Source: Octopus sinensis
Taxonomy: Eukaryota
Direction: 5' to 3'
Length of the DNA stretch: 64,000 bases
Assembly: GCF_006345805.1 (NCBI RefSeq)
Contig: NC_043000.1
Location: 46,624,001-46,688,000, forward strand
Below, piece by piece: positions 1 to 64,000 of the stretch (its first letter is position 1; each line of letters begins with the position of its first letter). The translations under genes were made by a program, and so were the position numbers. A model generated the notes under the pieces. It was not told where the DNA came from and did no database searches. It was given only the letters and a program-made list of their open reading frames with translations.

Positions 1-299
1 TGACCAAAATTGAGCGTATGATAGAAGAAGGCTTGCTCTTCATTCTGAAGGAGATAAAATTCAAATCGGACCATGTTAACACCAAAACTTATTTACATCA
101 AAAAGGTGCTTTTTTCCAATGAAAATCCTTATTTTTTACGATTTTTGACTGCTGTGTCACCGTTTTTCGGTGTATTTCAACTGGAAAAATGTTCACTTGA
201 AGAGAATAACAAGTTGCATAATGCAAAATTTTTACTTTTCAAAATTTCCAATTCTAAAGGGTCAAAACAAACCCAAGCAACACCGGGTGATACTGCTAG
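1..299 (+). mobile_element. Non-autonomous Helitron, 5' part outside the window
   Basis: Subterminal hairpin relic CCCAAGCAACACCGGG then CTAG|T at 296-300. The body is homologous to 46714-47096. Confidence 0.75.
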
Positions 300-424
300 T
301 ATATATATATATATAAACATACCCATCTGTCCTCAGCTGTCTGGACTGCTGCTCTCAATCACAGTGTCAAATTAATAGTGGAACTCGAAGTAGTTCAGTG
401 GTACAGCTCAATAGAACAGCTAAA

Positions 425-908
425 CTACTGGAGAAATGGAAAGAGTTATGACTCTACTCCCTAGAGTGAAGATGAGAGGGATATGCAGTGATATCCTGGA
501 GGGGTAGGCACCAAACTTTGGCATCAATAGCTATACCAGCTCCCAAATTATACGTCATTGCACAGTTCCAATGGTCCCAGCCATCCCATTTAGTGTGAGT
601 AACTTGTACTGCAATAGCTTAAGACTCAAGGACATGTGGCTGTTTAATAACCTGCTAAAACATCTGAGAGATCTGTAAGGAGTTAGGGTGGATGCTTTCA
701 AGAAACAGCTTGATCTCTTGCTGTTCAAGGCCCAAGATGAGCCTACATCATGGCAAGAAACTCAAAAAGAGGGCTACAATATTGAACTTCTTCCTTCGCC
801 AAAAGTTATTCACATAATAATAGGCATTGCAAAGGTAATAATACTTGTGGTGCCCCAGCATGGCCATAACCTAATGCCGAAATGTATAAGGAATAAAAGA
901 ATAAAAGA
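425..908 (+). mobile_element. Decayed 3' end of a CR1-type LINE (ORF2 C-terminus and tail)
   Basis: Interrupted translation ...APNFGINSY...YCNSL...LFNNLLKHLRDL*GVRVDAFKKQLDLLL...DEPTS resembles the CR1 ORF2 C-terminus. Tail GGTGCCCCAGCATGGCC...AATAAAAGAATAAAAGA. Confidence 0.7.
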
Positions 909-1090
909 CTATGAGAAGTAAGGATAAACACAAGTTTATATTATAGTTCATATGTGTATTTAATCATTGTGGTTGAATAGAGCCCTGCAGTAAGTGCTCC
1001 AAGTGCATTTTGATGCTCAACGAAGATGGATCATCAAGAAATGAACACACATATATATATTTATGTATATATGTTTGTGTATAGTGTGTG

Positions 1091-1136
<46 letters not shown>

Positions 1137-1138
<2 letters not shown>

Positions 1139-1368
1139 GGAGTAAACACATAAATGTAAAACAAGGTGGGAAAAAAAGAGTACTCAAATACCAGTGGTAG
1201 AGTAATATGCTTTATTTAAAGCAGCAGAAAATTCAACAAAATCTGTTACTCTGAGTTTCTCGTTGCCGTTCATCAGACAGTTTTTGCTAGAAAAAACTGT
1301 CTGATGAACAGCAATGAGAAACTCAGAGTAACAGATTTTGTTGAATTTTCCGCTGCTTTAAATAAAGT
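1137..1368. mobile_element. PLE-type terminal fragment forming a ~76-bp-arm palindrome, inserted in (TA)n
   Basis: 1210-1285 is the near-perfect reverse complement of 1292-1367. Each arm carries a hammerhead motif. Confidence 0.7.
1297..1334 (+). ncRNA. Minimal type-I hammerhead ribozyme motif (mirror copy on - strand at 1243-1280)
   Basis: CUGU-CUGAUGA-ACAGCAAUGA-GAAA-CUCAGAGU-A-ACAG. Stem I CUGU/ACAG, stem III ACUC/GAGU, GUA triplet. Stem II is weak (2 bp plus GCAA loop). Confidence 0.65.
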
Positions 1369-2831
1369 ACATATATATATATATACACGTACACATGCAC
1401 ACATACATATGCACACACATCTTCACTGATGCACTAATCGATTATATTTGGGTGTTGCAAGTCAGATTGCTTTGTTTGATTTTAGAAAACTAATCCATTT
1501 CCAGGTTTCTGTGTAAATCTATTACTATTATCTGTAAATGTGTCTATAAGTGCATCTAAAATAATAGATGTAAATGAACCCTGTAACCAGGATAGTTGTT
1601 AATTCTACTTTACTTCACCATAAATTGTTATCTCTTTCCTCAATTTTAATATATCATACATATAAATATTCACATTTGGCATGCAGCAAGCTTTTGCAGT
1701 AGTTCACATTTGTTCCTTGTACCACAGAGCGATACCAGTTCTGATTCATTTGAATCAGATTGCTGATGTAATTGGAATGTTTCAGTGGGATTCTTAATCA
1801 TTAAAGGCATTGATACATTATGATTCCGGTGTACTTTTTGCTTGACTATCCTGACAATCCTTACTATAGAAAGTATTTTGAATAGTTTTTGGAATAGTTT
1901 TATATCTCATGGGAAGTTAGTACCCTGTAGAAGTTTTGTGGATTGATAATCTGATATCTCCCATAGTAGTATAACACAATCTACATTTTCTATCACAGCA
2001 TGGTAGTTTAGAGATATTTTTATCACTTTTATTGGTCTGATCTGATAGGTGTGGCTTTATGGTAAGAAGTTTGCTTCCAAACCACATGACCCTGGGTTCA
2101 CTTCCACTGTGTGATACATTGGCCAAGTGTCTTCTTCTATAGCTTTGGGCCAATGAAAAAAAACAACAGTCGTGTGCTAGTTCCTTATCAGGTCTATCAA
2201 GTTGTTCACTTCCAGGACAAGTAGCAACACAAAAATACTTGTCACCCAGGAATATTCTGTTTGTGACTATGGTATTTGTCTCAGCTCTTTGAGCTTTGAT
2301 AATGGTAGATGGAAACTTGAGGTACAGTGCATCTAACATCTATGAGCATGGGGACAGAGTCAGATATTATCGTTTAGTCATATTTTCACATGACTTCTAT
2401 TTTGCATCAGGTTAATAAGGGCTTTCTTAATGAGCATGAATCTCTTTTAACAGAGATTTTTGCATCAAGTCTCTTCCACATAATTTTCCAATTGACAGTT
2501 TTACATAAACTATAACAAGAGTTTAGCTATTTATATTACATGTTCCAGAAGAGATATTTCTATAGTATTCATTATGATGTTTCTTTAATCATGTTGCATT
2601 GCAGCTAAACTGTTTATATATATATTCAAAATTATGGTTTCAAATTATTTCAGGGAAGTGTATTTAAACCTTCATGAAATGGCCTTTCATGCAGCAATGT
2701 CAATTTTGTGTGTTTCATGCAAACTTATAATCTATAGTCTTATATCTTGTTGTTTTCTGTGATAACAAGATTTTTTACTTACCACTCATAGTTCGTTTAA
2801 GGAACTTTTTTTAGTAACCTTCTGGATGTTC

Positions 2832-3260
2832 ATTATTTACAATGGACAGATAGGTGTCCTCACCTTGTTTGTTGTTACCACAATGCCTGGGATTGAACTC
2901 AGAATCTGAAGGTTAGTAGCCCACACTCTTATCCACTATGATTATGTATCCATGGGCATATAGTGTAGTGGATAAGAGCACTGGCTGCTAACCCTTGGAT
3001 TCTGAGTTCAATCCCTGGCAGGGGACATGGGAAATAATATCAACAGAAAAAATAACACCAGCAAAAAAGAATACCTTATGAATGAAAACAAAGTACTCCA
3101 TTAGTCAAATAAAGGGTTGGGTTCGAAATTCCACCAGAACACCTGATAAAGGCTGGAGAGTACATCAGCCGAAACTTTGTGGTAACAACAAACAAGGTGA
3201 GGACACTTATCCGTCCATTGTAAATAATGTATATAATTTCTTATCTCAAGAATATAGATT
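2832..3260. mobile_element. Palindromic element: head-to-head tRNA-like heads plus a degenerate hammerhead and tail
   Basis: Inner inverted repeat 2889-3015 centred on CCATGG, with A-box TAGTGTAGTGG and B-box GTTCAATCC. Outer inverted repeat 2832-2885 / 3177-3229. CUGAUAA-A-GGCUG..CAGCC-GAAAC at 3143-3175. Confidence 0.65.
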
Positions 3261-4458
3261 AGTATTTCTGGAAGTTTCCTGCTAAGACATCTCATAAACT
3301 GGTTCTATTGGAATTTATAATTTCCTTTGCAACTAATGGTAATATTCAAGTATCTGATAATTTTTCATGGTCTTTCAAAGTACTTCTAAAAGAAGGTGAT
3401 CCATTTTAGTTATGGCTTCATTTCACAGTAACTGATCTCTGTTACTCCCACCTGCTTACACCCAAAGACGGTTTACAATGTAATCCGGTAGCATATTTAA
3501 TGTCAAAAACTAGGATCTTCAGTTTGCCGTAGCTGTTACTCAGCAGCTTGATGCAAATATATATGTATGTACACCTGGATTTAAAAGATAATTTTCTTTC
3601 TTTATTTAAAATTTGTTTTTACTTATTTGATTTCCTATAAAGAAGAAACTACTTTTTAACAATGAAGCAAATTTCTATCCCTTGAAGTTAGATGACAAAA
3701 TTGGTGAACTGTTACACAGTGAACACATACTTGCCTATTTCATCTGTTCTACTTAAACATTGCATTTGCAAATCCAAGTTAACAAGTCACTTTCTGCACT
3801 TAAAACAATAGGTTTTTGAGACTGACACTGATCTAATTATTTGGTAGTAATCTACATTCTAACAGATTATGCATCTGTAGACTTTGTCTTTCTGAAAAGT
3901 TTCAAATACTGAAACAAAATTTGGTATTTTTCTTTAGAAAATCCTAATTTTATCTGTTGCTCCAGGCAACCATTTCTCCCAGGGTAATTTCAGTTAGCTG
4001 TACATCTCAAGCCAAAGAAATCTGAGAAATATTTTAGTAAGAGCTATGCAGAGTACTCTCCCTTGTCAATGAATATACTCATTGGCCACATAGTTTTCTT
4101 TATAATATAGTGGTCCGGACATAGAACTATCTGTATTTTCAACCATATGACCTGTCCTGAAGAGCAAGAACTGGCTTTTCAAACCATGAACAATGAGTGG
4201 TTTTACCAGCAACATACAGTTGCAACTTCATTCATGAACCAAAATCTGAAAGATAACAAATGTATTATACATGGTGTTTGAAACATAATGTAATGTGACA
4301 GTGAGTCATTAACGGCTTAATTAGAAATTTCAGCTCTACAGAATGTACTGAGTAACATTTTTTCATTTGTAATTATAATCATGTCTCTTTCTCTCTACAC
4401 ACATACATGTATATATGTATGCATATATGTATGTTTTTATGTATGTATGTATGTATGT

Positions 4459-5810
4459 CATTGTTCCGTTTATTTCAAGATTTCTTGCCAACAGAAAAAG
4501 AATCGGCTTCTAATCTAGATCCAAGGCTTCTTCATTGGAATTTCAACATCAACACGAGGGTATTTTTATTTGTATGTATGTATACATGCTGATTTGTATG
4601 TTTTCTTTTATGAATGTATTCTCATGCATATAGTTGCATATCTAGACATGCTTATATATATTTAAATGATAAACTTCTGGACAGTTGTACAGATTTTTAG
4701 TTCCAGTGATGGATTGTATCTGTAGTCTTCGAATTAGCTTTCTAATATTTAGCAGTGGCTCCAATAATTACTGGTATAAACCTGAACTTGTAATCAGGAT
4801 AGAGTAACTCCAGATTTCTCAGTAGTTCAGTGTAGGTATTCTCTTTTTCATTGATCTTTAGCTTTATGTTAACATCTACTGGGCAGCTAATTTCCACAAC
4901 TATACACAGCTTCTCTTCTCTATCGCAAATCCTTATATCAAGTCTATTGTGCTTACATTTTATTGAGGTTTTCACTGGGACATTCCATCAGTACTCTTTT
5001 TTATTATGAGTGGTTATAGCTTCTCCCATACTCTTGGTTTTTATTTCTTTGTCCTTAGGTTTATCCTTCTGATGGATTTCATTATAAAGTGTCCTAGCTA
5101 CAACATAATGTCTCATTGGTAGCTAATACCGTGATGACATTTTCAGACACTGCTAATGATGTGGGAGATATTTTTGGTGTTAACTCCGTAATGTCTACAT
5201 CGGTTGTCACAATTTACTGCTTTTCCTGCATCTCTATCCTTTTTGTGCATCAGGTATTTGGTTGATATTTCTTGTTCCTGGATTGCAAACGCATGCCCTT
5301 CAAAGTGGGAGGTAGTAATTTGGTTATTGGTCCATGATAGACTGATTTGATGATAAATATTACTATCATCTTGGAGCTTTCTATTAACATATCCATGCAT
5401 AATCTTCTGCTCATATAGACTCATCCTTTCATCTGATGATACATTGCGGTAAAGTTGTGTAACTTCTTTGGGCATGTATTCTAGATTATTGGATAAGAAA
5501 TGTTGTTCAAGGAGCTGCTTTCATCACTGTTTATGAGGAAATTATGTGGAAATAATCTATGTGGAAATTACGTGGAAACAGTCTACATCACTGTTTATGT
5601 GGAAATTATGTGTGCTTGTTAGTACTTTTTAGCTTTTCGCATCAATGGCTTGGATCTCATCTAGCATCCCAAATGTTGGTATGAATACTGGCACTGCAAA
5701 CACATTGTGGGCCACTGTTTTATTGAATGCAGTGAGCTCTGAAGTCCAAATTTTCTTTATCTGGGTGTAATATTCTTTAATGACATGTGTTTTATTACAG
5801 GTACCATTGT
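4459..5810 (-). mobile_element. 5'-truncated RLE-type non-LTR retrotransposon (R4/Dong-like), decayed ORF ending ~4662
   Basis: Frameshifted ORFs show ...FAIQEQEISTKY...CDNRCR..HIISS (CCHC knuckle relic) and KCKHNRLDIRICDREEKLCIVVEISCPVDVN..EKENTY..L (PD-(D/E)xK restriction-like nuclease) ...FIPVIIGA. Flanked by (GTAT)n. Confidence 0.85.
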
Positions 5811-6034
5811 AAATATGTATGTATGTATGTAGCTATTTACGCATGTATATATGTGTATGTATGTATGTATCTATCTATCTATCTATCTATCTATATATAT
5901 ATATGTATGTATATATATATATATACATATATATGTATGCATATACATATATATATACATACACACACACACACACACATACACATATATATATATATAC
6001 ACACATACATGTTTATACATATGTATATACTTAT

Positions 6035-6435
6035 CATCATCATTGTCATCATCATTTAACATCCGTTTTCCATGCTGGCACAGGTTAGATGGTTTGACAG
6101 GAACTGACCAGCTGAAGGGCCGTTCAGGCCCCTTGTCTATTTTAGCTTGGTTTCTACAGCTGTATACCCATCTTAACACCAATCACTTTACAGACTGTAC
6201 TAGGCGTTTTTATGCAGCACCAGCACAAGTGCTTTTTACATGTTACCAGCACTTACAAGCCCATGATATTAGGGATGATCAGCTGGAAAGGGTTACAGGA
6301 GATGAGCCTGTATGCAAGGACAACTACACTTTTACTTAGCTTGACGTCTTTTTTAAAGCACAGCATACCCTCTGTGAGTTCCAATATCTGTAGATCCTTT
6401 TTCACCACTCCCTCCCACATCTTCCTGGGTCTGGG
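6035..6435 (-). mobile_element. (GAT)n-tailed SINE or RTE-tail repeat next to an RTE ORF C-terminal fragment
   Basis: Tail complement CATCATCATTTAACATCCGTTTTCCATGCTGGCA. The minus-strand peptide RPRKMWEGVVKKDLQILELTEGM is typical of the RTE C-terminus. Confidence 0.6.
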
Positions 6436-6989
6436 TTTCAGCTTTAAGCACATCCTTAATATTGAACCAAATATTTTATTTGATTATTTAAGAAAATATG
6501 AGAAGCGAATATGAAAATATGAGAATATATATGATGCATTGCCCAAAATAAGAAATTAACTGTTAATAATATTTTCATTATAAAATAATATCAAGCTTTT
6601 AAATATGAATTTGAGGCAGAAAACAATAATGGGAAAATGAATGGGTATTGAATCACATATCTACTGTTTCCTGGGTGACTGCCTTTCTGATTACATGAAA
6701 GAGCACCTATCATTACTATATAAATGGCTTCAGACAAAATAATTAATCAGTTTCTTTGCAGAAGTTATTTTCCAAACGTCTGATATATAGTTTACTAAAT
6801 GCAGAAGATTAGTAAAGTTTGGAAAGAAATGAATTGTGCATAGTTTGGTAGATGTATAAATATGAGTGTGTATGAATAACAAGACACAGATGAGTTGACA
6901 TGTAAATTGGGTAGGAGAAGAATCAGTTGTAGTGTGCAAGAGCAACAGCATCTGTAAGAAGTGACAAAGTATTTATGTGGGTGAAACCA

Positions 6990-7205
6990 ATGAAGATGGG
7001 AGATCAAGAAGATATAGCGTGAAGTGGTGGAGGATGATCTCTGAAAAAAAAACGTACTTTAAAATGAAGATGCCAAAGGAATGCAACAAATAGTAGGATG
7101 CTGTGTTCGAGAGGACTAGTCCAATCTATAGAAGCCTGCTAAAACTGGCGAAATGAGGATGGTGACAAAGATGGTGACGATGACAACAATAACAGCAATG
7201 ATGAC
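6990..7205 (+). mobile_element. Decayed RTE LINE 3' end
   Basis: Relic of GRxRR.W.EVVEDDL...DAVFERT followed by a degenerate (GAT/GAC)n tail. Confidence 0.45.
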
Positions 7206-7285
7206 AATGGGAAGGATTATGACAACATCTTGGTTTCTGAAATCACTGTTGATAACTGAATTTACTAAGGAATTTAAAAGTTTCC

Positions 7286-7517
7286 TATCTCTTTATTGCC
7301 CACAAGGAGCTAAACATAGAGGGGACAAACAAGGACAGACAAAGGGATTAAGTCGATTAGATCGACCCCAGTGATTGGCTGGTACTTAATTTATCGACCC
7401 CAAAAGGATGAAAGGCAAAGTCAACCTCGGCAGAATTTGAACTCATAACGTAAAGACAGTCGAAATACCGCTAAGCATTTTGCCCAGCATGCTAACGTTT
7501 CTGCCAGCTCGCCACCT
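7286..7517 (-). mobile_element. SINE family B (tRNA head, central TTGCCTTTCATCCTTTCGGGGTCGATAAATTAAGTACC, Meta/MESC-domain-like)
   Basis: Same sequence recurs at ~20519-20965(-), 20632-20827(+), 21845-22050(+), 27037-27267(+), 27520-27695(-), 30177-30820(+, x3), 32400-32911(-), 40540-40690(+), 46555-46700(-), 56093-56316(-), 59410-59610(-), 59635-60064(+, x2), 60720-61140(+), 63810-64000(-). Confidence 0.85.
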
Positions 7518-7626
7518 TTCATCAACATATCAAAGTTTCCTTCTATATGTTGTTTGCTCATTGGACTGATAAAAGAAGTGGTAAAATAAAAACTGGTTAT
7601 AAAATTTATTATACCACTAGTGATGT

Positions 7627-7885
7627 GGGAGGCGCGTGGCTTAGTGGTTAGGGTGTCAGCATCATGATCATAAGATTGTGGTTTCGATTCCTGGACCGGG
7701 TGACGCGTTGTGTTCTTGAGCAAAACACTTCATTTCACGTTGCTCCAGTCCACTCAGCTGGCAAAAATGAGTAACACTGCGATGGACTGGTGTCCCGTCC
7801 AGCTGGGGAAAACATACGCTATTGAAACTGGGAAACTGGGCCCCATGAGCCTGGCTAGGCTTTAAAAGGGAGCATTTATTATTTT
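7627..7885 (+). mobile_element. SINE family C (tRNA head, CORE/V-domain-like body)
   Basis: A-box TGGCTTAGTGG, B-box GTTTCGATTCC, then TTGAGCAAAACACTT and GCGATGGACTGGTGTCCCGTCCAG. Related copies at ~16280-16560, 19950-20225(-), 30904-31145, 63479-63760. Confidence 0.8.
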
Positions 7886-8911
7886 ATTTTAATAGTGGTG
7901 TGGATGCTGCCTTTAAATTTCTACAGTTCTTTAATACTAGGATACATGGAATGGCCAGCTCATTATTTGATGTGCTTTGATACATTTGAAATCCAAGCTT
8001 TCTTGTTGTAATTTTGTAGTTGGATAGTGTCTTACCTTAGTTCAATGTTCTTAATGAGAAATAGCATTGTCAGTCCACTAGATGTTTTACAGTGGTTCCG
8101 AACTGTTGCATGCAATGTCTGCTACCAGTCTCTATTGTTTCATAGTTTCTTGTTTCTTCCCTTTGTTTGTGAGGAACCAAGACAGTTCAAGACAAAGATC
8201 ATTGACTGATGTCAAAAGAATTCTTTAAGAAATTCACAGTCAATGAAAAACAAACATTATTATGAATTGTCAAATACAATCTAAATATTTTCATTGATGG
8301 GAAATTAAAACAAAAAAAAAAAGCAAAAAATATACAAAGTCATTGAAATATATTCTGAAAGATTCATTCTTCTTTAGTTTTACAGGTGACAAATGCATCA
8401 CCACAGATAGGCTCCTGCCTTATGCTGAGACAGCAGTTTATTTACAGATGTCAGTATATCCATATTAGTAAATTTACAATTTTCAGAAGTCAATGCTTGA
8501 AAGAGAAATATTTGAGGAAAAAAAAACAAGAAAAGAGGAGAAAAAAATGGAAAATAAAGAAAAATACAAAGATATATGACTGTCTTCATTACAGATATTG
8601 TTGCTAGAGGTACAGGATATTGGATTGGCATCTAAAATATTGCATCTTGTGACAAGTATATATTTTAAAAATTTTATTGCATTAGTGGATTTTAGAAATC
8701 AATAAAGTGTTTGTGCATGTGTATGTATGCATACATACATATGCCTTAGGATGATGATGTTGATGATGATGATGATGATAATGATGATGATGACAATTAT
8801 GATGATGATGATGATGTAGAATGTATGTATGCATGTATGTATGTACGTATTTATGTGTATGTCTGTGTGTGTATATATATATATGTGTGTATGTATTTAC
8901 ATATATATATA

Positions 8912-8978
<67 letters not shown>

Positions 8979-9399
8979 TATATATATGAACACATATGGA
9001 AATACACACATATATATGTATAGGAGGTGTAGTGTGTGTGTGTGTGTATGTGGTTTGTTAAAATCCAACAACAGTGGATAAGAAATATAAAAGTCTACAG
9101 CAAAAATGAAATTATGTCTTGTTATGTTTCTCATGCATTTAATGTCATTCTTTGTCTTCCTTATTTGCTTTATAAATATATTTCACACAAATAAAATGGA
9201 AACAAAAGCACTCAAATTAATTCTTTAGGACTTTAGGAAAGATGACATTATAATTTCTCTCAGATCTCACTGTCTGGCTAATATTATTCCTTCATTCTTA
9301 GAACATGCATTAAACATTGGGCAATGAATGCTCAGCCACATTCATTGAGGTACATAATTAAGAGTAAAACTAGAATACAGTCAGTATTTATTTTATGTG

Positions 9400-9678
9400 T
9401 TTGGGTATAGTGGTGTGTTGGTACTGCTTCTATGTAAAAAGCACTGGTGCTAGTACCATGCATAAAGCAATGGTGATGGTGCTGTTTAAAAAAGTACCCA
9501 GTCACTCTGTAAAGTGGTTTGGTGTTAGGATGAAAGGGCATCCAGGGGTAGAAACCAAGCCAAAACCTGACTATGGGAACTTGGTGCTGACCCTGACCTT
9601 GCCAGCCCCTGTCGAGCTGTTCAACCCATGCCAGCATGGAAAACGATGATGATGATGGTGACAATGATGATGATGATT

Positions 9679-9721
<43 letters not shown>

Positions 9722-9820
9722 CAATAATGATAATGATGATGGTGATGATGTTAATGATGATGATGATGATGACGATGATGATGATCACTATGTTAATAAT
9801 GATGATGATGATGATGATTA
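9400..9820 (+). mobile_element. SINE/RTE-tail family D ending in a long (GAT)n
   Basis: Tail CAACCCATGCCAGCATGGAAAACGATGATG. Other copies at ~10810-11080(-), 15600-15800, 17425-17606, 36060-36190(-), 43690-43945, 48645-48870(-), 49120-49430, 53446-53912, 54900-55080(-). Confidence 0.75.
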
Positions 9821-11159
9821 CAGTATATCACTGGTACGAATTTTGATCTGTAAACAGAAAGGGAAGTCACTAACACCTGGTATGACTCTTGTTTTAATAG
9901 TTATACAACTATTTCTTCCCATGTTACTATGCTCTGAAAGTTTTTGTTTCATAGCTATTGATGTAGGAGCAATTATTTTCTTTTTAAGTGTTTGCTACTT
10001 TCTTCATTACCAATTACTCAACTTTAAAGAAGTGGAGCTGCTTTTACGAATATGTACATATTACACACATGCACATGCACACACACACAAATATATATGT
10101 GTGTGTATTTGTGTGAATGTGAGTGTGTGAGTGTGTGTATATATATATATAATATAAATGATATATAAGTATATGCTTATATACATACATATATGTACAT
10201 ATCTACATATATATGTATATATACATGCATATATGGGTCCAGGACATAACATAGAAAAACATAGAAACAAACTTTTTTTTCGAATAACGAAAAAAACAAA
10301 CAGAGAAACGAGACATGCGACATAAAGAATATTCTCCTTCTTCAGTTGTCCCTGTTCCATCTATTCCGTGTTTCAAAGGCAAGGACAATACACGTCTTCA
10401 TTGAAACAGTCCTTCCCGCAAAGCAAATTAAATAAAATTTGGGATGTTTTGTGGAGGGTGAAAACAAAAACAGGACAGTGAGAACAAAACAGTAAAAACA
10501 AATGATGAGGGTTGTTAAGCCAAGACGATAGAAAAATTACTATGAATGCTAGGAAGAGAGCTTATGAGAGGAGAGTATGAGAGTATAAGCAAGTTTTGTC
10601 TTTAGGAGGGTAATGGGCAGAAAGATAGATTCTCTTTTGTCATGTATCAGCAACGAGAGAGTCGAGGAAAAGTGAGAGGGAGGGAACAGAGAAGAGGAGA
10701 GGAGAAGAATAGGGAAGGATGGGTGAGAAAACCAGAAAGGATGAAGAACAAGAGTGGGAGAGAGATAGACAGAGAAGAGATAGTAGACATAGAAGAGTGC
10801 GCATCGTAATTCATCATCATTCTCATCGTTTAACGTCCACTTTCCATGCTAGCATGGGTTGGACGATTTGACTGAGGTCTCATGAACCAGATGGCTGCAC
10901 CAGGCTCCAATCTGATCTGGCAGAGTTTCTACAGCTTGATGTCCTCCTATTGCCAACTAGTGTAGTGTGTGCTTTTACGTGCCACCGGCATGAGGACCAG
11001 TCAGGTGGTACTGGCAACAACCATGCACAAATGGTGCTCTTTAGGTGCTACCTGCACAGGAGTCAGTTCAGCGGCACTGATTGAGATAAAACTTACTTGG
11101 AAAAAGATGCATGGCATTCGATCATATAATAATATAAATAAAATATAAAAACACATATA

Positions 11160-11185
11160 CATATATATGCATAAAATATACATTC

Positions 11186-11280
<95 letters not shown>

Positions 11281-11294
11281 TATATATATATATG

Positions 11295-11348
<54 letters not shown>

Positions 11349-11360
11349 GTATATATATAT
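11160..11360. repeat. (TA)n microsatellite, representative of many TA/CA/TG tracts
   Basis: Direct reading. Similar tracts at 5815-6030, 8820-9020, 15145-15190, 15484-15545, 33575-33960, 34585-34995, 35435-35500, 45040-45140. Confidence 0.95.
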
Positions 11361-11567
11361 ACCTTCTGTTGGTTATCTTAATTTTCAGGTTAAGCAGACC
11401 TAGCAGATTTTAAAGAATTCAATATATGGAATGCAGTGGGATAGTGATTACTTTTTGTAATTTCTTGTTTCTTTTATGAGTTTTGCTGAAGTACTGAAGT
11501 TTCAAATCAAAGATTTTCTTCTTAAGAAAATATCTGATTGGCACTTCTGTAAAATGCATAAAAAAAG

Positions 11568-11603
11568 TAATAATAATAAATAATGATGATGATGTTGATG
11601 ATG

Positions 11604-11635
<32 letters not shown>

Positions 11636-11735
11636 TAATAATAATAATAATAATAAGAAGAAGAAGAAGAAGAAGAAGAATGATAATAATAGCAATAATA
11701 ATAATAATGATGATGATGATAAGAAGAAGAAGAAC

Positions 11736-11769
<34 letters not shown>

Positions 11770-11770
11770 T
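11568..11770. repeat. Compound (AAT)/(GAT)/(AAG) trinucleotide microsatellite
   Basis: Direct reading. Confidence 0.95.
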
Positions 11771-11783
11771 ATGCATATATATA

Positions 11784-12415
11784 TTGGCTGACTGGTTCAC
11801 GGAACACCTCCGAGACATCCGACTCGCAAATGACACCCTGGTTTTATGCGATTACCGCTCTACCGGTCACTCTTTACAACACCTGTCTGTCTTTGGATTG
11901 TCCTTGTGCAGGGGCTATCTGGACTCCTGTCTTTGCTATGAGCAGAGATTAATCTTCTCTCTTCGCTCCTTTGAACCACATGGGCTCAACTCTCCTCCCC
12001 TCTTCATCTAACCCTCTTCCTCTCTCCTCTCTTCCTCTTACACCTACTTCCTCCCACCCACCTCTCCTCTCTTGCTCTGGCACCTACTTCCTCTCTTCAC
12101 TCCTACCCACCTTCTCCCTTCCACCCTCTCCTTCCATCGTCACCTCCTCCCTCGTCACCCCACCCCTACACATTCCACCCCACATCCCTATATATCCCAC
12201 CCCATCCCACCCCATCCCATAAATCCCTATCCTTTCTCTCCCCACACCCCCACACCATCACACCACACACCACCATACCATACCACACCACATCACACCA
12301 CTCCGCACACACTAGCACTGACCCCTTCCCAGCACCTACAACTACACCTACAGTATTTCGAAGATCAGTTCGACAGTTTTCACTTACTACCAACTGAAAC
12401 TGCGCTTGTGCGATG
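11784..12415 (+). mobile_element. Penelope-like element 3' fragment: GIY-YIG endonuclease C-terminus (11784-12011) and pyrimidine-rich 3' region
   Basis: LADWFTEHLRDIR...GHS..HLSVFGL......EQRLIFSLRSFEPHGLN matches the PLE GIY-YIG pattern R(F)xEH...HF...E..(W)I..L.T..P.GLN. The 5' truncation sits in a microsatellite. Confidence 0.85.
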
Positions 12416-12720
12416 AATTATGAAAAATGATAACACATAAGGATGAGAGACGCGTTATTTGTCTCTAAATTATATGTTAATGTTATGGCATGGTTACTGA
12501 TGCAGATTCGCCAAGCAAATTATTTTATTTGCTAAAGAAATCTGAAACCTAAGTATAAACGTAAAAGAATAACAAGGTAAAAGTTTTTATTTTTCATTCC
12601 CTTTGAAAATTGATCTTAAATGTAGTTTTGGTCATTTTGACTGCTTCTTCTAGCATGTAAAAATTACCTGTTAAAGGTAGTTTTCTCTTGTGCTTAAATG
12701 TACACTATTATATATATATT

Positions 12721-12794
<74 letters not shown>

Positions 12795-13280
12795 GCATCA
12801 TCATCATCATCATATATATCAATCAATCTATCTCTTAGTCTCTCTTTATCATTGTTTCTGTCTGCAAGTTCCATTCACATGCAATTCTTGAAGAAGCAGT
12901 GGAGTGCGAATGAACCTGGAATTGTATTATTGTAAAGCAAACTTTTTACCCAACCAATCATAGCTGCACCTATAAGTGAATGATTTTGTTTTTCATATGT
13001 CATAGCTTGTACAACATATATTATCAATAAATTGCTAACAAAACAGAATTTTTTTTACAAAAAATTACAAAATGAAGCAACCGGTTCTTTTTTTTTTTTT
13101 TTAACGTTGTTTACTAATCATTGTCATTTGAATTATGATAATTGTTCTAGAAATAACCATAAGAGAAATGAGAGTTACATCTTACACTAAACAGAACCAT
13201 TGATAAACTGCAATTAACATTCCCAACAGATTTGTTATCTAGTCTGAACATCTAAGTACTGTTGACATACATATTACATG

Positions 13281-13312
<32 letters not shown>

Positions 13313-15143
13313 CACGTATGTACGTACATACGTATATATGTACGTACGTATGTATGTAGTAAAGTGTTGTTTATGACTGAAAACTAAGGTAACCTTGATT
13401 TTTGCTTAGTCAGACACATACACAGCAAAAATTCAGAGAAATATGAATCACCGTACTAGTTCTTTTTGGTTGTATATCGGTGCAGACATGGCTTTGTGGT
13501 TAAGAAGTTTGTTTGGCAACAATGTGGTTTTGGGTCAGTCCCACAGCATGGTACATTAGGCAAAGGTTTTCCTCTATAACCAACCAATGTCTTGCTGGCT
13601 AAATTTGTCAGGCAGCAACTGTGTGCAAGCTCATTATGCATGTGTTTGTGCTTGAGTGAATTAGCTTGAAATGCTTCCAGCAGATTGGAGCCATCTTCCA
13701 CCATTCTCTCCATTGAATTGTTACATATTTTTACTCAAACTTCCTAAAATACCCAAACTTTTCCACCGTCTTCTGTGACACATTGTAGGCCCAGTTCAGT
13801 TGTCCAGCGTGTTTATGGATTCTGACTCTTCTGTCCAAACGAATCTATTTTCTCACTCACTGTGTTGTTTTCTTCAGAGCTTATTTCCCTTTCTTCCTTT
13901 TTCTGTGCTCAAAGCTCTTGTCAATAGCATCATCTTCATAGACAAAGTAATCTTTTTGTTCATGTTCAACACCCTGCAGCCCTCCTTCATCAAGGCTCAA
14001 TGATGGTGCTTGGCTTTTACTTGGGAGTCATTTCTTACTTGAAATGAAGAAGAAAAGAAAAAGCGTTAGTATAGCAGAGTAACATGATCAATATGCGTGA
14101 TTTTAATGATCTACAGCAATTAACAAAAATGTTATGCTCACTTTTGCATTACTTATACATATATAGGTGCAGATATGGTGACATACAGTGGCACCTTGGG
14201 CAAGTGTTTCTAGTATAGCCTCAGATAGAAACTGAAAAAAAAACTCGTCATATATATATATACATTCAATTAGAGGTTAAATTTACTCTCATTAAGGAAT
14301 GGTATCTTACTTCCTTTTGAATGATTACATATATATTTATATATGTATATGCATGTATATATGTATGCATGTGTATATATGTATATATATGTGTGTATAT
14401 ATATATATTGATATATTGATATATATATGGCATTCTCTTTAATTTCTATACTTTCATCTGTTATCTTCCTTGTACCTTTCCCTCTGTCCCTTCCTCCTTC
14501 TCTCTCTTGTTCCTTTCCTAATTCTTCAATCCCTCTGCCTCCTACCTCTCTTTGTGCCTCCCACAGGATTGGTGTTCGGCCAAGTATGATCTTTCCTTGT
14601 TGGCTTGACTGCCGCCCGCACATCTCATTATTTTCCTGTCATCTCACTTTCATCTATGTTTGTGCTGTAAGGCTTTCACTTTATATGCCAGCTCCAATTC
14701 ACATTTCCTTATTAGTCGAAAGATGCCTGTTGTTGTTGTTGCACTTTGTAGTTGAAATTGTGTAGCATTTACTCTGTTTTCTCATTTTTTTTGTCTATGT
14801 TGTTGCACATATTTGCTTGCTTTCTTCCAAAAACTTAATGCCTTTAGCTTAGATTTTTGGGTCCTACCAATGGTGAAGTCTCAAGTACAACAGACTGAAA
14901 CTGTAATGATAATTGGAAGCTTGACTGATGAAAGAAAGCCACGAACATTCTGTACTGTCTGTCTTTGTATCGTCTGTCTGTGCGTATGTTTTTATTGTTG
15001 TCCGTTATGTTTTCATTCCGCTTTTGGGATATATATATACACACATACCTATGTGTGTATATTATATGTATATGTATGTATATGTGCATATGATTGATTG
15101 ATTCTAGTTTCAGCTCATGAGCTGTGGCCATGCTCGGGCACCG

Positions 15144-15195
<52 letters not shown>

Positions 15196-15200
<5 letters not shown>

Positions 15201-15481
15201 ATCACGTGATCACGTGACTGACCAGTCCATCAGATGTAGTTACACATCGCTGGTCACAATGCGTTCGCATTGTTTTAGCCTTTGAATGACGCCACCCTGC
15301 TGGCTAAGCGAGCATGCCAACAGAAGAAAGAGTGGGAGAAAGAGTGGTGAAAGAGTACAGCAGGGATCACCACCCCCTGCCGGAGCTTCGTGGAGCTTTT
15401 AGGTGTTTTCGCTCAATAAACACTCAAAACGCCCGGTCTGGGAATCAAAACCGCGATCCTAATCACTGGGCCATTGCGCCT

Positions 15482-15484
<3 letters not shown>
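15196..15484 (-). mobile_element. SINE family E (head GGAGGCGCAATGGCCCAGTG) inserted in (TA)n
   Basis: tRNA-like head with an internal deletion. Head and body are shared with 42362-42670. Confidence 0.75.
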
Positions 15485-15548
<64 letters not shown>

Positions 15549-16039
15549 GATTTATGTCTGTGTATATTACTGTCTCCTTGCTTCGATTTCATGTGATGGT
15601 GGTGAACAAATGTCATTGTGTGACAAACAGTGTCCTTTGCTTCCATTCTTCTGTGGAAAATATTTCTGGTCGTGGGTAACATTACCTTATTTGAAGACAG
15701 ATGTGAGTTAGCAACAGGAAGGTTATCTGGCTGTAGAAATTGCACCTCAACAAATTCTGTCCAACTTATGCCAGCATGGAAAAGTAAATGTTAAATGACA
15801 ATGATGGTGCTGATATCTGTAAATATATATACAAGGTGCCTAAGCTTTTTGAGGTCATTTGCATGAATTTAGAAATGGACACATAGCTCGCCTACGAAAA
15901 GCTCTCTTGTAAACAAATGGGTACAAATAATCTTGAGAATTCTTTTATCACACCTATTCAAAGAATCCACCGTTAGCATCAATGGCTGCTTCCATACAGG
16001 GTGTACTTCTGTTAAGAAATTACAACCTGCAAAAACCCC

Positions 16040-16146
16040 AATAAATGTAGATAAGAAATACATCACTTTCTTTTAAAATGTGGGCTATTCCATTAAAGTA
16101 GAAACACAACTAAAGCCTGTCAGCTTCCTGGATATTATCCTTTTGT
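16040..16146 (+). mobile_element. Possible decayed PLE reverse-transcriptase fragment
   Basis: NVGYSIKVETQLKPVSFLDIIL resembles the PLE RT segment preceding the FLD motif. Confidence 0.4.
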
Positions 16147-16648
16147 GAACATTAAAGCATAAGAGAAACAAATTTTTATACTAACAACACCATTCTCAAT
16201 ACATACAGGTAAAATATCTACCTTTTGTATACATACAGGTAAAATATCCACAATAACACTTATTTAAGAATGCTAGTGAAGGTGCATGACTTAGTGGCTA
16301 GAGTATTTGGATGATGATTGTAAACTCATGAGTTCAATTCCCAGTGGCGTGTTGTGTCTCCGAGCAAGACACTTTATTTCATATTGCTCCAGTCCATTGC
16401 CAAGTAGTACTTGTATTTCAAAGGGTCAGCCATGTCACATCATCTGTGAACTACATTAAGGGCACATGTATCTGTGGAATGCCCAACCACGTTAATTTCA
16501 TGAGCAGGTTATTCTCTTGATCAACTCAACTTTAACCCTTGAAATCGTAATCAACAGAGTGTCAGTTATAAAGAATAATAAATTTATACTCTACCAAAAG
16601 TATTAAGTGATCATTCAGTTCAATGTAAAATTTGCTATTATTATAACG

Positions 16649-17573
16649 GTAGCTGAGGTACCTGGTAATACTCGGGAGTAGGAATATTCCCAGTACCCAT
16701 TACAATACCTAATTACTCTCAGAAAAAAAAAATGAAATCAAGACATAGGACAGATAATAGAAGGCATGAGCAAATTCATTCATGAAACAATAATAAAATA
16801 AATACGTGTAAAATTGGAAAATGACAATCTTTTGGTCAGATGAGTGGAAAGCTGCAAATATATAATCAATGGAAACATCAAGAAGGGAATTGTAAAGGAG
16901 TGCTATGAAAAAAAAGAACATAAATGTTTGAAAAGTGAACAAAAATTTATTTAGAGAAATGGCACTCAATTTGATGATTCTGTTTCATGGGTATAGTTCC
17001 ACTAATTGTGAGAAGCATATGTAGATTGCAACACTTAGAACTGACAATTTTAAGTGCAGGTGTTAAGAAAATACATGTTAAATGTTTTAGCATACAATGC
17101 TACATTGTTTAGAATGAATAGTTTTAAGTGCAGGTGTTATGAAAATACATGTTACAACAACCTGAGAATGCTGAAATAATTGATGAACATTTTAACCCCA
17201 CAACAATTTAGGCCAAATTTCGTTAATCCGTCAATCAAAAATCATCTTACGCTTTGCTTGAGTGGCCTAAGTAAAAATTTATTTGGCTCAACTCATCCTT
17301 AGTGCATTTGTATCTGTGTATAAAATTTCAAGAAAATCAGTTGAAAACTTTAAAAGTTATGGTAGAAAATGAGATTCGTATGAGAATTTGCATCGAAATG
17401 TCCTAATGAATTTATAAAAATCACTCACTACACTCATGGAGTGGTTGGTGTTAAGAAGAGCATCCAGCCGTAGAAACATTGCCAGATCAGACTGGGCCTG
17501 GTGCAGCCTTCTGGCTTCCCAGACCCCAGTTGCACCATCCAACCCATGCCAGCATGGAAAGCGGATGCTAAAC

Positions 17574-17607
<34 letters not shown>

Positions 17608-17756
17608 AAAAATTAACGATTTTTTTTGAAATTCCAAGTGCATAAGTGACCATATGGTCATAAGCCCCCCACCCACCCATATGCATCAAGTTTCATCAAG
17701 ATCGGTTGGATAGCCTCGGAGGAGTTAAAGTAACAAATTCAAATATATATATATAT
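16649..17756 (-). mobile_element. Non-autonomous Helitron/Helentron-like element with a family-D insertion
   Basis: Minus-strand 3' hairpin relic CCCGAGTATTACCAGGTACCTCAGCTAC (about CTAG). The other end has AAGTTTCATCAAGATCGGTTGG...ATATATAT, typical of such elements. Confidence 0.5.
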
Positions 17757-20518
17757 GTTTTTGTGTTTGCATGTATGTCTCTGTGTGTATATATACACGT
17801 ATGTATATATGTATGTGGGAAATTGTATTTTTGTCTCTAGTGTTTTTTCGTCAACAGTTTTGCAAGCAGCATTGACTATTATGTTTCACAGCACCTTTGA
17901 TGTTTCGGTAAGAGATGGTGTTGAGTAATGTAACTTATTCAAATCATAAAGTTAAATTATAGCAATGTATAAACACTTTTGGATTACATTTATTGTAACT
18001 TGCTCTGATTTTCTTCTATTCACAGGATACTGCTTTAAAGATGGGTGTGTTAATCAAGGCAAGAATGTTGGTAACAGTATGATATAAACATCATTTTAGG
18101 TATCAATTTGATTGAAATCATTAGTTTTTGACTAGAATATATAGCACCATTTATTCCATTTCTCTGTGCTCTGAATTTTAAAACCTGCCAATGTCCATTT
18201 TACCACTGATACATTTAGAATTGATATGTAATATAATAGTCTAGTGCTGAGGTCAATTCTTCACTTCTCTCTCACACTCTCACCCCTTTTACATCTCTCT
18301 TACCCCTCCTCTCTCTCTTCATCCTCTTTCTTTCTTCTTCTTTCTCCCCCTTTCTCTTGCTCTCATCCTTATAGAAGAAATTTACTGTGGTCAGACGTAG
18401 AGAATCCTTTCTGCAACTCCATCAGGTGTAAATCAAACAATATTTAGAGATAGTACTGTATACTATTTGGTCAGAAATTGAGAGGTAAATACTTTAAATA
18501 TACTGGATAAGAACCATTCATCTCTTACCTACTCGTCTGATTATTCATTGCTTTCACCAGTCATATTCTTAACAAGTGCATAACAAGATGACATGAGATG
18601 ATGATGATGAGCTGGTCAAGGCCAAAATACTTTTAATCATAAGTCTACCCCATCCTGGCTAACCTGAAGCTGAAAAATCAACATGAAGATATATTGAAAT
18701 TTTAAAAAATTTCTGCTTCATATTTACTGTATTTTTAATGCTTTGTCAATGGGAAAGGCAGTACCCATAGCCTTTTTGTTTTCAGAGTTTCTGAGACTGA
18801 AGGGAAGAATGAAGAATGTTATCTTGAAATTGGAGCACTTATCTGATTGTTTATGACACGTACCTAAAGGTCAAACAATGATGTTAAACTGACTGATGAA
18901 TTAAGTTGATCTGCCAAGAAATGAGGAGGAAAAGTCAGAAAAATTACTGCAAGACATTCAGTTTTATGCTCAGATATTTCTGCTAATTCACTGCATGCAC
19001 ATTCAGAGAATAATGCACAAACACAAGTACATGTGCATATGATTTTGTCAAGCATGTCTGAAATTGGTTTTGTACATCAGTATTACTCAATTTGAAAAGC
19101 TAGCCATATAAATTGAAAATATTCCAGAGGATAACTGAAAATATTCCTTATAAAATCTGGCATTCCTCTCAAGTTGACCTAATAGTTTAAGACACAATCA
19201 GTATGTACGTACAGGAACTGTAAAATAAATAAATTCCTTTCCTTCTTAATTTACTGCAACTGGTCTAACAAAGCGTATAACACACTGCCAATTCTTTCTG
19301 AAATGTCAGCAATTTGGTTGAAGCTGGAATATCCATAGAAAAATGTCACAAAATAAATGTGCTAAGATTGATAAAAATATAGAAGAACAGGTAATAGATG
19401 GGGAAAATATTGGGAAGATTGACGCAACAATACTGAATGCTGAAGTGACTGGCAAACTAGAGATGTATTCATCTGAATTATAAAAGTATAAAAAGCAAAG
19501 GGTGAGAAGAGAATGTTTAAGGAAAGTGTGAAAAGAAAGTGAATATAGCAGTTGGCAGGATAGGGCGGGGAGGAGAAAAATATAAAGCAAATCTGTAGAA
19601 ACAGCTACAAAATCTGCTGTAAGGGCATTGATTGTCACTTACTATCTATTTATATGTTTTATATACCGATTGGTGAACAATAGTTTCAGTTGTTACAAAT
19701 TTCTAATTACTGATTCACTGCATTTCTAAAAGTAAAGGTGATAAGGGAGTTCTGTAACTTGATGCAAAGCAAACAATCCAATAGACCTCAATTTTCGAAG
19801 AGGTAATAGTTAGGTTCATGTATATTTCAATGATATACATCGACAAAGTATACTAATCCATATATATATATACGCAGAAAAAATTACGTGCAATCTTAGA
19901 AGCATAACTGTCACTTGGAAGTGAGTATGACTGGTAGCAAACACAATAATAAATAAATAAACGCACCCTTTTAAAGCCTAGTCAGGTTCATGGGCCTGGT
20001 TTCCCAGTTTCAATAGCGTATGTGTTCCCCAGCTGGACAGAACGCCAGTCCATCGCAGCATTACTCACTTTAGCCAGCTCAGTGGACTGGAGCAACATGA
20101 AATGAAGTGTTTTACTCAAGAACACAATGCATCACCTGGTCCAGGAACCGAAATCACAATTTTACACTCATGATACTGGCACCCTAATCACAATTTTACA
20201 CTCATGATACTGGCACCTAACCACAGCAAACACAATGCATTTTGTTAATTGTTTTAGATGCCTATATTGTTTCAAAGAGACATAAACACCCTCATGAGCT
20301 TACCTCTCTTGGCTCAGCAGAACACTGACAGTGTGACAGTTGAAAAGAGAACTGCACCAGTACTCAGTTGATACTCATTTACAATTGAGTAGTGAAAACT
20401 TTCTAGCTCAAAGGCACAATGTGCCACCTAATCAATCAGTTTATTCTCCAGTTAGCTTCAGATGCCATATTTTTTCTCCATTCAAAACAAATCCTCAAAT
20501 AAGGTTTGAATACAATGT

Positions 20519-20965
20519 TTCTTATTTCTTTATTGCCCACAAGGGGCTAAACACAGAGGGGACAAACAAGGACAGACAAGAGGATTAAGTCGATTACATC
20601 GACCCCAGTACGCAACTGGTACTTAAGTTATAAAGCGGCAAGCTGGCAGTATCGTTAGCACGCCAGGCTGCCGTTACGTTCTGAGTTCAAATTCTGCCGA
20701 GGTCGACTTTGCCTTTCATCCTTTTGGGATCGATAAATTAAGTACCAGTTACGCACTGGGGTCGATATAATCGACTTAATCCGTCTGTCTGTCCTCATTT
20801 ATCTTCTCTGTGGGTAGTAAAGAAATAGGTACTTAAGTTATCGACTCCAAAAGGATGAAAGGCAAAGTCGACCTCGGCAGAATTTGAACTCATAACGTAA
20901 TGGCAGATGAAATACCGCTAAGCATTTCGTCCAGCATGCTAACGTTTCTGCCAGCTTGCCACCTT
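20519..20965 (-). mobile_element. Family-B SINE interrupted by an antiparallel family-B SINE (20632-20827, +)
   Basis: 14-bp TSD GGTACTTAAGTTAT at 20618-20631 and 20828-20841. Confidence 0.9.
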
Positions 20966-22636
20966 TATTGAATGCATTGTTTCTAATTGTCACAACTACC
21001 AGTTTGTTTGTTGATTATGAATCTTTACTCATGTGATGGTAGTGGTGGAGACTTACTCATCACAAGAATCTACAGATCAATCAAAACAATGTTTATAGAA
21101 ACGAAGGTGTCTCAGTCATCATTTGACACAGTTGTGTGGGTTTTTGGCTATTGTGCGATAATGATCATTACATATTCTGGAAAAAAGGTGATAGCTGCAA
21201 GAAGAATGCTAAGAATCATGTGAATATCTCACTCACCCTAGTAAAATATACATGTTCTGAAACATGGCTACAACCAAAACTAAGAGAAAAAGGAAAGGTG
21301 AAATGAAGAAGAATATTCAGTAAACATTTGAAATTGTCAATTACTTTTTTAAATAATTAGATAAAAGGGTGCAAATCAAAAACAAAGAAAAAAAATTCAA
21401 TGGAGAAGAATTTTCTGTAAACATTTGAATTTGTTGATTAAGTTTTTAAATAATTAGACGAAAATAAGAACAAAAACAAGGAAAAAAGGATTAAACAGGG
21501 AAGAATTTTCTGTAAACATTTGAGTTTGTTGATTAAGTTTTCTTTTAATAATTGAAAAAAAAGCAAACAAACAAAACATGTTATTTAATTAATTAACTAT
21601 AATTAATTACTTAATAAATTTTGACATTGCAAAAGCCTTACTTAATCATTTGAATTAAAAGTGAAGAACTAAAGGAAATTTTTTTCATATTTTAACTATA
21701 TTACAAAGAATATAGAATATCTAGAGAATTGTATGAGAAGCTCACATTTTAAATTATTTTTCTTTTTTTTTTTTTTTGAAGTCCAAACAGAAACTGCATT
21801 ACTAGAAGCATGTAATCCCACTTTGTTATTTTTACCAGTGTTAAGGTGGTAAGCTAACAGAATCGCTAGCATGCTGGACAAAACGCTTCATGGTATTTCT
21901 TCTGGCTTTACATTCTGATTTCAAATTCTACCAAGGTCCATTTTGCTTTTCATCCTTTTAGGATCAATTAAAAATAAATGCCAGTCAAGCACTGGGGTTG
22001 ATATAGTCAATTAGCTTCACCCCTGGCTGTCCCCTAAAATTTATGGCCATCTGCCTATAGTCATGTTACTGACCAAAGTTCTATATGTTCTTTTTATGTT
22101 ATATTGTACTATATCTGTCTATTTTCTATTGTATTAGTTTTCAGTTGTTCTAATTTTGTAGCTCTCGAGAGATCAGATAAAAAAAATTACAGGTGAACAT
22201 CACCCAAAAATTTTTAAAACAAAAAATGAAAGCAGCTTGAGGTTAAAATTTTTGAAATGATTACTTTGGTTAATTAGTCATGCCTATGTTATAAACAGAA
22301 TAACAAATAACATTTTTTTTCATGACAGTCAAACATAAGTACAGATATTCTAAAGCCTTAACTAATATTTTACCCTAGATACCCTAGTAGTGCATCTATT
22401 TACTAGGATGTACCAGTTCAGAATCATTGACATGCAGTATTGACTAAAACTATTCAGACATATCCAGATATAAAGAATAGCACTAAAACAAACAGTTAAC
22501 TTAACAGCCATTTATTAGATGAAGTTGCTATTAGGAGTGAATTTAAAAAGTAAATTAGTCTATTCTATCTAGTTTATTTAAGCTCTTTGTGATAATGAGT
22601 TTATATGTGGTCTCTCCATCAATAGTTGAAGTGAGT

Positions 22637-22683
22637 ACTCAGCTGATGATAAAATCCCCAAAAAGGATTGAAACTAGTCCAGT
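22637..22683 (+). ncRNA. Degenerate minimal hammerhead ribozyme motif
   Basis: CUGAUGA-UAA-AAUCC(CCAAAAA)GGAUU-GAA-ACUAGU-C-CAGU. Palindromic stem III, GUC triplet, bulged stem I. Confidence 0.5.
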
Positions 22684-24488
22684 TTATCCCATTTTTTCTG
22701 TTCACAGAAAGTTTATACAATGTAATCATATATGTCTCTTACATGTAGGGAGGGCTAAGATCTATAGATATATTCTGCAGTACATTACTGAAATGAAATA
22801 AAATTCTATCAACATACCAGTATTTTATTGAGATTAGATACCATGAATTCTGTGAATATGTTCTAATGGATGTACTTAAGCTCTTAATAATAGCAGTGTC
22901 TTAATGAACAGTGGAAAAGGTTACTCAATCAGTAATGAAATCTCAATGGATGATTGAAATTAATATGGCCGATCCCATTTTTCTCTGTCAGCGAAGATAT
23001 TGTATACACTGACATGGTGTTGGCTAATGTCTCAGTATATTTTGTAATATGGTACAGCATTGAAACAAAACATAATATTGCATCAGTAATATACAGTTTT
23101 CTCTTGTCTTTGAATCAACAGATCAACATGCTAGTTCAGCCAATTAGAAATGGCAACCTAATCTCATTCAAATTAAGTTATAAAATCATTTTAAAAAAGA
23201 TAATTGCATAACATAGTCTTATATATACTGCCTGAATAATAAAAGACTGGAGTTCTTGGTTGGTGCTAAGCAACAACTAATACAGTTATCTTTCATGTGT
23301 GCTTTGATTATCTTTTGTTGAATTATTTTCTTTGCTGATATGGCAGTGGATGTGATTTACTATATAAAATACTAGTTTACTAGTTGACTGAACACCTGTG
23401 AGTATTTAGTCCTTTCACATTATTTTCTATGTTCAGACTGTATCTTAGCTGAGTTTACTATTCTTACCTCAAGGTACCAGTAATATACTGATTTTCTTTC
23501 AATCAAACATAACTTACTATAGAAAATTAGAAAAATTCAAAACAGTTTCTGTGTTGTTCAGTTTGCAGTTAGCAGCTGTATAGTGAATAAGACTTTAGTT
23601 GCTACTGTAATTCCTTTCATTTGAAACATGATCAGCTTATTCTCTTATGTTGTTTCAATAAAACACATATAGAAATATCTAAGCTCCTCACCATACTCCA
23701 TGTAACTGATGCAGAGTGAAAAGCCTTGAAATTCTTTTATAAAGAAAGACATGTTTTTTTTCTTTCTAACATTTGCTAGTGCCTTTATTTCTATTTATCA
23801 TTACTAGCTTTTATTATCATTATTATTAGCCGAATAGCACGTCTTATGAGCTCACTGTTAGATAACAAGTTTTATAAGTTTTCTAAACATAGACACAAGG
23901 AATAAAATGAAAAAGGAAAACCTACATATTAAGATACCATTACAATTTATTCTGGAAAACACAAGCATAAAAATATTCCTGTAAATGATAATATATATAT
24001 ATATAGAAACTTTGCTAACTGCTTACTGGCAATGTTGTGTTGACAAGATGGCAGTCACCTTCAGCTGAAGTATTTCTACATTAGTTGACATTGAAGAGAT
24101 GGCAGCCATTGAAGGAAGAAGTATCAGTAGTTGAAGAGATGGTGGATGAAAGGAGTGGCCATGGAATGTATACAAACAGAAATAAATGAAAATTAACAAT
24201 TCTTGGAACAAAATGCCTGGAACAGAGAGAAGAATAAAGTAACTCTACGAGGTTGTAACAGGAAAAAAAGTATTACCTAATGTATTTCATCGAGACAAAA
24301 AAACCAACATTATTTTACATTTACATAGGTAGGCACCATCATCACATAAACAGAATATGAAGATGAAATAAAGCTTTCAAAAAGGCGAGGGAAATTATAG
24401 ACTAGGTTCCAGTGGGGGTAGCATTTTTGATCTGAAAATATTTTGTGAATCGAATCCAACTTATTCTGCTAAACTTGATCGAGACACT

Positions 24489-24554
24489 GTTCTCATGATC
24501 AAGTTCTCCCCAGAAATTCCAGTTCTCATGATCAAGTTCTCCCCAGAAATTCCA
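24489..24554. repeat. Perfect 33-bp tandem duplication
   Basis: GTTCTCATGATCAAGTTCTCCCCAGAAATTCCA x2. Confidence 0.95.
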
Positions 24555-26154
24555 AATCTCAAGTCAATTTGAGTTGAAGCCATTTCACTTACTTCAACTC
24601 AAATTACTGCATTGAACTTTCGTTACAGGGGCAACCACAAGAACAGGGTAAACTGTATGATATTTGTAGATTTTGAGTAAAAATATTCGCTAAATTTTTT
24701 GGAAAATAGAAAATGTACACGTATCTCCTGAGGTGATTTCAAGAGGTATCTCATTAAAATAAACTCTATTTTGCAAGATCCCTTCTTGGTCTTCATATAC
24801 AAAAATGGCAAATTAAGTTATACAGCTTCCTTCTTGTAGAAGATCCATAACAAACATCAGATTCAAAAATAAACAAATACACAATATAACGAAAAAAAGC
24901 ATTAGATATAACTGTTAGTAGATATGGATGTACAAATGCCCACACATACGGAGTCTGGCACATGTACACTCACTCATACAAACTCACATGCACATATAAG
25001 TATGCACACATGTGATTTAGTGCACATATGCTTCCACACAGAATTAATATCTACTTAATTCTGTGTACGAATGTGTGTGCCAAACCACATGTGTATGTGC
25101 TTGTATAAGGTGAGATACTACCTTCTCACCTTTTCTCGCTTCTTCTCTCATTCCATTTTTAATTCATTGTGCAATATGGGCAGTGCCTGATGACTGTGCC
25201 GAGATGTCAGACATGTTATAAAACAATGTTTGGCTTGTTCTCAACACATGAAGCTAATAGTAGCACATAAAAACATGTATTATGTTTATTAGATAATACA
25301 CACACAAATACACACACACACATGTATATATATATGTAATTATATATATGTGTCATTGTGTTTATGTTTTTCCCATCATTGCATGACAACCAATGTTGGT
25401 TTGGTTATGTTCCATAACTTCACAGTTAGGCCAAAAAGACACTGATGGAATTAGTACCAGACTTAAAATATTAGTACTGGGGTTTGCTTCTTTGAATAAA
25501 CCTTTCAAGAAGGTGCAACAGCATGGCTGCAGTCCAATGACTGAAAAACAAGTAAATGGTAAAAGATAAAGATACAGTTTATCATTGGTATCACTAAAAA
25601 ATAAGCTTACAAGATAAAAAAATAAAGTTATACATTGTGGAAATGCTTGTAATGAGAGAAGAGTTTCTGGAGTAATAGATCTCATGAATATTGATTACAT
25701 GGGGGAAAATATAGTTTCGATTTTAATCAAATTTTATATACATGAGAGATGGCTGAAACATTTCAAATGTAAGTTACAAGACAGCAATTTGATGTATTGT
25801 TTAGTATGATCTACTGAAGGAACTCTAGATGGTCTTTCAGATTGCTAGAAATAGCAACCAAATCTCCCCCAAATTTTACTCTTATATTTTAATGAAAGAA
25901 AAAAAGATATTAGTCATATATATATCCTTGAAAAGAGAGTGCTGCTTGGGTTAACTTCTGCATTTGTTATAGATGTTGTATAGCTCATGATCATACTTGA
26001 TTCAGCAGAATTATGGGTCCTCAGTAGTCAATTGAATGATGAGGTGTAATCCATGGATGTATATAAGCTGAATATAAGAAATGACTTGAATCAAGACAAT
26101 GTGTTTGAGCCATGCTAGCATGGAAAGCAGACAAATCATGATGACAAAGGCAAC

Positions 26155-26679
26155 TGTAGTGATGACATCTTGGAAATCTCCAGCACGCATGTGCAGAGTT
26201 GGATTCTTCCAGAAGGCTGCATGTTCGAATCACGTCAGGGTCACCAATTGTAACAACATGAGAGGTCCCCGCACTGGAAGGGTGCAGCTCGAATCCTTTA
26301 CATTAAATATTAATGGAAGGAAAGAGTCAAGACTTCCAATTAACTTCAACAGTATAAATATTTATTTCTTGATTCGCAATATATACATTTCTTCTTTCTG
26401 TGCGAATTGGCAGCCTAGGAGCTTATCACAGTAGTCAAGTGGAGTGAACCAAATACTCTCCGTTGAAGCATAGTGGAGATATGCCACGAGGTAGTAGCTT
26501 CAGAGAGCTGCTAAAACACGACTGTTCTGTTCAACTGATGGCATTCGAGAGAATGATACAAGGGGATTTTGCTGCAGCTGGTTTTCTGCACATGCACATG
26601 AGAGAACTTTCAGTAGGCCTCCCAGAAGAATCCAACTCTGTGCATGCATGCTGAAGATTTCCAAGATGGCATCACTACA
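26155..26679 (-). mobile_element. LTR (26249-26679), extended tRNA-Trp PBS (26210-26246) and inverted LTR start (26155-~26215), with 4-bp TSD
   Basis: Minus strand reads TGTAGTGATG...AATAAA...GTTACA-AT-TGGTGACCCTGACGTGATTCGAAC. TSD CAAC at 26151-26154 and 26680-26683. Confidence 0.8.
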
Positions 26680-27036
26680 CAACAATGACGATTTTGATGA
26701 TGATGTATTTAATATTAAGTCTAATTGTGGGTGGTGGAATGACAAAAATATGTATGAGCTTCCATACAATTTTCACCTAATAAATTTCACTCACATCAAT
26801 AGAAGACATTTACTGGCTGAGGGTGCCATGCTTCACATTGTTGTGAAGCACACATCATAAACACACAGCAATGGCTACACTTCTGTGCAATATCTTAAGA
26901 TAACAGCAGGGTGGTTATGATCGGAATGACTTTTCCAATGTATCTTCTCTATCAGGATTGACTTAAAGAAAGACAAAAACAAATGATTTCAACTGATTGG
27001 AAGTGTTATCATATACATGTTTTGTCTTGGTATAAA

Positions 27037-27267
27037 AGGCGGCGAGCTGGCAGAATCGTTAGCACGCCGGGCAAAATGCTCAGCGGTATTTCGCCTGTCG
27101 TTACGTTGTGAATTCAATTCCGCCGAGGTCAACTTTGCCTTTCATCCTTTCGGGGTTGATAAATTAAGTACCAGTTACACACTGGGGTCGATGTAATCGA
27201 CTTAATACCTATGTCGCTCTTTGTTTGTCCCCTCTATGTTTAGCCCCTTGTGGGTAATAAAGAAATA
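27037..27267 (+). mobile_element. Full-length family-B SINE inserted into a family-F repeat (26985-27510)
   Basis: 10-bp TSD GGTATAAAAG at 27029-27038 and 27268-27277. Confidence 0.9.
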
Positions 27268-28164
27268 GGTATAAAAGATGGGCTACAACGAATTTTCTGC
27301 ACAATACCTTAGATTTACTTGACCTTCACCAGTTGAGCATGTCTCTAGGTGGTTGATGATATGAGCATGATTGATTATGAGCATGGATAGTGGAGGATTA
27401 TCACAGCCATGTGTTGAATAAAATACTTTGGGATTTGAATAAGTCCATTATCCTTCAACAAATCGTATTCAGGGATTTTTTGAGCAGGATGGGCAACTCA
27501 ACCTACAAAAATTTGGAGGGAGGGGGTAAGTCAATTACATCGACCCTAATGCATAACTGGTACTTATTTAATCGACCCTGAAAGGACGAAAGGCAAAGTT
27601 GACCTCAGTGGCATTTGAGCTCAGAACTTAGTGATGGGCAAAATACTGCTAAGCATTTCACTCAGTGTGCCAACAATTCTGCCAGCTTGCCACCTTAATA
27701 AATCAACTTAATCATAAGAGTAATGGTCAAAGACCTAGTGTTACTGTTCCTGGTCTTTACATTCTGGATTTAAATCTATTTGTGATCAACATTGCCTTTC
27801 ACTCCTCCAGGATCAAAGATAAACTACCACTCAAGGACTGGAGTTGATTCTTCTTTCTCTCTCTCTCTCTTACATTTCTAGTTTTCTTTCTCACACTTTC
27901 ATGGCTGTCTATGCTGCACTATATGAAGGTCATGACTTTTACTTTTCCTGCGTGCTACAAAAATCCTCCAAAAGGACCAGTGAATATGGTGGACTCAGAT
28001 AACTTATGCACTGTACAGTAAGGATTTTTTTTTTTAGAAAACAGAACAAAATTCAACTGACAATTATTGATCCTGGAAGTGAACCTCAGCAAGAATTGAG
28101 TCCAGAACCTAAGCAGTCATAACGAAATGAAGTAAAACCTTTCAATTAGCATTCCACTAATTCT

Positions 28165-28562
28165 TTTTTTTACTTGTTCAGTAATTTGACTGCAGCCATG
28201 CTGGAGCACCGCCTTTAGTCCAGCAAAATCGACCCCGGGACTTATTCTTTGTAAGCCCAGTACTTATTCTATCGTCTCTTTTGCGAACCGCTAGTGACGG
28301 GGCATAAACACACCAGCATCGGTTGTGAAGCAATGCTAGGGGGACAAACACAGACACACAAGCACACACACATACATACATATATATATATATATGTACG
28401 ACAGGCTTCTTTCAGTTTCCATCTACCAAATCCACTCACAAGGCATTGGTCGGCCCGGGGCTATAGCAGAAGACACTTGCCCAAGATGCCACGCAGTGGG
28501 ACTGAACCCGGAACCATGTGGTTGGTTAGCAAGCTACTTACCACACAGCCACTCCTGCGCCT
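28165..28562 (-). mobile_element. SINE family A (tRNA head, CORE-like CCTTGGGCAAGTGTCTT, internal microsatellite, CR1-like tail)
   Basis: Copies at ~35266-35733, 36389-37183, 37753-38168, 41498-41900, 49704-50123 (all +). Partial copies at 2045-2150, 13480-13580, 14165-14250, 25340-25570, 35890-36050, 45640-45780, 52800-53060. Confidence 0.9.
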
Positions 28563-31354
28563 TCAGTCACTTTTCCTAATGAAGATAATGTTCCAGGCAT
28601 GTAAGGGGACTGTTTATATCTCATAGTGTTATGGGTCCATACCAGAAAATTTCTTTTCCAACATGCAATCCTAGGTAAGGATCGGTTATTTTTTTTTTTT
28701 TACTCTTATATGCAAACCTGTAAGTAATCTATGTATATAATCTCCCTTCTTCATGCTATGGATGTTGTCTTAGGGATGATACAGTTTTGTACTAAAGCTA
28801 CAAATGTTGTGGTGAGAATGCAATGATCAGAAAGATGATACTGTCAGATATCCCATTTGATGCTCTAATATTTCTGCTAATCCACTGCTCTATGTCAGCA
28901 CATTATTTATCAACCCTCAAAAATGATGAAAGGCCTTGTTGTGAAAGAAGAACTTACTCCAGTAGTGAACTGGTGTTTTATTTGTCAAAAAATGCAAATA
29001 GATTTGAACTCAGAGTACAGAGGTACTGTAAAGCATTCTAACTACAGCTCTAACAACAGAACCAATTGGCTGCCTTTATGACAGCAATAATGATAACATT
29101 AATGTAATTCTAAAAAAAAAAACAGTCTGCATAATTTTCCTTCAGTTCTTTCTTTTCTATTGATGTTTAGATGTTAAGGAACATAATAGATAAATAATTG
29201 TTTCTTTCTTTTCTCTTAAATTCTAATTATTTTCCTATCTTAATACTTGCAGTATCACTTCCCTCTGGATTTATATTGAAAATTACTTTTGATTAGATTT
29301 TGTTTTTTTGTTCACACAAGAAAATATTGAAATAAAAATGATAAAATAAAAGTAATAATTTTGGCAACATCTCTCTGGAATGAACTCAAATAAAACAATA
29401 TAAAGTATTATGGTCTTGTAATTTCAAATTCTTGATCATTAAATGAAATTTTTTTTGTGGTTTTATATCGTTTTTCTTTTTAACATATGTATTTTGTCAT
29501 CATCTTGGATCTTGTTATTAATTTATTTTATTCTTTTATTTTATTTTTTTCATGTGATTGAGCATTGATAACCGTTTTCTTTACAATTCTTAAAGAACTA
29601 AAATCTACTACTATATGAGTAAGAGATAGGGTAATAGCGAAGTATGGAGGAGAGAGAGAGAGAGATAGAGAGTTTGAAAGAATAATTAATTCTGAAATAT
29701 TGGTAACAGGCCACAAATTTTAAGGGAGATGACAAGTGGGAGCATGCTGATTTGATCACCATCATGTGGGACTTGAATTCAAAATTTAAAGACATATAAC
29801 TAATTAGCACAAAGGTATTTTGTCCACTGATCCTGTGTAACTTCAATTCATTGCTCTTTGAGATGAACAAATAATGAACAAAGATTCACGTTTTTAAGTA
29901 TTTAATTGTGTTTCTTTTTCATTTGAGAAAGGAAACATAAAAATGCAACAATGAGACATTTGTCAAAATGTAATCATTAATGATGTAAATACTATAAAAG
30001 CCCATTTATGATTGTTCATATATAATATGCGTCTTAATTTTGGGGTCTTTATTGTCTTAAAAATTTATCAATAGCATGTATAATGCAGTGTTTTACAACT
30101 GCTAAAAAGATAGATATTTGATGATAATCCATAGAGATGACCTTAACACTTTAGTCTTTTAATAATTCAGTCTACAAAAGTGGTGAGCTGGCAGAAACAT
30201 TAGCACCCTGGGTGAAATTATTAGCAGCATTTCATCCGTCTTTTTCTTCTGAGTTCAAATTCTGCCAAGTTCGACTTTGCCTTTCATCCTTTCGGGGGTC
30301 AGTAAAATAAATACCAGATGAGCACTGGGGTTGATCTAATTGACTTAAACTCACTCCTGAAATTGCTGGCCTTGTGCCAAAATCTTAAATCTATATTTCA
30401 TTCTACAAAATGGCAGCAAACTGACAGAATAATTGGTATGCCGGGCATGATGCTTAGTGGCATTTCATCCACCTTTACATTCTGAGTTCAAATTCCACCG
30501 AGGTTGCTTTTGCCTTTCTTCCATTCAGGATCAATGAAATAACTACCAGTTGAACACTGGAGTCAATTTAATCTACTAGGCCTTTCTCCCATAACTTCTG
30601 GCTTTGTTCCAAAATCTGAAACAAATATTTCATTCTACAAGGCACCAACCTGGCAAAATCTTTAGTGGCATTTCTTCTAGTTTTTATGTTCTGAATTCAA
30701 ATTCTGCTAATGTTGACTTTGCTTTTATCCTTTCAGCATGGATAAGATAAGTACTAGTTGGCCACTGGGGGTGATATATTCAACTAGCCCCACCTCACCT
30801 CCCTAAAATTTCAGGTTTTGTTCCTTCAGCAGAATGAATTATTTCATTCTATAAAAACTATGTTGATATATGATAAAAATTATTTTAAAATAAAGCTTCA
30901 TTCTGGAGCCACATGCTTAGTGGTTAGGGGTGATGGTCTCATGGTTGTAAGATTGTCGTTTCGATTCCCGAACTGGACAATGTATTGTGTTCTTGAGCAA
31001 AACACTTCATTTCACGATGTTTCAATTCTCTCACCTGGCAAAAAGGAGTAATCTTGCAATGGACTGGCATCCCATCCAGATGGGGAATATATGCACCACT
31101 AAAACTGGAAAACCAGCCCTTATGAGTCTATATGACTTAGGAAGGTTCTTTATCCCATCTGGCCTAAAGCCTCATTACATTATAGTGCTTCTTTTATATT
31201 TCTGAAGGAAAAAACTTAACAGTCTGATGCTATGTATTATATGCACCTCTTGGTTAGTGGACTGGCAGAGTTGCTTTACAAATTTCTTCCAAATCTTTAT
31301 GTTTCAAATCTTTCTGAGCTCTTTCACCTAAATGGAGCCATTAATAACAACCAA

Positions 31355-31501
31355 CTTGAATTTCTAACTTGTTGTCTCTTGAGCTCTTTGGGTGAGACTT
31401 GGAGTCAACTTGTGCAAATACAAAGCAAAAGCCAACCATATAATAATAGTAATAACAACAACAACTGCAATAGCAACAATAATAATAATGATAATAATAA
31501 T

Positions 31502-31549
<48 letters not shown>

Positions 31550-31755
31550 ACAGGGTTTAAAACAAACATAATTTTTTTTTTTTATTTTTTTATTTATTTT
31601 TGGACATTCACTAGTACAACACCAAAACAAACCCAAATATATGGCACACTAGACAAAACAACAGCATGAACTTCCAACCTGTTGTCTCTTGAGGTCTCTG
31701 GGTGAGACTTGGAGCCAACTTGTACAAATATAAAGCAAAATCAAACATAGAATAA
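31355..31755 (+). mobile_element. Two short 3'-end copies of an (AAT)n-tailed non-LTR element
   Basis: TGTTGTCTCTTGAG.TCT.TGGGTGAGACTTGGAG.CAACTTGT.CAAATA.AAAGCAAAA at ~31368-31440 and ~31679-31750, each followed by (AAT)n. Confidence 0.65.
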
Positions 31756-31825
31756 TAATGATAATAATTATAACAATAATAATAATAACAATAATAAGAA
31801 TAAGGATAATACGTATAATAACAAA

Positions 31826-32392
31826 TGCCCTGATGCAGTACCAGACAGTGGCTCTCATGGCTTCTGATCCTGACTGATTGGAATGTTATTATGTACACTG
31901 TTTTGTCTTGGTATTAAAAATGGGCTACAGCAAATATTCTACTTAATACCACAAATTTGCTTGTCAGTTGTTTGATCTTAACCAGTTGAGCATGTCCTTT
32001 AGTAGCTGACGATATGTGCATCTCTGATCACGAGCAGAAGTAGTGGGGGAGCATCATAGTCATGTGTTGAGAGGAATTCTTTGAGGTTTGGATAATTCAC
32101 CTCTGGAAACATGGGTGTTTTGTTTGACATCCTTAAACAACCCTTATTCAAAGACCTTTTGAGAGAGATGGTCTACTCGACCAGAAGAAAATTCTAACTG
32201 GGCCCCACCTGCAAGGTCATGTGCTGTTTAACTTAATATGAGATCACCATGTCATGCACATATGGTTGCGATGCATGTGCCTGGTGTACCCTTATCAGAC
32301 AGGTAGTCATGATGGGTATACTGGGCTTCATATATTTTACCTCAATGTCACTTTTATGGCATGCACTGCTCTCTCACTCAATAATAATAATA
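31826..32392 (+). mobile_element. Family F: ~565-bp non-coding interspersed repeat bounded by (AAT)n
   Basis: Homologous to 26985-27510(+), 61491-61925(-) and 62111-62545(-). Confidence 0.8.
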
Positions 32393-32924
32393 ATGATTTC
32401 AAATTTTGGTACAAGGCCAGCAATTGTGAGGGAGAGGATAAGTCAATTACATTGACTCCAGTACTCAACTGGTACTTATTTTATCAACCTCCAAAGGATA
32501 AAAGGCAAAGTTGACCTTGGTAGAATTTGAACTCAGAACATAAAGACAGACATAATCTTTTTAAGCATTTTTCTTGGCATGCTAACAATTCTGCCAGGTC
32601 ATCACCTTAATAATATTGATAATAGTTTTATATTTTGGCACGGGGCCAACAATTTCAAGATAAGGGGTAAGTCAATTACATTGACCCAGTCTTCAACTGG
32701 TACTTATTTTATTCTTTTCTATACTAGGCACAAGGCCCAAAATTTTGGGGAGAGGGCCAGTCGATTAGATCGACCTAGTACGTAACTGGTACTTAATTTA
32801 TTGACCCTGAAAGGATGAAAGGCAAAGAAAAGAATTTGAACTCAGAACTCAGATGAAATACTGTTAAGCATTTCACCCGGCATGCTAACATTTCTGACAG
32901 TTTGCCACCTTAATAATAATAATG

Positions 32925-32957
<33 letters not shown>

Positions 32958-33574
32958 TATGTACATATATATATATTATCATTTCCCTCCCAATCCTCCA
33001 CATCTTCTTCTTCTACCTTATCATCATCATTCTCATCATCATCATCTAATGATACTTAGACAGGAATCTGAATATGAATAATATTTTTTCTTCATCCCTG
33101 ATTTAGCAAATAATCCATTCCAGCCATTCAGCTCTTCTTGATGCTATAAGCTGGATGGATTGCATAATAGAAGTGGTCATTTGTCATGTAGAGACGCTTC
33201 TACTGTCTTCTTAGAACCAGAGTAATTGATGCACATAAACAATAGCTGTGACGCTTTATCTGTCTTTCCTTCCTTCATTCTTCCTTATTGCTTTTTTTTT
33301 CCATTTTCACTTTCTTTCTAGTTTTTTTTCTTTTTTTTCTACCTTTCTTTTTATGCTATTGTCTTCTCTTTTTGTGTTGGCATAGAAACAGTGACTGTCC
33401 AATTCTTTAAATTCCCCATGTTACTTTATTATTTTTTAAGATGATTGCAGAAGATCAGATTGTGACCACATAATTTTATATAAATTGCTTTCACTAATAT
33501 AAAATGAAAAAAAAAACATAAAATAAAAAAAGCACCTAATTTTGTTTTATGTTCTTTTCACTCTCTTTCTCCGT

Positions 33575-33628
<54 letters not shown>

Positions 33629-33758
33629 TATATATATACACATACATACATACATACATACATACATAAATATATATATGTATGTATGTGTATATATATA
33701 TATATAAATATATATATACATATATATATGTGTATATATGTGTATGTATATATGTATG

Positions 33759-33799
<41 letters not shown>

Positions 33800-34582
33800 T
33801 TATATATACATATATAAATGTGTATATATATATGTATGTATGTACATATGTGTTTATAAATACGATATATATAAATATATATATATATATATAGACATAT
33901 AACATACATATATACAATATATATATATGATATATATGTGTGCATATACATATGTACATTGTCACTCACTCTAAATATATATTCTCCCTCTCTTTCCTCT
34001 CTTTCTCTTGCTTCATATCTCTTTCCCTCCGCACTCACTTTCATTTTTTTCCCCCATACTGTTATTTTAGAAGCTAATTCAGATTGGCTGTTTGTTTTAT
34101 TTCTCATAAAAAAAACCCAGAAAAACATAGACAAGAAAATTACAAAAAACATTTCATTTACAACTTTAAAATTTATATATTTATACATTTATTCATTTAT
34201 TCACGTTTTTCTTGTTACATCATTTTACTTAGGATAATATTCCTTTCATTTGGTTTGTTGTTGTGTACTTTACTTTTCTATTATTATCATTATCGTTGTT
34301 GCTGCTGTTGTTGTTATTGTCATTATTATTATTTGCATGAATGTTTATGATGAGATTTTTTTTTTCCTTTTTAAGTAAGGAAATCTATCATTAGTTTTTT
34401 TTTTTCTTTTTTGTTTTGTTTCAAATAATACCCGTCAATATTAAGAAACAAATAATGAGTTCTTTCCATCATATAAAAGCAATAACTACGATAACAAATC
34501 CGAGCATGTCGGAGGAACTTCACACAAATAGGACTAAGATAAATGCTTGTCCTTTTGATTAATCCCTTTGAAATTGCAATCC

Positions 34583-34641
<59 letters not shown>

Positions 34642-35432
34642 CATATATATGTATGTATACATATATATACATATATATCTATATATATATGTGTGTATAC
34701 ATGTATATGCATGTATATATATATCTATATATATATGCACATATATATGTATATATATGCATACCCCACCACATATATAATATATATAATATATATATAT
34801 ACATACATATATATGCATGTATACATATATATGTATGCATACATATATATATACATATATATATGTGTATATATGTATATATATGTGTGCATATATATAT
34901 ATATGCACATATATATGTATATATATATGCATACTCTGCCACATATATATTATATATATTATATAATATATATGTCTGTATATATGTATATGTACAGCTG
35001 CAGGTAGCCAAATTTTGTATAACAAACAGGGAAATAACATTTCATAAAATAAACAGCTTGATTCAATTCATCTATTTGATTCATTATGGATTCATTAAGG
35101 ATTAACGGGCAAAATTAATTCTAATGCCATAGCTTGGTGTATATGAATGCGTGCGACTGAATTGCTGAATATGTAGTTATATGGTTTGCAAAATTATCTG
35201 AAGAAGACATTCATCAAATATATTCTCCAATTAGACTGCAGATATCATCACACCTAAATTTATTTAGGCACAAGAGTGGCTGTGTGCTAAGAAGTTTGCT
35301 TCCCAACCAAAGGGTTCTGGTTTCAGTCCCACTGCATGGCACCTTGGGTAATTGACTTCTATTATAGCCTGAGGCCAACTACAGCCTTGTGAGTGAAGAT
35401 TTGGTAGATGGAAACTAAAAGAAGCCTATTGC

Positions 35433-35495
<63 letters not shown>

Positions 35496-35791
35496 GATAC
35501 ATATATGTATATATGTATTTGTATGTCTGTGTCTGTCACACGCACCATTGCTTAATAACCGAAGTTGGTCTGCTTATGTCACCGTAACTTAGTGGGTCAG
35601 CACAAGAGACCGATAGAATAAGTATTAGACTTACAAAGAATAAGTCCTAAAGTCGATTTATTTGACTAAAGGTGGTGCTCCAGCATGGCTGCAGTCAAAT
35701 GACTGAAACAAGTAAAAGAATAAAAGAGTAAAAGAATGTGTACAAACACACACACACATGCATATATATATATTTATCTCTCCCTCCTTCT

Positions 35792-35856
<65 letters not shown>

Positions 35857-36059
35857 TGCACACACACACATATATATAAACATTTATATAGGTGTAGGCG
35901 TTGCTGTGTGGTAGGAAGCTTGCTTCCCAACCACATGATTCTGGGTCAGTCCCACTGTGTGGCACCATTAGCGAGTGCCTTCTACTATATCTTTAGACAA
36001 AACAAAGCCTTATGAGTGGATTTAGTAGATGAAAACTGGAAGAACCTTGTCACATATAT

Positions 36060-36096
<37 letters not shown>

Positions 36097-36552
36097 ACAT
36101 GTAATGTCTGTTGTCTATGGGTTGGACGATTTGATCAAAGCTGGTAAGCTGAGGGCCTACACCAGACTGCAGTCTGATTAGACATGGTTTAGACTTCAAC
36201 AATGGCTTAGCAAACTGAAACCTTGAAGTCACTGACAACAACATTCATTGTTTAAGAATAACAAATGTGTACTCAACAAAAATATAGACAAATTTAAAAT
36301 CATTTAACTGAACATAAAAGCAAACAGACACACACTCACACACATTTTAATGTTCAGTTAAAGAAAGTTCAATAAAAAAGTATTCCACAGGCGCAGGAGT
36401 GGCTGTGTTAAGTAGCTTGCTTACCAACCACATGGTTCCAGGTTCAGTCCCACTGTGTGGCACCTTGGGCAAGTGTCTTCTACTATAGCCTCGAGCCGAC
36501 CAAAGCCCTGTGAGTGGATTTGGTATACAGAAACTAAAAGTAGCCCGTCATA

Positions 36553-36950
36553 TCTTTATATATATAAGAGAGGTTGTGTGCTATCTGTCTCCTACGATTT
36601 AGATTCCTAACTACTCCCACATTTTGCGGTGCTGTTTAACCAAAACCGGGTATCTTATAGTCGTGATTCATATCGAGCCCTTCTGGGTATTAGCGTGCAT
36701 CTACGATGAGTCTACGATTAAAAAAAAATTTTCTATCAATTTTTCCCATTTTTTAATGCATTTTTGGCATATATAAGGGAAGTAACTCTCTAAAAATTTA
36801 TTATTAAATCTCAGAATGTAAAAAGCTACAGTAATACCCCCCCCCTTTGTGGTTAGCCATATTGAGATGGCTATTATACTTTACATCTCTAAAAATGCTT
36901 ATATAGTTATTTCCCTTACAAACCCGAGCAACGCCGGGCGATATTGCTAG
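36553..36950 (+). mobile_element. Non-autonomous Helitron nested in a family-A SINE
   Basis: A|TC start, hairpin CCCGAGCAACGCCGGG, CTAG|T end and no TSD. The host SINE resumes seamlessly. Confidence 0.85.
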
Positions 36951-38920
36951 TATATGTATATGTACATATGTGTGTGTGTGTGTCTGTGTTTAACCCAAAC
37001 ATCGCTTGACAACTGAATCTGGTGTGTTTACGTCCCTGTAACTTAGCGGTTCTGCAAAAGAGACCAATAGAATAAGTACTAGGCTTACAAAGAATAAGTC
37101 CTGGGGTCGATTTGCTTGACTAAAGGTGGTGCTCCAGCATGGCTGCAGTCAAATGACTGAAACAAGTAAAAGAGTAAAAGAGTATCCAGTGAAAGATAAT
37201 TATCATTTAACGTTTACAGAATAAAGATTCAAGCTACTATTAGTTTCTTGCTTGGAGACATGGATCTAGGCAGGCTTTTATAACATGTCTTGTGTCTCCA
37301 AGCAACCTTCTGTCTCTGAGCATATGGTGTATTTAATTTGAAAATCAGGACACTGGTCCAAGAGAAATAATGAGAAAACCAAGAAGTTAGATGCAAATAT
37401 TGAAAGAGTGAAAGAAAAATATAAAGAGAAAAGAAAGAAAATTAGTGTATTGTCCTTTTTAATATAAAGCCATAACTAAGCTAGTTGTAGATGGCTAATT
37501 TAACATAGAGAAGTCCAAAGTCAGTTGCTCAATCTGGAATGTGTGGTGTCCTCCAGTTCACCAAAATAAATTTGTCCATATGCATGCATTTGCATGAGAT
37601 TTTGGATTTGGACCAGATGAAAGAAATCAAGGAGATTGGCTCGTGGACAGGAGAGGTTTTGTTTAGTAAATATAAGGTGCTAACTCTTTTGGTACAGTTG
37701 TTCAAATTTTTTCTATTTCAGAGGAAAATGTTTATTTTCTTACACAGATATAGGTGTAAGAGTGGCTGTGTGGTAAGTAGCTTGCTTACGAACCACATGG
37801 TTCTGGGTTCAGTCTCACTGCATGGCACCTTGGGCAAGTGTCTTCCACTATAGCCTCAGGCCAACCAAAGCCTTGTGAGTGGATTTGGTAGATGGAAACT
37901 GAAAGAAGCCCATTGTATACATGTATATATATATATGTATGTATGCTTCTGTGTACATGTTTGTGTGTCTGTGTTTGTCACCCCCACATCACTTGAAACC
38001 GATGCTGGTGTGTTTATATCCCCGTAACTTAGCGGTTCAGCAAAAGAGACCGATAGAATAAGTACTAGGCTTACAAAGAATAAGTCCTGGGGTCGATTTG
38101 CCTGACTAAAGGTGGTGCTCCAGCATGGCCACAGTCAAATGACTGAAACAAGTAAAAGAGTAAAAGAGATAAAGGTTACACCATTTTTTTCTTTATCTGA
38201 AGTAATGCTCTTGTAGGTTTGTGTCTCATTTGCAACTGACCAAATAATTTTGAAATCAAGTGGTATTATCTCTTGCAAGTAACATGAATTTTGACAAAGT
38301 TGAACACATGTTTATCAGGGCTAACAAATTATGTTTCTGCACATAAAATCAGTTCTGTAAGTTAGTTTTGTTGCCCCAATATATACTTTTATTTCATTAC
38401 TGCAATTGGTTTTTAACTTTAGTGCTACATATAACAAAATTTGCTGAAGAATTACCATCTAGAGGGCAAATTTTACAAATTTTATAGTTACAATATTGGC
38501 ATTGGCTAGATGCTTACCTCGCTGTTTCATTCAGCCATGTAACATTATAATCTTTGATATAAGAACCAAAATTCATAAATGCTGAATAACTAACATTAAG
38601 ACAGTTCCAATTTATGTAAATAACAAGAAAAAAAAATCTATTAAATTTAGGAATTCCCAAGCTATATTAGCATTTTCTGCTAGATTTAATGTTATATTAT
38701 ATGATAAAGTTCTCCTTTTCCTTTCTTATTCTTGTAGACAATATCACTCACCCAAGCACCATCATATGCTTCTATGTACATCAAACAATTCAGTCACCTT
38801 TTTTAAAGCTATGTTTTGTTATTGAAAAAAAAAACAGGACTAAATTTCTTGCCGTCATATTCACATTAGTATTTGACTAACTAATACCAGTAATTGTTTA
38901 CACAAAATCTTGGGTTTTCA

Positions 38921-39015
38921 TTAACAATGGCTTAGTTATCAAAGTATAAAAGTTAACAATGGCTTAGTTATCAAAGTATAAAAGTTAACAATGGCTTAGT
39001 TATCAAAGTATAAAA
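38921..39015. repeat. Three tandem 32-bp units
   Basis: TTAACAATGGCTTAGTTATCAAAGTATAAAAG x3. Confidence 0.95.
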
Positions 39016-40232
39016 TTGCATGAATTTGCAGTTTTTCTACTCTTTTATCTCATTTAACCATTCTAGCACTTCTTACATATTGCACCATAATTTTAGGGAG
39101 AAAATTGCTTTTACTGTGAAAATGACATTCTCTAATATTCTTTTGCTAACTATACCTGACTATGGTGCTACTGGGTTAATTAATCAACACCGAGGGTTAC
39201 TTTCAAATTTTAATTGTGCTTTCTAAATGTACAAGGAGAATTGGGTGCCAAGCTTTCTGCCCTGTCATCTATCTTTAGCTTTGCTGCAAACTATTTCGTT
39301 TCTAGATTAATAGACTTATAAATCACGTTTCTAGAGTTCTTATAGACGTTTGTTATGTTAGATGATAAAAGCCTTTTCTCTGTATTAACGTCTGTATTAT
39401 ACAGAATCCTTGTTTTATCTGAGAAAGCATGCAACTTATTAGATTTACTTAAGATGTCAAGTGTTCATTCAACTTACTTTTAAGACTGTTGTGCACTTTA
39501 TGCAATTTGATTCCTTTCAAGATGTTTAAAAAGTCCTCTTCAACTTTTCTCTGGCTTTGTTATGCAGTGAACTTTTGCATGTTCTGAAGCCAATTTTACC
39601 ATCCTTATATTGTCTAGTCTCTCTTTTTTTTTTTTTCAAGTGAATATACACACTACTTCAATCTTCTTATAAAAATCTTCTGTTTTATTTCTATTACATG
39701 TTTCATGTAATATATACTCAGCAAAACTGTGATGTTCTTAGCTTGGAAATCAAACTGGTGCTTTTTGATAAACTGTTATATTTATCAATCTTTATACAGG
39801 ATAGTACTTTTAGCTTAGGATTAATTTGCATTAATTTGTGTTTATCCACCAAGAAGCAATAGATTACAAAACTCAATATATAAAAGTAGAGTATTATTCA
39901 ACAAATCTCAACTGAATGACCCCCAAAATACCAGTCCACTGAGTTTTGTATCAATTCTCTTTTAGCTGACAATCCGAGCCTGTTGCCTCTTAAATTATCA
40001 GATGTTTGAATATATTATCATATATTACATGAAAGCTATCAGATAATATATCATATCGTGCGCACACACACACACATAAGCTTGCATACATATATAGAGT
40101 TGAGCAAGCTCAGGTTTGCTCAACACAGTCACACCATGTGTCACAATCCTATACAGAATTTGAAGATAAGAAGGGCAACTTGCTATACAGCTAATTGATA
40201 ACGGGTTTTGTGAGAAAATTGAACCATATATA

Positions 40233-40267
<35 letters not shown>

Positions 40268-41628
40268 CTTTTAGGGTGTCGATAGTCAAGCATCATTAAC
40301 GAGTTCCTGCTTATGGTCAGATTCTTTATTCAGGAAATGTTCAGAACATCCCATCACAGACAGGTGTAGGCACCAACAAGCCTTGCCTCTAAGTATTGTA
40401 AGAGTGTCCATGCAGAAGACCCATAACAGCACTAATTCCACAGTGGAAAAGAAGCCTCTCTTTAACATCATCTCATAGTAATGACTTGCAGATTACACTG
40501 GTATCATAAAGAACAACCCGTGTTTTACGTACATTACTGTGGCCGAGGAAGACTTTGTCTTTCATCCTTTCAGGGTCGATTAAATAATTACCAGTTATGC
40601 ACTAGAGCCGATGTAATTGACTTAATCCCTTTGTCTGTCCTTGTTTGTCCCCTCGATGTCTAGCTCCCCTGTGGGCAATAAAGAAATAAATATTGCTTAA
40701 CTATAGGAAAGATTCAACAACTTTTAGAGGGTTTTGATTGAATGAATTGATTGTAGATGTATTTTGTTTTTTAGGCATTGATATAAAGATCAATACCTTC
40801 TAATGCCCTTTTCATGGTTGGGCAATATGGGAAAGTAAATTTTGTTTGCATGAAGTTGAACCTGTTAATTGATGAGGTGGGGTCAAGACAAAAAATCTTC
40901 AGACAGTTTTACTGTTTATTCATCCCTCAAAAGTGTTTGACTCTGTCTGGCAAGACAAAATGGAGCAAATTCTTCTTACATGCAGTAAACCTCAAGAGAG
41001 CAACACTTTGAATTTGTCTGACTAATATCATGTGTATGAAAGAGAAAGAGTAAAGAGAGAGAGAGAGAGTGAGTGAGGGATAGTACAGAGAGAGTAGAAA
41101 GAGAGATAGAATAGAAATAGAGAGAGAAAGAGATATTAGAAAGAGAAAGAGTAGAGAGTGTGCAAGAGAGTGAATAGAGAGAGATTCTTCCCAAAAATGA
41201 GAGAGAAGAGAGGGAAAAGGGACACATCAGAATTATGGAATCAGAATTATGGAATTAAGGGACTGCCGTGGAACATGGACAGATAGGCATTTATACTATT
41301 GTTGATATCATTGAACAGAACAATAGTCAACAAATGTAGGTTGTGTTAGAGGATTTAGATACTATTTCTAGCATGCTGAGTGACTGTGTAGGAGCTTCTT
41401 TGTTGAATTGATGCTGAGGGTTTAATACAAAAGAGAAGAGTTGTGAATGTTATGTTTAAAGAAAATGAAAGTCGAGGGAAGTACAGAATATTTTGAAAGC
41501 ATGGCTGTGTGGTAAGTAGGTTCAGTCCCACCGCATGGCACTTTGGGTGAGTGTTTTCTACTGTAGCCTCAGGCTGACCAAAGCCTTGTGAGTGGATTTG
41601 GTAGACGAAAACTGAAAGAAGCCCATCG

Positions 41629-41671
<43 letters not shown>

Positions 41672-42361
41672 GTATGTGTGTGAATATGTTTGTATGTCTG
41701 TGTTTGTCCCCCCCAATATCACTTGACAACCGATGCTGGTGAGTTTACGTCCTAGTAACTTAGTGGTTCTGCAAAACAGACCAATAAAATAAGTACTAGG
41801 CTTCCAAAGAATAAGTCCTGGAGTCGATTTATTTGACTAAAGGTGGTGCTCCAGCATGACCACAGTCAAATGACTGAAACAAGTAAAAGAGTAAAAGAGT
41901 ATGTGCATAACAATTTGCCCACACATAAATGAGTAAGTAAATATGTGTTTGCATGCATCTGCAGGCATGGCTAAGTATGTGCATGTATATGTGTAGATGT
42001 GTGTGTGCGTATGTGTGCGCATGAATGTAGGTATTCATGTGTGAGCAGGGGAGGTTCAAATCATACAGTAAGCATTTTATATCCCGTTTGTTTTTAGTAG
42101 CATGAAATAGACATATTTTCCGACAGCCTCTGCTATATCCAAGTTGGCACTATTTTCCAAAAATGTTGCAATCTTTATAATTTTAAAGTATTATGAAATG
42201 ATAGAGGTGTCAAAGAATGTATGTGAGCTGAAATATAAATAACAGGGAAATTAGAGTTTATAGATAAATTAGTAGTGTATGTTTGTGAAATGTAGAGAAT
42301 AATACAACCAAAATGCATTTGATATTTATCAATCAAGGGTAAATTGTGTTTTTAGAAAATG

Positions 42362-42670
42362 TGGAGGCGCAATGGCCCAGTGGTTTGGGCAGCGGACTCA
42401 CGATCGGAAGATCATGGTTACAATTCCCAGACCGGGCGTTGTATGTGTTTATTGAGCGAAAACACCTAAAGCTCCACGAGGCTCCGGCAGGGGATGGCGG
42501 CGACCCCTATTGTACTCTTTCATTCCAACTTTCTCTCACTCTTTCTTGTTGTTTCTTGGGTAATACTGTGATGTACTGGCGTCCTGTTCAGCAGTGGGGA
42601 AGACATATATCACAAAAACCAGGAAACCGGGCCCATGAGCCTGGCTAGGTTTGAAAAGGGTGACGTTTTA
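42362..42670 (+). mobile_element. SINE with family-E head and body and family-C tail
   Basis: 5' half matches 15330-15484(-). The 3' half GGAAACCGGGCCCATGAGCCTGGCTAGG matches 7830-7860. Confidence 0.75.
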
Positions 42671-45047
42671 TTTATCGTGTTTTTAGAAAGTGGCTTTATG
42701 TTGTAGAATAGAGAGCATAAGAAATGAAACTTGCATGTGAAACCCTTAATGCTAAAGGAAGTTATCCAGTGATGGGCAGTTGTGTCATCTAAGACAAGGA
42801 CATAACATTGTAAACAAAATCTGAGTCATTTTGAAAATGAGTAGGTGACTTATTAATGCTAAGATATTATTTTATTACATTATTTCAATTAAAACAGCTT
42901 ACATCTATTACAATGATCCTGAAATTAAGTTGGTCTATGGCATGAACATAGAATCCTGGTCCCATTTTAAATAATGAGTAAATTTCTACTACATCACATG
43001 CAAATGCTAAAGATTTTGCACAATCCAAATGCAATTGTACTTAAAAATCAAAGAAATGAAGACATTACAAATAATTTACTTGTTATATGCACCAGTTTGA
43101 AAAATGTGCTGTTTACTTCAAGGATTTCTTCTGACAAGGTCTGCAACCATTTTGTCACTGATAAAAAGCATGTCTGGGCACCTGTTTTGAAGATTTCCCT
43201 GATTAATGTATAGGCATTTTCACTTCTTGAAAAATGCCTCTACTCACCATAATGCTAGAAATTTATTAGGGATAGTAAAATTAAACGTCTCTCTCTATTT
43301 TGCTTTTTGTCTGCTAGCACATATTCAGTTATTCAACCAATAGTTCAAGTATTAACTGTTATAAGAGAATGTAACAAGAATTCTTTTAGTAAAAATCTCG
43401 GAGCCTGTTCATAACATTTCTCACTACCATCTCCCACTCTTCTTTCCCATTCTTGTGAATTCACCCATCTACTCACCCAGTCCAATCCTTGGTCCACTTC
43501 ACTATATACACCTCCCTGTAACTTAGGTGTATGGCTCCTGCTCTCTCCTCATTACATCTTCACTATCTTCTCTCTCTCTCATCTCTCTTTCCTCCTAAGG
43601 TCGCCATGTTTCTCTTCAAATGCAAGACAATTTTTTTGCCCTTCAATACACCTCTCACACCCCAGTTGAGGGGCCTTGTACTGCTAGTTACTTAGTAGCA
43701 TTACTACTGCTGATGCTACATAAAATGTACTCAATACACTCTATAAAGTGGTCGGCATTAAGAAGGGTATCCAGCTGTAGAAGGCAGACAGCAAAGCTTG
43801 GTGCAGTCTTCTGATTTGCCAATTCCTGTCAGACTGTCCTACCTATGCCAGTTAGGAAAATGGAAATCAAATGACGATGGTGGTGGTGGTGGTGGTGTTG
43901 TTGGTTGTGGTGATGGTGGTGATAGTGATGATGATGATGATGGTGATAAATGTGCTGTGAGATGAAGAAGAAACAGAAGATACAAGGGATCCAGGATACT
44001 TCAAAATCTATGAGACTGCAACATTAAGCCAGCAGTTTATATAACTTGGCAGTTGCTGGGAAGCAGATAAAGGCTGTGACTTTGGCAAACGGTGGAAAGA
44101 AGTTGAAACTGATTTGGTATTTGAAGCATTTTAAATAAATTAATTTCAGCACAATTTTGTGAATGTTGGCAACTTGGAAACAGCAGAAAGATTGACTTGA
44201 AAACAATGAAAATGATTCTAGTTATCAATTACTCACTCATGAAGAAATTTTAGATAAAGTTTTGTAGAGAAATGCAAAAGAAACAACCAAGGAAAAAAGA
44301 GTTATGCAAGCGCAACCAAGAGTGTCTAAATTGAGGAATCTCATAAACACCCTTCGTTATATAGTGACATATCTGGACCCTAAGTTTATCTATTAAGATT
44401 TTTGATAGCTCAGAATTATTATAATTAAGAAAAAGAATGCTGGATGACATACACGCTAGACATTTTCTTTAAGCTAAATGCCTCCATTTCTTCACATTTC
44501 AGAAGTGTCTGAACCTGAGGCCCCACTTCAACTCCATCATTTAGAAACTAAATAAAGACTGAAGAAATACCATTATACTCATGAATAGAATTCTCTTTAA
44601 TAGCACTGCCAAAAAGGATGGGGAAAATTTATATATTCTTTCCTAAAAATAATAATTTTATATTGTGCAGCAGAATATATTGTATTAAAGTCTTTTTACA
44701 TTAAAAACAATAAAAAACTGTCTTCTAGCTGGCTTTTGATTTTGCAGATACAACCTCCTCTCTTACTACTCCATTAAATTGGAGGATTCACTTTATATGT
44801 GAGTCTGTGTGTATGTCTATATATCTTTGCATGCTGTGCTTGTGTTTGTGTGCATATATATTATATATATATATATATATATATTTACACATCTGTATGT
44901 TTGTGCGAATATGTGTTTATGTATATATATGCATATGTTTACACATATATGCACATATATATATATATGTGTGTGTGCACATTTAGGTCTATCTATTTAG
45001 CTCACATAGCACTCACACTCTCTCTCTATCTCTAAATATATATGTAC

Positions 45048-45098
<51 letters not shown>

Positions 45099-46713
45099 CA
45101 TACTTATATATATATTTATACACACACACACACACGTATGTATGCAAGTTCAAAGTAAAAATAAAAACAATGTCATTTGTTTTTTTGTTTTTTTTTATGC
45201 TTTTTAAAGACATTCTCATGTTTCTCTCATTGATTACTATGTAGCCAAATTCTATCTCTCAAAATTTCTAACTGTTCAAAAAAAAAAAAAACGACTATTC
45301 TCAAAAATAATAATAATAACAATAAGAATAATAATAATAATGATAACAACCAGAAAGCTTAGCTCGCTGAATCTTTCCTTGATAACTATCTTTAAATGAT
45401 AGGGCAGTTACAGAGCAGTTGGCATAAGCATGATATATATCCTGACTGCAAAATATTTGATTCAAGATCTCCTGATCAAGGATGGATTTCCATATCAATC
45501 ATGCCAAAGATAGTGTAAAACAGAATACATAACAAGGAAAAACAAAAGAATAAGCTGCAGAAGCATTGCAATATTCTGCATAAATGGTAAAATATTGTGT
45601 AATGGCTATGAGGTTAAGCTACTAGACTATTAGACGCAGTGTTAAGATGTTTCCTTTGCAAACACATGGCTGTGGGTTTGATAATCAACTATATGGCAAC
45701 TTGGGCCAGTGTCTTCTTCTGTAGTTTTACCTCATGTGTGGAATTTGGTAGAGGGAAATGCAGAGGCAGCCAGCTACATATACATATATATATGTATGTA
45801 TGTACGCCTGTCTGTGACGTCCTGTTTTTGTTATTATTATTATCATCATTGTTTTTACATATTTTTGTATTCTTATTCGTGTAACATTGTTCCTTTTTCC
45901 GTCCTTGTTTTGTATACATTGGAGGCTTTCTTCCAAGGAATCTAATGTGCTTGGCTTAGATTTTCCTTTGAGGCTGGCCAGATCGGAGCAATCTCAAGAT
46001 TAATCAGCCGAAATTGCAAGGATGATCCAGTTCTTGACTGAAGATTGTAGGCTTCGAATGTCCCATCCGTGTTTTTTGTATCATCTTCCAAATGTTTTGC
46101 GTTCTTGTCCCAGTTTGTATTTTTTTACATATATATATATATATATATAGTGGCGCCCGTACCCCTTTGATCTTATATATATATATATATATACATATAA
46201 TGTATGTATATATATATATGTATGTATGTATATTCATAACTATATGTATATATGCATATATATCAAAAGGATTTGATACAATTCTATTCCACAGCCATAT
46301 CAACAATCCAACATACCTCCATCATCAGCTGCCCCACGGATATCATTATGGTATGTACATTGGGGGGAAATAAATATTCGTACATGTCAAAATTCTTTAT
46401 TTATTTAATATCTAATGAAAATAAATGGGATATACCAATACTATAATTCCACACACATGCATAAACTAAGAATATGCAAAAGAAACTAATAAATTATAGT
46501 AACTAAGGATATTTATATACAATTATAAATATTTAGGGGTGAAAAAAGTATTCGTACATCAACCAAATTATTTTATCGACCCTAAAACGATGAAAGGCAA
46601 ATCAACTCCAGTAGAATTTGAACTTAGAATGCAAAGATGGACAAAATGCTGCTAAACTTTTTACTTGATATGTTAATCATTCTACAAGCTCACCACCTTA
46701 TTAATATTATTAA

Positions 46714-47096
46714 TCTCTCTATATATAAAGCTGAATTTGTCTGTGTATGGCAGGTTTGGTAGACTTCAACTAACACTATCTCCTCCGAGACCCTGCGGTG
46801 CAAGTTGACCAAAATTAAGTGTATGATAGAAGGCTTGCTCCTCCTTCCGTAGAAGAAAAAATTCAAATCATTTTAACACCAAAAATTATTTACATCAAAA
46901 AGGTGCTTTTTTCCTATGAAAATCCCTATTTTTTACAATTTTTTACTGCTGTGTCGCCATTTTTCGGTGTATTTCAACCAGAAAAATCTTCAATTAAAGA
47001 GAATAGCAAGCTATATAATGCAAAATTTTTACTTTTCAAAAATTCTATTTCTAAAGGGTCAAAACAAACCCAAGCAACACCGGGCGATACTGCTAG
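46714..47096 (+). mobile_element. Complete non-autonomous Helitron
   Basis: A|TCTCTCTATATATAAAG ... CCCAAGCAACACCGGGCGATACTGCTAG|T. Same family as 1-299. Confidence 0.85.
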
Positions 47097-47630
47097 TAAA
47101 TTATAAGTGTTAATGAATAGTATTAGTTCAAGAAAGAAATAATACCTTAGTGTAATTCAGGCAGATAGTAAAATGGATTGGCTTAGGCAATTTATTCAGA
47201 GTTAGAATGAATTTATGTGTGCAAAGTTTAAATTTCTATATAAGATTACATGTGTCAAATTTCTAAAAAAATAAATAGTTATGAGTATATATGTCATTAG
47301 GAATATAAACCTACTATAAGATTATATTTATATAAGATTATATTTTTATAAGATTATATTTATATAAAGAAACTAGAATACATACTGTCTAAAGAAATAC
47401 TATAAGATTTATATGAACTTGTTTGCATATAAGAACTCTTAAATTACTAAAATCCAAAAGAAGATTCCATAAAAGAAGTGTCTAAAACAAATTATATAAA
47501 TTTTAAGAAAATATATATCAAACTAACTTATAGAGTAATTTAATTAAAATGAGCAAGAGTTATATTTATAGTAAATTTCATTAAGTGGCTAATAATGTCT
47601 ATGATAACCTAAAATTACACATGTTAGAAA

Positions 47631-48068
47631 TCTATTATATAAAATCCATTCTGTCTCTCTATGTGTGTGTCTTCTAGGGTCTCGGGCATCCTCCATCTGA
47701 TTGCGCTCAAATTAGATATGTAGATACCGACAGTATCAGGGCGTCTATAAGTCTTGAAAAATTACAAAAATTGATTCCAGGTGAGAATGCGATCGATAAA
47801 GCCGTTGTGTTCTCCCAGTCAACAGCCTTATTATCACTGGTACTTTAAACTCTTCGGTTGCATATTTGTGTGGATAAAATCGTTTCTCTTTGGAATAGAA
47901 AACAAGTCTATCTTTATTTCTTCTTTTGCTGGTGTCTCCAGTTTAGATTAAATCAATGTTTCCCAAAGGGGAGGCCTATGGGATGGTCAAACAAACTGTT
48001 TTGAGAAAATTTGGTTTAAATGTTTGACAACTCAGTACCGTCCATTGGACAGGGTGGCATTTTGCTCG
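47631..48068 (+). mobile_element. Non-autonomous Helitron, different family
   Basis: A|TCTATTATATAAA start, 3' hairpin GTCC-ATT-GGAC, then CTCG|T (about CTAG). Confidence 0.6.
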
Positions 48069-48077
48069 TAATATATA

Positions 48078-48406
48078 AAAACAATTGCAGCATGGAAGGT
48101 GTTTGTAAGCCAATTTAAGAAACACACAAAAGCCGTTCGATTCACTTCAACATTTAAGTTTAATTTGTCAAAATATTTTTTTTTCGTCGCTATTAGATCG
48201 TGACCTGTTCTGCTGGATTTTTGTCAGTGAACAGGTCGCGGTCTTATAGCGACGAAAATATTTTGACAAATTAAACTTAAATGTTGAAGTGAATCAAACG
48301 GCTTTTGTGTGTTTCTTAAATGGCTTACAAACACCTTCCACGCTGCAATTGTTTTGTTCCAGCACATGATCTCAGATCAAATCACTTGCTATGCAAGTAC
48401 ATCTCT
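48078..48406. mobile_element. PLE-type inverted-repeat insertion (~130-bp arms, 48078-48355) with 19-bp flanking direct repeat
   Basis: Arms are reverse-complementary. GTAATATATAAAAACAATT at 48068-48086 and 48407-48425. Confidence 0.8.
48220..48270 (+). ncRNA. Minimal type-I hammerhead ribozyme with variant core G3/C8
   Basis: UUUGUCA-GUGAACA-G-GUCGC(GGUCUUAUA)GCGAC-GAA-AAUAUU-U-UGACAAA. 7-bp stem I, 5-bp stem II, palindromic stem III. Confidence 0.7.
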
Positions 48407-48642
48407 GTAATATATAAAAACAATTAAATATAAAAATCATATATACATTACAGGTTTTGTGTTATGATAAAAGTTGTACCCTACATACCCAAATCATGCT
48501 AACATATCACTTCTTTCTTGACGAAATATAGGTCTATATTCAATTCACGATTTGTTCTTTTATTACTAGTGGACACAGTGTCCTTTGATTAGTTTCCTAC
48601 TCGTATATGTCATGTTTGTTTTTATAAAACAGTTGTGATGTG

Positions 48643-48676
<34 letters not shown>

Positions 48677-48957
48677 TTCATTATCCTCATTTAGCGTCTG
48701 TCTTCTCTGCCCGCATGGCTTGAATGGTTTCACTGGAGCTAGGCAAGCTGAAGTGCACCAGGTTCAATTTTCTGTTTTGGCATGCTTTCTACTGCTGGAT
48801 ACCCTTCCTAATGCCAACCACATTACAGAGTGTACTGGGTTTTTTTATATGGCACTAACACCAGTGCAATCTGTCACTCTCTATATGTATCTATCCATAT
48901 ACATATACCTGTATATATATATACACACATATATACATATATATATATATATATATC

Positions 48958-49001
<44 letters not shown>

Positions 49002-50661
49002 ATATATATATTTATATATATGTGTGTGTGTGTGTGTGTGTATCCATCCACACATACACTCACACATACATGTATACACACACATGCACAAACACACTCA
49101 CAATATGTATCACCTAACTTTTGCGGTACTTGTGCCGGTGGCACGTGAAAAACAATACTTGAGTGAGGTCATTTCCAGTGCTGCTGGACTGGTTCCTGTG
49201 CAGGTGGCACATAAAAAACACTTGACTGGCCCTCGTGCTGGTGGCATGTAAAAGCACCCACTACACTCTTGGAGTGGTTGGCATTAGGAATGGCATCCAC
49301 CTGTAGAAACTCTGCCAGATCGGATTGGATCCTGGTGCATCCATCTGGCTCGCCAGTCCTCAGTCAAATCGTCCAACCCATGCCAGCATGGAAAGCAGAC
49401 ATTAAATGATGATGATGATGATGATGATCTGTAAACAATGACCAATGTAGCTAAATGTGATTTGAGGAAAAGATGGAAATATATAATAATTATAAAGGAT
49501 AATAAAGGAAAATAGTTTAAAGAATTAATACAAATAGCAGATAATGAAAAGTAGAAAACTATAAGCAACTGTGACTTGTGTATGAAATGAAATATCTTAC
49601 TTTTGAATATCATATTCTCATATGCATTATATACACCTTATATTTGGTGAAATGTGCAAAAATATATATTTCTCTGCAAATATATTTTATTTTTCAATAA
49701 ATAGGCGCAGGAGTGGCTGTGTGGTAAGTAGCTTGTTTACCAACCACATGGTTCCGAGTTCAGTCCCACTGCGTGGCACCTTGGGCAAGTGTCTTCTAAT
49801 ATAGCCTTGGGCCGACCAAAGCCTTGTGAGTGGATTTGGTAGACGGAAACTGAAAGAAGCCTGTCATATATATGTATATATATATATATATATGCATGTG
49901 TGTTTGTGTGTCTGTGTTTGTCCCCCTAGCATTGCTTGACAACCGATGCTGGTGTGTTCATGTCCCCGTTACTTAGCGGTTCGGCAAAAGAGACTAATAG
50001 AATAAGTACTGGGCTTACAAAAGAATAAGTCCCGGGGTCGAGTTGGTCGATTAAAGGCGGTGCTCCAGCATGGCCGCAGTCAAATGATTGAAACAAGTAA
50101 AAGAGTAAAGAGTAAAGAGTAAATGAATAAGAGAGAGAGAGAGACAAGAGATAAAGTGTAAAAGGTATAAGACATTGAAAAAAGAATGAGGATAAGATTG
50201 AGAGAAATTAAAAGAATAATAGGAATAGTGGTGGTGAACAAAGATTTGGGAAGACAGTGAAAGAGAGTTTTGCTAAAAAGCAGAGTACAAAAAATGGGAT
50301 ATAAATGGAGTGAGCAAGGAAAGACAAAATGTTGAAGGAATAAGATTAAAAATGCTGACTCTACCATAGGGAATAAAAAATAGTTATCTGATTAAATTAT
50401 GTAGTAGAAATCTTCAGTATTGAAAGAAATTTTAAGGCCATACTTTGATTAAAATATATGAAATTTGACTTTTTAAGAATTTTCTAGGTATTGTAAATTT
50501 TCATAATTGCTATTTTTAATAAAGGTTATATACACATAACTAATTAACAGCTAGCTTTCTTCATTATTGAATAGATTACTTTCTTTACCTGGTTCCTTAA
50601 CCTTTCCTTTCACCTTCTTGTCTACTGATCTTTCTACTTCACCTTGTCATTTTACCTTTAA

Positions 50662-50882
50662 CCCTTTCATTACTGTATTTATTTTGAGATGCTCTGTGTT
50701 TCTTTCAATTAATTTATATATAAGAAAGAATTTAGTAAAATAACTTAGTTATCCTTAAGCTGGTGTTAGGAACATAAACTGTGACTAAAGTTTGGAGGAA
50801 GATTTTAACTCAAAACTTATGAAAACAAGACATTTGTACTATAGAGCCAGAGGCAGTTTCAGCTGGGTCCGTATCGAAAGGG
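50662..50882. mobile_element. piggyBac-type MITE
   Basis: TTAA|CCCTTTCATTAC ... GTATCGAAAGGG|TTAA. Confidence 0.85.
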
Positions 50883-51021
50883 TTAAATTATTTCTTGAGT
50901 TCACTCCCTTGAATAAAAATTCCTTTCTTTCTCAGTTGTATAACACATGTCATACTCCTCCTACATTACCTCCACCTTTTCTTTTTTATATATCCTGCCA
51001 CAAGTTGGTATAGATAAATTA

Positions 51022-51170
51022 TGTAGTGGAGGTTTAATCAATGTGTTCACATGATATACTTTGCAAGACTACCAAATCACTCACTGTAACAACTCTTTAT
51101 AAGAGTTAGGCTAGTCCATTCTTCCCATCACCCAGGGGTGTCAATGACTCTTACCACATCTCCCCTTTTA
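51022..51170 (-). mobile_element. Possible polypurine tract and short 3' LTR
   Basis: Minus strand AAAAGGGGAGA|TGTGGTAAG ... ATTAAA ... CCACTACA, downstream of the gag relic on the same strand. Confidence 0.4.
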
Positions 51171-51919
51171 AGATTGACTTCTGTTGGAAGTTAATATTAT
51201 TATTTTTATTTATTTTTACGTTGTCACTTTTATATTACCCAACTTTTAGGTAGAGTTGTTCATTTTGCACACTGCACTCTTGTTAGTACTTTTTTTTTTC
51301 ATTCAAACGGACTTTAGTGCAAATTTTTTAACCCCAAGAAGACATCTACTCTAGCTGGTTAACACTGCACAGTTGCATCTGATATATTGTGAGCAAGGGA
51401 ATTAAACCCTTACAACATTCTAGCAACGGGACCAACACACATTAATTCAAACAACTACCATTACAGCAGCTTACATGTTCAGTGTGAGTTCAACATGGAA
51501 CTAACACACCGACTCTTACCAGTCTCTAGCAAAACTCTTCAATGACTTCTGCTGAGTTGCCGTCTTTTCACGAGACATGCTAGGTATTTTACTGGTGGTA
51601 CTTTTGCTGCTGAGCACACAACCTCTACCAGTTATCACCAATTTCTCGATGTCCCAGCACACACAACAGGTTGTACTGGGTTACATGTTACCAGTAGTGC
51701 CCATAAAAGTGACCTGACCAGTGTGACAATTTGTACAGAGTTACACCTTACCAGTAGCACCGAAGAACAACCAGACCTTATTTTTCTAGTATTACACAAT
51801 ATTGGCCTTTTCACACAATATCAGCCTAGAATTCAAAATTAGGAATTTGAATTTTTATACAATCTCAGCCTTTTCACACTTTCAGCCTGGAATTTGAAAT
51901 TTTTATTTCTTTTGTAAAT

Positions 51920-52257
51920 AAATTTAAACATTGCCAATGAGTACTGAACAGGGAACTTCCTTCACTGAAAATTCTCGATAACAAATTAACTGTTTCGTCA
52001 AAATAAATTTCACTTGGTTTCTTTGGCAGAATATAGTGACAGTATTTTTCGTGTTTGGCAGGAGATAACTTCCTTTAAAGAAGTCATACCTTCTTCTCGT
52101 CATTCCAGTTTTTACATTCTTCTTTGAAGATTTCTTCATATCTTTGAGACTATGAAGAAAAAGTAGTACCTTCTTCTGGGTTATAGATAAATTCTCCAAT
52201 TGATTTTGCTACACTGTCTGATGACAACGAAACTGAAGAATTTTCAAACTTCTTCAT
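51920..52257 (-). pseudogene. Decayed Gypsy (K02A2.6-like) gag N-terminal region
   Basis: Frame with stops: SIGEFIYNPEEGTTFSS*SQRYEEIFKEECKNWNDEKKV*LL*RKLSPAKHEKYCHYILPKKPSEIYFDETVNLLSRIFSEGSSLFSTHWQCLN. Confidence 0.75.
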
Positions 52258-52406
52258 TATCACAAATCAGTATTTGCGAAGGGAAATCATTGTTCCCATC
52301 TCTAGCCTTGCTTGATTCTCCTTCTGAGATCAGAGGCAATTTGTCACTGGAAAAGCATATAGTATTTTGCATTTGAAATCACTTCTCATCCCTAGCCAGT
52401 GATTGC

Positions 52407-52451
52407 CACACGCTGATGACGGGTTACTATCCAGAAACCTGGGTCTGTGTG
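52407..52451 (+). ncRNA. Near-canonical minimal type-I hammerhead ribozyme within inverted repeat 52266-52498
   Basis: CACACG-CUGAUGA-C-GGGU(UACU)AUCC-A-GAA-ACC(UG)GGU-C-UGUGUG with GUC triplet. Confidence 0.75.
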
Positions 52452-53445
52452 TATCTCATAAGGCTAGGGAACGATGACTTCCTTTCACAAATACTGATCA
52501 AGCACTGACAGTGTGTCATTAGCCAGTTGGAGGAGATGTCTTCTTGGGGCTATAAATTACAGTAGCATTGTCCCATATGGGTCAGCCACATTTAGGTGGC
52601 AAATATACTTCATGATGTCACACTGCTACTGTTTACATCTCACTCAAAGATTTATTATTGCTATATATATAAATATATATGAATATACATATATATCTTA
52701 AGTTACCATCTAACACACATGCAATACTAATTGAAACAATCAGTTGAAATGGGTTCAAACTACTGGGCATATTGCCTATGTCCAGAAAAAACTGTTTAAA
52801 ATCTTACCTACAGTGTTTGTGTATGTGTGTGCGTGTGAGTGTGTCTGTCTATGTTTGCCCCAAACCACTGCTTGACGACTGGTATTGGTGTGTTTACATC
52901 TCTGTACATAGCAATTCAGCAAAAGAGATTGATAGAATATGTACCAGGCTTTAGAAATAAAAATAAGTACTGGGATCGATTCATTCAACTAAAAATTCTT
53001 CAAGGTGGTGCCCCAGTATGGCCACAGTTTAATGATTGAAACAATAAAAAAAAATAAAAGAGAGAAATGAAAGAATAAAACATACATACAAACAGTTAAA
53101 TGGAGATGTATGAGTGTAAACAAGAGAATAGGAAAAACGTAGAGAGATAATTTGTTAGAACTTGAAAAATCACTATTTTGAAAATCTCATTGTTAATTTA
53201 TGAACTGTTGTGAAAAATGGTATGTAGGTCTTGATAGCTAAAGTACATACAGAAAGTCTGAGAAAGTGTGACATGTACTGATTGCTGAAAAAGCTATATA
53301 TCATTATCATTGTTGTCGTTGTCATCATCGTCAGTATCACCATTTAATGTCTGTTTTCAATGCTGTTTTAAGTTGGATGGCTTGACTAGAGCTAGCAAAT
53401 CACCAAATAGCATAGTCTGTTTTTGTGTTGGTTCCTACAGTTTGA

Positions 53446-53751
53446 ATCGTGGCCGTTGCCAGCCTCGCCTGGACCCCATGCTGGTGGCATGTAAAAAGCA
53501 CCATCCGATCATGTCCATTGCCAGCCTTGCCTGTCCCCTGTGCCGGTGGCACGTAAAAAGCACCATCTGATCGTGGCTATTGCTAGCCTCGCCTGGCCCC
53601 CGTGCCAGTGGCACGTAAAATGCACCATCTGATCGTGGCTGTTGCCAGCATTGCCTGGTCCCTGTGCCAGTGGCATGTAAAAAGCACCATCTGACCGTGG
53701 CCGTTTACCAGCCCCATCTGGCAACTGTGCCGGTGGCACGTAAAAAGCACC
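53446..53751 (+). repeat. Five 62-bp tandem units inside a family-D element (53446-53912)
   Basis: Units start at 53446, 53508, 53570, 53632 and 53694. Each carries a variant of GTGCCGGTGGCACGTAAAAAGCACC. Confidence 0.9.
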
Positions 53752-56700
53752 ACTACACTCATGGAGTAGTTGGCATTAGGAGGGGCATCCAGCCGTAGAA
53801 ACATTGCCAGATCAGACTGGACCTGGTGCAGACTTCTGGCTTCCCAGACCCCAGTTGAACCGTCCAACCCATGCTAGCATGGAAAGCGGAACGCTAAATG
53901 ATGATGATGATGCCGTCCCTCGTGCCAACCTCTTTACAGAATCTACTGGATGCTTTTTACCTGGCACCAGCGTCAGTGCTTCTAATGTGGCACCAGCAAC
54001 TGTGCTGGTGCTACTGGTGCTTTTTATGTTGCACCAATACCTGTACTTTATACATTGCACTGGTTCTGGTGTCACATAGTTAATCCCAGGTAACCCTGAT
54101 CAAGCAAACTTAAGACCAAAAAATGTTCCAGCTTCTATCATCTCATCCTTGATTTTTTTTTCGTTCTTGTATAGCTACAACTACATCATCCTTTATTTTA
54201 GATGGCAGGGTTTGATATGAGGAAGGTTTAGCTGCTATATCTACCAAATTGAATGATAGCATAAAACATAGCTTTACAATGTTCCTGTGACTTTATCACC
54301 CTATCTCTTAATGCTTATTACATATAATATTCTTCTTGGCATTTTTGCCAGTTGCATTGTTTCAATTTGACACCTTGCAATACTCTTGAAACTAGTTCAA
54401 TACTGTATAAGCAAATTTTCAACCTTTTCATCACCAAAGACCATTGTATTTAGATGAATTTTCCCATAGGGCCTAGGCATTTGAAAGGTAAGTCTACTTA
54501 ATAAGCCAATTTTATTAACTAACAACAAACTCATTTTCTCAGTTTCATCTCTCAAATGAAATATATATATACATATATATGAATATATATAACTGAATAA
54601 TATATGATGGACTCTCATGTCAATTTCAATGTATGAACATCCAGCTATACGATTAACTGGACAACCTACTCATTGAATTAGCATGCAAAGTGGTTGGTCC
54701 TTAATGCAATTCTCAGGTTGAATCAGTGTGACATAAATGTGTAAAGGTTGGAACTTTGAATTACAATCCATTTTATAGACTCTCATTATCCAGTTTACTC
54801 ACAAATCATGGATGACTTAAAATTATAGTAAATATGTTTATCTAAGATGCCATGTAGTAGGATCAAACCTAGTGAGCCAAATAATTTATACATTTTACAC
54901 ATCATCATCATCATTATCATTATCATCATTTAACATCCCTATTTCCATGGAGAGTTTGACAGAACCTAATAGCTCTAAAGACTGCATTAGGCTATAGTGT
55001 CTGCTTTGGCATGGTTTCTATGACTGGATGCTCTTCCAAATGCCAAACACTTTACTATATGAACTGGGTGCTTCGTTTATGGGGTAAAATTTTGAATTCT
55101 GCACACAAATCCCCCTTTGTAGAACTTTTGAGATTTTCAACCCTCAGGGTAAGAAACTGCTATTCTAAGGTGTTTCAACACCCTGGTTATAAATTAGATG
55201 CAGTTTCATTAACTCAATATTGTTAAAGACATGTTTAAATTGTGTTTAGTTTGTGGTGGTTGGCAGAGAGAATACAGGTGGATCTTTGCAATACAACTTA
55301 ACATTATCTTGCTAGTGAAATGGGGGTTTGAAACTACCAAATAAATAATTCTATAGTTTTCTTTCCAGCAATTAATTCAATAAGTTTATTTGACCACCAT
55401 GAGAATCTATTGAAGAACTGCTTGGAAAAAGGTGAAAAGTTGACAGTGATTTACAAGTAGTAATATAAGCTTCAGTTTACAGTCTTTCTTTTCTGTTGCT
55501 TTTTTCTTTTCTTTTCTCTTCTTTTTTTTGTTGGCCTTTGCATAAAATGACTGGCATTTGTTTATCCCCGAATTATACTTTAAATATTCAGTGACACAAA
55601 ACTATCCATTCATGATAGCATAATTGGAGATGTCTGCTATATTAAGTATTATCTACTTTATAAAATGTTCTACTTTTACTTAATGCCAGCAGTATCTTCA
55701 ATATAATACTATTACCGTAAGCAATGTTGTAATGTGCTACCATTTCATTCTTTTATGGTTAACAAGTGACTTTTATCTTCAGCAGTGTGATTACAGAATA
55801 GTCATTCAGTTTTAGAGATGTTCAAGTTTCTGATATGAAGAAGTGTCATTAATTAACACACTTCTTCTACATTGTAAGATATTTTTAGAGAAACTGAAAA
55901 TAAATGAAATTAAAACAACCCAGTCTTATAGTCTTCTTAATCTTTGCAGACTTTCATGTTTGCAAACAAAATATAAATGCATTTTGCAGAAATCCAGTTT
56001 ATATTTAGTGCAAATCATTAATGGTCATGTGGCTTGTATACAAACTGTTTACAAAAATGCATTCATTTTGATTGTATCTTCTTCACGAAATACTTATTTC
56101 TTTATTGCCCACAAGGGGCTAAACATAGAGGGGACAAACAAGGACAGACAAATGAATTAAGTCGATTACATCAACCCCAGTGCGTAACTGGTACTTATTT
56201 AATCGACCCCAAAAGGATGAAAGGCAAAGTGGAATTAGAACTCAGAACGTAGCAGCAAACGAAATACTGCTAAGCATTTCGCCTGGCATGCTAACGATTC
56301 TGCCAGTTCACCGCCCATGCTCAATGAATCATGGAGTCAAGTGTCACTGTTGCTGTTACTGCTTAGCCCCAAGTCAATCTTGATAGAGCAATCCTATGAT
56401 CAAAAGCATTTCAGACCTGATAATTTTATCTCATATTTGAGTTATCATCTAATGTGTTATTCCCGTTTTTAAGATGGCAGACCATTAACTGAGAAAATGT
56501 TAGCTGCTATTTCTAGCATGTTGAATGAGCACATGAAGTCATGGTCGTAGGTCAAATGATGAAGAATTTGCAGCCAGCTGTTCAAATAGCATGCCATGAA
56601 GGTTTACTCCACAGTTTGTTCTTTTGATACTGATTCACTTCAAATATACTATTTTTATTTGTAATATACATGCACGATCACATTTATTAAATATTTGCAG

Positions 56701-58653
56701 CAATTTCTACTTTAAAAAGATGACGACAATCTTTAGTTTATCTAGAAATATTAACTTACTCAGAATTGTTACATCCAAGCCAACCAGAAAATGGTTAAAG
56801 TTGAACTAAATAAAAAACAGGCACAAAAATAAGCAAAAGAAGCTAAAATAAAATTTTACTCTTACAAATTATTTTTGTCAGAAAACTATTTCTTTTTTTT
56901 TTTTTTGAAATACTGCATTAATTTACGTGATTAAGCCAAGCAAATTATTTTACTAATCTATAACTTTCACAGTGTCTAATGTACTGCTTGCAGGTATACA
57001 ATATTTGTAGATTTCCTTTCTGCAGTTAAAATGAGCAAATCTTTTTAAAAATCACATACTTTCTCTTTGAAAATATGTGCTCCTGTGCAAAATTTCAGGT
57101 TTTGAAGCTCAAAGGTTTGGCCTACAACTTGGAACATACATTCACTTCTATATCATTAGATATTAGAAGAAAATCTCTTACTATCTTTCTTCATTGGCCT
57201 TCCAATTTTCTCTACCTTTCTTTCTCTGACATTGCTATTTCAAAAGGAATCTGCAGGTATTGTTATTTGCAGATTTTTTATCATTTTTAACTGACCCACT
57301 CATTTCTCCTTCTTTTGTCACCTGTGATATATCTACATGCCTCTCAAAGTGCTTTTCAATCTTCCTTACATATGTTTTCCTTCCTGTGCCTGTCAACTTT
57401 CAGTGGTTTGAGAAGAACATCAACTTCGAAGTTAATATTCCTGGAGGACACCCTACCCACAAAGATGAATATTTCATTTAATATCTACTCTATTAAGAAT
57501 TTACAATATACTGTTAATGATTACAAAAAAAAACATGAATATTATAAAATTCTCATATTCTCTCTTGTCCAAGAATTCCTGGCAACATAAAACATCTAGA
57601 TTCCATTATTCTTTGGTACCAAAATTTAGAAAATATAGAGTAGAGGAGTAAATCAAACTTGCCCGGTTTCATTAATTTTCTTGACTTTATATTATTCCCA
57701 GGATAACATGAAAACGATTAAATTCTTATTTTTCCCCTAAGATTGATGTAAATAATATTTCTGAGTCAAGTTTTCATTCAGTATTCAACAGTCTTTTGAA
57801 GGATTATTAAAACTACAAAGAAATTGGATTCATCAATCAACTATTGAGAACCATTTTTCTTTAAAATGATTATGCTGCAATATATTCTAAGCAACGTTAA
57901 GCATTACATCCATGGTTTATGAACCTTTATGATGACTTAGATTCATGATTCTTAATTTCAAAATCATAAGAGCAGTATATTGCATCAATTCTGCTTACAA
58001 AAGAGTGATTTCTATACAACAATATTTATTATTGTTGTTATTGTCATTATATGTCGCAGATATATATGTTGGCAAAGATCTGCTTAGAAGGTAATTTCTT
58101 CTAGGATTTCTTGATAGAAGGAAAAAAAAAAGATTTTTCTGGCTTTATTATTATTATTTTTATTATGCTACAAAATGCTTTGGTATATTTAAATACCCAC
58201 CTAGGTAATGGAAAAGATGATTCATCTTTGGACATTTTATTGTCTCTGTATATTTTTGCAAGCATAAGTTTTTATATCTTTATCAATGGTTCAATATAGC
58301 AACTTCAGTTGTAGCAGGTGGTGGCAACGAATACACAAACCCACACATTTTATAGGAACAGAGACAGATTAAAGAAGAAAACAGGGCAGAAAAAATTAAC
58401 TCTTTAAGCAAAGAGCACAGACAAACACAATTTAAGAACCAAAAGAAAATTTGGTGATAACACACTTAAATAGCAAAAACAAAAGCATCAATCAGAGCAG
58501 TAACTCATCTTCTGCTAGTGAAAAAGAAACCAAATGGAAATACTTGATACTCCAAGGAAAATAAACAGAATGGAAGAGGTACCTCATTTCCCAGTAAATC
58601 TATCCAAGAAAAATCAAGGAGAAAAATGACATTATTTTGTTTTTCATAATCAG

Positions 58654-59037
58654 AGTTTATATATGCCCTCAAAAAAGAAGTGGAGGATGTATGCTCCCTA
58701 AATAAGGAGGAAATATATGAAACATTTAAGACTGGGGAGGAGGTGAGAAACAATCAGCATTCTTGCACTACATATCTAACCTCTTGGTGGTTCCACAATA
58801 CTCAGGCAAGAGAAACCCAAGATCCACAGTCAGAGGCAATAGTGCTAACACGGTTTCCTTAGCTCATTGTTTTCTTAAGTGCATACTTTGGGCAGCTGAT
58901 GAGGATGGAGGTGAACTGCTACAACATATTGTTGGGCAGAATTTGCATATAGATCCAGGGACTGATAATCCACAAGCACCACAAGTTTATCCCAGCATTA
59001 GGACACTTAGAAGAGGTCAGTCAGATTACTCGTGCAG
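58654..59037 (+). other. Protein-like segment: decayed LINE ORF1 or two small exons (58654-58742, 58880-59037)
   Basis: Two overlapping open frames with plausible splice signals. No family confidently recognised. Confidence 0.3.
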
Positions 59038-60162
59038 GTAAAAAACTTCTCATGCTACACGTGTGTGTCCAAATCATGTCAGAACATATTGCTTAAAAAG
59101 AGAAATGAAAAATAAAATTAGTGGCAGATAGAAACAGGTAATCATAATTAGTATTGTTGCCACAATACCACTGGGTGGATATACTGACAAGTAAAGGAAA
59201 CTATTCAGAGGATTTAGGACTATTACCAGATTTGCTAAGACCAAAGGTTGGTACTTCTAGAAGATTCAATTTGCAGATGGCAGTTGGTGTGAACATATGT
59301 TCTGAGTTGAAGGATGTCATGACAGATTTGTTTCTCACTTGTCTCTGGGTATTCCACTCTTATTTGTTTTTTGTACTAAATTTTTTACCTGTTTTAATAT
59401 ATTTGTTTCAAATTTTGGCACAAGGTCAGCAATTCTGGGAGTAGGAGGCAAACTGAATACTTCGACCCCAATCTTCAACTGGTATTTATTTTATCAATCC
59501 TGAAAGGATGAAAGGCAAAGTTGGCCTTCTGAGCATTTCATCTCAGATGGACAAAATAACACTAGGCATTTTGCCCTGCATGCTAACAATTCTACCTGCT
59601 CACCATCTTAATCTGTTTTAATATGTTGCATTACAAAAGTGGCCAGCTGGTAGAAACTTTAGCATGCTGAGCGAAATGCTTAGCAGTACTTCATCTGTCT
59701 TAATATTCTGAGTTCAAATTCCACCAAGGTCAACTTTGCCTTTCATCCTTTCGCGGTCAATAAATTAAGTACCAGTTGCATACTGTGGTTGATCTAATCG
59801 ACTGGCCTCCTCTCCAAACATTTCAGGCTTTGTGCCTAGAGTTGTAAAGGTTATTATATCTGTGTTAAGGTGGCAATCTGGCAGAAACTTTAGCATGCTG
59901 GGTGAAATGCTTAGCAATATTTTGTCTCTCTTTACGTTCTGAGTTCAAATTCCGCCAAGGTCAACTTTGCCTTTCATCCTTTCGGGGTCAATAAATTAAG
60001 TACCAGTTGCGTACTGGTCCCCCTTCCCCCAAAATTTCGGGCCTTGTGCTTAGATTAGAAAAGAATATATTACATTACATTGTTGTTCTTCACCCAATAT
60101 ATGCATGAATATATGTGTGAATCTGCATGTATGTGCATATGTATGTGTGTGTACATATATAT

Positions 60163-60595
60163 GAGAAAGTAAGCAGGGATGTCAGGAAGGGCATCGCTGT
60201 TACACTTTCAGAAGGGAAGGGTCTTCCTTTGATTCTGACATGCAATGTCTGTGCAAGACTCTCCATCAGTAAAGCTGGACTCATGAGTCATCTTCGTAGT
60301 CATAAAACGAGAAAGATGAGTGACAACCTGGTCACTGGTGGTGGTATAACAGACCATACTAATCATAACTGTCGGGCATGTGGAAGAGAGTGTAATTCGG
60401 CAGGAGGACTTAAACGATATGCAAAGGTACATGAAGCCCAGTTACAACTACAGCTGGCTATTACCAGTAAAGGTTTTAGTTGCCAATTTTGTACAAGACA
60501 TTGTAGATCTTTAGCTGGGCTAAAAAGTCACATTCGATCACAGCAAGCTTCGTGCAATGGCCATACTTGATAATGAGCAGCCATAACATAATGTA
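60163..60595 (+). mobile_element. 3' fragment of an RTE-clade LINE encoding three C2H2-type fingers (two degenerate)
   Basis: CNVCARLSISKAGLMSHLRSH, CRACGRECNSAGGLKRYAKVH, CQFCTRHCRSLAGLKSHIRSQ. No TGEKP linkers, short 3' tail, flanked by microsatellite. Confidence 0.7.
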
Positions 60596-61148
60596 CATAT
60601 ATGTATGTGTGTTCATATGTATGTGTGCATATGTGTGCTTGGCAACATGCTTCGTAACCCCTTTTATCTAATATATCTTGCATTGCATGTATGGGACAAT
60701 GTGGACAATTAAAAAAGGAAGTGGACTGGCAGAATTATTAGAGTTTTAAACAAAATAATAATGTGTTTGTTCTGACACTTTCCATTCTGAATTCAAATGT
60801 TGCTGGAGTCAATTTTGCCTGTCACACATCAAGTGTCAATAAAATAAACTACCTTTCGTGTATTGATGACAGTTTAATTTCTAACTCCATTCCTAAAATT
60901 TCTGACCTTGGACCTTGTATCAGTGCAATATTTTTTTTTTTCTGAGAGAATTGTTAAAATGTTGGAAAAATGTGTTGTAGTATTTGTTCTAATACGTTTT
61001 TTTCCTGAGTTTTTAAATTTCTGCCAACGTTAAATTAGCCTTCCGCCTTTTCTGAGTCAGTGTAAGGCAGCACCAGTCAAGTATTAGGGTCAATGGTATC
61101 AATTAACCACTGCACCTTAAAATTACAGCCTTGTGCTTAAGTAAGAAA

Positions 61149-61260
61149 TTCTTCTTCTTCTTCTTCTTTTCTTCTTCTTCTTCTTCTTCTTCTTCTTCTT
61201 CTTCTTCTTCTTCTTCTACTTCTTCTTCTTCTTTTCTTCTTCTTTTTATTATTATTATTA

Positions 61261-61294
<34 letters not shown>

Positions 61295-61381
61295 TTTTAT
61301 TATTATTATTATTATTATTTATTATTATTATTATCATCATTATTATTATAATTATCATTATTATCATCATCATCATCATCA

Positions 61382-61417
<36 letters not shown>

Positions 61418-61425
61418 TATAATTA

Positions 61426-61458
<33 letters not shown>

Positions 61459-61923
61459 TATTATTATTATTATTGTTATTATTATTATTTACTGAGAGAG
61501 CACTGCATGTCATCAAAGTGACACTGGGGTAAAATATACGAAGTCCAATATACCCATCATGACTACCCATGTGATAAGGGTACACCAGGCATATGCATCA
61601 CAATCATACAGTGATCTCATATCAAGATAAACAGTATATGACCTTGTCGGTGAGGACCAGTTAAAATTTTCTTCAGGTCAAGTAGCTCATCCTGCACAAA
61701 TGGTCCTTGAATAAAGGTTGTTTGATATTGAATGAGACACCTATGTTTCCAGAGGTGAATTATTCAAACCCAAAAGAATTCCTCTCGACACACAAGGCTG
61801 TGATGCTCCACCACTACTTCTGCTCATGATCAGAGATGCACATATCGTCTGCCACTAAGCGACATGTTCAACTGGTTATGGTCAAGCAAATCTGACAAGC
61901 AATCTGTGGTACTGAGCAGAATA

Positions 61924-61957
<34 letters not shown>

Positions 61958-61996
61958 ATTATTATAATTATTATATTATTATCATCATCATCATCA

Positions 61997-62040
<44 letters not shown>

Positions 62041-62044
62041 ATTA

Positions 62045-62094
<50 letters not shown>

Positions 62095-62543
62095 GTTATT
62101 ATTATTATTTACTGAGAGAGCACTGCATGTCATCAAAGTGACACTGGGGTAAAATATACGAAGTCCAATATACCCATCATGACTACCCATGTGATAAGGG
62201 TACACCAGGCATATGCATCACAATCATACAGTGATCTCATATCAAGATAAACAGCATATGACCTTGTCGGTGAGGACCAGTTAAAATTTTCTTCAGGTCA
62301 AGTAGCTCATCCTGCACAAATGGTCCTTGAATAAAGGTTGTTTGATATTGAATGAGACACCTATGTTTCCAGAGGTGAATTATTCAAACCCAAAAGAATT
62401 CCTCTCGACACACAAGGCTGTGATGCTCCACCACTACTTCTGCTCATGATCAGAGATGCACATATCATCTGCCACTAAGCGACATGTTCAACTGGTTATG
62501 GTCAAGCAAATCTGACAAGCAATCTGTGGTACTGAGCAGAATA

Positions 62544-62614
<71 letters not shown>

Positions 62615-62697
62615 TATTATCATTATTATATTATTATATTATTATTATTATTATTATTATTATATTATTGTTATTATTATTATTATTGTTATTGTTA

Positions 62698-62747
<50 letters not shown>

Positions 62748-62750
62748 GTT
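61149..62750. repeat. (TTC)n/(ATT)n tracts with a 620-bp tandem duplication of a family-F copy
   Basis: 61491-61925 and 62111-62545 are almost identical (two substitutions seen). Confidence 0.9.
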
Positions 62751-64000
62751 AAACGTGGAAAAGGAGATTCTTCCTTCAACTTCTGAGAACTTTGTCAATT
62801 AAAATGATGGCTACAGATTGATAATGCCTCAATTTACACTCAGTAAATATTATGTCCATGCTTTATAATTCTTTCATGTTAACTAAGATTTCTGCTTCTT
62901 AATTTCAATAAGAATTTAATGAAATAGGAGTATAGTGCATTAATTCTGCATTTGAAAGTTTCATTTACTAAATTACAAGTGAATTTCTCCTCTTTTACTG
63001 AATATGTATGAATATTAAACAATGGCGAGATTATTGATTATATAAATGTCATTGATTCCTTACTTTGCAACTAGGCTAGAATCAGATGTTTCAGAAACAT
63101 AGTTCATTGAATCAACCCAAGTACATTATAGATTCTTATTTAAGAGATCTATGGGATGGGTGGCAGCTGGTCTTGGGTGGGATAAAGGTAAATATGCTGC
63201 AAAGTATAGTCAGTTTCGACTGGATTCAATCTTGTGACTAACTATAAATTATGACAATACCAGTGTTAGAGTTGGTGACTAGAAAAGCATATGGCCACAG
63301 GTATTCCATATTAACCAATATGAGCATGGAAAAGTGGACATTACAGTGATGATGAAGATCATGACTGATTATAAAACCTCTGAGACTTGTAGGAGGGTGG
63401 AAGAAATGTATCCCCTACTAGAAACCTGGTTCAAACACTTGCAATAGAGTGGAGTCTACTACAGTCACCTTAGAACAAGGGGTGATAGCTCAGTGGTTAG
63501 AGCATCGGGCTATCATTCATGAGGTAGTGATTTCAATTCCTGGACCGGGCTGTGTGCTGTGTTCTTGAGCAAGACACTGTATTTCTCATTGCTCCAGTTC
63601 ACTCAGCTGTAGAAATGACTTCCAGCATCATTGGTGCCAAGCTATATAGGCTTTTGCCTTTCCCATCAGTAGTGTGGAGAGGGGAGGCTGGTATGCATGG
63701 GTGGGTACTGGTCTTCCATAACCAACCTTGTCCAGACTTGTGCTTTGGAGGGTAATTTTCAAGGGGTCTTTACTCTTTTTATTGTTCCAGGGAAAGATTT
63801 AAATCTAATGACAAAGCAGGTTACAGCAGCATTTGAACTCAAAATACAAGAGTCCAGAACTACTATTGCTAGGCCTTGAGTTCAACATTCTAATAATTTC
63901 ACCATTTCACTACCTTGGTTGGTATTTTATTTATAGCCTCCTTCAGGATGAAAGGTAAAGTTGACCTTGGTAAGCATTGAACTTAGAATGCAAGAAGGTA

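Follow-up and report, generated by a model that had tools for sequence, protein, structure and literature searches.

The window analysed here, a 64,000-nucleotide stretch of the Octopus sinensis genome, contains a single-copy element of 525 bp (26155–26679) that consists of a long terminal repeat (LTR), a spacer, a partial tRNA copy and an inverted arm, with nothing left over. Read on the minus strand, the element comprises a 431-bp LTR (26679–26249), the dinucleotide AT, a 37-nt complement of the tRNA-Trp 3' half and a 55-nt inverted LTR start. The LTR (26249–26679, minus strand) is complete, of the Ty3/Gypsy type and approximately 10 % diverged from its closest copies, and its CA end is separated from the primer binding site (PBS) by a 2-nt spacer (26247–26248, minus strand), the same spacer as in the parent element. 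The adjoining segment (26210–26246, plus strand) is a copy of mature tRNA-Trp(CCA) that spans positions 40–76, includes the non-encoded CCA and matches the host gene L074 with CCA added at 35 of 37 nt, both mismatches being changes of CpG to CpA. This copy encloses the usual 18-nt PBS span (26229–26246, plus strand) and a correctly read A58 (26228, plus strand). An inverted copy of the first 55 nt, or U3 end, of the same LTR family (26155–26209, plus strand) supplies a second TG...CA attachment end, and the whole is bounded by the direct repeat CAAC (26151–26154 and 26680–26683), a target-site duplication (TSD) of the 4 bp that characterize the family. The preliminary description of the locus had named the tRNA-Trp 3' half with its CCA, the 2-nt gap to the LTR, the inverted LTR start and the CAAC duplication, all of which were recovered.

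The arm and the tRNA copy meet at a putative template-switch junction (26210–26217, plus strand), where tRNA letters C40–C47 lie over LTR columns 56–63 and six of the eight are identical to the usual LTR letters, in line with the switch at a short homology that had been proposed. The junction letters follow the tRNA and not the usual LTR; the two mismatched columns carry the tRNA-type letter in 13 % and 3 % of LTR copies, and pairing of the nascent strand over these 8 bp would include two G–T pairs. Together with the junction, the inverted arms (26155–26217 and 26617–26679) are 63 nt long and 87 % identical, with TGTAG termini; 55 nt of the arm are pure LTR and the final 8 nt are tRNA letters. 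The arm differs from the element's own LTR at 5 of 55 positions, four of which are CpG-type columns or explained by them, and arm and LTR have no informative derived change in common by which a cis donor could be told from a trans donor. The single-strand fold (z −8.6) simply restates the inverted repeat.

The element lies within a GAT-repeat stretch (26110–26150 and 26684–26708), the decayed tail of a common repeat, which is present on both sides of the TSD, and the neighbouring repeats are presumably akin to octopus SINEs. A contig from an independent run (X3) spans the left flank–arm junction and agrees with it throughout, and the internal arm–tRNA junction is taken from the genome assembly. 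No empty allele and no contig joint skipping the element was found in five runs, in whose repeat-rich contigs gaps prove nothing, and the left flank matched four short repeat ends only, with no paralogous empty site. Neither ARAGORN nor Rfam detected a tRNA in the window, in line with the copying of only half a tRNA; the tRNA part lies outside the LTR and is devoid of the 5' half that carries box A.

The LTR family and its full-length parent

In the 2.72-Gb genome, the LTR has 417 candidate copies, of which 40 were scored, the best being approximately 90 % identical. The LTR of the element departs from the commonest letter of 38 copies at 40 of 431 columns, including 18 CpG columns. Among 29 other copies, an exact 4-bp TSD was found in 18 and a 3/4 match in two, while an exact 5-bp TSD was found in none; some of the remaining copies carry a polypurine tract or a PBS, and two are truncated. 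A polypurine tract precedes two of the LTR copies. One full-length copy (L095) has paired LTRs (407 identities, 25 mismatches), the TSD GTCA and the Pfam domains RVT_1, RT_RNaseH_2, Integrase_H2C2 and rve in the Gypsy order, which bears out the reading of 26249–26679 as an LTR. The family combines TG...CA LTRs paired around reverse transcriptase (RT), RNase H and integrase with a PBS, a polypurine tract and a short TSD of fixed length, and, judged by these sequence features, the element is a derivative of a Ty3/Gypsy LTR retrotransposon.

The PBS of L095 consists of 10 perfect nt, followed by a degenerate tRNA-like leader that reaches position 45 and contains three insertions. The start of this parent-type leader is common to nine sites within one mismatch, and its three insertions are absent from the element, while the perfect 37-nt tail and the inverted arm of the element are both absent from the full-length parent. 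The preliminary description had put a PBS at normally no more than 18 nt; the commonest PBS in a genome-wide set of 68 sites ends at position 59, and the parent, instead of a plain 18-mer, has 10 perfect nt and then a degenerate leader to position 45. As far as position 45, the leaders of L095 (517–555) and L196 look like the complement of the tRNA, with an A for position 58, and the 10-nt perfect PBS of the L095/L196 family is kept over nine sites, with no reversion to the 18 nt of the tRNA.

In a younger sister family, six copies have paired LTRs, a clean PBS of 18 nt and a leader in common. In several copies of this sister family (L167, L169, L170, L171, L174, L179 and L182), an ordinary 18-nt strong-stop or leader is joined straight to pol, and such joins yield internally deleted two-LTR elements. 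Two LTR copies (L051 and L057) contain a tandem array of approximately 50-nt units derived from LTR columns 33–95.

The junction that distinguishes the element is present once. Among 147 candidates for a 101-nt query consisting of arm, tail and LTR end, of which 40 were scored, full coverage was obtained for the element only, and a 24-nt pattern across the tRNA–arm junction with at most two mismatches matched the element and one site without tRNA context, compared to one match in the control. Since the junction is single-copy, there is no MITE family, and no further copies that share this internal structure but differ in their TSDs were found genome-wide. The junction search therefore favoured an aberrant integration over a new family, the two outcomes that the preliminary description had set against each other.

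tRNA-Trp tails across the genome

A 29-nt pattern covering tRNA positions 73–45, in which position 58 was left free and at most one other mismatch was allowed, matched 74 genome sites and gave 0 control matches. The 74 sites were sorted into 34 genes or gene-like sequences, 33 CCA-bearing partial copies with unshared continuations, five sites with a shared family continuation and two others. The 33 CCA-bearing copies, which include the element, pass position 45 and each continue differently; the element is hence not the one-off oddity that it had seemed at first, being one of 33 such loci. The TGG that precedes the partial copies precedes 0 of the 34 gene-like matches, and CCA is present in the copy of the element. 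Host tRNA-Trp(CCA) genes, the presence of which had been presumed, were found, many of them in one cluster, L074 being identified by ARAGORN; the gene has A58, G37 and G26. The cluster (G000:C6:69.58-70.14 Mb, L070–L084 and L128–L131) comprises more than 20 tRNA-Trp(CCA) genes with degenerate copies interspersed.

The ends of the tails are not evenly distributed, although the apparent ends are blurred by homology at the junctions. Eight of the 33 tails end at position 38, immediately before G37 (p 2.5e-4 versus uniform ends over positions 44–26), and 21 end at positions 35–41, including three at position 35; six others end at 26–31 and one at 11. Position 58 is substituted in 11 of the 33 tails (seven A and four C in the cDNA sense) and in 0 of the 34 genes (Fisher p 1.5e-4). 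Against a rough per-site background of 2.9 %, the excess has a p of 1e-9, the gene control being the fairer comparison as the pattern left position 58 free. The remaining 22 tails have no substitution at this position, and the tail of the element itself stops at 40, within the homology, rather than at 38, with A58 unsubstituted. As far as the letters of these copies can tell, the class likely bears the RT signature of m1A58 read-through and of a probable stop at m1G37, although ends and misreads at RT-blocking bases are apparent at the level of the class and not in the element's own copy.

A separate pattern, in which nothing but the LTR end and the initial 16 nt was fixed, retrieved an unbiased set of 68 LTR-end–PBS sites. 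Of these, 51 end at positions 53–61, most often at 59 (20 sites), which corresponds to the classical 18 nt, and 17 reach position 49 or further, among which two are inherited leaders (L196 and L224) and two come from one locus. A search for tails of other isotypes, restricted to tRNAs with G52 behind TACA plus 2 nt, gave six matches (two of them tRNA-Trp) versus four in the control, and within this narrow pattern there was no sign of such tails.

The sequences that the tails join are diverse. Both ends with a TSD were resolved for the element, L037, L042, L126 and L212 (exact) and L108 (3/4). An inverted LTR that starts or ends at U3 follows the tail in the element, in L108 (approximately 490 nt) and in L065 (approximately 120 nt), where the junction shows homology of approximately 10/12 nt to the locus's own inverted U3. 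In L037, L042 and L126, the last of which falls outside the 74 sites because of an indel, the tail is joined to the last 7–9 nt of U5. Other tails lead into coding regions: RNase H in pol, followed by a second LTR and the TSD GATG (L212), the end of integrase (L035 and L089, with 5-nt microhomology to integrase in L035) and the interior of pol or gag (L088, with 3-nt microhomology). In L216, L217, L218, L220 and L221, the tail runs directly into non-element DNA, and these loci are possible one-ended integrations. Comparison of the left flank with the 4 nt that follow the tail gives a 3/4 match in L216 and arguably in L218, and no such match in L217, L220 or L221. For most of the 33 tails, a second end was not found: no paired or inverted LTR was present in 20 of 22 aligned loci when unrelated repeats were set aside, the inverted LTR of L215 is only 69 % alike and has no TSD, and the TSD search found none for L065, L089 and L215. 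The sibling junction of L038 is present in a contig of an independent run. The longest tail seen is that of L132 (G000:C25:2846730-2846880), in which an LTR end is followed by a 65-nt tRNA copy to position 11, after which the sequence folds back to its own PBS, with inverted U5.

A small non-autonomous family of eight loci (L113, L114, L106, L191, L200, L211, L223 and L224) has a leader that consists of a PBS and a 32-nt tRNA-Trp tail. Past the tail follow an LTR-end-like stretch and a second, shorter PBS; then come approximately 150 internal nt, a tract of purines and the start of an LTR. The family looks like a U5-jump read-through product turned heritable. In L211, the unit is found in a 79-bp tandem.

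Proposed origin and its alternatives

The element is likely an integrated by-product of Gypsy reverse transcription that arose by over-extension of strong-stop DNA, a microhomology template switch and the action of integrase. It contains a copy of the mature primer, with CCA, that extends beyond position 59 and is absent from the parent. In the host tRNA-Trp, A58 would be m1A and G37 would be m1G, the latter being a modification that we take to be present on tRNA-Trp; no statement on m1G37 of tRNA-Trp was found in PMC13023127. Normal plus-strand strong-stop DNA contains 18 nt copied from the primer and halts before m1A58 (PMC8599865), and the 68-site set shows this 18-nt mode in the octopus genome. 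Minor strong-stop products of HIV-1 RT have been reported to end at 55, 54 and the modified 37, the last of which is not an active template (PMC13191261). m1A causes arrest as well as misincorporation (PMC4787781), and m1G37 and m2,2G26 cause dominant RT stops (PMC5066629).

In the case of the element, plus-strand strong-stop synthesis would have passed A58 of the tRNA-Trp primer and continued to the anticodon arm. The over-extended strand would then anneal at the PBS, and extension of the minus strand over the LTR would generate the left U3 end. After the second strand transfer, the tail is presumably not extendable owing to its mismatch to the minus strand, and an unpaired tail of 19–21 nt could prime wherever a short match is in reach. 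It is likely that this unpaired 3' tail re-primed on a plus-sense U3 template through the imperfect 8-nt match, and copying to the 5' end of the donor would produce the second U3 end. This donor may have been a strong-stop molecule that had been displaced or, by snap-back, the 5' end of the same strand. Integrase may have joined both U3 ends in one step, with removal of the flaps by host repair; such concerted integration is suggested because the TSD is a direct 4-bp repeat of the length typical of the family. The preliminary suggestion of a read-through strong-stop fossil, integrated via two U3 ends, gains support from the comparison with the parent and from the 32 sibling loci.

Other origins are considerably less probable. 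There is a small chance that the tRNA copy stems from the minus-strand side, with RT or host repair copying, at a later stage, a tRNA primer that had not been removed, or that a LINE RT deposited a tRNA retrocopy beside an LTR, as any RT acting on mature tRNA would leave the same signature of CCA, stops and misreading, and no LTR is demonstrable upstream of seven of the 33 tails. However, at least 25 of the 33 lie in PBS position and orientation behind a demonstrable repeat or LTR end, with the spacer of the family in question (several families are involved), incomplete primer removal would be mechanistically the same RT event, and the tail of the element has no poly(A) or LINE-type long TSD. 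A rearrangement after insertion, i.e. two opposite LTR insertions or chromosomal fold-back repair followed by deletion, is improbable. The abundance of the LTR family and the occurrence of inverted LTR neighbours (L215) would make it conceivable, but the outer ends are bounded by one direct 4-bp repeat, fold-back would invert the flank, and the 37-nt CCA-bearing tRNA copy, being absent from the parent, would be left unaccounted for. It is marginally less credible still that the long tail was passed down by a parent subfamily, not among the sampled copies, whose PBS is natively extended. The parental leaders of L095 and L196 that resemble the tRNA complement and the small family of eight loci that inherits its 32-nt tail are in keeping with such inheritance; on the other hand, the nine parent-leader sites carry three insertions that the element lacks, and five other loci with the element's LTR type (L217, L220, L221, L132 and L124) have perfect 37–65-nt tails, each continuing differently. 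The least plausible origin is an LTR-derived non-autonomous family with terminal inverted repeats (TIRs), MITE or Ginger-like, moved by a DNA transposase, which the preliminary description had offered as an option and which accords with Ginger in the 63-nt TIRs, the TGTAG termini and the 4-bp TSD (TIR size and TGTNR pattern according to PMC2836005), but is contradicted by a junction confined to the element, by the lack of a second copy despite approximately 10 % divergence, and by a TSD that is neither CCGG/CCGT nor RTATAY and has the length of the parent's own.

Beyond the element, a broader reading, for and against which we hold the case to be evenly weighted, is that the genome constitutes a fossil record of tRNA modification. 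It would preserve dozens of integrated Gypsy strong-stops in which m1A58 of the germline tRNA-Trp was misread and synthesis stopped at m1G37, C34 and G26. Primer overrun would then be a regular route instead of a dead end, leading, via microhomology rescue, to elements with a pair of inverted LTR ends (Ginger-like TIRs reached in a single step), to new tRNA-bearing non-autonomous families such as the eight-copy family with its inherited 32-nt tail and second PBS, and to leaders pre-matched to the over-extended primer. Such a record would provide in vivo germline evidence of RT stops on a modified primer and of the failure and rescue of second strand transfer, and past states of tRNA modification could be read from assemblies alone. 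The element itself is inert, and its worth lies in being a clean example of the class.

Relation to known systems

In its workings, the proposed process resembles a retroviral second strand transfer that fails. Mis-primed second strand transfer is known to give rise to deletions in retroviral vectors, and Ty1 cDNA ends are known to be untidy. The vector deletions resemble the octopus loci in that a microhomology jump of the strong-stop 3' end causes an internal deletion, and the 18-nt jumps in L167, L169, L174 and L179 look like such events; unlike the octopus tails, however, the tails of vector and Ty1 products are at most 18 nt, and these products are not known to have two U3 ends. The mis-priming of second transfers, and tRNA sequence inserted into DNA that had not integrated, are likewise described in older virology, and novelty is claimed for the integrated fossil class only. 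In the full-text literature, where older virology is sparsely covered, no report was found of integrated, genome-wide over-extended primer copies with modification signatures, and the accessible portions of PMC3187697, PMC7472051 and PMC6088434 contain no integrated over-extended primer copies. The PBS mutations of mouse endogenous retroviruses do not match modified positions, a result that concerns the 18-nt PBS only (PMC7472051).

The closest counterparts are the over-extended HIV-1 products P3–P5, in which RT likewise reads through A58 and is then stopped by the next base that blocks it, the modified 37 being one of these, and in which the extra tRNA copy mismatches the minus strand (PMC13191261, PMC8599865). 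These products were obtained in vitro and in cell work and are described as capable neither of completing synthesis nor of integrating, the over-extended product being described as non-functional (PMC13191261). The octopus loci, in contrast, are germline-integrated with TSDs, belong to a Gypsy clade primed by tRNA-Trp and are rescued by jumps to U3, U5 and pol. This indicates that read-through past m1A58, described as unable to integrate, apparently often integrates in a Gypsy clade. A primer over-extension sequence was reportedly described by Muthuswami in 2002. Lentiviral and spumaviral over-extension sequences match the tRNA downstream of the PBS beyond position 59, as do the L095 and L196 leaders, but in HIV this element is a few nt long and reaches 54–55 (PMC13191261), whereas the Gypsy leaders extend imperfectly to 45, with A at 58.

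Ginger1 and Ginger2 have TIRs of 40–270 bp that begin with TGTNR and a 4-bp TSD, and their TIRs have been suggested to derive from two LTRs in opposite orientation (PMC2836005). The 63-nt arms of the element, with their TGTAG termini, fall within this range, whereas CAAC differs from the TSD of Ginger1 (CCGG/CCGT) and from the RTATAY target of Ginger2, and neither a transposase nor dispersed non-autonomous copies were found, all 525 bp being otherwise accounted for and single-copy. In the element, the inverted LTR ends would stem from one reverse-transcription accident and not from two insertions, which would offer a concrete mechanism for the conversion of an LTR into a TIR-bounded unit, a step that the Ginger paper calls unclear (PMC2836005). 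The Helenus, Cassandra and Ajax TRIMs also contain tRNA-derived sequence inside an LTR-derived non-autonomous element; theirs, however, is a Pol III promoter that has nothing to do with the primer and is ascribed to SINE insertion (PMC10886601), whereas the octopus element carries, in PBS position, the 3' half of the very tRNA that serves as primer. Instead of two direct LTRs with a tRNA-derived Pol III promoter, the element has one LTR and an inverted fragment.

Some further peculiarities were seen among tRNA-Trp-primed repeats. In L065, L117, L118, L197, L201 and L215, the PBS is preceded by TAAA rather than TACA, and L065 starts with TTTAGC and ends with GCTAAA, these ends representing either unusual LTR termini or a decayed CA. 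In L115, a SINE-like repeat is inserted within the PBS, the LTR end and the PBS start are duplicated, and the tRNA tail lies behind the insertion.
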